Program-made: the position numbers and the translations under genes
Origin: Octopus vulgaris
Taxonomy: Eukaryota
Direction of reading: 5' to 3'
Length of the DNA: 64,000 nucleotides
Assembly (NCBI GenBank): GCA_951406725.2
Contig: OX597816.1
Location: forward strand, 107,632,001-107,696,000
Notes under the pieces: generated by a model
The model's input: the letters and a program-made list of their open reading frames with translations, nothing else
Told to the model about the DNA's origin: nothing
Databases searched by the model: none
In this document: positions 1 to 64,000 of the stretch, piece by piece
Layout: each line of letters opens with the position of its first letter
How positions within the stretch are numbered: the stretch's first letter is position 1

Positions 1-1270
1 TGCCTTTGGATGGTGCATCTTATTACAAGTCAGTAGCTTGCGGATTTTTCTGTCAATTTTCATTACTTCACTGGTATTCCAGTTAAGCACATTGAAGCTA
101 TAAAGAACAACTGGTACTGCTAAGGAATTTATGGCTAAAACCTTATTATATGCATTCAGCTCAGACTTCAGGACTGATTGAACTCTTCTGTAACATTCTT
201 TCCTAACCTTTTCTTTCATGCTTGCATGCTGGATACCAGAGCCTTCATTTATTCCTAGGTATTTATAGGTTTGTTCCTGCTCAAGTTCCTTTATTACTAT
301 TTCGACATCTAATTCGATTGAACTAGACTTTACCAATTTCCCTTTCGTAAAAGTGGCTTTGGCACACTTTTCAAGGCCAAACTCCATCCCGATATCATCA
401 CTGAATCCTTTCACAGTATGTAATAATCCTTCAAGCTCTTCGTCATCTTTGCCATATAGCTTTAAGTCATCCATATAAAATAGATGGCTTATTTTCTGTT
501 GTCAATTTTGTAGCCATATCCTGTTCTATTCAGTTCACTTGAGAGTGGTATTAGTGCTATGCAGAAAATTAGTGGTGAAAGTGAGTCACTTTGGAAAATT
601 CCACAGTTTATGCTAATGTTGTTTGAGTGTACTACTCCATTAGAATGATATAATTGGAGCTTCGTGTTCCATAGTGACAAATTATACTTTAAAAAATCTG
701 AAATCACAGGAGAAATTTTGAAAATGTCCAGCGATTTCAGAATCCACGAATGTGGTATACTGCCAAAGGCTTTTTTATAATCAATCCATGAAGAGCTGAG
801 ATTTCTGCGCTTGTTATGGCAGTTCTCAAGGATCCGTATGAGCCTCGTCTGCATCCTTTTTGTTCAGTGGGAAAGCGGTTATTCTCTTCCATAACGTATG
901 TTTTCTCTACTAGAATAGATATCAAAATCTTATAGGTAGTAGATAAACATGTTATAGGCCGGTAGTTTTTTGGGTTTTTCGTTTTGTTATTTTTGGGGAG
1001 GAGGTAAGTAATACCATTTGCCATCCAATGTGGTGTTTTTTCCGGGTCTTTCATAATACTATTAAATAGTATTACTAACATTTTGTGTGCGGACGAGAGT
1101 GATGAAAGCCAGAAATTTGGTACTCTATCAATACCAGGGGATTTCCACTTATGAGCTTTCCTTAGTGCCCTCCTTAGGTCGGCGATTCAGATGTCTTCCC
1201 ATACCTGTTTTTGTAGACTTTTGTAGACATCTTGGGTGCGTTTGATCCACTCTGCATTTTCATTGTATGG

Positions 1271-1272
<2 letters not shown>
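1..1272 (-). mobile_element. R4/Dong-like non-LTR retrotransposon, 5'-truncated and frameshifted RT region, running off the window start
   Basis: ORFs 737-1081 (NYRPITCLSTTYK, EQKGCRRGSYG) and 489-854 (WIDYKKAFGSIPHSW, GIFQSDSLSPLIFCIALIPLS) continue by frameshift into HLFYMDDLKLYGK and DIGMEFGLEKCAK. Confidence 0.9.
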
Positions 1273-1352
<80 letters not shown>

Positions 1353-2455
1353 GGATCAGGTTCGGCCTTATTCCTGGCAGGATTTATATGGGTGGCGGGT
1401 TACTACCTGTAACTTTAGGCATCTGCAAGTTTTCAGTAGTCTTCCAAGTGCTTAGAACCTTCCTCTTAATTCTTGCTATCTCTAAGAGATAACCTCCACC
1501 TCATTTCAGGCACAGTTTCCCTTGTTAAAACTTTTACAACCTGGTCGTACTCCCATTTCTTATATTCTTCGCCTGCCAACTTGGAGTATTCTTCCACATT
1601 ATATGCTACTGTCTCGTTCCAAGTTCTAACACATTCTTTCCATATATATTTTTCCTCAAGTTTTTTTTTATGTCGTTTGATCTTAGGCTGCTACAATTAG
1701 GTTCTCTGCTTCTTTTTTGAATTGCCTCTTTTTTAAGCAACCCCTGGATTTTGTTCTACATAACTCTTCGGTGGCTCTCCAAAATTGGCCATGCAGAAGT
1801 TTCTCTTCGAGCTCTTTGATGTGCTCTCTACATTTCATTCTTGTTCTTTTAACCTATTACGCGCTTCTTCACCTGTTCTTTATTAACTGTCTTCAGTAGC
1901 TATTCTGTGCTGCTCGGTAAATACTCTTCTAGACTTTTTCTTTCCATCTGAATACTTTCTTCTACTGCTGTCAAACCTCTTACAACCTGGTCTCTCCTCA
2001 AGTACACCGGCTGATATCAGCTTTCGGATGGGGACTCTGTACATCGTCAACGCCTTCCTAGTTTTCTGTCATGTTTCTTTATATCGGTTTTGGTCCAGTC
2101 TATAATTCCAAATCCATATCTGATTAAGGGTACTGCTCTTGAATTTATTGCTTCAATAGGATTTTTGGAATTCAGCTTTGACTGCAATAATCATCTTACT
2201 CATCTGTACTCCCTATTCGTAGGTTGTTTCATTTCTTCATTTTTTAATATCTCTTCTGCTTCCACTATTTTCAAGTATTTGTACCACTGTCCTTTCTCAA
2301 CCGCTCCTATTGTTTGCCCATTTGGCGTTTCATTTACCTGGCTTCTTCGTTTCAATTCCTTATTTCATTTTCAATACACCGTACTTTTCTATCCCAAATT
2401 CCATACCTATGTCATTTGAGAAAATGCGGATATGTAGGATACTTTCAAACTGTTT
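1273..2455 (-). mobile_element. Second, more decayed R4/Dong-like LINE fragment with its 3' end and (TAA)n tail
   Basis: Minus strand reads FSNDIGMEFGIEK (~2390-2430), HPKADI (~2015-2032) and a terminal ARIKRKVLS, followed by a short UTR and (TAA)n at 1273-1347. Confidence 0.75.
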
Positions 2456-2632
2456 CTTCTCCTTCTTCTTCTTCTTCTTCTTCTTCTTCTTCTTCTTCTT
2501 CTTCTTCTTCTTCTTCTTCTTCTTCTTCTTCTTCTTCTTCTTCTTCTTCTTCTTCTCCTCCTCCTCCTCCTCCTCTTCTCCTCCTCCTTCTTCTACTTCT
2601 TTTTATCATCATCATCATCATCATCATCATCA
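2453..2632. repeat. Compound microsatellite (TTC)n(TCC)n(CAT)n
   Basis: Directly visible; it explains the poly-F/S/E ORFs. Confidence 0.95.
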
Positions 2633-3059
2633 TTCAACATTTGGTAGTTTCAGGCAAAATCACTGCATCATCTGCTACATTGTGTGCAGCATTTTGTGTT
2701 ATGTTTCGTTGATGGTAGCGAACTGCAAACTCTTTCCGGTATTGTATTGTGTCACTTTGTCTTGTTACGGGGTCTAGTTGCAGTCTTTTGTTGTATTAGT
2801 GTTTGTATCGTGTTTTGCGTGTTGTGTGTGTAATGCAAGTTATGTTCTTCTGTTGGATACCTAGACTGTTGGTAGTTGTTTATTTTATTGGATATTTACT
2901 ATATAGAGTGGGTTTTGTGTTTGTGGATTGGTTTTTTTGGGGTGGGGTTGTATTATTGAATTGATAGTGTCGCCGGCGCAGATTGAGTAGATGGGATGTT
3001 TGTATCTGGAAGCTATAATCATTCCGTCTTCATTTCCAGGATCTTATACCCAACAATAT

Positions 3060-3330
3060 ATTAGCTGTCCGAAATGTAGTCTTAGGAGTGTTCTTTGTCA
3101 AGATTACAGTTTGGGATTTAAGGAGAAATTTGGCTGCTATTTGTAGCATATTGAACATCTTTGTTCACTTGCATTATAACAACTATTATATATATTTTTG
3201 TTTTTAGTGTGGGTGGCAGAAACAATAATATGCCGGATAAAATATTCTGCAATCTGTTTGGTTTCCGATTTCAAATTCCTCCGGAACTTACTTCGCTTTA
3301 ATCTCTCTGAGGGTCGACGAAGCAAGAAAC
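3060..3330 (-). mobile_element. Degenerate PLE GIY-YIG C-terminal fragment
   Basis: ORF 3137-3325 ends YNASEQRCSICYK, resembling the YN..K.C.LC motif of the PLE fragments at 16.5 and 17.3 kb. Confidence 0.4.
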
Positions 3331-3439
3331 AGTAGCATATCCTGGTTGATTCAATTCAAATGATACCAGACCCTCATCTTTACTAATTTGTAGTTTGTGT
3401 CAAAATTATCATTATTGTTATCATAATAATAATAATAAC

Positions 3440-3481
<42 letters not shown>

Positions 3482-4261
3482 TGTTATTATTATTATTGCT
3501 ATTAACATCATGGACGACATTATTTTTGGTTGGTTTTAACATAAAAGAGCTCACTTCATTGTACCGTATTTCTCAACCTTTTTTCCGTACGAACACCTAA
3601 CAAATAATAAAAGACGACGAAAACAAAAGTATATAAAAGAAATAAATTTGTTAAAAAACAACCTTCACACTATGATCACGATTTCAGCTACCGGTTCCAT
3701 CACCAAGGGGATCCTAACCATTAATTCCCTCTCTCACATTCTTGCTCACACACAAACTCGTAGAAGTGTGTTTGTGTGTGTGTGTCTGCGTGCGTGTAGG
3801 AAAATCAAAACTAGAACTCTGAACTTAGACTTTTGTATAATGTGACCGCTCAATATCAATGTCTGAAAGCTTCACTGATCTAACAAAAATGTGAAGAATT
3901 TTAATGCAATATTTTAAATACAGTAAAATAAAGAATTTGGTAAATTTTTGTATGCGTGTTTTAGTTTGTTTCAGATTTTGCTGTTTGAATTGGTTATTCT
4001 TGTTGTTGTTATTGGTTGTGGTGAGGGTAGTGGCAACGCTGAATGGTGAAATCGCAAGAAACAATTGCGTTGATGACTGCTATAGCGTTTCTCTGTGATA
4101 TTATTGATGTCGCTTTAATTTTAGTTGTGTTGGCGATAATAGGTGATTGCGATGCGGTGTGTTCGTGGTTGTGGCGGATTGGTATTTGTTACACTTTGAA
4201 TAAATGAGATTATTTTGTGAGGTGCATCATTGAGTAAGAATGAGCCAAACACCTAGCAAGT

Positions 4262-4560
4262 GGAGGCACATGGCTTAGTGGTTAGAGCAGCGAACTCGCA
4301 GTCGAGGGATCGCGGGTTCGAATCTCAGACCGGGTGATGTGTGTGTTTATGAGCGAAAACACCTAATCTTCACGCGGCTCCGGCAGAAGGTAATGGCGAA
4401 CTTCTGCTGACTCTTTCGCCACAACTTTCTCTCACTCTTTCCTCCTGCATCTTGCAGCACACCTGCGACATACCGGCGTCCCGTCCAGGTGGGGAACCTA
4501 TACGCCAAGGAAACCGGGAAGCCGGCCCTTATGAGCTAGGCATGGCTCGAGAAGGAACGA
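4262..4560 (+). mobile_element. tRNA-derived SINE with a Deu/Nin-like 3' domain
   Basis: A-box TGGCTTAGTGG and B-box GGTTCGAATC; body contains GGCGTCCCGTCCAG..GAAACCGGG, shared with the 42.1 kb copy. Confidence 0.8.
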
Positions 4561-5137
4561 AACTCCTAGCAAGCAGAAATCACAACACGGTTTCAGTCCC
4601 AAAGATAAAGCATTTTCTCCCTAATCGTTGCTTCTTATATAATTAATCTTTGAAACCATTCCTTCCTAAAATATGGAGTCCAGTCATCTCGCAACGAGCA
4701 TCACTGGCGCAGGCACGCATTCACGAGTGCACACTTGTGTACACGTTAGTCTGCATACGTGAATCTGTATCTCGAAGTCCATACAACTATTGTGTCTATT
4801 TTCCCACAACTTATACATTACTGTTCTGATGCTAAACATTTACATGGCTGCTTGGCTATCAACTAATTATATGTATAACTGATGAGGTTTTGATAATAAG
4901 TGGACTATTAATAATTCCGGTGTTAATTGTGTATTATTGGTTGTCGTATGGGTAGTGGCAACGATTGTGTTAATGGAAATAATAGTTTGTCATAGGTTAA
5001 GTAGTGTTAGTTGTGCCGGAAATTAAAAAAATAAAAGAAAGCAAGGCATAATTAGATGAATGTGGAAAGGCGAGTTTTGTGAGAAGAAAAGAAAGGAGGC
5101 GCTGAGACTACAGTGCTTGGCATTTTACACACAGTCG

Positions 5138-5225
<88 letters not shown>

Positions 5226-6554
5226 TACACGCACACATACTCGCACGAGTAAATTTTGTTTGCTTGCTTATTTGTATTGAATTTATTTCCTTCATATTTT
5301 GAAGAAAAAAATCATATTGTATGTCATACGACCATTAGAACTTTATATGCTGAGATAAAGGACTGGGTTGATTTTGACTGGATTTAAAGGTAGATCGTGA
5401 ATACACTTTTAATAATTCTATGCAGCATGCTAAAGTTCAATTTATGGGAGACAGATGGGACAGACGATTATATTAAACTCCCAGTAGTTGACTTTATTAT
5501 ATCGGTTCTGAAAGGTTGAAAGTCAATGTTAAATGTTAACTCCATCGTGTATTGAACTCAATTTAAAGGGATGTAATTAAACATTGCAAACCACTTTTTC
5601 TGACAATCTGTACAGATTCAGGATACCTTCAGAATGGCACGCCTAACGAAAAAATTGTCTTGAATTTTTTTTTGTAGTGTGGCCCGCCTAATAATATGCC
5701 GATCTCGTGCGGCCCACTTATCGGAAAAGATTGCTCATGCTTGGTCTGTGCTGTCTGATCGTGCTTCTTCTCTAAGGTGACAGGTTGTTGAATTACAAAT
5801 AAAAAATAAATACAATATACAATATAAATATATACAGAGAAAAAAAAACGTTAAAGGCGGTAAACAGCACAAAAGAGAGCAACAATAAAGAATAATCGCA
5901 AAAAAGAAATATAAACAATAGTTCTAAACAGTAAACAAACAATACGGCTACTTGATGTGTGTTTTATGAATTACCTTGTGAGTATTTGAAAATTTGTGTA
6001 TGTGTATATGTGTCTTTTATGTATGTGTATGTTTGAGTATTGTATGCGATTTTTTTAATTCCGCAAACATTCATTTGAAGGTGTTTGTGTGTTCTCCATT
6101 TTATAATATTTACATCTTTTCGAGAACAATTGTGTATGCGCGGAAGCGTAATTTTGTGAATAACTGTGTATTTGTTTATCTATACATAAATATGTTAGTA
6201 TGTATTTGAGAACAAGTCTGTATGCGCTTATATATACATTTATATGTAAATAATTTTTAAGCGCTTTTTGAAAAAAACTTAGAGTGTTTATGTGGTTATG
6301 AGGAATAAGATTTTGAGAATAACTCTGTGTCTGTATATGCGTATGAATGTAAAAATAGGTCTGGAAATAAATATGTGTTAATATGTGTGTGTGTGGCTAT
6401 GTCTTGAGAATAATTGTGTGTGCATGTCTGTGTAAGGAAAATGAGATAGATAGAGAGAGAGAGAGAGAGAGAAAGAGGGAAAGAAAGAGAGAGCGTGTGT
6501 ATGTATCTGTAAGTGCTTCCATTTGTGTATATTATTTTCCCATTCTATAATAGT

Positions 6555-6899
6555 TGAGGCTAAATGTAGTTGAACTGCATGACATCGTGAAGTATATTTT
6601 CCACTTAAATGTAGCTAACCCCTAAGGGTGGATGCTACTGAGGCTTGTAGCCCCTGGAGGACACCTCCTCCAGCTGACTATTAACACACTTTCTGTGCCC
6701 TTTCAGTATTTGCAAAGGGAAGCCATTATTCCCGTCTTCAAACTATGATACTGATAGGGCACAGAAAGTGTGTCAATAGCCAGCTGGAGGAGGTGTCCTC
6801 CTGGGGCTACAAGCTATAGTAGCATCCACCTTTAGGGGTTAGCCACATTTAAGTGGCAAATATACTTCACGATGTCGTGCAGCTACTGTTTATACCTCA
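6555..6899. repeat. Fold-back palindrome with ~135-155 bp arms and a ~38 nt spacer
   Basis: 6575-6709 is a diverged reverse complement of 6748-6882, e.g. GGAGGACACCTCCTCCAGCTG vs CAGCTGGAGGAGGTGTCCTCC. Confidence 0.92.
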
Positions 6900-9479
6900 C
6901 TCAGAGATTTATTATTGCTTACATATATATATAGGTCGACCACAGTACGCAGCTGGTACTTAATTTATCGACTTCGAAAGGATGAAAGGCAAAGTCGACC
7001 TCGACGGAAAATATCAAATATTAAAAATAGATTGAAATAGAAATATAACAATGAAATAAAGCAAACGGTAAAATGCAATAAACTTAACCAAAAGACAATA
7101 AAAAAACGTATGCAATAAATAAACAGCACGAGCATGTCCATCCATATAAATATGTACGTATGTGTGCATGTATGCACGCGTGCGTGCTTGTGTGTTTGTG
7201 TAATATACGAATGTATTGACATGTGTATATTAGTGTATGTGGTAGAAGAATACTCCTACATGAGAACTAAGCTGTGCTCCTGGTAGTTTCTAACCGTCTT
7301 ATTACTTCTATACTTGTCACTAGTTTAACCACTTCATACAGATCTATTTCCCCTGTTATACAATGTTTCATCCTAGAGAAGAACATACTGCATACGCCAA
7401 CATATAGCAAATAATTGCATGAAGTATTGTGTGACGGTCTGTGGGCAAGGTGGATTCAGTCAGGCGGCGCAGCTGAGGTTAATCCTTTCTTGTTGATGGT
7501 GTAGATCCCGACACAGTCTTTTCTAAACTTTATATAAGGCTATCTGTTTGTGGAAATGTGAGAAATTTGTATAAGTATAGGTTAAAAAGTTTGGGCGAGA
7601 AGATGACTCTTGTAGTACTACGTTCGAGAAACTAGGTTCTGAAAGTTTTGCTTTTGTACACTACATGGACTTATTGGTTTGAAAACTGTGCTAGCAAGTA
7701 TTTCGATTGTTTCTGAACGTGGTGTAGAAGCTTTTGTATGATTGGATAACTGAGAGTAGTCGAAAGCTTTGTGGGTAGGAGGTAAAATGTTACATGTTGG
7801 AAATATTTTGAAGCCCCTGTGTATTTTATGTATTAGGTTTTTGAGTAGTGTAGCGGTTTGAACCTGCGTTATGGTTTGGATCGGGAGATTTGTGGGTTAG
7901 TTATATCAAGTAATCATGTAGACGTAATCATGTAATCATGTAGAAGGTTTGTGTGTGCACGTGTAAGAAGATAATGTGTTTTTGTTCGGCTTCAGAATAA
8001 TAATTTCGCACAACATCAGGAATTTGAGAATTTGACATGGTACGATTAGTTACTGCTATAAGTGAGTGCAGTTATTACTCCAGGATGTATGTTTTTAGGG
8101 GTTTATTTCTGACTTTGACTAGTCCTGAAACTTCTAAGTGTTGGAATATTGTATTGTCTTTTGTATGCCTGAGGAAATTAGAGTTCAATTTCGTAGTCTA
8201 GATTGGAGGCTCGTATTTCTTGTTTTGTGTTCTTGCCCTATGTATGGTTTTAGTAGCTTATTTTTGAGAAATATCTGATATGAGAGATTGATATGGTAAC
8301 ATGGCATGTTACTTGTCCAATATTGCTATTGCTGTTGATGCTGATAACTGACCAATATAATCCGTTTTTAAAAAAACGACCATTACAACAAAACTTCCCT
8401 TTATCAAATATATAGTTCGTGTGCTTAATTGGTAAAAAAATGACCGTCGACCACTAGTATAACAATATCTGTTTCAACGCACGAATTCATATCAAGAATC
8501 TTGCCATAAAAATCCATAGCCTAGTGCTTTACGGATAGTTTTGTGGGTTACGTTAGATATAAGTGTTTGCGCAGTTTTCTGTCATACTACAGTCCATGCT
8601 AATTTTTTATTTCCTCGTTTAGTGTTGTATATTATGTTTTTTTCAGTCATGCGTAGTTTAAGGGAGATTCGGTTGCTATTTCTAGTAGAACAAGCAACCA
8701 CTTAGAAGCTCTTTTTTATTGGCTCAATTTACTTGTGACTATATTTATTGATGAGTAATTTATTGGAAATAAATCAGATGTCTAGGTTACTTGTTTTGTT
8801 GCAACAACTCTATTCATGATACATACGTATACACACATACACACACACATACACATGTATGTATGTATGTATGTATGTATGTATGTATGTATGTATGTAT
8901 GTATGTATGTATGTATGTATGTATGTATGTATGTATGTGTGTGTGTGTGTGAGTGTGGTGCGTACATGTGTATGTATCTGTGTTTGTACGTATTGTGTAC
9001 GTGTGTGTGAGGATATACGCATGCTTATACTTCCGTGTGTTATGACAACGCGTATGGTCATTGACTGTGCGTATTCAATTTATTCTGCTTACTTTGTTTT
9101 TCTGTTGGATCGTCTTTTTTGTGTGTTCTTGCATTTGCGTATTTATTTAAGTGGTAGTGGTGGGTCTCTATCGTTTGACGAGGCGGATTAAGCTGTTCTA
9201 TCAAGTGGATTACCTGCTCCTGGATCAACATGTGAGTAACTTAGTATTTAACAGACTCACCGCGCGTCCTTAATCTCATTATAAGGTGGAATCAAAGAGC
9301 ACAGTGTATGACAAAGTTCAAACTTTGAATGGCATATACAATCTACCCGACGGGCATTTTTATAATTTCTGTCTACACAATTTCAGTCTCAAAGTATAGG
9401 TGGACCCGAGTCGATAGAATGTGATATTTGCGAAGCGAACTTATCTAATTGTTCATTTGTCCATATTCCACCAGTTATC

Positions 9480-10120
9480 TTGAAATACTAAAGAGTAAAT
9501 TTATTCGAGAAAATCGCCATTGCCTTCAATAATGGCATCCAGACAACTTCAGAATCTCCCGCTACTCTTCTGGACGGTCTTCTTGATTACGTTATTGAAC
9601 GGTGCCAAGATCTTTGCCTTCAGTTCATCCTTGGTGTTGCAAGGAGTTTTGTTGGTCTCTCACTCAATTGTGTCTCACATATAATAATCAAGGGGGTTGC
9701 AGTCTGGTTAGGTGGCCAGATGTTATGGGTGTTGTGGTCACAAAAATTGTCTGATAGCAATGCCTGAGTTCCCCTGCTCGTGAGGCATTGTGCGAAGTCC
9801 TGCTACCAGAATAGGGTTTTCCTGCAGCTACGCTCTTCACTCAGGGCAGCAATAGCTCCACCAAGCATTTGATGTAGGCCGTCGTGTTGAGTCTGCGGCG
9901 TTGTGGAAAGATGAGTGGAGGCATAACGTCGACATCAGTAGTGATCACTTCAGACACCATGATGTTGACTGGATGTTTGATTTTTTTTATCATTCTCGGA
10001 AAATATTTTAGGGACACGGCAAACCAACGTTTGTTCTGTGTGTTCACCATCTGTTCGCATTGGAATTCCGTCGCAAATGCCAAGCAGGAGGACATGCTGT
10101 TTCCAAATTTCTAGGAGCGT
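9480..10120 (-). mobile_element. Tc1/mariner-superfamily (maT-like) transposase remnant
   Basis: ORF 9841-10095 (KHPVNIMV..ITTDVDVMPPLIFP..LNTTAYIKCL) continues to IWPPN..DCNPLDYY and CNTKDELKAKI. Confidence 0.75.
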
Positions 10121-10255
10121 GAATTTCGTCATGGTGTTTTTATCACAGACGGTTTCCAACTGACCCTAGTATACTGTGTATTAGACAATATAAAAATCAA
10201 ACAATGTGCATGAACGTAATTAAAAGTATAAGAGGATAATTTACCAATAGCAACC

Positions 10256-12486
<2,231 letters not shown>

Positions 12487-12693
12487 AGTGAGAGTCTCCT
12501 TATTTACCTAAAACTCTATTTTTCTATTTATTCTTTTATTCTTTTATTTATTCTTTTAGGTACTTTACCACCGATTCCTTTGACCACTCCCCTAAGAATG
12601 ATAGTTTGCGCCATGCCTACCCCAAAAAGTCCCCCACCACCACCCCTTTAAACCTGCCTAAATGTATAAATGCCAAAACTACTCTTGTCACCT

Positions 12694-12744
12694 AGCTTCC
12701 TGATGATTTCTTTTGAATGAAACAGTTCTAGTCCTGTAGAAGCT
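12694..12744 (+). ncRNA. Type I hammerhead ribozyme motif, probably in a PLE terminus
   Basis: AGCTTC-CTGATGA-tTTC tttt GAAt-GAAA-CAG ttctagtc CTG-TA-GAAGCT: 6 bp stem I, intact core, 3 bp stem III, GUA cleavage triplet. Confidence 0.8.
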
Positions 12745-12826
12745 CCTTCTATAAAATAAATTAATTTACTCTGCTATGTATTGAGTACCTTATTTACTGT
12801 GGTTAACCTCGACTCAACCCGGGACC

Positions 12827-12880
<54 letters not shown>

Positions 12881-14349
12881 CTGCGATATATATATATATA
12901 TATATATACATATATATATAGACAATGTGTGTGTATCTCTGTATGTATATATATATATATATATTATGTGTGTGTATATATATATGCATACACACACATA
13001 TGTCTGTGTGTGTAAGTATATACACACTGACATATATACGCACATCCTATACATATATATATAGTATGTGCGTACATATATTTGTGTGTGTATATATATA
13101 TATGTTTGAGTGTGTGAGTGTGTGTGTGTGCACGTGTTTGCATCTGTGTATGTTGAGTACGTCTGTGAGTATGGGAACGAAAAAGATGCTTTTCAAATGA
13201 TGCATTGGAAATTAGACAGATAAAAATACTAACCACCTGCTGTCGAGGGAGATCTTAAAGTATATATTCGAATTCGCGCTGTTACCAAGTACAACACATG
13301 ACTCGTAACATAAGAAAGCAATTATGGATAACTAATGACAGCCTTGTATTTACGAACCATTCTCCACTGGGCTTCTTATAATTTTTATTTCTCAAGTTCC
13401 TTGTACAACTATAACTTTAATCCAAATTATTTCTATTAAATACTTTCCTGAAATGTATGAAGAAATATTCCATGCGCAACCCTAAAAATATTTAGCTTTG
13501 ATGAATTTAACGTTTAACGAGAAGGATCGAATCAGATGATTTCAGACATTTTTTCCCAGTAATTGATTACAGAAAAGCAGGGGCGATTATAGAAGATTAG
13601 TAGCGATTTCAAAGGATTACGGGTGATTACAGACGATTAGGCACTTGATAAATGGGCGTTATGATAATCAGGGGGAACAATACTGAACGTCCTTCTTTGA
13701 CAACAGATTTCAGATCTTCTTCCAAAATATATGTAATTATGTTTTTGAAAACTAATGGGTTGAAATATTTGTGCATGAACTTTACGTCTAGTTTCCTATA
13801 CGGCTTATGCATTTTCCTATACGGCTTATGTATTTAGGTTGAATGTTATATCTGACGAAATAATTGTACACATGCATGAGGGTATTGTTTTGTTAATGCT
13901 AACAGTTTTGAAGGTACTAAGTCTCATCTAATTTTGCCATCGAGTGGCCACTTACATGCTGTGGTATATATATCATGTACTCTTATTTTATTGGTACAAT
14001 TTACAACACACACACATACACACACACGCACGCACACACACAGATGTAGATATTTTCTTTCGACGTGACCCTAATGCTATTTATCTCCTAAATTCCGATA
14101 TACTGTTTAGGAACTGTGCTTGCCTTTGTTTCATAGTATTGAACGGGTAAAAGATGACTCTCCAGCTGATCAATATGTACCTTTATGCTACATAATATTT
14201 CCAGATGATTTTATTGATTTTGGGGGAAAAAGAATTAAAACTTTGTCCACACAAGGCATGCATCTTGTGAATTCAGGAAATGCGTATTTAAGACGGATAA
14301 ACCTGCAATTAAATGTCATATCCACCAACGCATCTCCACCAACGCATCG

Positions 14350-14530
14350 GACGATGCGTTGTGTTCTTGAGCAAAACATTTCATTTCACGTTGCTTCAGT
14401 CCCCCTTTGATCAGTGGGGAATGTTGGTCTACAAAACTGGCCAGCGGGGTGGCGTCTTTCGAAGGCTAAAACATTGCAAAGCGTATTGTGACCAGCGATG
14501 TTTAACATCTGATAACCTGATCGGTTACGG
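14350..14530 (+). mobile_element. SINE fragment
   Basis: GCGTTGTGTTCTTGAGCAAAACATTTCATTTCACGTTGCT matches the body of the 42.1 kb SINE. Confidence 0.6.
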
Positions 14531-14579
<49 letters not shown>

Positions 14580-14720
14580 GAAAAGAATTGTAGTTTCCCA
14601 CTGTGTGATCTATACACTTAACTAATATGGAATAGAATTATTCATTAAAAAGTTTGTACTGCTACTCGGAATTTTTTCTTTTTCACTTCGCCAGTGATAT
14701 TGACCTACTCACAGACCCAG

Positions 14721-14824
<104 letters not shown>

Positions 14825-15807
14825 ATACATACATATGTGTGTGTTTGTGTGTACATATATATACATACAAGCATACACTCATACGTGCGCACGCGTACGT
14901 GCATATGTCACGAGGACTACAAAGCACATTTAATTCTAAGAATGATTTTTTTTTTTGATATTCAGTATTTCAGTGAATAGGAAAAATTTCCGGTAGTTTC
15001 AAAGGAAAATAATTAGCATAATTACCTGAATGACAGATACTGTAAGAAGAAGGATAAATTCAGTGTACCGTATATACTACAGGCACTCTAAGCAACATTA
15101 CTGTCTGAATGCTATGAGAACAAATAAGAAGCTGTTATTGTTGTTTATATCTCGGTCAGTTTTGATCAAGCAATCCTTTGATATTAAGCATTCTAACAAT
15201 GGCCATCTATTGCGTTTCTTTTACAGCGTATCTAGATATACAGTAGGCAGGGAATTGTCTTATTTCACTTCCAAGATAGTAGGGTGCGTTTGGAGGGAGA
15301 CATGGCTACTTTATCTAACAATTTGAACGATCATGAAGAGGTTCCCTCTTTTTCTAGGGAAAAGCTGGAGTTGATGCTGTTGGTTAGCCACTGATCAAGT
15401 AAACTATCATTAGTATTATTCTATCGTTCCAGTCATGGCCTCCCCGTTTTGTTTTCAGGCTATATATACTACGGACCTTATTAATTAACACATATTCTTT
15501 TAAGATGTCATCGCTACTTCTAGTAGGTGTACTTCTTGTGGGTTTATTTCTAATAGGTCGAGCGACCAGGTAAATGTTTCTACTGGTCGATCTTTTTATG
15601 TTTTTACTTTTTACCGCTGCTATGCTAGAGCACCAGCTCGACTTTTTAGTCGAACGAATCGACTCCACTACCTTTGGTTTCAAGCGTAGTACTTATTCAA
15701 TTGCCGAATCGCTAGTTTACGGGGTTGTAAACACGCCAACACCGGTTGTCAAGCTCGCCGGTGTGGGACAAACACAGAGACAAAGACTCATCCGACCACA
15801 TACATAT

Positions 15808-15923
<116 letters not shown>

Positions 15924-16489
15924 CACACACGCACACACACATACATAGAACAATGAAGAAATAAGTGATATAGATATCCACTTTATACAGCTCAACCAAT
16001 TAGCGCTCTGATAGAGCTTCAGGAATATAAAATTAAGGAGAAGAGAAAACAAATTCAAAGGCCGATGTATATAATCATTCAATACACATTAACGAAATTC
16101 TCCATGGTATACAAAGTACATACATAGATGCATTCATCTATATGATATATAAAACAATTGTAAGAATTTATAAATACATACATATACACGAAAATTTATA
16201 ACTATATAAAAATTCATAGACATAAAAATTTATAAAGACATAAAATTCATAAATATAAATACATAAAAATATAAGTCTATAAATGTACTTGCAAAGTTCG
16301 AATGTTCGAATTTTAATCAATGAAAGAGGATGATAAAGCGAATATAAAATGATTCATAAGGAATCTGGAACATATATAAAATATATGTATGAATTATTAC
16401 GGCCGTTTCGAAAAGATATAGGTTGCTATGGGCGAGCTAACTCCAACCAAAGCTATACTCTATATTTCTCTCATCTAAACTCGGAAACA

Positions 16490-17100
16490 AAATAAAAACA
16501 TGTAATTGTCGTAATAGGGGATTTTTCCCCTTAAAGGATTCTGTTTAAAGAGAAATGCAGTATTTAAAGTCGAAGTCTCAACCCCAAATGAACCTAAAAA
16601 GATTGACATAGGTAGTACAATTGATTTTAAAAGTAGAATCAGGGCGCATATAAACTCTTTCACTAATCACGAAACAAAAACTCAACTTCACTAGTAACCT
16701 ACATCAATAGATTAAAAATGAGCAACAAAGAATTCTGTCTGAATTGGTCTAAAATAAGGGAAGCCACACCATATAATACACACACGAAGAATTGCGATTT
16801 ATGCACGAAGGAGGCGAGCCACATGATCCGACCCAACAAAAATAGTTCACTTAAGATATCTGACGCTATTATTACCTGTAGACACAAACATCTTTCAACA
16901 ATTAAATTTTTCAAAATTAATTAAACTATAGGATTCTAATTTAGCCTTACTTCATATTATGGATTCTTCTAAAACTTTATATTATATATAGCGTCGTAAT
17001 ATACTTTATATTATATATATAGTGTCATAATACATTTTAGCCTCTTAGTATCATATGCCCGAAGAGAATGGTCAGATCAAACATTCGATTTTTAATAAAT
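16490..17100 (+). mobile_element. PLE GIY-YIG endonuclease fragment (CNCR..CxLC..CRH type) with 3' region
   Basis: KTCNCRN..LKGFCL..IGSTIDFKSRIRAHINSF leads into ORF 16718-16924 (WSKIREATPYN..CDLCTKE..ITCRHK); a decayed HHR-like motif CCGAAGA-GAATG..CATTC lies near 17055-17090. Confidence 0.75.
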
Positions 17101-17269
17101 CATTTAACCCACTATTTCTTCTAAAGCTTTAACCTTGTGATTCTATTAACTCTGATGAGAGAAATATAGATCATTGCTATGGGGGAACAAGGGATTTATC
17201 CCGTGGGCTGCTTTGGGATCGTAAGGACCCTTCCAGGCTTAAACGGAGAACGAGGAATCTCAATCTTGC

Positions 17270-17600
17270 AGCAGTTAGTGCTTGAAATGGATGCAGAGAC
17301 TAACAATTTCTTGGCAAATATTCAGAGATCCAGGTTTCAGGGAGTCCTAGGGTATCTTTGCTTGTTCGGCTATCCAAAGGTTGCAGCATATGCTCCCATT
17401 GATGTAGGGTCAAGGCCGTTCTAAGATCCTCCACTTGGTATCGTATGGGGTCGCTTCATCTTTGAGGCGCCAAGCATGGCTGACCAGAGATGTGACGTCT
17501 TTCCGAAACACTGAAGGAGCACTCGTGGTCGTACATGCGTTGCTTGGAGGATGTCCCAGCTGACTCAATATATTTCTAGGCTTGGGTATTGGCTGCGCTC
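17270..17600 (-). mobile_element. Second PLE GIY-YIG fragment, divergent and GC-richer
   Basis: Minus strand reads YIESAGTSSKQRMYDHECSF..SLVSHAWRLKD..KWRILER..YINGSICCNLWIAE..LNICQEIVSLCIH, with stops and a frameshift. Confidence 0.7.
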
Positions 17601-17789
17601 ACATTACTAGCGCGTCTTCGGTTGGCTCAGTGTCTGGGAATGTTGTTGTTGCCACCGGTGTTGTTGGGGCTGCCGTCAGTGCTGTTATCATTACGATGCG
17701 TGGATCCAGCGATTCCACTGTCGGTGTGGTTGTTGTCATTGTGGTGGTCGTCTGTGGCCTTGGCGCTATTGTCGCCGATGGTGATGTAG

Positions 17790-17935
17790 GGTTTCTTTCA
17801 GTTTCCGTCTACCAGATCCACTCACAAGGCTTTGGTCAGTAGAAGACTCTTGTCCAAGGTGCTACACAGTGGGACTGAACCCAGAGCCATATGGTTGGAA
17901 AGCATACATCTTACTACACAGCTACGCCTACGCCT
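17790..17935 (-). mobile_element. 5' half of the abundant tRNA-derived SINE (family A)
   Basis: Reverse complement of GGCGTAGCTGTGTAGTAAG..GGGTTCAGTCCCACTG..GTAGACGGAAACTGAAAGAA. Confidence 0.75.
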
Positions 17936-18771
17936 TGAGTTAGAAGACGTGAGCCCAAGTTTACGCTACGAAACCTATAAAAGGTAGCCGCTACCCTGGG
18001 TTATTGTATTTCGTAAAATTCACTAAATGGCTACGCTCTCATCTTTTTCACGGGATATTGATACTCGATTACCTCCCTTTTCAGGGGATACTACCACTTT
18101 GAAATGAATGTGACTAGATTGTGTTATACATGAAAAATTACATCATTTTAGCATTTTATATAAAACTGACTAGTTTGGATTCAAGTGATCACCTGAGGTT
18201 TAAGCTTTCGCTTGTATTCCAGAAAATGTGCGCATTGTTGTACAGGTACGGATTAAGTTTATGTATTATTGATCTGGTCTAATTAGAAGGAATTATTTTC
18301 TCTGATTGCCAAAATGATTAAAAATATAATTGTCATTGAGCTAAGTTGTCTTTCTTTCTCGATATGTGTTGCTAATTAATATTTTGATTCTAAAAACATT
18401 AAATATTTTACTGCTGATGTGAATTTATATTCTTAATAAATCGCAAGTAGGATCCAGAAATTAACAGATTTAAATTAAATACACCTGCCTGAATATATTA
18501 ACAGGAATTTAATGAATAAGAAACACCTCACACAGAGAAAAGCCAATATGCACAAATGTAATACCACATTTTAACAAATATTGAAATCAAGTGTAATGTA
18601 GTTTGGATTATTAATGTTCCATTCATTAATATGTAAAACAGTCAGCAACTAAGTGTGATATATGATGTCGAAAGAATAGAATTCAGTTGTCCTGCAGATA
18701 GAAAGAACTAGGAAGAACAGTGTATGAATATACTTACGGCATAAATATTTTAATGATTAATGATATATATA

Positions 18772-20000
18772 CAGTTGAAAACAAAAATATATCACATATA
18801 TATGACCAAAGTGAATATAACTGTGTTGGAATTTGAAAGTATAATATGACCCTGGTGCGTAGTAATTACTTATAATTATTTATTTCAAAATATCAGGTTT
18901 AGCGGCTCCTAATTTTGATATATCCCTGTCACATTAATTGGTAATTAGTGAACATCTGTTTATAGCATACCGAGTGCGTCTCAACGATGATTGTATATAT
19001 ATATATATATTTACAGACATGCAAGAAGTAAAAAGACACCTTTAATTTTCAAACTTTCTGATCTAAGCGTCTTAATATGTTTTTAGCGGTGTAGAATTTA
19101 CAATGTAATTATTCTTTTTCATTCCAGGTGCTATTATATTAAACATTTGCGAAGCGTAACCATGTCACACAAAAAAATCAGCAGAACTGTCAGATTTTCA
19201 AGAGGTCATATTGTTGGGCAACCTGAGGCTGGTCTTATCCAGTGAAAAATTGCCAAAAACAGCTAGAAGTTAGTCCAAGAACGTGTGTTATATATCTGCA
19301 TAAGCTTGGGTATTATGGACGAGCAGCTAGAAGAAAACCTCTCCTTCAACCAATTAATATCATGAAAAGAAAGAAATGGACTAAGAAGATGTCAGAAAAA
19401 TCCAGTTCGTTTTGGGATAGAGTGATTTTCTCAGATGAATCCATATTTGCATCATTTTCAGACAGTGGACGTCGTTTGGGTCTGGTGGCTTCCCAGTCAA
19501 GAATTTGATTTGAAACGACTCCAAACAGCTGTGAAACATGGCGGTATCTCTGTAATGGTATTGGGAGCTGTCACCAGCAATGGTCGTTCTGAGATGATCG
19601 AATGTGTTGGAACCGTAAGCTATGAAAAATACGTCGAAATACTTAAGCAATGACTACTTCCAATGTATTCACACGATAACATAACGAAAATGAGTTTTTA
19701 TTCACGGAAGATGGGGGAACCATGCCGCACATCGAAAAGGAATCAACAATGGCTGACTGAAAATGGGATCAAAAAGCTTCCTTGGCCGAGTCAATCTCAT
19801 GACATAAACCCAAGTGAGAATCTTTGGAGCATACTAGATAGCTATACGAAAAAACTCGAGAGAAACCTAAATCTAAAGATGAATTGTTCCGATTGTTGCG
19901 TGAAAAAGTGGACAGAAATTCCACGAGAGACAATCACAAAGCTCATCAGTTTAATGCCAATAAAGTTTCTGAATTAAAAACTGCAAAGGGAATTTTTTTT
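18772..20000 (+). mobile_element. Tc1-like transposon, decayed
   Basis: GYYGRAARRKPLL, WDRVIFSDES, KHGGISVMVLG and WPSQSHDINPSENLW across frameshifted ORFs 19242-19977; putative left end TA|CAGTTG at 18772; right TIR not resolved. Confidence 0.85.
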
Positions 20001-20401
20001 GTTTTGCTCTTTTTTATAATTGGTTATAATTTTCACCTTAAAAGGTATTTAGAGATTCAATTAGTGCGATTATATATTAGAGAGTAAATGAAATAAAAAT
20101 TATATCATAAAAATCACAGTAGAGATACGTCCATAATATAAACAATGTTGTATTAATAAATAAATATATAAAGTGATCATTTTAAAAGATTTCAGAGATC
20201 TTACGATCGCTTCATGAATATACTACCTTTTGAAATGAAATCCAAAGTTGATAATCATTATTAAGAAGCACATCTACTCGTCAGAGAAAAAGGTTAATTT
20301 CAGTGTAGTAAATCGAATGATGTAGATGGTATTTAAAATCGTATAATAAAGGTGTTTAAAACGCTATTGGTATAAACTTGGGCTTAAGATTTAAAAAAAA
20401 T

Positions 20402-20718
20402 AATATAAATCCATGAAATACAAAATATGTATATATGCTTACATACAAAACGATCTAACTTACACAAAATAGAAATGATATCAAAAGTAAAAGGTGCTGA
20501 AGAAAAGTATTACACATCCAACAGTTGCGTCTAGGGGCTCGGCGGTCCCAAATAAAGTTTGTAGATTGATTCCACCGAGCCTCCAGAAAGAGCTGTTGGA
20601 TTTGTAATAGTTTTTCTTCAACCCCTTTAATTCTTGTTATCGTTTCTATTCTGCGTAAGTCGAATCTTTTTGTATGATTGTATATATAGGTTTTTTTGTA
20701 TTTCATGTATTTAATATA
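20402..20718. repeat. Diverged fold-back palindrome with ~145 bp arms
   Basis: CATGAAATACAAAA..TATTACACATCCAACAG..GGCTCGG pairs with CCGAGCC..CTGTTGGATTTGTAATA..TTTTGTATTTCATG. Confidence 0.8.
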
Positions 20719-20764
20719 CTTTACATATTGATCAGTCAAACTTGCTTATAGCTACATTTACTTC

Positions 20765-20867
<103 letters not shown>

Positions 20868-21006
20868 GCATGTGTGTGTATGTGTGTGTGTCTGCGTGCG
20901 TGTGCATGTGCTTGTATGTGTTTGTGTGTGCGCGTGTGCGTGTGTGTGTGTGTGATTTGTGTGTATATGTACGTATGTATGTATGTATGTATGTATATAT
21001 ATATAT

Positions 21007-21121
21007 ATGGTCATGTATCCTGCAATTCGCTGCCCAAAGCCATTCTTCAGGGCACAATTGAGGGAGGGCGAAAGAGAGGCAGAGAGAGAAAATCTTGTTT
21101 GGACAACACAAAAGATTGGAC

Positions 21122-21124
<3 letters not shown>
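21007..21124 (+). mobile_element. RTE-clade LINE C-terminal fragment
   Basis: YGHVSCNSLPKAILQGTIEGGRKRGRERKSCLDNTKDWTG fits the RTE/BovB-type GH..K.ILQG..EG.R.RGR..DN...WTG motif. Confidence 0.75.
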
Positions 21125-21164
<40 letters not shown>

Positions 21165-21857
21165 CAAGTTAAACCGTGAATCCCAACACTTGTATATATA
21201 TATCAGTGTGTATAAGTATGTGTGTGTGTTTGTGTATGTGTATGCAACGTATTGTATAGAGAACCTCATATTTCCAAAAGCCTCATTCTTCAAATCAAAG
21301 TATGCATTTAGATTTTTAGGTTTCCCATATATACATTAGCTAATTTCCTTGAGTACGTGCGCCCACACTCACAGATGTATGCACATAGTCACATACAAAT
21401 ACACACATATACATGTATGCCTATATGTATGTATCTGTATAGAAAAGCATGATTGATTTTTTTTTTCATTCTTAGCCTTATTTTCTAGAGTGCAGTGCAA
21501 GAAATATGGACATTAATTGATTTGGATTCAAAGAAAGAGACTTAAAACAACAGATGAAATTATAACCCTTAACTGATTTGATCTATAGTATGTAAGATCA
21601 AAGAATTCTGTGTATTGTACTTCTAGAGCTTATACTTTTAGGAGTTAGCCAGAGCCAATGCTATCGCTGCCGCCGTTGCCGCTGCCTCTGCCTCCGCCGT
21701 CGACCACCATCACCACCCCCTAACACCACCACCGCCACCGCCACCGCCGCTATCACGACAATCTTTATCTTTATGCAATACATATTTATCTGCGTATATG
21801 TATATCCATACATTATATTAAATGAATATACATATGATAGACTAGATTTATATATTC

Positions 21858-22070
21858 TCTTTACTCTCTTTTACTCTTTTACTTGTTTCGGTCATTTGAC
21901 TGCGGCCATGCTGGAGCACCACCTGTAGTCGAGCAAATCGACCCCAGGACTTATTCTATTTAAGCCTAGTACTTATTCTATCGGTTTCTTTTGCCGAACG
22001 GGGACGTAAACACACCAGCATCGGTTGTCAAGCGATGTTGGGTGGGGGGACAAACACAGACACACAAACA
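21858..22070 (-). mobile_element. 3' half of SINE family A
   Basis: CTCTTTTA repeat tail, GTCATTTGACTGCGGCCATGCTGGAGCACC and GGGGACGTAAACACACCAGCATCGGTTGTCAAGCG; similar pieces at 15607-15790 (-), 30080-30200 (-), 32190-32400 (+) and 55360-55460 (+). Confidence 0.8.
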
Positions 22071-23794
22071 CACATACACATATATATATTCATTTGTATA
22101 TGCAAAAATATACACATATAAAAAATTTTGCGACACACAAACACACACACACACACGCGCACACACATGCACACACACCACACCACAACACAACACAATT
22201 TTACATTTGTGCGTGTATGTGTGTATGAGTGAGAATGTGTATATGTGTGTATGTGCGTTTGTGTAAGTATGTGTGTGTATGTGTGTATGTATGTGTGTGT
22301 ATGTGTGTATGTATGTGTGTGTGCTATACTCTGGAGATAAGCAACAGTGATAAACGGTGTATATGAAATATTATTTCACACACTTGACACCTCTCACGCA
22401 TACATGTATAAATGTACGTGTTTGTGTGTGTGTATGTGAGTGTGTGTATGCGTGTGTGTGGGGGTTTGTGTTTGTATATGTGTGTGTCTTTATGTGTGTG
22501 TGTATGTGCGCGTGTGTGTGTTTGTGAAAGAGAGAGAGTGAGTGAGAGTGTGTGTGTGTTTGTGTCCAGCAATAGGCCATCTCTCTGACTGGCATGGATG
22601 GCTCAGCAACTTGCTCCAACTTGTGGTCTAGAAACCTGCTGTCTCCTCACTGTCTCTTCTACCGCTATTAAAGTAAGAGCAGATGAGACGTTGAGCCTGC
22701 AGGTAGATGAAATCATGTGACTCATTCATACCAATCTCTCTTTTTTCTTTTCTCTTTTACTTATCTAAATTTTTTTCACACTCAGTCAGACCTCTAACTA
22801 TTTCCCAAAGGCATTATTTTCAGGTTTGAACCGTCTAGATTTCTTTCTTTGCAGTCGTCACTTTGAAGTTGTCCAATAGGAATTTTGTCTGCATCGATAT
22901 CACCTGCCTTCCACGGTATATGAAACGAGCCGTGTGAACATCACTTTTCTCAAGACATAATGTATGTTCAGTTGTATATCCCTAACGTAACTAATGTACT
23001 CTCTTCTTTTCACGGCAGTAAATATATTTATTATGTTTAAATATATTGGAAAAAATAATGAAATATGGTTAAGATAAAGCAAAGTGCACTTATTTATCGC
23101 TTCAGATATCAACATCTTGAAATATACTTTGCGTTGACTAGTCTCAAGAACTTCGCGGTTCTACACTTCCTATAATAACACACAAAGTAAAATTTTCGCG
23201 AAAAATCGTTATATTCATCGTGTATAGGGTAATCTGGAACGATTATTTGCATATTCATTCTTAATTCGTTCCGACAGATTTGAACGCAAAAATACTAGTC
23301 GCTGTTGAGTACGACAGCTAATTGCAAAGCGATGCCGAGTAGTTAGAAGTTTAATTCAATAATTTTGCATTAATATGTTTTTGGCGAATATTTCCTTTTC
23401 AAAAATATTTCCTTGTTTGTCATATTTTCCTGTGACTTTTCAAATTAGTTTTATTTATTCTATCGAATACCACATGGAGTTCCAATTTATTAACAGATAT
23501 TGGCAATATCAGAGCGGCAGCTAATGTTATCACTGAATGTTAAATTTAATCTTGAGATAAAATACAGACTTGCCTTTCTAACTGCTAATAACCATCACGT
23601 TAAGACTTCATCAGAAGTCTTTTTCCAGTAGTTCTTTTCTGAGATTAAGATTGAGTAAAATCATACTAGTTAAAAGTTAGGTTTAATTTCAACACGTAAA
23701 GACATTCTTGGCGGTGTAAATTTATTCAAAACTTCTACGGAATAATCTGTTACATCTTTATCTGTGGCATCAATTCTATCAACACTTCAGTATA

Positions 23795-25054
23795 TGAGGT
23801 ATATTCCAGAAATGTTGAAACTTTTTCAGGGGTGACATTTATTAATTTTAAAGTAGTACAAAGTTCTAATCTCCTTCAAAGTAGGATCCTCTGACTTCAA
23901 TATACTTGTTGTAGCACTCCAGCCACTTCGTAAAAGCCCCGTGGAAGTTCTCCAAAGTGAAGGTGTTCAAGACCTTTATCGCAAACTACTTTATCTCAAT
24001 GTTTTCAAAACGGCTATCCTGAGGCTCTCCTTCAGCTTGGAGAATAACCAAAAGGAACAGGGAATTAGATCTGGACTGTAGGGCGGGTGAGAGACAGTTT
24101 GATGTCATCTCTGTCTTGTTGTTGGCTACCAGGACGGAATTGTATCTGGTGCTCTGTGCTCAGGCAGGTGCCATTGACCCAAGTGGAAGAGTTCTGGTGT
24201 TTTGCGACGAAATGTCTTCCCGAACTCCCTGAACTCCATAATAACCTTCACAACGTACATTTGTCAGAGGGAAAGTAGTGGATGTAGACGAACTTTATCA
24301 TGAGTTTCCCGGTGGACTTGCTTGGCCTTCTTGGGTCTGGGGCAGCCAGGATTCTTCCATTGGGCACTTTGTCTCTTGGTATCTGGATCATAACAGTAGA
24401 TCCAGCTTTCGTTACATGTCACCAGAAACTCAAGTGATTTTGTATTGGAGGTAGTGAGCTCAACCATCTCCCTGCTGTCACCAACGCATCTTTCCATCTG
24501 TTCGTTACTGGGAACAAACATTGTACAAATTTTGCACAAGTTCAGATTTTCACGAATACGTCTGTGTATAGTTGCAACGCTAACTCCAAACTGTATACTT
24601 ATTGTCGTTATAGACACACGGCGGTCTTATGAATTTCTTCATCGAGGTCTGATGTTCTGACATCCATCTCTCTGTCACACATATCATCATCTATCACCTC
24701 CTTTCTACAATCCTTGTATGTCTTGAGCTAGCGAAAAGTAGGTAGGTACTTGGCTCATATAAGATAATCTATAAGCAGTCTGGAGCTTCGCATAACACAA
24801 AACTTTATTGCGTGGCGCGCTTCCAAATTGTCCTCATATCCTGACTGCATTCTGTAAACTAATCAGCTGTAACAAGCAGTGCTTAGTAGGGTGTGTTTAA
24901 ATTGCTATTGCAACCATCTACTTCTAACTGGAATTGAAGAAATGGTAGGTGAGCTTATTAATTGTATAGTAATGATATACTAAAATTACAATACTCTAGG
25001 CCAGTTTTAACTGCCCCTCCTAAAAATGTCTCAAACCTTCTGAAATGCATCTCG
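23795..25054 (-). mobile_element. Mariner-like element, heavily decayed
   Basis: ORF 24264-24617 (VTCNESWIYCYDPDTKRQSAQWKNPGCPRPKKAK); degenerate TIRs TA|TGAGGTATATTCCAGAAA and TTCTGAAATGCATCTCG|TA. Confidence 0.8.
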
Positions 25055-25365
25055 TACTGTTGTATTTCGAATGAACTGTCTCAGAGTATTATTGTTCAGT
25101 CATGAAATTAGTAACACATTTGATGATATATTTTCAATTAGTTCTTCAGTTCAGACTTCAACTGAATTTCCAAGTAATCCTCTGATATCAGCCCCTCCCC
25201 ACCTTAAATGTGATATATAAGTTTCAGAAGAAATCGCTATCAGATTATAGTTCCAGTTCATATTTATTTATCAACGTACCGATAACAAGGTCAAGCAATC
25301 AACTATCAAATTCTTTTCGTCTTGTGACCTTATGCATACCAGGCGATTACATTCAATTATAAATA

Positions 25366-26940
25366 ATAGCAGCATTAGACCTGCCCGTGTCGCGGGAAAT
25401 GTTTGGTAGAAATCTCAACCCAGCAGAGGTAAATGTTCTTCAGTGTATGTCATTGATTTGCAAAATATTAGCAAATAGAATCGAAACTTACCTATAACAA
25501 GTAGCTCAACATCCTGTATGCTTATAACTTTCCAGAAAGAGCGTATTTTCAATGGGTGACAGACGTTTTCGGTGCAGCTACCTTGAAACAGTTAGATACT
25601 CTTCGACCATCAAATACATCTGCTGCAGTAGTTATTGGTAGTGTGGAAAGTGCCGCCAAGCTGCATTTCTTCCGACTCTTTATGTTCTGATTTCAAATAA
25701 TGCCGAGGTCAACTTTGCCTTTCATTCGTGCGACGGTGATAAAATAAAGCATCAAAGATCGATGGAATTGATTAAGCCCACTTTTTCAAGTTGGTGTCTG
25801 TCTGCCTGAAGTGAGGACCATTTGCGCACAACCACTTGAACAATCTAAACATAAAATTGTGTATGCTGCTCTCGAGGAAAGGGGGCGGCATTCTCCAACT
25901 GAAAAAAAAATCTGCTTGCTGGAATGTGTGTTGCGGCGTTTCAGTTAAACTTGCCAAACTTTGGAAATTTGGAGAATATCGTCATCACTTTCATTAATCT
26001 TATAAAACAGCAGAGAATCTGAAAAAGGAAGATCAAAATTTCATCAATTCATTTGATTACGTTTATTCCACATATCCCTGTGTTTTTCTTAAGAAACTAG
26101 TTTTCTTAAATTGCCTCCAGAGCAGTCTTTCATCATTTCGTCCTCAACCTCAAACATACGATAAATCTCTGCAGGTTTGTTAGGTGCATTCAAGACATAA
26201 TGCAGGGCAGCAGCATAAAATAATGCGTTGATGGTACTTCTGCCATTCAATTTCGTGCGTGCGGTTTATTTAAAGATATTGTATAATATATTATCAAAAG
26301 TACCTAAGTCCTCAAAACTGTAAGCTCCTCTAACTCAAAATAATAATAGTCTGATAGGAAATCTTTCACTATCTTTAGTGCTCACTGCATATAACCTTGT
26401 CGCTCCTCTCTGGCGTGTTTGTCATACATTTTAAAATTATAAACATATAATGAAAGAGAATATAGGAGTAATGTAGCTACATGGTATTTGCATTTCCAGA
26501 GATCTGAGTGAGTGTGAATCATGCACCGGTCGACGTATTTTTTTCTCTTTGCTCTATCCAACGCATGCGTTTCATTTCCTCCATAGAAATACATGAATTT
26601 CTTTTTTCGGGAAAATGTGTGACTTGTCATGCATTTCGTAACATAGGAAATGGCCACATGACTTCTGGAGCACTAACATATCGAAATCAGCATATTACTT
26701 AATTTTATCGAGAATGACTTCGTTATTTGCTTCAGTTTTTCCAATATTAAGATGAATGGCATGAACCCTATCGTTTGTACATAAACCTTCAGTGTATAAT
26801 TGACAAATGTGACTAATGCATAGATTTCTACATTAATATTCGTTATAAAGCATCGTGGTATACTTCTCTCATGTATTTTGATAGCTCTTGCAAGGAAGAT
26901 GTCAGAATTGCTTTTCGGTCATATTGCTTTGCATTGATGC
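25366..26940 (-). mobile_element. Helitron RepHel relic with 3' hairpin
   Basis: Minus strand gives NINVEIYA, DKIK*YADF/RYVSAPEVMW..EMHDKSH, PNKPAEIY and LEKVGL; terminal hairpin CCCG-CGACA-CGGG near 25384-25396. Confidence 0.7.
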
Positions 26941-26950
26941 AATATTAAGT

Positions 26951-28750
26951 CAGTGGTTCCCAAACCTTTGATTGTCCCGAACATCTAGGAAATTTCTGAT
27001 TAATTTTCGCATATCCTACAAAGCAATATCATCTTTGAAGATGAATAAGTCTCTTTCTAATAACTTATTCAGTTTTGTTTTCAAATTGAGTCACATACAC
27101 AGTAATGAGGGTAAATACATTGAAGTATATAAAAATAAGAATTTTCCCCCAGTGCATGAAATGCAAAATTGAGCAATTAGAAAACATAAAGCAAAAACAA
27201 AATCAAACTGTGAACAGAGAAATGAGTCACAATATATAAATTCCATCACTTCTTTTGTTCTGGATTTTCATTCGGGACTTTATGAAAACGTGATACTGAT
27301 TACAATATCACGATTACAATCCACAGGTCTGCTCGTAGAATGAGCTACTCATGGGAACTTATCTGTATTGACAAAAGAAAACTGAAACCGCATGTGTGTC
27401 GTTGCAGAAGGGATTAGAATACAATTCTTGGTCATAATCTAATAAATGTTAACTCTACTCATGTAAAATAATAAAGCTTCTAGTGTGCTTAGAAGCATAA
27501 AACTATATTTAACAGTCTGTTAATGATTTTACTCTCGAAATAAATTTTAATAAAGTATAGCTTTTGTCGTACCTCCTGAAATGATGGCGGGTACTCCACT
27601 CAGAGAAGCTCTGAATTTCAAATTAGTTATCGGATTGACAAAACAATTGCTCTTAGAAGGTTATTCTTAAAAGTGTCAGCTATTTCATCCAACGTGGGTA
27701 AGTTTTATTTCTGTTAAGAAACTTCTTCCGTTCTCGTACAACTTCTCATCGAATCCTTCGTAATGCTACAATTCCCCTGTCTGCTCTCCTTAGTTTTGAA
27801 TCTCCAGCAGTTTTATGTCGTGATCCGTGTGATAACTGTTCCATCAAATCAAGGCTCCTTATATTCGTTTCCATTTGGTACTCCTGAGCTTCTCTCATTC
27901 CTCTTCTCATTGCGCCCTTATCGTACCTATCTTGTGAGACGTTGGAATATCTTTGTCTCAATATTTCGCTTCATATTTCTAATTGTTCCTCGCATAATTC
28001 TGATCGATTTGATTTTAATTCAATCCTTCACCAATCTTCATTTCCTTTCAAAAAGAAATTTTCAGAAGTAGTAGAAGGCAAAATCAATTTTTGCTTTTGT
28101 CTGGGAAAAATTTGGTAAAAAGTATTTGATACGTAATAGACATTAAAATGACAATAGAAAATTTTACAACAGAATAACATTAAAAGAGATGCAAAATAAT
28201 ACCGTTTAGTACTTCGGTCTGTTGATTATGTTTCAAGTGAACTTTAGGTTAGTTTCGAGGAAGAAAGAAATAAACTGAAAGTTCATAGGAATGCTTTGTT
28301 AGAAAAAGAGCTTATGTCTACACATGAACTGTTACATTCTTAGATAGATGTACTAATATGTGTGGAACGTGTTTTGATATATTGTGTTAAAAAGTAAGAA
28401 TTACCTTTTTCAATAAATTATTGATTGTTGGCTTTTATAAGACTCTGTTCAAATCTGAGTAGAAGGAAGAAATTTGGTGATTCCTTTTCGCCAATGTATA
28501 ATAGGCAACATAGGTAGTATTCAATTGGTAGCTTAAGGTAGCATTTGTTACGACTATCGATTCTTGTCGAACGTTAAAAGAGGCTTTTATTGGCTGTGTA
28601 GCATGCTCGTATTTCTTCGTTCTCTACACCGTAGCTTCTCTTTGGAAACGTCCAACTTCGTTCACATTGCATCTTAAATAAGAATACACAAAGTGTCTCA
28701 TTTTCGAAGTTTGAGAGACAGGGATAGGTCTAGAGATAAATATCAAAGTG
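26951..28750 (-). mobile_element. hAT (Charlie/Buster-like) transposon relic abutting the Helitron
   Basis: TIR-like CAGTGGTTCCCAAACCTTT at 26951; dimerisation-domain-like ILIPSATT near 27400; weak N-terminal similarity (SKMRH, SLIKA) at 28430-28720. Confidence 0.5.
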
Positions 28751-28988
28751 TAAGCACGCATATATGCATGTACGTACATGCATACCAACCTACGTACATA
28801 CATACATGCATACATACATGTATATGTATACATTATTTATAGTCATTATTGCATGAATGTATATGAATATTTATATATCTATATCTATCTCTATGTATAT
28901 ATATTAGCACGCTCTCTTTCTGCCTCTTACTATGAAAACAACCGTAGATGGTAGCAACAGCAGTCACCAGTCAAATCTCACACGTATG

Positions 28989-29092
<104 letters not shown>

Positions 29093-29104
29093 AAGATAGA
29101 GATA

Positions 29105-29470
29105 GGCGTGGCTGTGTGGTAAGTAGCTTGCTTACAAACCATATAGTTCCGGGTTCAGTCCCAGTGCGTGGCACCTTCGGCAAGTGTCTTCTACTATAGC
29201 CTCGGGCCGACCAAAGCCTTGTGACTGGAGTAGGTAGACGGAAACTGAAAGAAGCCCGACGTATATATATATATATACGTGTGCATATTTTTGTGTGTCT
29301 ATGTTTGTCCCCCACACCATAGCTTTATAACCGATGCTGGTGTGTTTTCGTCCCCGTAACTTAGCGGTTCGGCAAAAGAGACCGATGCAAAGAATGAGTC
29401 CTGAGGTCGATTTGTTCGTCTAAAGACAATGCTCCAGCATGGCCGCATTCAAATGACAAACAAATAAAGG
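29105..29470 (+). mobile_element. Near-complete SINE family A with an internal (TA)n tract
   Basis: Head GGCGTGGCTGTGTGGTAAG, B-box-like GGGTTCAGTCCC, body GGCACCTT..GCAAGTGTCTTCTACTATAGCC and 3' GCTCCAGCATGGCCGC. Confidence 0.88.
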
Positions 29471-29471
29471 A

Positions 29472-29510
<39 letters not shown>

Positions 29511-31597
29511 CAAACATTTACATATATGTATACACAATCCTTTATGTATGATTTTCATGCTGTAGTGATATGCGGTTGCTGATGTTATCGAATAAAATCT
29601 TTATCACGTAAGATAAATTGAATGCATTTAGTAAATAAGTTTTAAAGTAGTTCCAGAGACGCAAGGAACGATGAGTGCAAAGTTACAGTTAGAGACTGAA
29701 GGGGAAAGAACTGGGAAGAATTGTTGAGGTAATTGCTTGCACAATGACTAAAAGTGAATTGCAAAGAGGCAATCGGCAGGCTGTTTAAACAACGATGGAA
29801 GTTGTGATGTGTACATACATATATTTAGAGAAGCATATGCATATTTTACTGGTGTTTTATAATACATTTTGTATGTTTTATAATGGTAGCTAAGAAAGTA
29901 TCTTTCCATTTGTTAACTTAAAAGAAATTTGCTTGATATGCTTATTTGAAAACTCGGTTTTGAAATTAGTGTTTTCGTTTATGAAATTGTAAAAATGTGA
30001 AACGGATATACATATTTTAAATCATATTAATAAAAGTGGAAAGAAATATAGGCTTGGAGACGGTGTGAGAAGAATATTCTTTGATTCTTTAACTTGTTTC
30101 AGCCATCAGACTGCGGCCATGCTGGGGCACCGCCTTGAAAAATTTTAACCGAATGAATCGACTCCAGTATCTATTTTTTAATACTAGTACTCTATTTTTA
30201 AAGACCAGTACGGATTCCTGTATAAGTTTGAATAAGAAAGCTCTGTCCTGAGTATGGTTGTAAAATGCATCCGATCGTGGCAACCTCGTTGGGGAATTCC
30301 AGAGTTTTTGAGGAAAGTGGAACCACCACTTAGCAACTGAACCGGAGTAGCCATGGGTTAATTAGTATAATTATGCCTTGTCGACTTATGCATGTGAAGA
30401 CTGGATCCGTGACACTGCATAACCTTCGTGGTTCAACGGAGTGCAAAACGCAAGATGAGGCGAGTAAAATTTCTTGTCCGTCCACTGCATCTGTCTCCAT
30501 CTCATTCGTCTGGACCTGGACTTACCATTGAATTAAACATGTTCTTGGACAATATCAGCATGCAAGTCACCAGCCATTGTTAAGGAAGTCTAGATCGTCA
30601 TCGTCGCTCCGACAAATAAACAAGGAAGGGAGCTCAGTAGCAAGTATTCAGTCTGAGAGTAACGACTGCTTTTCCACCGTCCTCACTAATATCAGAAGTC
30701 TCTTGCAACAGATTATTGGGCGATGCACTTTGTCTTTTCACAGAAACACCTCATAAAAAGAGGAAATATAATCTGTTTGTAACTTGTGTAGTTCAGCAGT
30801 AAATATCTCAATCCTAAGGAAGATATATATAATCAAAACGATACTTAAATAAGAAATTTTATCTCGCTTTAAGGGTGTACTACAAATTTATCTATTATTC
30901 AAATGTTATGTTATTTATATCCGTTAATGCTGTATTATTTTGCTTTCTTGACACTAAATGTAGTGTTAAAAATAAACAGAAACCTGATATTCAGAGCAGA
31001 ATGAAATAAAAAAATTAATGCTGATTGATTCAATAATATTGTTTTGGGTTGTCTTCTAAGAAACAAAACAATAAAATGAAAATAACAAACTAAGTAAATA
31101 AACAAATAAAGTAGAATAGAATGAGTACAGAATCAGAAATATAATCAACGAAAAAAATTCTGATGCATTTAAAATATATCCTTCAAGATATATATTCTTG
31201 TAGAGGATCCACTGATCATTTCAGTACCTAAATTCTGATTAGATTTTGAAAGAAAATATGTAATAAAGAGTATTTATCTATACATGACCTGACACTAATA
31301 TTGATAATAGAGGTATTTAGATAAGAACACCTCCCAGATTAGATTATAGCACTACAAACACCACCACCACCATCACCATAACCACAGTCACCACCAATAT
31401 CACTACAACCATCACCATTATAACCACAACCACCACTCCAACTAGCAACACCGATATCTGCACCACCACCACAACCACCAACATACCACCACCTCCAACA
31501 CTACCACAGCAACAACACGCTTCATTGCTACTATCTCCATAACCACTACTCACAACCCACCACAGTTAACGCATTTACCATCACCGCTAACATAACC

Positions 31598-32000
31598 TAT
31601 TTCTTTATTACCCACAAGGGGTAATAGAGGGAACAAACAAGAACAGACATAGGTATTAAGTTGACTACATCTACCCCAGTGCGTAACTGGTACTTAATTT
31701 ATCGACCCCAAAAGATGAAAGGCAAAGTCGACCTCGGCGGAATTTGAACTTACAACGTTGCGACAGACGAAATACCTATTTCTTTATTACCCACAAGGGG
31801 CTAAACACAGAGGGGACAAACAAGGACAGACATAGGTATTAAGTCGATTACATCGACCCCAGTGCGTAACTGGTACTTAATTTATCGACCCCGAAAGGAT
31901 GAAAGGCAAAGTCGACCTCGGCGGAATTTGAACTCACAACGTAACGCAGACGAAATACCGCAAAGCATTTCGCCCGGCGTGCTAACGTTTCTGCCAACTA
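31598..32000 (-). mobile_element. Tandem pair of MetaSINE-like elements (family B)
   Basis: Two copies of CCCCAGTGCGTAACTGGTACTTAATTTATCGACCCC..GATGAAAGGCAAAGTCGACCTCGGCGGAATTTGAAC; other copies near 6945-7010, 25670-25770 (+) and 44450-44600. Confidence 0.85.
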
Positions 32001-32102
32001 ACCACTTGCACTACGCTCTTAACCAACGCAATCTCCACCGTCGCCACTATCACAAGCGACAAAAACATCATTACTACTACTACTACTACTACTACTACTA
32101 CG

Positions 32103-32139
<37 letters not shown>

Positions 32140-32501
32140 AAACTACTTCTAGCGCCCCAGTCGTCATTATATGTATGTATATGACTTTGGGTGTGTGTTT
32201 GCCCACCACCACCACCATCGCTTGACAACAGATGTTCGGGTGTTTACGTCTCCGTAACTTAGTGGTTCGGCAAAAAGAGCCCAATAGAATAAGTACTAGA
32301 CTTACAAAATAAAGTCCTGGTGTCGATTTGTTCGACTAAAAGCGGTGCTCCAGTATGGCCACAGCCAAATGACTGAAACAAATAAAAGAATATAAGAATA
32401 TATATATATATATATATACAGTATATATATATATATATATATACATACATACATATACATACATACATACATACATACATATACAGACATACATATATTT
32501 A

Positions 32502-32590
<89 letters not shown>

Positions 32591-32823
32591 TGTTGTATTT
32601 AGGAATGATTATGTTGCTAGTTTAGCAAATAAATACACACGCACTATATATTTGGTGTTAATTTGCTTCAGCTTTATTTTTTACATTAATCTTAATCTTA
32701 TTTCGGTTAGAGTTCTTTCATCACACTTCTGTGACCTCATCTGTGGTCTTTTACTTTCTTCTTTCTTATTTGTGTGTCTCTCCTTACTAACGGTCAGCCA
32801 TTTTGCAAAATAAATATATCAAC

Positions 32824-32898
<75 letters not shown>

Positions 32899-32965
32899 AC
32901 CGCGTGTGTATCGTTGGCGATTTTTTCCCTCCCTCTTCCCTTCTCTGGATCTTTCCTTTTCCTAT

Positions 32966-33000
32966 GTTTCTGACGAAGAGCTCCGCTCGAAACGTTAAAC
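32966..33000 (+). ncRNA. Minimal type I HHR-like motif in a solo PLE-like terminus (~32899-33093)
   Basis: GTTT-CTGACGA-A-GAGC tcc GCTC-GAAA-CG-TT-AAAC, with a palindromic ACGT stem III; flanked by (TG)n and (TA)n. Confidence 0.65.
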
Positions 33001-33089
33001 CCTCCTTATTTCCTGAGCGTCCAATAATACTATACTTGTTCCACGTCCTCGCGTTGTTGTGTATTCTCTTTGTGTTTTCATGTTTGGAT

Positions 33090-33130
<41 letters not shown>

Positions 33131-33299
33131 GTAAAGTCAGTCGAATGTTGAATATTGCTACTTGTTTAACCCCAGGCAGATTCCATATATATTTGAAAGT
33201 TTTTGTGAGAAACTACTTAATGTAGGTTTCAAGTACAAAGGATATTTAAAAATGAAATTTAAAAAGGAAAATTTATAAAATCTTTTATCAGGACGTTAC

Positions 33300-33675
33300 T
33301 AACAATTTTTTTGAAGAGTTTTTTTGCGTAGTGTATGAGTGCTTTCGATTACCCTTTTTAAACACACAAGGTCTCAGTTAATGTATGAAAGAGGAAGTAG
33401 TAGTGGAGGTATTAATTATTTCCGGTTTATTTGGAAAGTTCTACAGATTTTTACAGTTCCAATGATGGATTGGATCTGTAGTCTTCGAATTAGCTTCCTC
33501 CTTTCTGGTTTGAGAAGCCTAATTTCTCAAGATTGGTATTTAAGCAGTGTGTTACATATCCCAGGGTCCCAATAATTACAGGTGTAACTTTGAACTTGTG
33601 ATCTGGATAGAATAACTGCCGATTTCTCAATAGTTCACCATAGATGTTCTCTTTTTCACTGATCTTTGTATGCAT
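33300..33675 (-). mobile_element. R4/Dong-like restriction-like endonuclease 3' fragment
   Basis: EKENIYGELLRN..FYPDHKFKVTPVIIGTLGYV, followed by IRRLQIQSIIGTVKICRTF. Confidence 0.7.
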
Positions 33676-34472
33676 GTACGTATTTATATATGTATATTTG
33701 TATGTACGTACGTATGTACGTATGTATGTATATATGTATATATATATATAAAATTATATGTAAAAATATAAATTAAAGTATATATACATATATGTATTCA
33801 TACACATATACACTCACACATACTTGTATGTATGTATGTATGTATGTATGTATGTATGTATGTATGTATGTATGTATGTATGTATGTATGTTTGCATGTA
33901 TGTATGTATGTATGTATGTATGTATGCATGTATGTATGTATGTGTGTCTGTGTGTGTACGCGCACGTCTGTATAGGCACAAGGGTGTGTGTTTATGATTT
34001 TTCTATTTGTGTGTTTACTTTACACTCCTGAACGTCAGGAGGATCATAATACTTGCTCTACTCGTGGAAATTACTGAATGAAGCTGACTAGTTCAGTGGA
34101 AATTAGATATGTAAAATTGCTAATACACGCAGAACTTTCCACATTTCCATGCTCCACAGATAGTGTTTAGACTGCTGGCTCCCACGAATAATAGCTATGA
34201 ATAACAGTCGACTGTACGGGAAGGGATATAGTGACCAGCAAGTATCACAGACACCCCTGATCGATGCGAACTTGTGTGTCTATAACTGGAAAATATATTA
34301 CAAGATAATGACGACAAGTCTTCAGTGCCCCAGTAGGAATGATATTTAGTTAGAACAATCAAAATAACTAGATGAGATACAGAGGAAAATTCCCAAGTCC
34401 CTGTGTTTCATAAGTAGTATGCGCAAAACACTCGTCGTAAGCAACACTTTCGTAACTTCTGCTGATTAAATA

Positions 34473-34537
<65 letters not shown>

Positions 34538-34890
34538 GTGTGTGTGTGTGTGTATGTATGCATGTATGTGTGTGTATACATATATGTATATATATGTGTG
34601 TGTATATATGTATATATATGCATGTATATACATATGTATGTATATATATTCATGTATAAATATTTATATATATATATATAAATATATATAAATATTTATA
34701 TATGAATATATGTAATCATAGTTATATATGCACAGATATGTACATATATACTTTCTGTATACATATTGATGTGTGTATACACGCACACATATATTTAAAT
34801 GTATATATGACACATATACTTATATATATATGTATATATATATATATATATGAATGTATATATATATATGTATACGTGGGTGTGCATATG

Positions 34891-34922
<32 letters not shown>

Positions 34923-36378
34923 TACGCACACCCACGTATACACTTGCCTCCACACAAGCGTTCATTCACAAACACACACATACGCACATATATTTATATT
35001 CATATTGCATATTTCTGCGTTTTACGTCTTACAAATTTTTATATTTTTTCTTGTTGTTACTTTAATTCTTTTTCCTTTCAAAGATGCTTATAAAACATTG
35101 TAAAGATTCTTTGATAAAACAAAAATGGTTTGCATCGGTGATGAGAAAATTGTAAGAGATAATGGAAACAAAACGTCGGAGAATAATAGGCTTCTAAGAA
35201 TATTAAAAATTGTTGGTTGGCAAAAAAAGTTTCATGTCTTCATTTCATTGGAGCTAAATTTTCAAAGATATTTTTAGATTTATCAAATGGAGATTGCTTA
35301 TTACAGTAAAGAAACTTTTTAAAAAATGCATTTAATTTTTATAATACACAAGTCTGATCATAATTCTGAAGCAGAAATCGAAATAGAGATTTTCATTAAG
35401 CACATCTGCTTATTCAAAATCTGATGCAATGTTTTTTTTTTCCTGTCGTTTTACTTTATATTCGCTAAAAATATATCTAAAAGTCCTGAGATGATTGTGA
35501 AAGTCTAGTCTTTCTATATTATGCGTTTTAGCTTAATTGCTCATAAAACATATCAATACATATACATATGCATGCTTGCGCATACCATATGCATGTACGA
35601 ATTTGTGAATGTGTATATGCATGTAAATATATCTGCATAAATGCATTCTTGTATACATGTGAGCTTGTGTGTATGCATATTAAAGTAAATTATCAAAGTT
35701 TATTTTCAGCAGTCATCTGCCATGTGGTAAAGTTATAAATGAAAAATGCAAAACACAGAGAGAGTTGTCTTATGCTTTCTAAAATATATTTCCTAACCAC
35801 ATCCCCATAAATTCTAACACGGTCTCAATGAATTCTTTTCGCTTTAGTTGTAGGGATTACTTGCAACCAATGAGTCAATGTGTTGCATGATTCTTTCTTT
35901 TTTATATCTCTCTTTTTTGCACCTGTGTTGATAACATTAAAAATTAAATGTTTTCAGTGCTGGCCTGTAAACATTATATATGTTGTTGTGTAGCCCCTGG
36001 TTAGGTTTAATCGAACAGACCCATATTTCCGTATTTTCAAACAAGGTTTCATTGTCTCAGACTAGATTACAAGATGACCTTCGTTTTTTCTGAAAACAGT
36101 GGTGTGTGATTTGATCTGTTTAGTATTTTTAGTTAGCCGATTAACCATGTTGATACGCCATTCCTTTCTTAAGATGGTAGAGTTTGATTTGATGAAGCTT
36201 TGGCTGTTAATATTAGTAAATCGAGCGCCCTTGATATAAACCCCTGATCAGTAGTCTACAAAGCACCTGAGTAGTTTTGACTTAGTTGAGTTCAAACCAG
36301 TATTTGACTTTTATAACGCCGCATGGCCTTAGCTCGTTTCCTGCGATTCTAAGAAGTAAAAGTGTGTAAATGTACACT

Positions 36379-36435
<57 letters not shown>

Positions 36436-37592
36436 CGCGTGTGTGTGTTTGCTAGTGTCTGTTTTCCATTTAGTTTTTGTTTACTTATACACATCAACAA
36501 ATGAGCCAATGAGGTACTCTCTGTGTGGTTGTTCAATTTGCTAGAAATAACAATCAAATCTCCTCCATACTATGCTCTTGTTAGTATTAAGGTAAAAGAA
36601 AATGTTTACTTCTCTCCATCATTACGATTAAAATTAATATTTTTGATTTTGTTCGGCTCTATGAATTTAATTTTTTTTAAATGCTTCTGTCTATTGCCTG
36701 ATACAGGAAATTTGAAATTTCTGACAAAAACAGAGAAATTCTAACTTAACAAAGAATATAGAAAGAGAAAGAAATGTTCTGTTTTCCAAAGCCAAAAGAT
36801 GTGTTTTCAGCTGGGTTGTAATTTTATAATTAAAACAAATTCAAAATTTAAATTTCAGAACATACGACTTAACAGGTCATCTGCTATATAGCCGCAGTTC
36901 AAATGGGTACAAAATCTGAAACAAATGTATGTGGTTGGGTCTTTAACAACCAGGGGTCAATTTAAGTTCAATTGCAGAAAGGAATTCAAAACAACACACA
37001 CAATCATATACATACAAACATACCCATACGTACACACACTTGCACAAATACTTACCTATCAGCCACTCCCAAAAGCCAGTTTGATCCAACATTCTGACCA
37101 CCATTGTTTATGTATTTGCACACACCTCCCCTACACACATACACCCATATACACATTTGCTTGGTGTCGTAAACGTGGAAAAAGTGCTTTTCAAGTTTTT
37201 GAAATTTTGAAACAAAAAAGCATGGTCTTTTTAAACTGATTGTCAGAGAGATGTGAAAATATGGCTACTACTTGTTAATTTCAAATTAAACTTACCAAAG
37301 ATGAGGGTCTTCCAGCGCCCCCTCGCACCCCTTTGCCCCCAAATGCCACCCCCACTCGAGCTCCAAATGGCCCCGGGGGGTAGTCTAAATCCTCCGTTCA
37401 GAACCTTTGGTGTATACCAATTACATATTTTGGATACTAAGGCATTAAGGAAAGCATCGTTTGCTGACGTTATGCATACTTCCAGTACATTTATCAAGAT
37501 CTACTTGGGGATAGTTTTGGTAGTGTGTCCTGTGTGATACATTTTAATAAATACTTACAATTAAATGTGCGGGATATGTGTGCAGACGTAAG

Positions 37593-37684
<92 letters not shown>

Positions 37685-37853
37685 AATCTATCTATCTATC
37701 TATCTATCTATATATCTATCTATCTATCTATCTATCATCTCCCTCTTGTTCTCTCTTTATCTTAATCTTTCCATCTATCCCGATATATATATCTCATTCT
37801 CTCCCTATATGTGTGTATATGTGTGTATAACTATACATAGATATGCTAATATG

Positions 37854-37885
<32 letters not shown>

Positions 37886-37917
37886 TGTATGTATGTATGT
37901 ATGTATGTATGTATGTA

Positions 37918-37986
<69 letters not shown>

Positions 37987-38361
37987 GCATATACATACAC
38001 ATATATATGCATATATATAAATATATATATACATATACATATATACATATATATATATATGTGCGTGTGTATCTGTGTGTGTGTGTGTGTGCTTGTGTAA
38101 GATGAAAGTCATCAAATGGGAGTGAATATACTGTTAATAATTTTAAGTATTATTGATGCAACGGCCAAATTAGAAGAAAGCGTGAGAGAATAATTATCTA
38201 GAGAGCAAAAGATAAGCTAAAAATGGGAAACTTTGAAAAGGTGAGAAGGCAAAAATAGACGGAAATAACAAACACTGTGCCAAACAGTACATAGATAATT
38301 GCCTCATATCGTACGCACATATAATATACGGTGATTACTCACACTCATACCTACATAGCTC

Positions 38362-38842
38362 TTACTCTTTTTACTCTTTTACTTGTTTCAGTCATTTGAC
38401 TGCGGCCATCCTGGAGCATCGCCTTTAATCGAGCAACTCGACCCCGGGACTTATACTTTGGTAAGCCCAGTACTTATTCTATCGGTCTCTTTTGCCGAAC
38501 CGTTAAGTAACGGAGACGTAAACACACCAGCATCGGTTGTCAAGCAATGCTAGGGGGACAAACACAGACACACAAACATACACGCACACACACATATATA
38601 TATATTTGATTTGATTTGATTTAGTTTCAGCTCACGAGCTGTGGCCATGCTGGGGCACCGCCATATATATACATATATACGACAGGCTTCTTTCAGTTTC
38701 CGTCTACCAAATCCACTCACAAGGCATTGGTCGGCCCAGGGATATAGCAGAAGACACTTGCCCAAGGTGTCACGCAGTGGGACTGAACCCGGAACCTTGT
38801 GGTTGGTTAGCAAGCTACTTACCACACAGCCACTCCTGCGCC
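38362..38842 (-). mobile_element. Full SINE family A with another retroposon tail nested in its internal microsatellite
   Basis: Tail at 38362-38600 and head at 38680-38842; the insert at 38605-38662 reads (TTTGA)n..GGCCATGCTGGGGCACCGCC. Confidence 0.85.
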
Positions 38843-38862
38843 TATAGGTATGCATTATATAT

Positions 38863-39023
38863 CAGGAGTGGCTGTGTGGTAAGTAGCTTGCTTACCAACC
38901 ACATGTTTCCGGGTTCAGTCCCACTGCGTGGCACCTTGGGCAACTGTCTTCTACTATAGGCGCGAGCCGACCAAAACCTTATGAGTGGATTTGGTAGACG
39001 GAAACTGAAAGAAGCCCGACGTA

Positions 39024-39060
<37 letters not shown>

Positions 39061-39061
39061 G

Positions 39062-39093
<32 letters not shown>

Positions 39094-39101
39094 TATATAT
39101 G

Positions 39102-39134
<33 letters not shown>

Positions 39135-40049
39135 GAATGAATATATATATATATATATATACAGGTGAGAAAGTTGGTGTGTGAAAGCACGTGGTTGAAT
39201 ATATAGAAAATAGTAAAAAGTGAAAAAACTACAGAAGGCTTGTTTTAGAAGGTTAAAATATATATATTTGAGTCATTATGTCTGAAGAATGTTATAAATT
39301 TTTTTTCATACAATGACATAGTTTTTGAAGAAAGACCGGTTTCGCGTTCAGCTTTTAAAATTTCTTACATCGTTATGTTTACGTTGAGGAGTGTGGAGGA
39401 GAGTGAGAGAGAGTTCCAGATAAGGGTAGGTAATAAGTGATTTCTTCCGGTGTAAGGGAGATAATCGCTTAATATTTCTTGCCTTTCTTTTGGAGTGAGT
39501 TTCTCTGTATAAGAATGTTGGAATGGTTAAGTGTGGGCTTGTATTTTTCAATGAAGAATGTTTCCTTGTTTAGTCTAATTTGTGTTGGTGTTCCGATAGC
39601 ACATTGAGAAATGCGCAAAGCAACTACTACCACAATTTTTAATCTTTCCATTTTACCAATGTGCTATCGGAACACCAACACAAATTAGACTAAACAAGGA
39701 AACATTCTTCATTGAAAAATACAAGCCCAAACTTAACCATTCCAACATTCTTATACAGAGAAACTCACTCCAAAAGAAAGGCAAGAAATATTAAGCGATT
39801 ATCTCCCTTACACCGGAAGAAATCACTTATTACCTCCCCTTATCTGGAACTCTCTCTCACTCTCCTTCACACTTCTCAACGTAAACATAACGATGTAAGA
39901 AATTTGAAAAGCTGAACGCGAAACCGGTCTTTCTTCAAAAACTATGTCATTGTATGAAAAAAATTTATAACATTCTTCAGACATAATGACTCAAATATAT
40001 ATTTTTTAACCTTCTAAAACAAGCCTTCTGTAGTTTTTTCACTTTTTAC

Positions 40050-40099
<50 letters not shown>

Positions 40100-40327
40100 T
40101 ATGCGTGTGTGTGTGTGTTTGTGTGCCTGTGTTTGTCCCCCAGCATCGCTTGACAACGGATGCTGGTGTGTCTACGTCCCCGTAACATAGCGGTTCGGCA
40201 AAAGAGACCGATAGAATAAGTACTAGGCTTACAAAGAATAAGTCCTGGTGTCGATTTGGTCGACTAAAGACGGTGGTCCAGCATGGCCGCAGTCAAATGA
40301 CTGAAACAAGTAAAAGAGTAAAGAGAG
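38863..40327 (+). mobile_element. SINE family A split by the PLE palindrome
   Basis: Head at 38863-39021, then (TA)n, the PLE insert, more (TA)n, and the 3' half at ~40110-40327 ending (GTAAAAGA)n. Confidence 0.85.
39168..40055. mobile_element. PLE 3'-end fold-back palindrome with ~400 bp arms and a 50 nt loop
   Basis: 39207-39606 is a near-identical reverse complement of 39657-40055, giving mirror ORFs 39348-39551 (-) and 39712-39915 (+); homologous to 48286-48800 (TQIRLNKETFFIEKYKP). Confidence 0.93.
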
Positions 40328-40388
40328 TATACACACACACACACACAAACACACACATACACACACACATATATATATAAGACATAAG

Positions 40389-40431
<43 letters not shown>

Positions 40432-40460
40432 TATAATAATAATAATAATAATAATAATAT

Positions 40461-40508
40461 GCTACGCGCGTTTCCACTAATCACCTGATTTGGGGAAACG
40501 CGCGTAGC
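40461..40508. repeat. Short GC-rich hairpin with 15 bp perfect arms
   Basis: GCTACGCGCGTTTCC..GGAAACGCGCGTAGC next to (TAA)n. Confidence 0.9.
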
Positions 40509-40637
40509 GATGTATTAGATAGAATTATTGTTCTTATTTTATTTATCCAACATTATATCGGTATAACCATGATGCAACCCCGAAAAACTGACTCAGTAGT
40601 CAGTATCATTAGACGGAAGCCGGCTTAATGTAATAAG

Positions 40638-41028
40638 AGCTTTAATTGCATACCTTTAACGTTATCATAAACGAATTCAAAAGATATATATACGTATGTA
40701 TAAAATTATACAGAAAGCGAACTACTAAGTGGTCTCCTTACATGCTGAAAAGATATGTCAAATACCCAACCCAATCCCGTTTCTTCGTGGGTTGAGAATT
40801 TGACATCTCTTTTCAGCATGTAAGGAAACCACGTAGTGGTTCCCCTTTATGTGTATAATTTTATACACCAGTATGTATTTTAAAGATAATTATGGACAAC
40901 GGACATCTTTTGCGCATACTGGCCACTTGTATAAATTATTTTTAATAAGTTTTACCCTTTATATATACATATACATACTTATATATTGGTATGTATTATA
41001 TATCTTCTATATGTAGGAGATGAGGAAT

Positions 41029-41097
<69 letters not shown>

Positions 41098-41960
41098 GAA
41101 ATGAAGAAAATGCTGACAAGAAATTTTAGGCGCGAAACCAAGCAAATCTTAAACAACTCTGGAGTCTCTTTTTTCACATATAAGAGACAGCAAACCCAAC
41201 ATAAAGTCAGATAAGAGAAAAAAAATCTATCAGAAAGGAACTCTATCTCTCTTAAAAAATATCTTTTGATAAGCATAACAAATGCGCAACCGGTAAAAAG
41301 AACTTTCACCTAATTAAATACACTCTCCCTTACTTAAATTATTTTGTCAGCATTTTCTTCATTTCCTTTTTTTATATATCACAACTCGTGTTCCACATCT
41401 CCTTTTTTAAATATATATATATATATATATATAGATATATTGTTATATTTCGGAATGGTCATATTGCCAGTTTAACCATATATATATATATATATATTGT
41501 ATATAGATGTATAACACATTATTTGCATTATTTACAAATGACGGATATTTGTCCTCATCGTGGTTGTTGTTAACACAACGTTTCGGCTGATATACCCTCC
41601 ACCCTTCATCGGGTGTCTTGGGGATAATTTACATGCTGAAAAGAAAAGAGATGTCAAATCCCCAAACCACGAAGAAACGGGGTTGGTTTGGGTATTTGAC
41701 ATATCTTTTTAGCATGTAAGGAGACCATTTAATGGTTCTCTTTCTGTATAATTTTATACACGCGTATATATATATTTTAAGTTCGTTTATGGTAACGTTA
41801 AAGGTATGCAATTAAAGCTACCTTCGGAATGAGAACCCAGTTTCGAAATTTCCCCAAGACACCTGATGAAAGCTGTAGGGTATATCAGCCGAAACGTGTG
41901 TTAACAACAAACAAGTTGAGGACAAATATAAGTGAAATGTAAATAATGTAAATAATGTAT
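40638..41960. repeat. Cluster of overlapping inverted repeats
   Basis: 40638-40822 vs 41629-41819 (inverted); ~40697-40867 self-palindromic; 41095-41128 vs 41333-41368; ~41512-41627 vs ~41847-41960. Confidence 0.85.
41858..41902 (+). ncRNA. Minimal HHR-like motif, with an inverted mutated copy at 41572-41617
   Basis: GACAC-CTGATGA-A-aGCTG..CAGCC-GAAA-CG-T-GTGTT; the inverted copy has CCGATGA and CG-TT-GTGTT. Confidence 0.6.
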
Positions 41961-42051
41961 TATATATCTACATACAATTTATATATATACACATATAATA
42001 CATGTGTTTTATGTGTATATGTATGTATGAAATAAATGAATGCATCCTTTT

Positions 42052-42287
42052 AAAGCCTAGCCAGACTCATGGGTCTGTTTTCTCGGTTTCTATGGCGTAT
42101 GTGTTCCCCAGCTGGACGGGACGCCGGTCCATCGCAGCGTTACCCATTTTTGCCAGCTGAGTGGACTGGAGCAACGTGAAATGAAATGTTTTGCTCAAGA
42201 GCACAACGCGTCGCCCGGTCCAGGAATCGAAACCACAATCTTACGATTATGATGCCGACACCCAAACCACTAAGTCACGCGCCTTCA
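42052..42287 (-). mobile_element. tRNA-derived SINE with a Deu/Nin-like domain
   Basis: Reverse complement has GGCGCGTGACTTAGTGG (A-box), GGTTTCGATTCC (B-box) and GCGATGGACCGGCGTCCCGTCCAG. Confidence 0.8.
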
Positions 42288-42309
42288 CTATATGTATGTA
42301 TACACCCCC

Positions 42310-42358
<49 letters not shown>

Positions 42359-42526
42359 TTTAACTGCTGCTAACTATTAGCTACAGGCTAGTTTTCTCGG
42401 GTCTCATCGCGCCAGAAGTAGAGACATTTGAAATATATATTTCAAATGTAATAGGACGTACTCCATGCACGCGATATTTCGGTATCGTGTTGGCATTTAG
42501 TATAGCAAATTGCATTTTATATGGGA

Positions 42527-42592
42527 CCATGCTGATGATGGTTGCACTTTTCCTTGCGGAAAATAACAACCGAAACTAAATTTAGTACATGG
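42527..42592 (+). ncRNA. Type I hammerhead ribozyme motif
   Basis: CCATG-CTGATGA-t-GGTTG..TTTTCC ttgc GGAAAA..CAACC-GAAA-CTAAATTTAG-TA-CATGG; all three stems can form. Confidence 0.8.
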
Positions 42593-43169
42593 GTAAATAT
42601 TTATTTCGTATATTTTTCACTTGTTTATTGCTTTGGTTTTGTGTTGAGTTTGATCTGAGAACATAGACTTTTTTTGTGGAGAATGGCGATTTGACGTCTA
42701 TATCTAGCATGTTGACTGTCCACTTTTCGTGTTCAGCCCTTAATTGGTATATATATATATATTCTTTTATTCTTTTATATGTATATTATTCTTTCGAAGT
42801 TTCGGCCAGTTAAGCCATCATACGACCGTTATCTGACTGAAAATTCGAAGTCATTCTCAATACTAACACTGGGTAAAAGGTAAAAGAAATTGCATTTTAC
42901 AAAAGATAGGGAATAATCCTTCGATCATGCCGAAATATAATAATATCTGTTTCATCACACGATTTCATATCAGGAATTTTGCAAAACAAATACATGTGTC
43001 TATTATAACTCTCCATAAAAACCAATATGCATACATATAAATGTGTGTGTGCGTGTGTATCCCCGTCCCTCCCAACTCCCCACTCACATACTCCTCATCC
43101 CCTGCCTTCCAGCCTTCAACCACCCCAAAACCCCACCACCCCTCCTACTTCTGTCCCATCAACCCCTTC

Positions 43170-43579
43170 TCCACTTCAGTCTGTTGTTACCATTCCTCCA
43201 GATCTTCTTCTCTTTGAGGCGGTGCGCTCCCTCCTCAGTAAGAATCCGCGCTTCAACCCCCTCACTCCACCCAGCATCGAATTTCGGACTCGTGCTGATA
43301 TCCACAGCTTTGTGCGCCGCGTTAGGTTGTGTGCGCTTTTCCGCGACACTCCACTTGCATCTAATGAGGAGGATTGCTTCACCGACCTGGGCCGCCGACC
43401 ACCTCAGTGGCGCCAGCTCCTGGCCAGTTCCAAGCAGTCGATCTTTTTGCGGACGCCGGCCAGCGCGCTGGGGACCGGTTTGACCTTTCCAAGCGTCCCC
43501 GGCATCTGAATATCTCCCCTGCCGAACTCTCAGCCCTTGGATGTCTCCGACACCGCACGGATATCATCATAAAACCGGG

Positions 43580-43580
<1 letters not shown>
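43170..43580 (+). mobile_element. PLE N-terminal ORF fragment (pre-RT region)
   Basis: SLLSKNPRFNP..DIHSFVRRVRL..F, then by frameshift LNISPAELSALGCLRHRTDIIIKP, truncated at (CA)n just before the expected ADKG. Confidence 0.75.
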
Positions 43581-43619
<39 letters not shown>

Positions 43620-43790
43620 ACACAGACACAGACACATACACACACACACACATATCAAGAATTGAACAGAGAGAACACAAGGAGAAAACACAGCAAGCGG
43701 AAGACGAAAACCAACGATAACCACAACATACGGTAATACGTATGTGTGAATGTGTGTACATGCATTTATATATTTATGCGTACGCACACA

Positions 43791-43827
<37 letters not shown>

Positions 43828-45053
43828 ACACACACATACACACACACACATACACACACACATACACACACACGCGCATGCACACACGCACACACCCACA
43901 CACACACACACACACGCAATCTGTCAAAATACCTTAGAGTAAAGTATTGCTGAAGACTGATTAAATCCTTACATGTTAATCAAATCATACTCTTAAGCTG
44001 AAGAAGTCGTAGAAGTACCTTCACTCTCTTTAAATGGCTAAAATCCTAAGAGAACTAACACATTCGGCTATATTCTCTGGTTGAGAAACAGATAGCAACA
44101 TATGAATGTTGCGATATACTATCGTATTACTAATTTTTAATTTTCATTTTCAATCTGTTTATTTTAGAATATCATTCGAGTAACGCTTTTTTGAGTCTTT
44201 TAAAAACGCCATTACTAAAGAGAAAACCGCAGTTTCAAACTACTTGCGGGCCCTACTTTTATCTTTATATGTTTGCGTGCCATCTCCACTTCATTAGGTA
44301 GCCAACTCTTTGTGAGAAATTTTGCCTGCAATGACGGGCTACGTTTTTACAATTATTATCTTAATTTTCTTCACCATTTAAAATCTCCGATGCTCCAATT
44401 ACAGATAATTGGTTTCAAATTTTGTCACTAGGTCAATAATTTCTTGGGAGTGGTTAAGTAGATCACACGGACTAAAATGCTTAACTAGTACTTATTATAT
44501 CGGCCCCGAAAGGATGAAAGCAAAATCGACCTCGGCGGAATTTGATCTCAGAACGTAATGAGGGAGTTAAATGTTGCTCACTATTCTGTCAGTTCATCGC
44601 CCTGATCCAAGTACAAAATATTATTCCAAAATACGTGAATCTAAATTCCTATCAAAATTCATTAAAGTAAATCGGAACGTCCAATAAATGATAACATTTG
44701 GGGTTGCTATATAATTTAACCTTCCACTTTTGTCGACATATTTTTGTATCATTTGTGCACTTTCTCAAATCCCTTACAACAAAATGAATCCAATGAATCC
44801 AATGATGGCAAACCAGCGAACCATAGCTTAGACTGTTCTGCTGTCGCAGAAATGGATTTTTATATCATGTTCGTTTTCTTCTCTGGTGAAAGAGGGACTG
44901 TTTTTTCTAATTACATGAAAAGTCAAATAATTTCCATTTACGCACAGACACCCGAATACATTCAGAAAAAGGTTTAACTTTTAATACCATTAATCAGTAG
45001 CATCTTAGAGCCTCCACCGGTAAAATCAATGTACTGGGCACTATAGTACTTAC

Positions 45054-45147
45054 CTATTAGCAACAAGCCATGGCATACATAGATTAGCATTGGACCTTTT
45101 GACTTGTGGAACCTCAGAAAATTGTTCATGGTGTCCATGCATTAAAA
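45054..45147 (-). CDS. Candidate internal exon (94 nt) of an unidentified gene
   Basis: Acceptor TACATTGCAG| and donor AG|GTAAGT; only one frame is open (LMHGHHEQFSEVPQVKRSNANLCMPWLVAN); non-repetitive context; no homology recognised. Confidence 0.3.
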
Positions 45148-45907
45148 CTGCAATGTAGTTAAATACATAAATGTCACATCCAAATCTGACGTCAAGCGTC
45201 GCCAATTTCTCTAAGTTTCACATTAACTAAATATGCTGTATATTCTACTAAATAATTACGAATGAATTATACATAAATTATAGTTTACAATTCATATTTA
45301 CTTGACTTTCTTGATAATAGATGAGATGATATATATTCAGATAACTAAAAGCAACAAGCAAATTTCTGCATGATTAGGATCTAGATACATATAAAACAGA
45401 TGAACCATCAACTAATGAAAGTGCTTGTGAGATTTAGAATTATTAATGTAACAGCAAGAATAAGAGACGTGAGAAAATAATTATCTAGGTACGTTAAGAA
45501 GCGCTAAAAATGGAAACTGGAAGGAATGAGAAAGAGCTAGTACCGACACAAATTCGAATATAGTCAATATTTATATTTACACATCCTTACTTCTTTAGTA
45601 AAACTGATATGCTTTAGAAATAATTAAGCAAGTGCGTGTGTGGTTATGTGTATATCTCTGACACACATATACATACAAATAGACATTTAAAAAGAGGCTA
45701 CAGTAAAGTGAACGGAGTCAATCTTCTTAATAGGAAAAAATATTAGTGGATTGTTCCCGCCAAGACATCAATAAAATACCTGCATAATAGACCAGACGTT
45801 GTTCTGGGACAGAGAAAAGAAATGCACAGATTCACATATATAATGACATACATGACTGTTTTCATAGATATTAGTGCACACATGTATATGCAAGCTTACT
45901 TACGTGC

Positions 45908-45938
<31 letters not shown>

Positions 45939-45952
45939 CATACATACATACA

Positions 45953-45986
<34 letters not shown>

Positions 45987-46554
45987 CATACATAAAATAA
46001 AACATACAAATCTGCATATATACATTCATAAGTATATACAAAAATACCCTGTTGTTGATGTTTAAATTCCAATGAAAGAGCCTTGGATCTAGGATAGGAA
46101 CCAGCTCTTTTTCTATTGGCAAAAATTCTTGAAATAAAACTGCACAATGACATAGATACAACATACACATACACATACAAATGGAAAGATGCGGTAACCA
46201 GAGAGTTTCGTTTAAGCGTTAACCAGTCACTTTTAATTAATCATTTCTAATGTCAGCAAATGAACTAAAGTCGACAGCCAATAATAAATTTTGTGTGAAT
46301 GTAAACTATTAAAACAGTTTATGTAATTGACAAGCCAATTACAGCAAACATGATTTATAATTAATTAAGTTAATAGAGTCCAGTGGTAGTAATAATAATA
46401 TAACAACGACAATTGAATAGATAATTCAGTTTAGTTTTTAATATACTTTAAACAAAAATGAACTAAAAGAATGGATATGAACAATAGAGAAAAACAGATA
46501 TATCAAATACTACGCAATATAAATTTTTGGTTTATTAAAATCATATCAAATCAT

Positions 46555-46871
46555 AGGTAGCGGGACACCGAAAGGGGTCTCACGGAGTAGTGTCCCTGCC
46601 TTCCTGGGCTAGTTTTCTACCAAATTTCTTAGAAATCGTGGTAGAGGCCTTGGTCTCGGAACCACTCATCTCTAGAAACTGAAGTGGAGGTAAGCAAAGG
46701 CATACTTCCCGTAGAAAATCCAGCTCCAAATAAGCCTCATGATAGCAAAGGAGAATGGGCACCAACAAGCCCAAAAGTTGGGGTGGGCTGCACCTGCCTC
46801 CCTCGGTTATTATGGCATTGAGATAGATCCGGCCACCACCGTTAACGGTAACAAAACCCAGATTTAAAACA

Positions 46872-46943
<72 letters not shown>

Positions 46944-46945
46944 AT
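46555..46945 (+). mobile_element. Unclassified SINE-like retroposon with a (GAT)n tail
   Basis: GC-richer ~320 bp unit ending directly in a long (GAT)n; no ORF recognised. Confidence 0.5.
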
Positions 46946-47103
46946 CCGCCGTTAGGGGATGTGTAACAATTATCGCATTATTTGATATATATGTATTTAC
47001 CTATGTTATTCATACATACGCTACTGGTCATCTCCCTTCGACCAATTTTGTCTAAAATGTGCAAATATACATACACACATAGATGTATGTATTATGTATG
47101 TAT

Positions 47104-47200
<97 letters not shown>

Positions 47201-48798
47201 AAATAGTGAAGAGTGAAAAAACTACAGAAGGCTTAAATGTTAAAAAATATATATATTTGCGTCAATATGTCTGAAGAATATTAGAAAATTAAAAAAATTA
47301 TTTTTTTCTCTTATAATGACATAATCAATCTTTGGAAACCCCCTCTCTCAATACATAAAAGAGAATTGGAAACGATTCTTAGACGATTGTTTTATTCTCT
47401 GGAATGAAAACACAGATAAACTCCTAAAATTTAAAAACCTATTGAACAGCATAAACCCAAATATACAGTTCACAATGGAATACAACCAAAAGGAGCTCCC
47501 GTTCTTGGATATACTAATTAAAAAAATTAACCTTAAAATAGAAACAGACATTTTTTACAAAGCCACAGACGCCAAACAATACCTTCTTTTTAATTTATGC
47601 CACCCAAGACACACTAAATCAAACACCCCCTTCAACCTTGCAAGAAGGATATGCACAATAGTGTCAGAACAAAATACCAGGAACTTTAGACTGCAAGAAC
47701 TCAAAAACACCCTAATTGACAGACATTACCCAGCTCAACTCATAGAGGATGGGATCAGACGTGCAACAGAAATCAACATAGAAACTTTAAGAAAAGTTCA
47801 ACACAACAACACACCTTCCCCGAAAATACTACCTTACATATCTACATACAACCCCAGAAACAAAGAAGCCTTCACCATCATCACCCAGAATTTACCAATA
47901 CTTCATAAAGACCCCAAACTAAAGGAAATTCTAAACATACACCAAATCATTAAAAGCTACGAACAGCCTAAATCACTTAAAAAGATTCTCACAAAGGCAA
48001 AATTGTCTTCTGAAATTACGGATGCAATAGTAAAAAAATGTGGTAGATAGAACTGTGCAACATGTCCTAACCTGCTAGAAGGATCAGAATTCCTCTTTAA
48101 AGAGGGACAGAAATTCAAGATCAAATTTAACTTTACTTGTGCCTCTGAAAACATAATTTATGTCATAAAATGCTCGGGCTGCCACCAAGACTACGTGGGT
48201 TCCACGGGACTATCACTCAGACGTAGATGCACACTGCATCGACAACAGATTGCATTCCCAGAATATAGAATGATACCTTTTAGTGAGCACATTGAGACAT
48301 GCGCAAAGCAACTACTACCACAATTTTTAATCTTTCCATTTTACCAATGTGCTTTCGGATCATCAACACAAATTAGACTAAACAAGGAAACATTCTTCAT
48401 TGAAAAGTACAAGCCCAGACTCAACCATCCGAACATACTGATACAGAGAAATTCACACCAAGGGAAAGGAAAAGATTTTTAAGCGATTATCTCCCTTACA
48501 CCGGAAGAAATCACTCACTACCTTCCCTTATTTAGAACTCTCCTGAACATAAACATAACGATAACTCTATTCAACATAAACATAACGTCGCAAGAAATTT
48601 GAAAAGCTACACGCGAAACCGGTCTTTCTTTTAAATTATGTCATAATAAGAGAAAAAAATTTTTTTTAAAGTTTTCTAATATTCTTCAGACATATTGACG
48701 CAAATATATATATTTTTTAACATTTAAGCCTTCTGTAGTTTTTTCACTCTTTACTATTTTCTATATATTCACCCACGTGCTTTCACAAACCAACTTTC

Positions 48799-48800
<2 letters not shown>
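47201..48800 (+). mobile_element. Penelope-like element (RT C-terminal half, Zn-finger linker, GIY-YIG), 5'-truncated, with an inverted partial pLTR
   Basis: WKRFLDDCFILW, INPNIQFTME..LPFLDI, CHPRHTK, CGR*NCATC, FTCASENIIYVIKCSGC..YVGSTG..RRRCTLH; 47201-47325 is the reverse complement of 48635-48759; both flanks are microsatellites. Confidence 0.93.
48592..48630 (+). ncRNA. Variant minimal HHR (U3-A8 type) in the PLE terminus; copies at 39897-39935 (+) and 39328-39366 (-)
   Basis: AAGAAA-t-TTGAAAA-GC tacac GC-GAAA-CCGG-TC-TTTCTT. Confidence 0.55.
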
Positions 48801-48881
<81 letters not shown>

Positions 48882-49109
48882 CATATCTGTGTGTATGTTT
48901 GTTCGCGCGTGCGTTTTGATAATAGGTAAAACTATTTGGTTTAATAGACGTTAAGGTGAATGAAATTTGAAGTTTTCAGTCAACTTTTACATGTTTAACA
49001 CACAAACACACCTACACACATACACACACACATACTAGTAAGTTTCTCAGAATCCTGTCTTTTCATTTTCTGTTGCCAAAGTAAGACGGCCTTGTACATT
49101 TTAATATTG

Positions 49110-49648
49110 GTTTATAATTTTGGCGTAAGGTCAGAAATTTTGGAGGAGGGGTAAATCGATTACGTCAACTCTAATGTTCATCTGGTAATTACTTTATCGG
49201 TCCAGACAGGGTGAAAAGCAATGTCGACCTCGGCGGAATTTGAACTCAGACCGTAAACGGACGAAATGCCGCTGAGCTTTTCGCCCGGCGTGCTACCAAT
49301 TATGCCAGCTGGTCGCCTTGCTATATTTTAATATTAGTGTATTTAATATTATTCTTGTAACTGTTTTGTTTCTGTGGTTGAATAAATATGTGTTTGTGCT
49401 TTGCCAGGAATTAGTTATTTCTTTACTACCTACAAGGGGCTAAACACAGAGGGGACAAACAAGGACAGATAAACGGATTAAGTCGATTATATCGACCCCA
49501 GTGCGTAACTGGTACTTAATTTATCGACCCCGAAAGGATGAAAGGCAAAGTCGACCTCGGCGGCATTTGAACCCAGAACGTAACGGCAGACGAAATACGG
49601 CTACGCATTTCGCCCGGCGTGCTACCAGTTGTGCTCGCTGACCGCCTT
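49110..49648 (-). mobile_element. Two family B SINEs (49110-49320 and 49415-49648) with different tails
   Basis: Both carry GTCGACCTCGGCGG..TTTGAAC..TTTCGCCCGGCGTGCTACCA. Confidence 0.85.
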
Positions 49649-49699
49649 TGTGTATTTTAATCTTAGTGTATTTAATATTATTCTTGTAACTGTTTAGTT

Positions 49700-52240
49700 T
49701 CTGTTGTTGAATAGATATGTGCTTGTGCTTTGCCTGGAATTAGTGTTAATTTCCGTGTACTTGATAATATTGTGTCTTCCGATATTAGAGATACTAGAAG
49801 AGTCAATGTTATCAGCTAGGTTAATTGCTGTTGGGGATGAGAATGTGACTGTAACTTTACTAAATATGCTATGGAATTTGTGTTTCAGTAGAAAATGTTT
49901 TATTAGTATATCAAAGACGATATCACGTGCTTCTTCTTATGTTCTTAACGCAAGGATCACTAACTTATGTTTCTTCTTCTAGTTGTCTTAGAGTTAGTTT
50001 TTATCTCTTCTTATTTCTTGTGTAGTATTGTTGCAAACCTTAGATTTAGTTCTGTCACAATTATAAGTACTAGTACTAAAAGAATTTTCAGAAGATATTT
50101 CTGTATTCTTAACCTTACAATTATTGTTACTTTTGTCTTTTCATTGTTACGGACGTGGAACGTGAAATATATTAAATTTTCCTGTTATCCGATATTGTGA
50201 TAGCATTACCGTGGTTGATTAGTTTATGCTTCGCTTTTATACTAATGTCGGCTTTTAAGTCTATTAATAGTAACTATAGAAATTGTTTATGCTTTGTATT
50301 TGTCTCTTAGAACATTTATTTCTGTATCAACCGCTCTCCCTTAATTAGTACTTGGGAATTCCGTTATCTTATTATCTTCATATCTATTATCACAATGTTA
50401 TAATCGTTTAGGATCCTTAATTGTTGTAGGTATTAGACAAAAAAGTGTTTAATTTTTCAAATAATTATTAGCAAGAAAATATATTTGTGTATTACTTTTT
50501 GGTTTGGGGAAATGTTTATGCTAATGGTACTGTTTAATTGTTTATAGAGAGAAATTTATGCTATTCTTTTCATTAAAGTCACATCGTTTCAGTTCTTTGT
50601 TATAATATTCTAAATTATATTGGGTTGGCAAAAAAGTAATTTCATTTTTCGCAAATAGATAGAGTTACGAGTTTTTGAATGACTTTTGTCAATGTTATGA
50701 TTTTTTTCCTTTTGACATTTGATAGCCGTTATCTTTAGCTTACTTTAGAAGCTTGCTCGTAATTTTGCTAACGTCTGTTAATTCAGTGTCATTTTGAACA
50801 TGGAGTACGAAAACGAAAATTTTCGCCATGTTTTGCTTTTTATATTTCCGTAAAGACAAGAAAGCTGCTGAGGCTCACAAAGAAATATGTGAAGCGTTGA
50901 TTGCTTAACAGAACCCACCTGTCAGAAATGGTTTGAAGAATTTCGTCCTGGAGATTTTTCCCTCAAAGATGATCAACATTCTGGTCGACCCACCGAAGTT
51001 GATGATGATCGAATCAAAGTCATATTTGAATCTGATTGTCATATAACTGTGCGAGAGATTGCAGAGAGGCTAAATGTATGACGCACAACAATTGAAAATC
51101 ACTTAAAATGTCTTGGACTCAGTAAGAAGCTCAATATCTGGGTTCCACATAAATTGAAAGAGATATACTTAACAGAACGAATCAATATTTGCGATATGCA
51201 TCTCAAACGCAATGAAATCAACCTTTTCTTGAAACGTATAAGCACTTGTGATGAAAAATGGATTGTCTACAATAACATCAATCGAAAACGATCATGGTCC
51301 ATGCGTAATGAACCAGCACAAACCACACCGAAAGCTGAATTGCATCAAAGAAAGGTCATGCTGTTAGTTTGGTGGGATTACAAAGGTGTTGTGTATTTTG
51401 AGCTGCTTTCAAGGAACCAAACGATCAATTCAGATGTTTACTGTAAACAAGTAATGAAGCAATCAGAGAAAAACGGCTAGAATTGGCAAATCATAAAGGA
51501 ATTGTGTTCCACCATGACCACGCTAAACCTCACACGTCTCTGCTAATTCGTGAAAACGTATTGGAAATTGGTTGGGAAGTAATGTCACATCCACCATATA
51601 GCCCTGGCTTTCCATCATCAGATTATCATTTGTTTCGAAGTTTGCAAAATTCTTTGAATGGTAAAACTTTCAATAATGATGATGACCTGTAATCGCACTT
51701 GCTTCAATTTTTGGCTGATAAAGACCAGAAGTCCTATGAGCGCGGAGAGCTCATTGAAAATATGGAAAATATATAATTGATTAAAGTTCATTCATTGTAT
51801 GAAAAAAATGACTTTTATTTCACATTAAAAAACCGAAATTACTTCCTTGCCTACCCAATAATTGAATATCTGGTCATTTCCTGAAAATTTTAATATTCTA
51901 ATTGAAATATGTCTAACAAGATTATGTATAATAGACCTGAGACGATAGAATGCATACAGTGCAATATTTTATTCGCATTGTGGTATGAAAAGTGCTTGCG
52001 AGGGTAACATCAAATAACTTAAATTTTGGCGTTGGTATCAACAGACATAAAAGATTAAAATCTATAAAACAAAACCTTAGTAGGGCCTTTCGAAGTCTTT
52101 CTAAATCTGAAAGGTTACATCTATTTATAATAGTTAAAGCATCATCCCTGTACAAATCGCCACTGATTTTTGGGAGTTAATCCTTCAGTTGATGTGACGA
52201 AAACAGTCCGACCAACTTAGAAGCGTAAATCGAGTCCGAG
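49700..52240 (-). mobile_element. Old PLE RT fragment interrupted by a mariner
   Basis: LVGLF and YRDDALTII..LERLRK..FDVTL (ORF 51922-52155) lie on one side of the mariner; LIKHFLLKHKFHSIFSKVTVTFS (~49840-49910) lies on the other. Confidence 0.65.
50620..51858 (+). mobile_element. Full-length mariner (D,D34D type) with a pseudogenised transposase
   Basis: TIRs TTGGGTTGGCAAAAAAGTAATTTC and GAAATTACTTCCTTGCCTACCCAA, with TA on both sides; WVPHKL, TCDEKW, HHDHAKPH and HPPYSP..SDYHLF. Confidence 0.95.
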
Positions 52241-53929
52241 AAATTATACACACATATGCACACACATGCCCGCGCATACTCACACACATCTGGTTTTCAT
52301 GTCAGGGTATAGCACAGTATAACAAGAGATACGAACTCAGAACATGCAGCTATGTGCATATTATGAATTATCAATTCCTCTCCTCTTTGGATGCTGTCAT
52401 GTCTTACACATGCCTGCATGGCTACACATGGTCACAACAACGTTCATGAATTTTACAGTGGTCAAATAAAATGTAAATTAACGTCAGTGGAATTTTTGTT
52501 CAGACGACTTAATGATGCACAACATTGCTTCAGAGTGTTTATTAAGTGATGAAAACAATATATAAAAACAACCGTCTTGAAACAAAATTAACTACAAAAA
52601 ATAAAATAAAATTCGAACAAATGTTGCTGAGATAAAGAGGATGCTGTTATAAAAAACATACTCTGCTTAATAATACAAAACAAACACAAAAATATACATA
52701 GAGGAAACCACAGAATTGAAAAGTCGTCAAATTATTCACTAAAAACTAAGATAAACAAGCACATATTCACTGAATGAAGTGTAGCCACGATTCGATAAAC
52801 GGTATATTTAGTAATGTTTTAAGCTTCGAAGAATTCTACCAAGATACGGAACTGACCATTTCTGACATTCGCTTAAATTGATTGAATTAAATTTGATTTG
52901 CAACAATAGGATGATTTTATTTTTAGCGATTCTAGATTTTAAGCAAAACATTTGTTAATTAGATTGCTGGTAAAAAGTTTACGATCTTCAACTGCCAACC
53001 ATTAAAACATGGAAATATTTGTCTCTCATTTCTCGAAATTGCCAATACTGGTGAGGTTTTTAGGTGTGTAGCAGGCATAAAATGGTCTCAGGTACAGAAA
53101 ATAGGGGCTTATGCGAGTTATTCCTTGTGTGAGATATATATAAAAAAAAAATAGTCAAGAGAACCACAGGCAATTTGTGCAGTGTAAAAACAAAACAATT
53201 CATGGATCTTTATTTCACAGTGCGATTAAATAAAAGTTTATTTTAAACAAACCTATGATAACTTACAATCTGTGATACCTCCGACAATTCTAGCGTCACA
53301 TATTTGTTTCATTTATGAAAATATACATAAATTCAGTTGATACTGATAAGCATAAATGAGGATAAGGGGAAGATTTCTGGAGTATGTCCGAACGTCTAAA
53401 CGGATTTCCCGTCGTTTTCGTCGAATGACTAATACAGTTGGTCCACCAACGGAATATTTTCGAAGTCCATCAACAGAGTATCTTTCCGTTCTAGTATATG
53501 GTTAGTAAATAAGCATTCCACAGATGTGAACAATAACGAAATATCTAAACAAAACCAGTATGAGATCAGAGTGTATGATGATAATGACACTGTTGACCCA
53601 AACTGTCAGAGTAATTCTGGATAAACATAAAAATGTATAGTAGTCGTTCAGATTTCCCGTGTTGCTCAATGATAACTAGGTACAAACTCGTTAGGAAGCA
53701 TTGTAGCAGTGATCAGATTTTATTGATATGGCAACCAGTATTCAGACTATTTCAACTAATCCTTTTATTTATATAGTAATAATCAAAACAAATTTAGATG
53801 CTCATCTATATTTAGAAGAAGCATGACCAAAGAGCTATGTAGGATAACAATGTTAACAGTTCAGTTATGTTGGTTGACGATGTAAAATTTAAACTCATTT
53901 CGTAACCACAAAATCTTAAATTTTCTCAT

Positions 53930-54098
53930 CCACCGCTTGATAACCAGCGTTGAACACAGTTTCTTTCGGTTTCCTTTCACAAGGCTTTAGTCGGTCCGGG
54001 GCTATAGCAAAATACACTAGTCCAGAGTGCCACGCAGCGTGACGAACCAAAAACCACATAGTTAGGAAGCAAACCTCTTAACCATACAGCCACGCCTG
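53930..54098 (-). mobile_element. Decayed SINE family A
   Basis: Ends CTTAACCATACAGCCACGCC, the reverse complement of the family A head. Confidence 0.65.
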
Positions 54099-54325
54099 AT
54101 GCAGGGTACTGCTACAAATGAAAATTTATCATTGAATATTTCTGTATTTATACGTTCTGTTTCTGTTAGCTATCAACAATATATTTTTCCTTGGAATATT
54201 TGATTAAATAAGTAGAATATTGCCTAAATATTTCTTAAATGTCAAGTATAAACCTAGGTTGTTAACTTTAAGATATGTACATGCACAAAAAATACAGTTC
54301 ATGCATGTACAGTATTGCAGCTAAA

Positions 54326-55189
54326 TCTAATCTATAAAATAAAGAAGGCGAACGTTGATACATATAGAATTTTTTAGGTAAAAAGGGGTCTAAATGGGGC
54401 TGGAAGGGGATTAAAATTTACAGGAGGGGGTAACTTGAGGTGAGAAATTGATTGGGAGACGTTTTGGGGCGCTACAGTGGTTGCTTTGGTGTGAAAACAG
54501 AGATTTTATTGATTTTGGGGGACACTTGGAGGTCTACATTGGACACCTTTTGCCCGATTTCAATCAAATTTTCAACATGGTAAAGTGTAAGCGGATTTGT
54601 AATCTAATCTATAAAATGAAGAAGGCGAACGTTAATGCAAATTGGATTTTTATGTAAAAAGGGGTCTAAATGGGGCTGGAAGGGGATTAAAATTTACGAG
54701 AGGGTGTAACTTGAGGTGAGAAATTGATTGGAAGACGTTTTGGGGCGCTACAGTGGTTGCTTTGGTGAGTCTACTATCCTCAGATTCTATCCCTTCAAAC
54801 TTTGGTTTCCAATATTTTTCAATTTTTATTCAGCTCGATGTTCGTCTGTCCCTTTTAAATGTTAATGTTTTGCTGTCCGCCTTGAAGCAGACCTTTCCGT
54901 TGTCACTGCCTGATATTTGTGACTGATCTTTCAAAATATTACCTTTCTCTTTACTTACTCAAGATCTTTTGTTTTTTTTATAAATGGGAGAGAGACAAAT
55001 AGAGAAAGATAGAGAGTAAAAGAAAGCGAGGGAGAGTCCGAGGTAAAGGAAGAGTAAGAGAGTGAGAAAGTGAGAGAGAAAGGAGAGAGAAACAAAGGGG
55101 GAGAATGTGGCGATAACAAACAGGAAGGAAGCAACAGAAAGTAACAACCACACCATCACCCGCGTGTAGAGCGGGTCACCTTAAGCTAG
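54326..55189 (+). mobile_element. Non-autonomous Helitron with a duplicated 5' end
   Basis: A|TCTAATCTATAAAAT starts at 54326 and again at 54603; 3' hairpin ACCCGC-gtgtaga-GCGGGT is followed by CTAG|T. Confidence 0.85.
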
Positions 55190-55456
55190 TATACAATATA
55201 TAATGAACTGAGAAAATAAACTTCATGTTGTGTAAGATTAAGAAATTTAGAATTTAAACATTAAATATGATCAGCAATAAATTGGTGTATATATATATAT
55301 ATACACGCGCACACACACACACACACGCCCACACACAAACACACACACACACACACATATAGCTTGCTTACAAAGAATAAGTCCTGGGGGCAATTTACTC
55401 AACTAAAGGCGTTGCTCCAGCATGGCCGTAGTCAAATGACTGAAACAAGTAAAAGA

Positions 55457-55509
<53 letters not shown>

Positions 55510-56082
55510 ACACGCACATAAACAGGTGCATATCTAAATATACATACATAAACGTGTGCGTGCGTACACATACATATACATATTCATATTTATAAATCCA
55601 TTATAATGTATCTAATGTGTGACAAGATTAAGAAGAGAGAGTAGGATAGAGAAGGAGAGAAATCAATGATAGTGAATGAGACTGAATATATATTTTAGTA
55701 GAAAAAAAGAATGAAAATTTCTATAAAGCAACCTTGCAAATCACCTCATGAGAATTACTACTCTTCGTCTTATTTTCAGTAAAATGCTTCAAGAATCATT
55801 GCTACCTCCTACTATCGGTTGCTAACACTATATTGAAAAGACACGCCATAAAAGGCAAGCGTAAGATCGTTACTAACAGGATTATAATGTGGAAACTTCG
55901 TCAGCAGATTTTCTTTCTTTGTCTTCAGAAAGGATAAAAGAAAATTTAGCAACTAACGTCAAAATAAAGGAGTAAACGGAAATTCTAAATAGTAGCCAAC
56001 CAAGTTATTAAATACTGATGTTAGAGAAATGAAAGCAAATAAAGAATGTGTGTATATATATGTATATATGTATGCATGTATG

Positions 56083-56137
<55 letters not shown>

Positions 56138-56182
56138 ATGTGTGTATGTACATATATATATATATGTATATGTATGTATATG

Positions 56183-56280
<98 letters not shown>

Positions 56281-56281
<1 letters not shown>

Positions 56282-57594
56282 GAGGGAGAGTCTAAAAATT
56301 ATAAGCACAAATACTTTTTGGATGTATCTACACAAAAGTAGGAGATAAACAACTTTGTAATTTTTCTATATAGTATCCTTCTTTACCGATGCACTTGGTC
56401 CAGCAGTCCACTAGCTTGCGTATTCCCTCCAAGAAGAAGGTTTTCTGTTGGTCGTGCAACCATTTATGCACAGCTTCCTTCACATCTTCATCTGTAGAAA
56501 ATCAACGACCTCGTAAACTATCTTTGAGCAGTCTAAATATATGATAGTCGGAAGGAGCGAGATCTGGGCTGTAGGCAGGATGCTGCAGCACCTCAAAACA
56601 CAATTGGTTAATGGTTTCGACGGTCTGTGTGGCCGTGTGTGGGCGTGCATTGTCATGCAATAACAAAACTTTCTTCAACAATAGGCTTCGGTGTTTGGTG
56701 CGAATTGCTGGCTTCAGTTTATTGACCAGCAAAGCACTGTATATTGCACTGTTGATCGTATACCCCTTTTCCAGGTAGTCTTCCAACATAGGCTCTTTTG
56801 AGACTCCTCCAAAAGGGTTAACATCAGCTTGCACGCGAAAGACAGTCTTGAATTTCTTCGTCGCTGGTGAGCCAGGATGTTTCCACTCCATACTCTGAAT
56901 TTTGGATTCTGCCTCATAATTATGGGCCCACATTTCATCTCCTGTAAACATTCTGCTCACAAATTCCTCACCCTCATAGTTGTAGCGATCGAGCAAACGT
57001 ATGAAAACATCAAGACTTTTGCGCTTGTGCTCTGCAGTAAGCTCTATTGGCACCTATCTTTCCACAGACTGTATGGAAGCTGAGCTCATCGTGGATAATT
57101 TGATAGGTGGAACCATGAATAATTCGCAGAGAACGAACTATCTCATCAATGATAACTCGCCGGTTCACCATTACTATCTCTTGAGCCTACTGAATTTTCC
57201 CGTCAGTGGTGGAGGTTGACGAGCATCCTGCTCCCTCTTCGTGCGTTACGCTTATCCGGCCACTTTTAAACTTCTCGATCCACGTATACACACCTGTACA
57301 CGGTTGTATACTGTCCTCGTACTGTGCTAAAAGTCTCCGATGAATTTCAGCAACTGATACACCTTCAGACTAGAGAATTTGGATCACTGCTCTTTGTTCT
57401 TCCTTGGTGTACATTGCTAGAGGAGCGGCCATGCTTACACTTTAAAGTCAGAAAGAAAAATGGCGTGATCCGGCTCAAACTTCGATCGCCTGACCACAAT
57501 AGTACGAACTATAAGCACGCATGCGCAGAATGCAGTGTGACAATTATAAAAATATGTTATGGCGCAAGTGGGGATAATTTTTAACTTCCCCTCG
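56281..57594 (-). mobile_element. Mariner element inserted in (TA)n
   Basis: ORF 56502-57053 (TGDEMWAH..EWKHPGSP..LHDNARPH..HPAYSPDLAPSDYHIF); TIRs TA|CGAGGGAGAGTCTAAAAATTAT and ATAATTTTTAACTTCCCCTCG|TA. Confidence 0.93.
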
Positions 57595-57600
57595 TATATA

Positions 57601-57889
57601 TAGACAACAGTGTGCAATGTTTTACCGAAAAGGAAAACTATAATTGCCACTAAATATGACCAGGGTGTTAGAAACACCTACATTGCTAGAAATAAGAGCT
57701 TAGATGCTCTAATGCTGTAGTTAAAGCACATAATTGTATACATATGTACTGACAGGGACCGTAATTGTCCGAAAGCACTGGTCGAGAATTCCCTATATTG
57801 ATCGGTCAGTTTCGGCTAATTCCGTAGCCTCATCACTAGGGGCCGCTCGACTCGGCTTCTTTCGGACAGGGGCGATTGCGGTCCCTGTC

Positions 57890-57935
<46 letters not shown>

Positions 57936-58068
57936 TATGTGCTTTAACTACAGCATTAAAACTCTTTAGCTGTTATTTCTAGCAATGTAGGTGTTCTCAC
58001 ACCCTAGTCATATTTAGTGACAATTATAGTTTTCCTTTTTGGTAAAACATTGCACACTGTTGTACATA
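57601..58068. repeat. Fold-back element with ~170 bp arms whose loop contains a hammerhead
   Basis: ACAACAGTGTGCAATGTTTTACC..TGACAGGGACCG pairs with CGGTCCCTGTCA..GGTAAAACATTGCACACTGTTGT. Confidence 0.9.
57791..57841 (-). ncRNA. Type I HHR motif, with C3 mutated to G
   Basis: CCCTA-gTGATGA-GGCTA cggaat TAGCC-GAAA-CTGA ccga TCAa-TA-TAGGG. Confidence 0.7.
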
Positions 58069-58180
58069 TTGAATTATTGTATACAGATTAGTGATTCGCT
58101 AAATCATCCATATAATTTTAGGGTGAATACATATGTCCTCACACAGAAGTAAGTCCGCAAAAAGCCAAATCGAGCGGTGG

Positions 58181-58233
58181 TCCCTACTCATGAGTCTACG
58201 GAATTAGCCGAAACTGACCGATCTGTATAGGGA
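58181..58233 (+). ncRNA. Second copy of the same HHR, with G5 mutated to C
   Basis: TCCCTA-CTcATGA-GtCTA cggaat TAGCC-GAAA-CTGA ccga TCtG-TA-TAGGGA. Confidence 0.7.
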
Positions 58234-58994
58234 ATTTTCGACCGGTGCTTTCGGGTGATTACGGTCGTTGTCAGTGCCTATATGCTTCAACTATAGCATT
58301 ATATATATATGATAAAAGAGGGGGTGGTGTTTCCACGTAGGAAAAATATATAGGAATATGTAGTTGAAAATGCACCTAAATTTTAAAAACTCGTAAATGT
58401 TTAAAATACATTTATTTACATATATACCAAACTAGTTTCAACAATATTTTTTTGTTTATCAATGGTAAAAATTTCAAATTAGGAAAACAACTTTAAAAGT
58501 TTCAATGTTAACAAATTAAAATGTTTCAATGTTGATAAACTAACATGTTCAAAACAGAAGCTGTAAGTTTGAGTGTTCATAGCAGTCAATAAGATTAAAA
58601 CTGTATATCAATTTGTTTGAATGTACAAAGTTCATTAATTTTAGTGGTGGCCGACGAGTCATACTGAAAAAAAAAACAAGTGTGAAATGAAAGTAGTAAA
58701 AAAAAAAAGGAATTTGGTTTACAGTTTCTCTGATCCTCTTCTAATAGACGCTTTCACTTGTAGTGTTATGTTTTGGGATCAGATAAATTTATAAGTTTTT
58801 TCGGCGAGCGGATCTAAGTTTTGATTCGTTAAGATACTGGTGATGTTTTTTTTCCGTGGTCAAGCATGTTGTTCTGCTTGGTTGGTTTCCTTATGGATAC
58901 GGTCATAAGTCGTTCCGGTTGGTTGGTTCTCTTAAAGGGTCATTTCGTTGTATTTGCTGAAGTTCGGTTTTGATTGGTCTGGAGTTGGATTTTA

Positions 58995-59490
58995 GGCTCA
59001 CACCAAATTATCAAGAGCAAAATGCAACCAGAATCATTGAAGAAAATATTAATCAACGCAAGACTTTATCCATTAACAACGGATCCAAAAGTGAGAAAAT
59101 GTGGTTGGCCTAACTGCGGCACATACCCCCACATTTTAGAGGGTACAGAACTCCACTTTAAACAAAGTGAAATATTTAAGATTAAATCAAGTTTTACCTG
59201 TGCGTCGGAAAACCTACTCTATGCCATTACCTGTTTAGGGTGCGGTGATCAATATATTGACCTAACAGGAATATCACTCCATCGAAGAACCACGCTTCAC
59301 AAAGAAGAAATCCGCCACCTACAATACAGATATATACCGGTCAGTGAACACATAGAAAGGTGTGCTAGGAAACTTAATACTAATTTCCTAATTTTCTTCT
59401 TCTATAATGTTCACAGAACACCGCAGTACAGCAAAGAATGAATAAAGAAGCAACTTTCCTCAATATCTTGCACAACTCAATATGAATACA
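58995..59490 (+). mobile_element. PLE Zn-finger plus GIY-YIG fragment, a relative of the 47-48 kb element
   Basis: ORF 58974-59441: HQIIKS..SLKKIL..KCGWPNCGT..FTCASENLLYAITCLGC..PVSEHIERCA. Confidence 0.88.
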
Positions 59491-59889
59491 TAACTTAATA
59501 CAGAACACTACCAACCTTGCCAATAATTCCACAATCACCCATACATTTCTTATACCATTCATATTACAGTATTATATCGACCCTAATTGCACCACGTACA
59601 GAACTACTTACGTCGCTTACATAATCTTTTTATTCGGGGACTAGTAGACCCAAAAACGTTTGATAATCGGTAGGCATTCAAAGCCAGTGAACAGAAATGG
59701 CGATGTCGGGTTGACTTTGAATCTCTTTAACAATTCAAAATAATGAATTTAATTCCTCTTAATTCTACCTCAGTTCATCTAATTGTATTTATTTATCGAT
59801 ATTTTTCATAAAAAGACCCTTTATTTTTTTGATATTCAATATCCATTTTCCCTTTATTTCTTCTTACTTTCCCCATATATATATATACA

Positions 59890-60282
59890 CTCTTTTATTC
59901 CTTTCTGTCAGTCATTTGACTGCGGCCTTTTAGTTGAAGATATCGATTCCAGGACTTATTTTTTGCAAGCCTGGTACTCCTTCTATCGGGCTCTTTTGCC
60001 GAACTGCTAAGTTACCGGGACGTAAACACACCAACATTCGTTGTCAAGCGATGGTGGCTGGAGGTAAAGCACAGACACTAAGATACACACACACACATAC
60101 ACACAGCCATACATATACACAACGGGCTTCTTTCAGTGTATGTCGACTATATCCACTCACAAGGTTTTTGTTCGGCCCGAGGCCATAGTAGAAGACACTT
60201 GTCTAAGGTGCCATGGAGTGGGACTGAACCCGGAAACACGTGGTTGGAAAGGAAGCTTCTTACCATACATCCACGCCTGCGC
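59890..60282 (-). mobile_element. SINE family A, full length and diverged
   Basis: Both halves are present around a (CA)n tract; the head end reads ..CCACGCCTGCGCC. Confidence 0.8.
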
Positions 60283-60837
60283 CATTCCATACATAACAAA
60301 ACAAGAAGCTTGAAAAAAATTTTGGTATTATTTATTCACCGTTACACATGTTTCGTATGCTTAGTAGAGATTACAGTTGTACATAGATAAACGTAAGAAA
60401 TTTCCTATTTGAAATTCCTCAGACAAAGAGACAATTGACATATTACTTGAATCTGTATCTGAAGTATTTCCAATAGAAAATTTCTTACATGTCTATCCAG
60501 TATGTACAACTTTGCAATTTCTATTTGCAAACTAAACATGTATAATGATGAATGGACAATACCAAATATATTTGGTAAACTTCCAGTTTTGACATAACTT
60601 TGTACACATTATTTCCAGAATTTTCTGGATTGTGAATTTGAAATAAGCAGATGTGCTTCAAAAGGCAACAGCTTAGAATTTAGTCCTTCTACATAATGAT
60701 ACATACATGATATATATTACACACACATACACAAACCCATGCACAATCACTTATGTATTCATATACATATATACATACATATATATATATATATAAATAT
60801 ACAAATATACATACATGTATATACGTATGCATATCTA

Positions 60838-60912
<75 letters not shown>

Positions 60913-60941
60913 ATCTTTGGATCTTCTAGATACCAATACCG

Positions 60942-60992
<51 letters not shown>

Positions 60993-61259
60993 CTTATACA
61001 CACACTACAAGACAGGAGATGAAAGATGGAAAAGTCGGTCATACCCCTACAATTCTGTATAAATACTTAAATATGATTCCTTCTGTATATATGCTTCTAT
61101 ACAACTATGATATCTGATGAACTTAAAATAATTATAACTTTATTTTACTACCTATTTTGAACATTTTCATGTAAACTGTTTAAACACAAAGCCCCTCTAA
61201 TCGTTTTCTTATCATTGTGAAACTTCTATTTTTTAACATTTTTTTTTATCATAGTCAAA

Positions 61260-61690
61260 GACTGTATAACCGTATTTTAATACTATGATAACCAATTGAC
61301 ACTACTTCAATTTTCCTTGTTGCTGTGGCGTAACTTCTATAGATAATTGTCCTTTCTGCCTTGTTTTTTAATACTTCTTTTTTTTTGGGGGGGGGGACCT
61401 TTACATCTTTCCCCTCCCTTTCAAGCATTCCCTTGAACTCGCTCAACTCTTCTAGGTTCACTTATTCAATTTTTTCTCTGGCCGCCGCTGTTTTGTTCCT
61501 CTTCTCCATTTCCTTGTCCATCGTGTTTAAATATATTCAACTAATTCTTCCTCAGACGAATCACATTCTAGGGAAGAATACTTTAACTTCTCCCAGCTTC
61601 TCGCACGACGCTCCTCCATTATATTATCCAGGAGGCAAAACGTCGCTCCACCAAGACAGCCCAAAAAACACGTGTGTACCAAACAAATCT
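61260..61690 (-). mobile_element. Possible LINE ORF1 5' remnant
   Basis: Interrupted charged reading frames (MEERRARSWEKLK..SSEEE; EELSEFKGMLER..ERTIIYRSY) with no splice pattern; the family assignment is an impression only. Confidence 0.3.
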
Positions 61691-62142
61691 AACAATGCCT
61701 GGTATATATTTATATATGTAAATATATAATGTTTGTATACACACTCACACACACACACACACTCACACACACACATACATACACTCACACGCACACACAC
61801 ACTCACACATAAATATATACATACACATTCATGTATTTGTTTTGGAATGACTGCGGAGCGGTGTCAACTTTAAGGTTGTACCCTGTGAAATTTATGGTTT
61901 AGCTTCTGTGAAATGACCTCTTCATTGTAGGATTCTAAATAAACAGAAATACCAAATAAAATCCACATGTATCATCTTACTGTTTCTTTTGTCTCTTCAT
62001 TGATTGTATTTTTTTTATTATTATTTAAAATTTATGTTCATATATTTGTTTGCATGTGTTTACTTTATGCGTATTTCAGTATTATGTATACCTGCCATAT
62101 AATTATATACATCATTAATATATAAGTGCATATGTGTGTGTT

Positions 62143-62186
<44 letters not shown>

Positions 62187-63397
62187 TGAAAAGAGGACGT
62201 CTGTCTCCAAAGCTTGAAAGTTGAGTAACGTTTTCGTGTTTGGATTTGTAAACTACGGTAAGAATAACACTGGCCAGTATTTTGCCCCAAGAAAAGAATA
62301 TATTTACTTTTGTCATGTCTGTACACACACACACACACACTATCACACACACACACACACATGTATGTAGGTTACACAGCTCGTGCATTGAGTTCTTCGT
62401 TTAATTTTTATCCAGTTTCGTCCTTACTGGGCATATAAACTTTTTCTCTTTCTCCCTCACTTTGTGTGCGTGTGGTTTAAGTATGGCAACTAGAAAAATT
62501 ATGAGAAGGGCACATTACACATAGTACTAATTATGAAAGAATTTTCAATAGAAGCTTTATATAAAACGTGTTATCTCAGATTCTACTATATAATTTGTGA
62601 TTTTATAAAAAAAAATTATCAAAGCAATAGGAACTTGGCATCTAAATTTATTTTGCTTATCACTAAATAAATCTAATGATGGGCTGAAAGATTGTTGCTT
62701 TCGCAATCTCTCAACTGGAGACAGATTATCGTAATATCAATAAAATCTGATCAGCACGGCAATGCTTCCTAAAGAGTTTAGGTTATTATCATTGAGTGGC
62801 ACGTAAGTGTAACATATTTAAAAATCTAATATGTTGACGGTCAGATTAAGTTATAGCTTGGTTAGTACTTTCCTTCTTAGGCAACACAAACATTCAAAAT
62901 TTGATTCTCTGTTTCTAAATTGCATTCCTTAGAAATTTGTAGAGATTCTTGGATATCTACGCCCATTCTTATGCAACGTACACAAACAGATAAAAGTTAG
63001 AGTGACTGATTTATTATATAAGTATTTTATTTTAAATTAACACGCATTTAAACAGATTATCGTTAAAGAATTATTTTAACCTAAAATCTAAATTTAATAA
63101 ATATAATAATGCATACTTATGTTAATAATCAATACAATGAAAACATTATATTTACAAAACAATTACAATATTCATTTATTATTTTATTCTTTCATTGGTT
63201 TCAAATACAGAACTGTGTCCATGCCTTGAAGAGTTTTTGTGGGCCGTCCCTGTGTTTCATTCTAGAAATTATTTTTGTCGTATCGCTAATTTGTTTTTTG
63301 CTACGAAGGGTTAGGGTGAATCTATTGTTCAGAGAATCTTTTTACTTTTGTGAGGAAGTGTTCCTTATGACAGATGTACGGAGAAAGAAAAACTTAC

Positions 63398-63466
63398 ACG
63401 ATATATACGTCTCACTCGCCTCACATAAATACAGAAAGGGTGATTTGTTAAATACTGATTGGACAT
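63398..63466 (-). CDS. Candidate 69 nt exon
   Basis: Pyrimidine-rich acceptor CTTTTCATTCTTCCTTTAAATCTAG| and donor CGT|GTAAGT; two frames are open; no homology recognised. Confidence 0.25.
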
Positions 63467-64000
63467 CTAGATTTAAAGGAAGAATGAAAAGTGTATATAA
63501 GTAAAGTAATTCCAACAGGGGACGGAAGTCAATGTCACGACACTCCATGCACTGATAGCTTACCACACTTTCACATTTACTTAATTATCATATCGACACA
63601 ATCTTGCATGCTCACAGAAAAGACAATAAACTTGTGTAACATTCATTAAACACCACCGTTGCAAGTGAAATTGAAGTGATTACAAACCAGATCAAAATTA
63701 GAATGCAGACATGACTTCACATTAATGTAGATTTTATATCTAAGATAAGTCAGAAAGTTTTCTGTGTTATGACCTTTGATGCCTGATTGAACTGGTTTGT
63801 AATTTATTGATTTCTTACATTTGCCATCAAACAATGCTATTATCCGTATGTCGGGTCAGCAAGGCAGTCTAAATAGCATTTGCATCTCCCTCGAATTATA
63901 AACCATTGTCTTAAAAATTAGGAAGCCTTATTAGATACTCCTTTGATTACATATTTACCCAAAGGTAACTTGGAACTAAACATGAACAACAAATTTTACT

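Follow-up and report, generated by a model that had tools for sequence, protein, structure and literature searches.

The question raised by this locus is whether several short motifs in a 64-kb window (the whole stretch of DNA analysed here) are hammerhead ribozymes that conventional searches overlook, and whether these copies could still cleave. A sequence-only reading had described them as functional U3-A8 variants of the minimal hammerhead with a palindromic 4-nt stem III, occurring at three apparently different termini. All four motifs on which it was based, with U3 at 39904 (+), 41266 (+), 48599 (+) and 58462 (-), were confirmed letter for letter when the window sequence was read, together with their coordinates and register irregularities. 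We consider it probable that they are minimal type I hammerheads whose core carries the compensated pair U3-A8 and which lie at the 3' termini of decayed Penelope-like copies, that the intact form would cleave itself weakly as a dimer, and that the copies in the window are crippled relics.

Motifs and the elements that carry them

The motifs were assigned as follows.

48592..48630, + strand: minimal type I hammerhead with a U3-A8 core, main family
39897..39935, + strand: second copy of the main-family motif
39328..39366, - strand: third copy of the main-family motif, with G5U, within the palindrome 39199-40062, on its inverted arm
41262..41301, + strand: decayed U3-A8 hammerhead of a family other than that of 39897/48592
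58425..58467, - strand: U3-A8 hammerhead of a third family

In the 48592 motif, a 6-bp stem I (48592-97/48625-30) was followed by an unpaired U (48598), the core nucleotides U3 to A9 (48599-48605), a stem II of 2 bp (G-C/C-G in both main-family copies), GAAA (48615-18) and the palindrome CCGG (48619-22); cleavage is predicted after C17 (48624). The motif at 39897-39935 differed from it only at two of the five loop II bases. In both copies, the base after C17 (39929 in the 39897 copy) was missing, and the single U between stem I and U3 was left unpaired. The two copies were 82% alike over 490 nt and represented one family; therefore, the window contained three independent motifs, in agreement with the three termini initially proposed.

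The other two families were irregular in different ways. The 41262 motif had A13C, a 4-bp stem II, a CCGG palindrome and a 4-bp stem I that paired only once two A's were skipped. The 58467 motif had a strict 5-bp stem I, U17, a CUAG palindrome and a 4-bp stem II that was not closed by G-C and carried an extra U before GAAA (one base out of register); a tail of 120 nt and (TA)n lay downstream of it. The core boxes (the 3-8 pair, U4 G5 A6 A9 and G12 A13 A14 A15.1) were intact at 39904, 48599 and 58462 and broken by A13C at 41266 and by G5U in the inverted-arm copy (39366-39328). U16.1-H17 at the cut site was UC, UC, UA and UU in the four sites. Stem I adjoined positions 3 and 17 directly at 58467, was off by one base in 39897/48592 and by two in 41262. 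Positions 15.2-16.2 formed the palindromes CCGG and CUAG, which would permit dimers.

The following parts of Penelope-like elements were found around the motifs.

47325..48482, + strand: 5'-truncated Penelope-like ORF with the end of the reverse transcriptase (RT), a CX4CxxC linker and a GIY-YIG endonuclease
47200..47325, - strand: short inverted copy (95%) of the 3' tail 48635-48760, adjoining a (TA)n/(GA)n run
39199..40062, both orientations: palindromic insertion in which two 3' fragments of the main family stand head to head
58989..59473, + strand: decayed related Penelope-like ORF fragment, 57% identical in amino acids to the 47325 ORF

The ORF at 47325..48482 was interrupted by a single in-frame stop (codon 242), and its match to GIY-YIG (E 0.0026) was below the cut-off of Pfam. 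It had 64 longer relatives (best identity 59%), most with RT and/or GIY-YIG domains, and the full-length ones combined RVT_1 with GIY-YIG. C239, C244, C247 and C283, C286, H305, H322 were invariant in 28 aligned proteins, and the CX2-5CxxC linker and CCHH motif of the Neptune/Nematis type, as defined in PMC8557442, were present. The same paper describes for these elements a C-terminal GIY-YIG domain, (TA)n neighbours, inverted 5'-truncated arms and a hammerhead near the 3' end, all shared with the window element; the related elements differ in that they keep C3-G8.

The arrangement at 47200..47325 is typical of Penelope-like insertions according to PMC8557442. In the 48k element, the inverted arm begins approximately 10 nt beyond the predicted cut site rather than at it and hence shows no sign of a cleaved template. 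The fragments in 39199..40062 comprised ORF codons 316-385, the 3' UTR, the motif and the tail, and their arms differed at 9 of 411 positions. All window copies were 5'-truncated; one relative (L002) bore an identical motif at both ends.

The proposed location in element termini was demonstrated by linkage to an ORF for the 39897/48592 family only. The 41262 motif belongs to a short element flanked by (TA)n, whose 45-nt inverted arms lie at 41084-41128/41335-41379, and a pyrimidine tail with (TA)n follows approximately 85 nt further on. No significant protein match was found beside it by blastx or with a profile of 74 C-termini; the peptide LESLFSHIRDSKPNIK, found there in a six-frame translation and reminiscent of a GIY-YIG C-terminus, was rejected because neither method matched it. 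A search for an ORF belonging to the 58467 motif found none. The fragment 58989..59473 lies approximately 530 nt away on the opposite strand; no inverted homology linked the motif to it, and no recognisable hammerhead followed it.

Compensation of the core pair in related elements

Among the relatives of the 47325 ORF, all 11 that reached the ORF end had a type I hammerhead in the corresponding position, 83-255 nt past the end of the match (approximately 174 nt in the window copy). Ten of them combined C3-G8 with a 4-nt palindromic stem III (CCGG in five, and GATC, CATG, GCGC, ACGT and TATA). Because related elements have C3-G8 at this position, U3-A8 represents a compensatory change.

Stems I and III covaried among these C3-G8 counterparts. 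In eight copies from outside the window, 90% of cells were paired, with two-sided changes in 10 of 13 pairs; none of 500 shuffles scored as high for covariation, and slid controls were 29-48% paired. When four window copies were added, pair 3-8 was CG in eight and UA in four of the 12 copies and was never unpaired, and stem III was 100% paired with two-sided changes. In the tree, the window ORFs were nested in a clade (100/100) that includes C3-G8 elements. The U3-A8/CCGG pattern was absent from the 86 loci searched, and viral contigs contained neither this pattern nor a protein relative. The presence of U3-A8 in three families within 64 kb, compared with C3-G8 in all but one of the 11 relatives, which came from other samples, hints at a shift in the host lineage.

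Variation within the main family was drawn from contigs of four runs that overlie 48400-48700. No U3>C or A8>G change reached at least 4% in any run, so U3-A8 is the family-wide state. Between the two window copies, none of 34 non-loop positions of the motif differed, versus 40 of 217 in the flanking UTR (p 0.0017). The contig-based test of conservation would weaken to p 0.063 should both hidden rows lie in the motif; short contigs conceal clustered changes, and the window's own loop II variant was absent from the variants listed. Thus, the expected stem covariation was found across related elements, whereas within the main family only conservation was seen.

The missing base and the activity of the copies

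Some main-family members carried an extra A directly after the cleavage site, which places stem I in a strict 7-bp register; the window copies 39897 and 48592 are without it. In part of the family, the U before U3 is unpaired as its partner just 3' of the cut is missing. Strict-register, A-bearing members were present in all four runs, each of which contained loose contig ends starting ATTTCTT directly after 48624 (8, 6, 4 and 1 contigs); in one run, six contigs had A at position 17 and then ATTTCTT. These loose ends carried the 39897-type tail, although the 39897 copy itself is A-less. The A-less form is common to two copies whose flanks differ by 18% and, judging from ungapped records, probably occurs in multi-copy contigs as well; simple one-off decay does not account for its presence in diverged copies.

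The cleavage mechanism would be as follows. By analogy with published work, the ACCGGU palindrome would be too short for one copy to close stem III. Two copies in a tandem transcript (from the 5' and 3' pseudo-LTRs) would instead use it to pair with each other, each completing the core of its partner, and cleavage would follow position 17, perhaps assisted by the element's protein. A dimer fold with stems I and II and an intermolecular stem III was calculated at -11.1 kcal/mol versus +4.4 for the monomer hammerhead fold; this dimer was not the lowest, since alternatives at -12.1 and -16.7 kcal/mol were obtained. Every window copy deviated from the hammerhead consensus, and activity would be reduced or abolished by A13C, by G5U and by the lack of the base directly 3' of the cut. 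In view of A13C and G5U, the 41262 and inverted-arm (39366-39328) copies are likely dead. Therefore, of the claim that the motifs are functional variants, the part concerning variant hammerheads was supported, and the part concerning the function of these copies was not.

It is possible, though we favour it clearly less, that the A-less form is a selected working variant in which one U is bulged before U3 and cleavage is slow and perhaps protein-dependent. Both window subfamilies are A-less with an otherwise unchanged motif despite 18% divergence of their flanks, and ungapped multi-copy contigs 13-19% from the window copy appear to continue in X8 and X9 for 7-11 nt beyond the site. Natural variants with insertions at 2a/2b retain cleavage at high Mg2+ (PMC3088659), and one relative (L003) likewise has an unpaired U before U3. 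However, a two-base insertion at that place strongly impairs cleavage (PMC3088659), strict-register members occur in all runs, and, among the 18 hammerhead rows from outside loci, 16 kept strict register, in a census that detects only intact-core motifs and is hence biased.

An unlikely explanation is that the motif descends from a hammerhead but is now kept for a different job, such as RNA dimerisation, binding of the element's protein or a promoter or start region. Its sequence was conserved even in copies out of strict register. In the anole element, mutating the hammerhead left in vitro insertion unaffected, and none of the RNA reads had its end at the cut site; this is the sole Penelope element tested biochemically, and its insertion did not need hammerhead cleavage (PMC11167929). 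The anole ribozyme depended on protein. PMC8557442 calls hammerhead function in endonuclease-bearing elements unclear. In contrast, selection on catalysis predicts both the double change that preserves the 3-8 pair and the presence at position 17 of C or A, each of which is allowed there.

Detection of the motifs and their place among known hammerheads

Rfam did not detect the motifs: its hammerhead families gave nothing around 48592 or 58467 up to E 10, and no hammerhead was among the 150 of 366 whole-window matches listed. A loose descriptor allowing U3-A8, fitted after the sites were known, accepted all four motifs and gave four matches in the window, compared with an average of 0.148 per shuffle in one set of 250 block shuffles and 0.10 in a second set of 250, with no shuffle in either giving more than one. 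Ten other cores served as controls: eight gave no matches, one recovered the G5U arm, and TTCA.AA gave a single loose match.

For 41262 and 58467, chance resemblance in AT-rich DNA was also considered and appears improbable. No linked ORF was found for either, and the descriptor, which was fitted afterwards, gave one match at its loosest setting in 37 of 250 shuffles of one set and 25 of 250 of the other. When scored with a model derived only from C3-G8 copies outside the window, 41262 reached only E 1.6. However, 58467 was the window's second-best match to this model (20.4 bits, E 0.004, a rough value), and at its stringency matches occurred in 0 of 250 and 1 of 250 shuffles; this motif is probably real, on the strength of these scores. 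In favour of 41262, it lies before a pyrimidine tail with (TA)n and within inverted arms, as the proven main-family copies do. Against the preferred reading, the same model gave those main-family copies scores no better than background (9.0 bits, E 6, and 8.4 bits, E 8.9).

The motifs are variant hammerheads of an already published kind. The novelty implied by the sequence-only reading was not upheld, and U3-A8 Penelope hammerheads as a new kind are ruled out: U3-A8, palindromic stem III and dimer cleavage have been published (PMC4209133, PMC3088659), with approximately 1,300 U3-A8 matches in Schistosoma mansoni in a 2014 descriptor search of exactly the type that the sequence-only reading proposed (PMC4209133). 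The Cercyon elements of S. mansoni (Cervera and de la Pena 2014, PMC4209133) share the minimal type I hammerhead in a pseudo-LTR and U3-A8, and row S. mansoni (4) of Fig. S3 has the same UUGAAAA core. The Cercyon motifs differ in stem II (4-6 bp in the two U3-A8 rows versus 2-4 bp), in one additional nucleotide that separates positions 9 and 10.1 and in a 2-nt rather than 4-nt palindrome. Conversely, Aedes aegypti, Drosophila willistoni and Saccoglossus hammerheads there have the 4-nt helix III palindrome and predicted dimer activity, like the window motifs, and C3-G8, unlike them. No row in the consulted part of the supplement combined U3-A8 with a 4-nt palindrome; this combination may already have been reported by Lunse et al. 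for dimer-cleaving Penelope hammerheads, as cited in PMC6765202. Perreault et al. 2011 (PMC3088659) described natural U3-A8 covariation and insertions between stem I and position 3, the latter in saltern genomes and metagenomes; unlike these insertions, the unpaired U in the window stems from the missing base after the cut site. No description of the window motifs was found in the literature on octopus or cephalopod hammerheads.

The least likely explanation, for which we would give only a small chance, is that many copies have each lost this one base at the scissile bond in separate events, leaving a genomic scar, formed where the cleaved RNA end is rejoined by ligation or jumped by reverse transcriptase: the difference falls exactly at that bond, the 39897 and diverged 48592 copies are both A-less while A-bearing ends carry the 39897-type tail, the unpaired 5'-side bases of the two out-of-register outside rows (L003, L018) are as expected from loss at the cut site, and 41262 has two extra A's on that side, but a single old deletion or subfamily recombination is simpler, L018 also fits a strict-register reading with G17, and the strict register of most outside rows, within the bias of that census, speaks against it. 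Searches with narrow phrases found no report of base loss at a hammerhead cut site.

These findings confirm that CUGANGA searches and Rfam overlook whole hammerhead families in animal genomes, of which this window is a further example, and the natural swap between C3-G8 and U3-A8 inside one element clade is useful for refining search models. If the missing base is recurrent, it bears on whether Penelope hammerheads cut in vivo (PMC11167929, PMC8557442). Should the scar explanation be true, these hammerheads would cut in vivo during retrotransposition, and the thousands of copies per genome would make cleavage events countable.

Hammerhead motifs and their elements

The DNA of the window was AT-rich, of animal type and crowded with microsatellites and short repeats, and its repeats appear cephalopod in character. 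Re-reading of the sequence bore out the presence of four motifs in which the tertiary core pair C3-G8 was replaced by U3-A8, and a fifth copy lay in an inverted arm.

Hammerhead motifs in the window
39897-39935 and 48592-48630, plus strand: type I hammerhead, main family; 6-bp stem I, one unpaired U, core UUGAAAA, 2-bp stem II, GAAA, CCGG, UC
41262-41301, plus strand: type I hammerhead; stem I pairing only past two extra A's, core UUGAUAA, 4-bp stem II, GCAA replacing GAAA, CCGG, UA
58467-58425, minus strand: type I hammerhead; strict 5-bp stem I, UUGAUAA, 4-bp stem II, one extra U, GAAA, CUAG, UU
39366-39328, minus strand: fifth copy, in an inverted arm; G5U

A loose descriptor covering all four motifs, defined only once the sites were known, matched four times in the window (means of 0.148 and 0.10 when it was block-shuffled 250 times in each of two sets), and with exact GAAA it matched three times (means of 0.016 and 0.012 in two such sets). 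Judged from their sequence, the motifs are real hammerhead homologues, as the sequence-only reading had proposed; its further inference that they are functional is not supported for the window copies, which are damaged.

The motif at 48592 was located 117 nt past the stop codon of the ORF at 47325-48482 and was followed by a tail, an inverted copy of which adjoined the element's 5' end. Interrupted by one in-frame stop, this ORF encoded the last part of an RT, a CX4CxxC linker and a GIY-YIG endonuclease. It had 64 longer relatives (identity up to 59%), and of three that were scanned, all matched RVT_1 and two matched GIY-YIG; the named protein relatives came from oyster and clam-symbiont assemblies. 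The linker and CCHH residues were unchanged across 28 aligned proteins and are likewise present in the Neptune/Nematis-type Penelope-like elements, so the ORF fits this type as defined in the accessible part of PMC8557442. The palindrome at 39199-40062 consisted of two 3' fragments of the main family, with 82% likeness to the 48k copy. A search for an ORF belonging to the 41262 or the 58467 motif found none. The former was inside a short element that had inverted arms of 45 nt and was bordered by (TA)n. After the latter came a 120-nt tail and then (TA)n, and a related ORF fragment lay on the opposite strand about 530 nt away.

A covariance model was built from eight C3-G8 hammerheads of related elements outside the window. 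Its best match in the window was a canonical C3-G8 type I hammerhead at 12692-12746 on the plus strand (E 0.0005), and its second-best was 58470-58422 (20.4 bits, E roughly 0.004). The E value was 1.6 for the 41262 motif and 6 and 8.9, that is, background, for the main-family copies. Because the model alignment of the 58467 motif contained a gap at G8, this motif may possibly also be read as a decayed C3-G8 hammerhead; if one A is missing from its A-run, its core would be U3-A8 and its stem II 5 bp long.

The hammerhead at 12692-12746, in a short (TA)n-flanked element, had 6 bp in stem I and 4 bp in stem III, and a monomer fold is possible for it. A canonical minimal hammerhead at 32970-32996 on the plus strand (CUGACGA, an extra base ahead of stem II, 2-nt palindrome CG, 4-bp stem I) was found in a short element flanked by microsatellites. 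An inverted repeat (41478-41630/41846-41996, 86%), belonging to a larger, nested inverted structure at 40638-41996, carried a decayed C3-G8 hammerhead-like motif in each arm. Inverted and direct repeats at 57598-58281 contained three decayed hammerhead-like motifs with core CUGACA and stem II GACC/GGUC, the best being the minus-strand copy at 58274. At 50560-51860 (plus) and 56285-57575 (minus) were two DNA transposons of mariner type, both decayed (matches to Transposase_1 and DDE_3; boundaries judged by eye).

Relatives, conservation and ancestry of the main family

Among the best 80 of 93 metagenome loci and six genome loci, 11 close relatives reached the ORF end, and all 11 carried a hammerhead 83-255 nt beyond the match end (about 174 nt in the window copy); near-copy pairs (L002/L008 and L004/L006) make the independent relatives fewer than 11. 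C3-G8 with a 4-nt palindrome in stem III was present in 10 of them (CCGG five times, GATC, CATG, GCGC, ACGT and TATA). In the remaining locus, L003 (1923-1967, plus strand), U3 faced G8, an unpaired U preceded U3, and stem III contained an 8-nt palindrome. The hammerhead of the close relative L077 (1860-1895, plus strand) had a GCGC palindrome and no stem II, three bases separating its core boxes, and in locus L082 stem I was just 2 bp. Animal-type Penelope-like elements within bacterial genome bins, labelled as bacterial GIY-YIG proteins (loci L081-L086, proteins P0015, P0023 and P0026), are likely host contamination.

Covariation was examined in eight outside copies, seven close relatives picked for a clear motif and the distant locus L032. 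Paired cells amounted to 90% (29-48% in slid controls), two-sided changes occurred in 10 of 13 pairs, and the covariation score was reached by none of 500 shuffles, in a test biased in favour of the structure, which was drawn from the tested sequences themselves. With four window copies added, pair 3-8 was CG in eight and UA in four. In a tree of 29 protein rows, both window ORFs fell within a 100/100 clade containing C3-G8 elements. Therefore, U3-A8 is likely a derived state; the nearest proteins (P0002-P0006) were compared as protein alone.

The element was present, whole or in part, in 20 of 24 listed sequencing runs. Contigs of four runs with three organism labels (993, 838, 283 and 139 records) were aligned to 48400-48700 at 80% likeness and a 4% share. 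None of the 40 listed differences fell within 48592-48644. The tally of change types gave two further differences, one G>T and one T>G, and thus neither U3>C nor A8>G occurred at this share. For conservation of the motif relative to its flanks, the p value was between 0.002 and 0.063, according to the position of the two unplaced differences; contig variation was underestimated, since short contigs are clipped where changes cluster. Between the 39897 and 48592 copies, 0 of 34 non-loop motif positions differed (two of five in loop II), whereas the flanking UTR had 40 differences in 217 positions (p 0.0017) and the ORF had 20 in 193 (p 0.033).

Register at the cut site

Loose contig ends starting with ATTTCTT directly past C17 (48624), the predicted cut site, were found in the four runs (8, 6, 4 and 1 contigs). 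In one run, six more contigs had A at position 17 and then ATTTCTT. The first A of ATTTCTT, an extra base relative to the window copies, is the pairing partner of the U left unpaired there, so stem I of these members comprises 7 bp in strict register, that is, adjoining positions 3 and 17. They probably carry U3-A8, since neither C3 nor G8 was listed at the 4% share. The longest loose ends with the extra A had a tail of the 39897 type. The extra-A insertion was absent among the listed gapped contig alignments at a 4% share, and four ungapped multi-copy records extended 7-11 nt beyond the site; this suggests that the A-less form is also common. Strict register was seen in 16 of 18 hammerhead rows of outside loci, and the two exceptions, L003 and L018, had 5'-side bases that were unpaired. 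The one lead from the analysis is the lack of the A precisely at the cut site in the main-family window copies.

Known hammerheads and predicted cleavage

A 2014 paper already recorded U3-A8 in hammerheads of Penelope elements, with about 1,300 hits, among them the UUGAAAA core of the window's main family, and palindromic helix III variants appear in the same source (PMC4209133). None of the supplement rows compared combined U3-A8 with a 4-nt palindrome, a combination that may be reported by Lunse et al. (as cited in PMC6765202). The window motifs were not described in the accessible portions of PMC7229834, PMC6962438, bioRxiv 10.64898/2026.07.22.740005 or the supplement of PMC8557442. By sequence, they belong to an already known kind of hammerhead.

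According to PMC4209133, type I hammerheads whose helix III is a tiny palindrome fold as active dimers in tandem repeats, and a minimal S. mansoni motif showed no activity as a monomer and weak activity as a dimer or trimer. Other sources report activity of U3-A8 ribozymes and strongly impaired cleavage with a two-base insertion ahead of position 3 (PMC3088659), and an anole Penelope hammerhead that cleaves only with protein and is dispensable for insertion in vitro (PMC11167929). Folding predictions gave -11.1 kcal/mol for a dimer of the window motif through ACCGGU, versus +4.4 kcal/mol with the monomer folded as a hammerhead; alternative dimers were lower still (-12.1 and -16.7 kcal/mol). 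Homology, position, conservation and the strict-register form are established for the main family. From this literature and these energies, we infer that the intact family form would cleave weakly as a dimer, possibly helped by protein, and that the window copies would cleave little or not at all.

Follow-up and report, generated by a model that had tools for sequence, protein, structure and literature searches.

A palindromic PLE insertion in Octopus vulgaris with its junction at a native 9-bp inverted repeat

A single, 5′-truncated PLE insertion in Octopus vulgaris, made up of two near-identical PLE 3′ ends placed head-to-head in a (TA)n tract, turns at a 9-bp inverted repeat native to the EN coding sequence of the element, and the evidence supports a microhomology-mediated origin for its junction. 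Sequence biased the breakpoint in this palindrome, but no such rule holds for the family. With respect to the mechanism, the favoured reading, held to be about as likely as not, is that reverse transcription was primed on both target strands and that the resulting cDNAs annealed at their ends via the element's 9-bp inverted repeat. All positions refer to the stretch of 64,000 nucleotides that was analysed, hereafter the window.

Structure of the palindrome and of its relative

The features of the palindrome (39163–40055) and of two comparators in the window are collected in Table 1. The initial annotation had placed the turning points of the arms at the two 9-mers, around a 50-nt loop, and had assigned a terminal tail of about 35 nt to the left arm only; these coordinates were confirmed, as was the one-sided tail, which occupies 39163–39198 and measures about 36 nt. 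The arms, compared over 39207–39606 and 39657–40055, are identical in 393 of 400 columns (six substitutions and one gap), and each shares about 87% identity with the relative in ungapped columns. Immediately 5′ of 39598 the sequence is already that of the inverted arm, and the palindrome encodes the C-terminal 46 aa of the PLE protein. Both flanks are (TA)n, in which a target-site duplication is unreadable.

Table 1. Positions of the palindrome, its parts, and the comparator elements in the window
Feature	Position	Strand	Remarks
AC-rich PLE tail, about 36 nt, at the outer terminus, abutting (TA)n	39163..39198	-	Homologous to the relative's tail, 48769–48800
Left (inverted) arm, tailed copy: EN coding 3′ end and pLTR	39199..39606	-	
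9-mer AGCACATTG, junction microhomology; native coding for part of S-E-H-I, whose His closes the CCHH motif	39598..39606	+	
50-nt loop, native EN coding sequence in sense	39607..39656	+	At the equivalent of 48298, has the base of the family majority
9-mer CAATGTGCT; native coding for Q-C-A, unconserved among homologues	39657..39665	+	
Right (forward) copy, tail-less, stopping at the inner terminus, then (TA)n	39598..40055	+	tblastn of homologues matches 39600–39737
Possible degenerate hammerhead-like motif in the pLTR	39897..39935	+	By eye in sequence
Inverted arm of the relative, without tail and short, at about 128 nt; no more than 3 nt of microhomology at its junction	47200..47325	-	
5′-truncated forward copy of the relative, holding the native 9-mers; tail 48769–48800	47326..48800	+	
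Third element, more distant but alike in its terminal design, in (TA)n	41093..41411		Tail-less inverted arm of about 36 nt on the left, junction at 41128, tailed forward end on the right; comparator

The forward copy of the relative encodes the end of the RT core, the thumb, a CxxxxCxxC linker that carries one in-frame stop, and the GIY-YIG EN, followed by the pLTR and the tail. The same 9-mers lie in it at 48286–48294 and 48345–48353, forming an inverted repeat of exactly 9 bp without further extension, around a 50-nt loop that differs from that of the palindrome at one base. This copy had at first been described as an unrearranged relative with the same 9-mers at the same spacing; the 9-mers and their spacing hold, but the relative is itself head-to-head (inverted arm at about 47200–47325) and is native only where the 9-mers sit. 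Among the variants listed (40 of 204), none falls inside either 9-mer, and the loop base of the palindrome is the majority base at 48298, both of which fit a repeat that is native to the family.

In the pLTR, where a hammerhead ribozyme is among the traits by which EN+ PLEs are recognized, the sequence at 39897–39935 holds a possible, degenerate hammerhead-like core. An Rfam scan of 36000–60500 gave no hammerhead match at E ≤ 1, the matches being sub-threshold miRNA and snoRNA ones on microsatellites and on a SINE hairpin, and a pattern scan for hammerheads gave no match.

Identity of the element

For the relative (47328–48479), 124 homologues at E ≤ 1e-3 were found among 3,007 candidates. Those listed (120 of 124) are about 670–810 aa in length, with a best identity of 59% and one of them named from an oyster; most of the homologues carry RT (PF00078) and many carry GIY-YIG (PF01541) domains. 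The Pfam GIY-YIG match on the relative itself (E = 0.0026) falls below the curated cut-off. In an alignment of 16 sequences, the CCHH residues C271, C282/C285, H304, and H321 are invariant, as are the linker cysteines C238, C243, and C246, which correspond to the CX2-5CxxC motif of Neptune/Nematis. Furthermore, the inverted 3′ ends in the palindrome and the relative, together with a tail of about 32–36 nt at one end, fit the layout by which EN+ PLEs are recognized, namely a pLTR in direct or inverted orientation and an optional tail of 30–40 bp. By the definitions in the available part of Craig et al. (PMC8557442), the family is, as judged from its sequence motifs, a C-terminal-EN PLE of the Neptune/Nematis type, the assignment being made from motif definitions on a window copy without most of the RT core.

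An inverted, 5′-truncated copy beside the element and a 30–40-bp tail that is often one-sided count as hallmarks of PLEs in the sections available of PMC8557442; the initial annotation had likewise stated that PLEs often carry inverted partial pLTRs. The head-to-head layout with a one-sided tail is therefore already known for PLEs, and the palindrome is ordinary in structure. Its likeness to EN+ PLEs, as far as these are covered by the accessible portions of PMC8557442 and PMC3846280, extends to the truncated head-to-head copy, the often one-sided 30–40-bp tail, the (TA)n target, and the C-terminal GIY-YIG domain with CCHH and CX2-5CxxC motifs. In contrast, the junctions published in those portions are not mapped to native coding inverted repeats, and the palindrome has near-equal arms and a 50-nt spacer.

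The summed contig depth at 48298 was 493,848 in contig run X1 and 191,461 in contig run X2, compared with 53–104 and 12–35 at the listed joints, which suggests a high-copy family, summed depth not being a copy number. The host genome is AT-rich and rich in microsatellites.

Microhomology at the junction

Microhomology of at least 9 nt occurs at 1.0e-4 of all junction pairs on 47326–48800 and at 1.5e-4 of the pairs within 110 nt. The coincidence of junction and repeat is not attributed to chance, because microhomology of this length is found at only about 1e-4 of random junctions. The repeat as a statistically unusual feature in itself was considered and rejected, since inverted repeats of 9 bp or more number 10 in the relative (47326–48800; 1,475 nt), against a null mean of 5.2; two of these have spacers of at most 100 nt, against a null mean of 0.6. 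Among perfect fold-back-capable cDNA ends on 47326–48762, the 9-mer site ranks first (ΔG −5.05 kcal/mol, the next being −4.0), with a stem pairing probability of about 0.5. By duplex stability (−10.3 kcal/mol), the 9-mer pair comes second among the 305 perfect inverted repeats of 6 bp or more that the relative contains, which speaks for the annealing of two cDNAs.

That the palindrome is a fold-back artefact of the library or assembly, or that junction and repeat coincide by chance, is very improbable. The palindrome junction is not among the joints listed from the contig runs (15 of 37), and the best run contained 0.60 of the locus's sampled words, both of which would suit an artefact. However, the arms differ at seven places, stop at two natural termini, and have different tails, and the flanks beyond (TA)n differ, whereas a fold-back chimera would mirror its flank; a library chimera was rejected on the strength of the arm differences, natural termini, and unlike flanks. 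Chance is opposed by the rate of about 1e-4 per junction given above.

Microhomology cannot, however, separate fold-back of one cDNA, annealing of two cDNAs, and later deletion; it has no discriminating power here, because all three routes yield identical letters. The deletion route is quite unlikely: a longer head-to-head copy would have lost its centre after insertion, through microhomology-mediated deletion between 9-mers lying as direct repeats, one per arm. Long palindromes are prone to central deletion, and 9 bases is long beside the 0–3 nt at other junctions. Microhomology-mediated deletions are also reported for Penelope copies in the available part of PMC3846280. On the other hand, both original arms would have had to exceed 440 nt, the short arms of the comparators being about 128 and 36 nt, and the deletion is an extra event that leaves the original inversion still in need of another model. 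If a later deletion did take place, the junction is uninformative about reverse transcription.

Termini, tails, and the priming of both strands

The three elements in the window share a terminal design consisting of a T-rich end, TATATAT, and an AC-rich tail of about 32–36 nt. Each insertion has one tail (3 of 3), which has a probability of p = 0.125 under coin-flip start sites with n = 3 insertions. The tail lies on the inverted arm in the palindrome and on the forward arm in the relative and in the element at 41093–41411, so that the tail asymmetry of the latter two is opposite to that of the palindrome. The tail-less terminus falls at the same place in four arm comparisons in the window, and 23 contigs of run X1 depart from the reference at 48768 into (AT)n. 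The two termini are 36 nt apart.

A biochemical parallel is provided by PAc, a Poseidon element of Anolis studied by TPRT in vitro (Frangieh et al., 2024; PMC11167929). As described in the accessible part of that paper, the purified PLE protein cuts AT-rich DNA, with both target strands nicked and extended, and its reverse transcription starts at two RNA sites between which the AC-rich tail is the interval; a protein dimer is predicted. PAc differs from the present family in belonging to the Poseidon clade, and in those same sections its two start sites carry no stated link to inverted copies or to the joining of a junction. The two termini in the window are best read, by analogy across clades, as two RT start sites.

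Under priming of both target strands, a nick in the top strand would prime at the outer site, giving a tailed cDNA of 439–444 nt that ends in ...AGCACATTG, while a nick in the bottom strand would prime at the inner site, giving a tail-less cDNA of 458 nt that ends in ...CAATGTGCT. The complementary 3′ ends of these cDNAs would then pair, any flaps would be trimmed, and fill-in would yield the palindrome, its 50-nt loop in sense. No extra step would be needed for the inverted arm to carry the tail, because each strand primes its own cDNA. What speaks against such two-strand priming is that the 50-nt spacer and the first-ranked fold-back energy are predictions of fold-back, less expected from cDNAs of independent length.

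The earlier proposal was that nascent cDNA folded on the built-in hairpin and primed its own second strand. Its junction at a native inverted repeat withstood the analysis, in which the stem ranked first (−5.05 kcal/mol), but simple fold-back did not, the 36-nt tail being present on the copy arm only. In such a snap-back, a single cDNA primed from the right flank would have self-primed at the 9-bp stem and served as its own template. Because the loop is in sense on the plus strand, the first strand under fold-back would be the bottom one, primed from the right flank with the tail-less site as its start; with the tail-less right arm as the template, the self-copy cannot contain the tail, and the 36-nt tail on the copy arm therefore needs a second event. 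For example, the right arm might have shed its tail between its TATATAT and the (TA)n of the flank, or an endonuclease might have trimmed a hairpin intermediate. Fold-back gains from the position of the 9-mers at the top perfect fold-back site on the 1.4-kb relative, from the pairing probability of about one half, from the short loop, and from the 98% identity of the arms; furthermore, R2 offers documented cases of cDNA snap-back at junctions (PMC11371274) and self-priming has been proposed for PLE inverted structures (PMC3846280), each in the part of the source that was available. It loses by the extra step, by the lack of such stems at the other junctions of the family, and by the missing conservation of the 9-bp repeat in 43 related elements; on balance it is unlikely. 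In the R2 case, as presented in the available sections (Zhang et al., 2024; PMC11371274), the cDNA 3′ end likewise primes on itself, leaving an antisense segment at the 5′ junction, but only first-strand content is copied, whereas the inverted arm of the palindrome has 36 nt that are missing from the other arm.

The joining step of two-strand priming is that of the twin priming of L1 (Kojima, 2010, PMC2912911; PMC11702581), in which, according to the portions available, priming takes place from both ends of the target and microhomology at the inversion junction lets the 3′ ends of the two cDNAs anneal. L1, however, inverts an upstream segment that is mostly non-overlapping, whereas here both cDNAs would start near the 3′ end, giving a duplicated palindrome. 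With its two distinct, recurrent termini and 9-nt microhomology, the palindrome is compatible with a product of the twin-priming type, though not exclusively so. A PLE-specific version can be formulated, in which an RT dimer would prime both target strands on one RNA, at two start sites separated by about 35 nt, with the inner cDNA displaced by the outer one and the 3′ ends annealing at native inverted microhomologies; in this detail the scheme is tentative and somewhat doubtful. If true, it would account in one step for the inverted pLTR, the single tail, and the palindrome junction. The origin of the inverted pLTR and of the one-sided tail is counted among the unexplained features of the PLE cycle in the available part of Craig et al. 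(2021; PMC8557442). In this respect the palindrome is an informative single case, since the loop orientation sets the first strand under fold-back and the tail is then on the wrong arm: the clean junction argues against plain fold-back and points to the twin-priming model. A literature search, with subscription papers mostly outside its range, found no report mapping PLE inversion junctions to native inverted repeats or invoking two-strand priming.

Other junctions and related elements

Four junctions were scored, and a long repeat was used in one of them, the other three having 0–3 nt of homology. At the junction of the relative, the arm stops inside an in-frame TAA that is non-native to the coding sequence; the homology there is at most 3 nt, because an in-frame TAA cannot be native coding, the frame being assumed intact. 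The PLE-like inversion at 41478–41996, which belongs to a different family, shares 2 nt, as judged against a second copy at 40638–40878. Among the joints listed from contig runs X1 and X2 (15 of 37), one is of opposite strands (47520/47793), with no shared letters. At other junctions the spacers are long (about 1.3 kb in one, about 215 nt in another) and homology amounts to 2–3 nt, as expected if two cDNAs of independent length join wherever some microhomology exists.

The homologous position was mapped by tblastn in 44 of 73 sequences, and none of 43 related elements has the 9-bp repeat there (stems of 3–7 bp, all under 8 bp). The repeat as a conserved cis-element was rejected, being missing in all 43. 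The 71 related loci, from short assemblies and with 27–78% identity at the protein level, gave a self-inverted match in three and no scorable head-to-head junction. The repeat is a coincidental property specific to this family; it biased a single junction and is no dedicated cis-element. Of the earlier idea that the breakpoint is specified by sequence, the part that stands is the turn of the palindrome at a native 9-bp repeat; the extension to a family rule fails on the three other junctions with 0–3 nt and on the relatives with none in 43.

Independent reads and contigs were aligned on 47326–48800 at 80% likeness. The raw runs X20 and X21 yielded 27 and 24 reads, respectively, mostly partial and divergent, and none of them crosses the palindrome junction. 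In contig runs X1 and X2, where the contig sides are short, that junction is likewise absent from the 15 joints listed of 37; depth at the listed joints is roughly that of a single copy, a weak argument against a junction that recurs often. Metagenome contigs contained no match to an exact 25-nt pattern, and no match was found in viral contigs. In run X21, eight raw reads carry a tandem go-back joint (48389 to 48336, within 48336–48389), which suggests that this part of the EN gene has given rise to a short tandem repeat.

Neighbouring elements in the window

Directly left of the palindrome, at 38663–39038, two tRNA-like SINEs face each other head-to-head across a 24-nt spacer, with a complementarity of about 90%; they may represent independent insertions or the same two-ended priming. 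The element at 41478–41996 is a head-to-head, pLTR-like inversion (86%) with a 215-nt spacer and junction microhomology of 2 nt, and its body is an internally palindromic unit that occurs again in reverse at 40638–40878; near 41863–41897 it has what is presumably a hammerhead-like core. At 57598–58069, MITE-like terminal inverted repeats surround a unit with a hammerhead-like motif, the unit being inverted again at 58153–58281. Another PLE GIY-YIG fragment, 44–49% identical to homologues, is found at 58974–59461, and no inverted arm was seen for it. Finally, broken non-LTR RT and mariner-like transposase fragments were recognized by eye in ORF translations at 489–1186, 24264–24626, 51082–51480, and 56502–57053.
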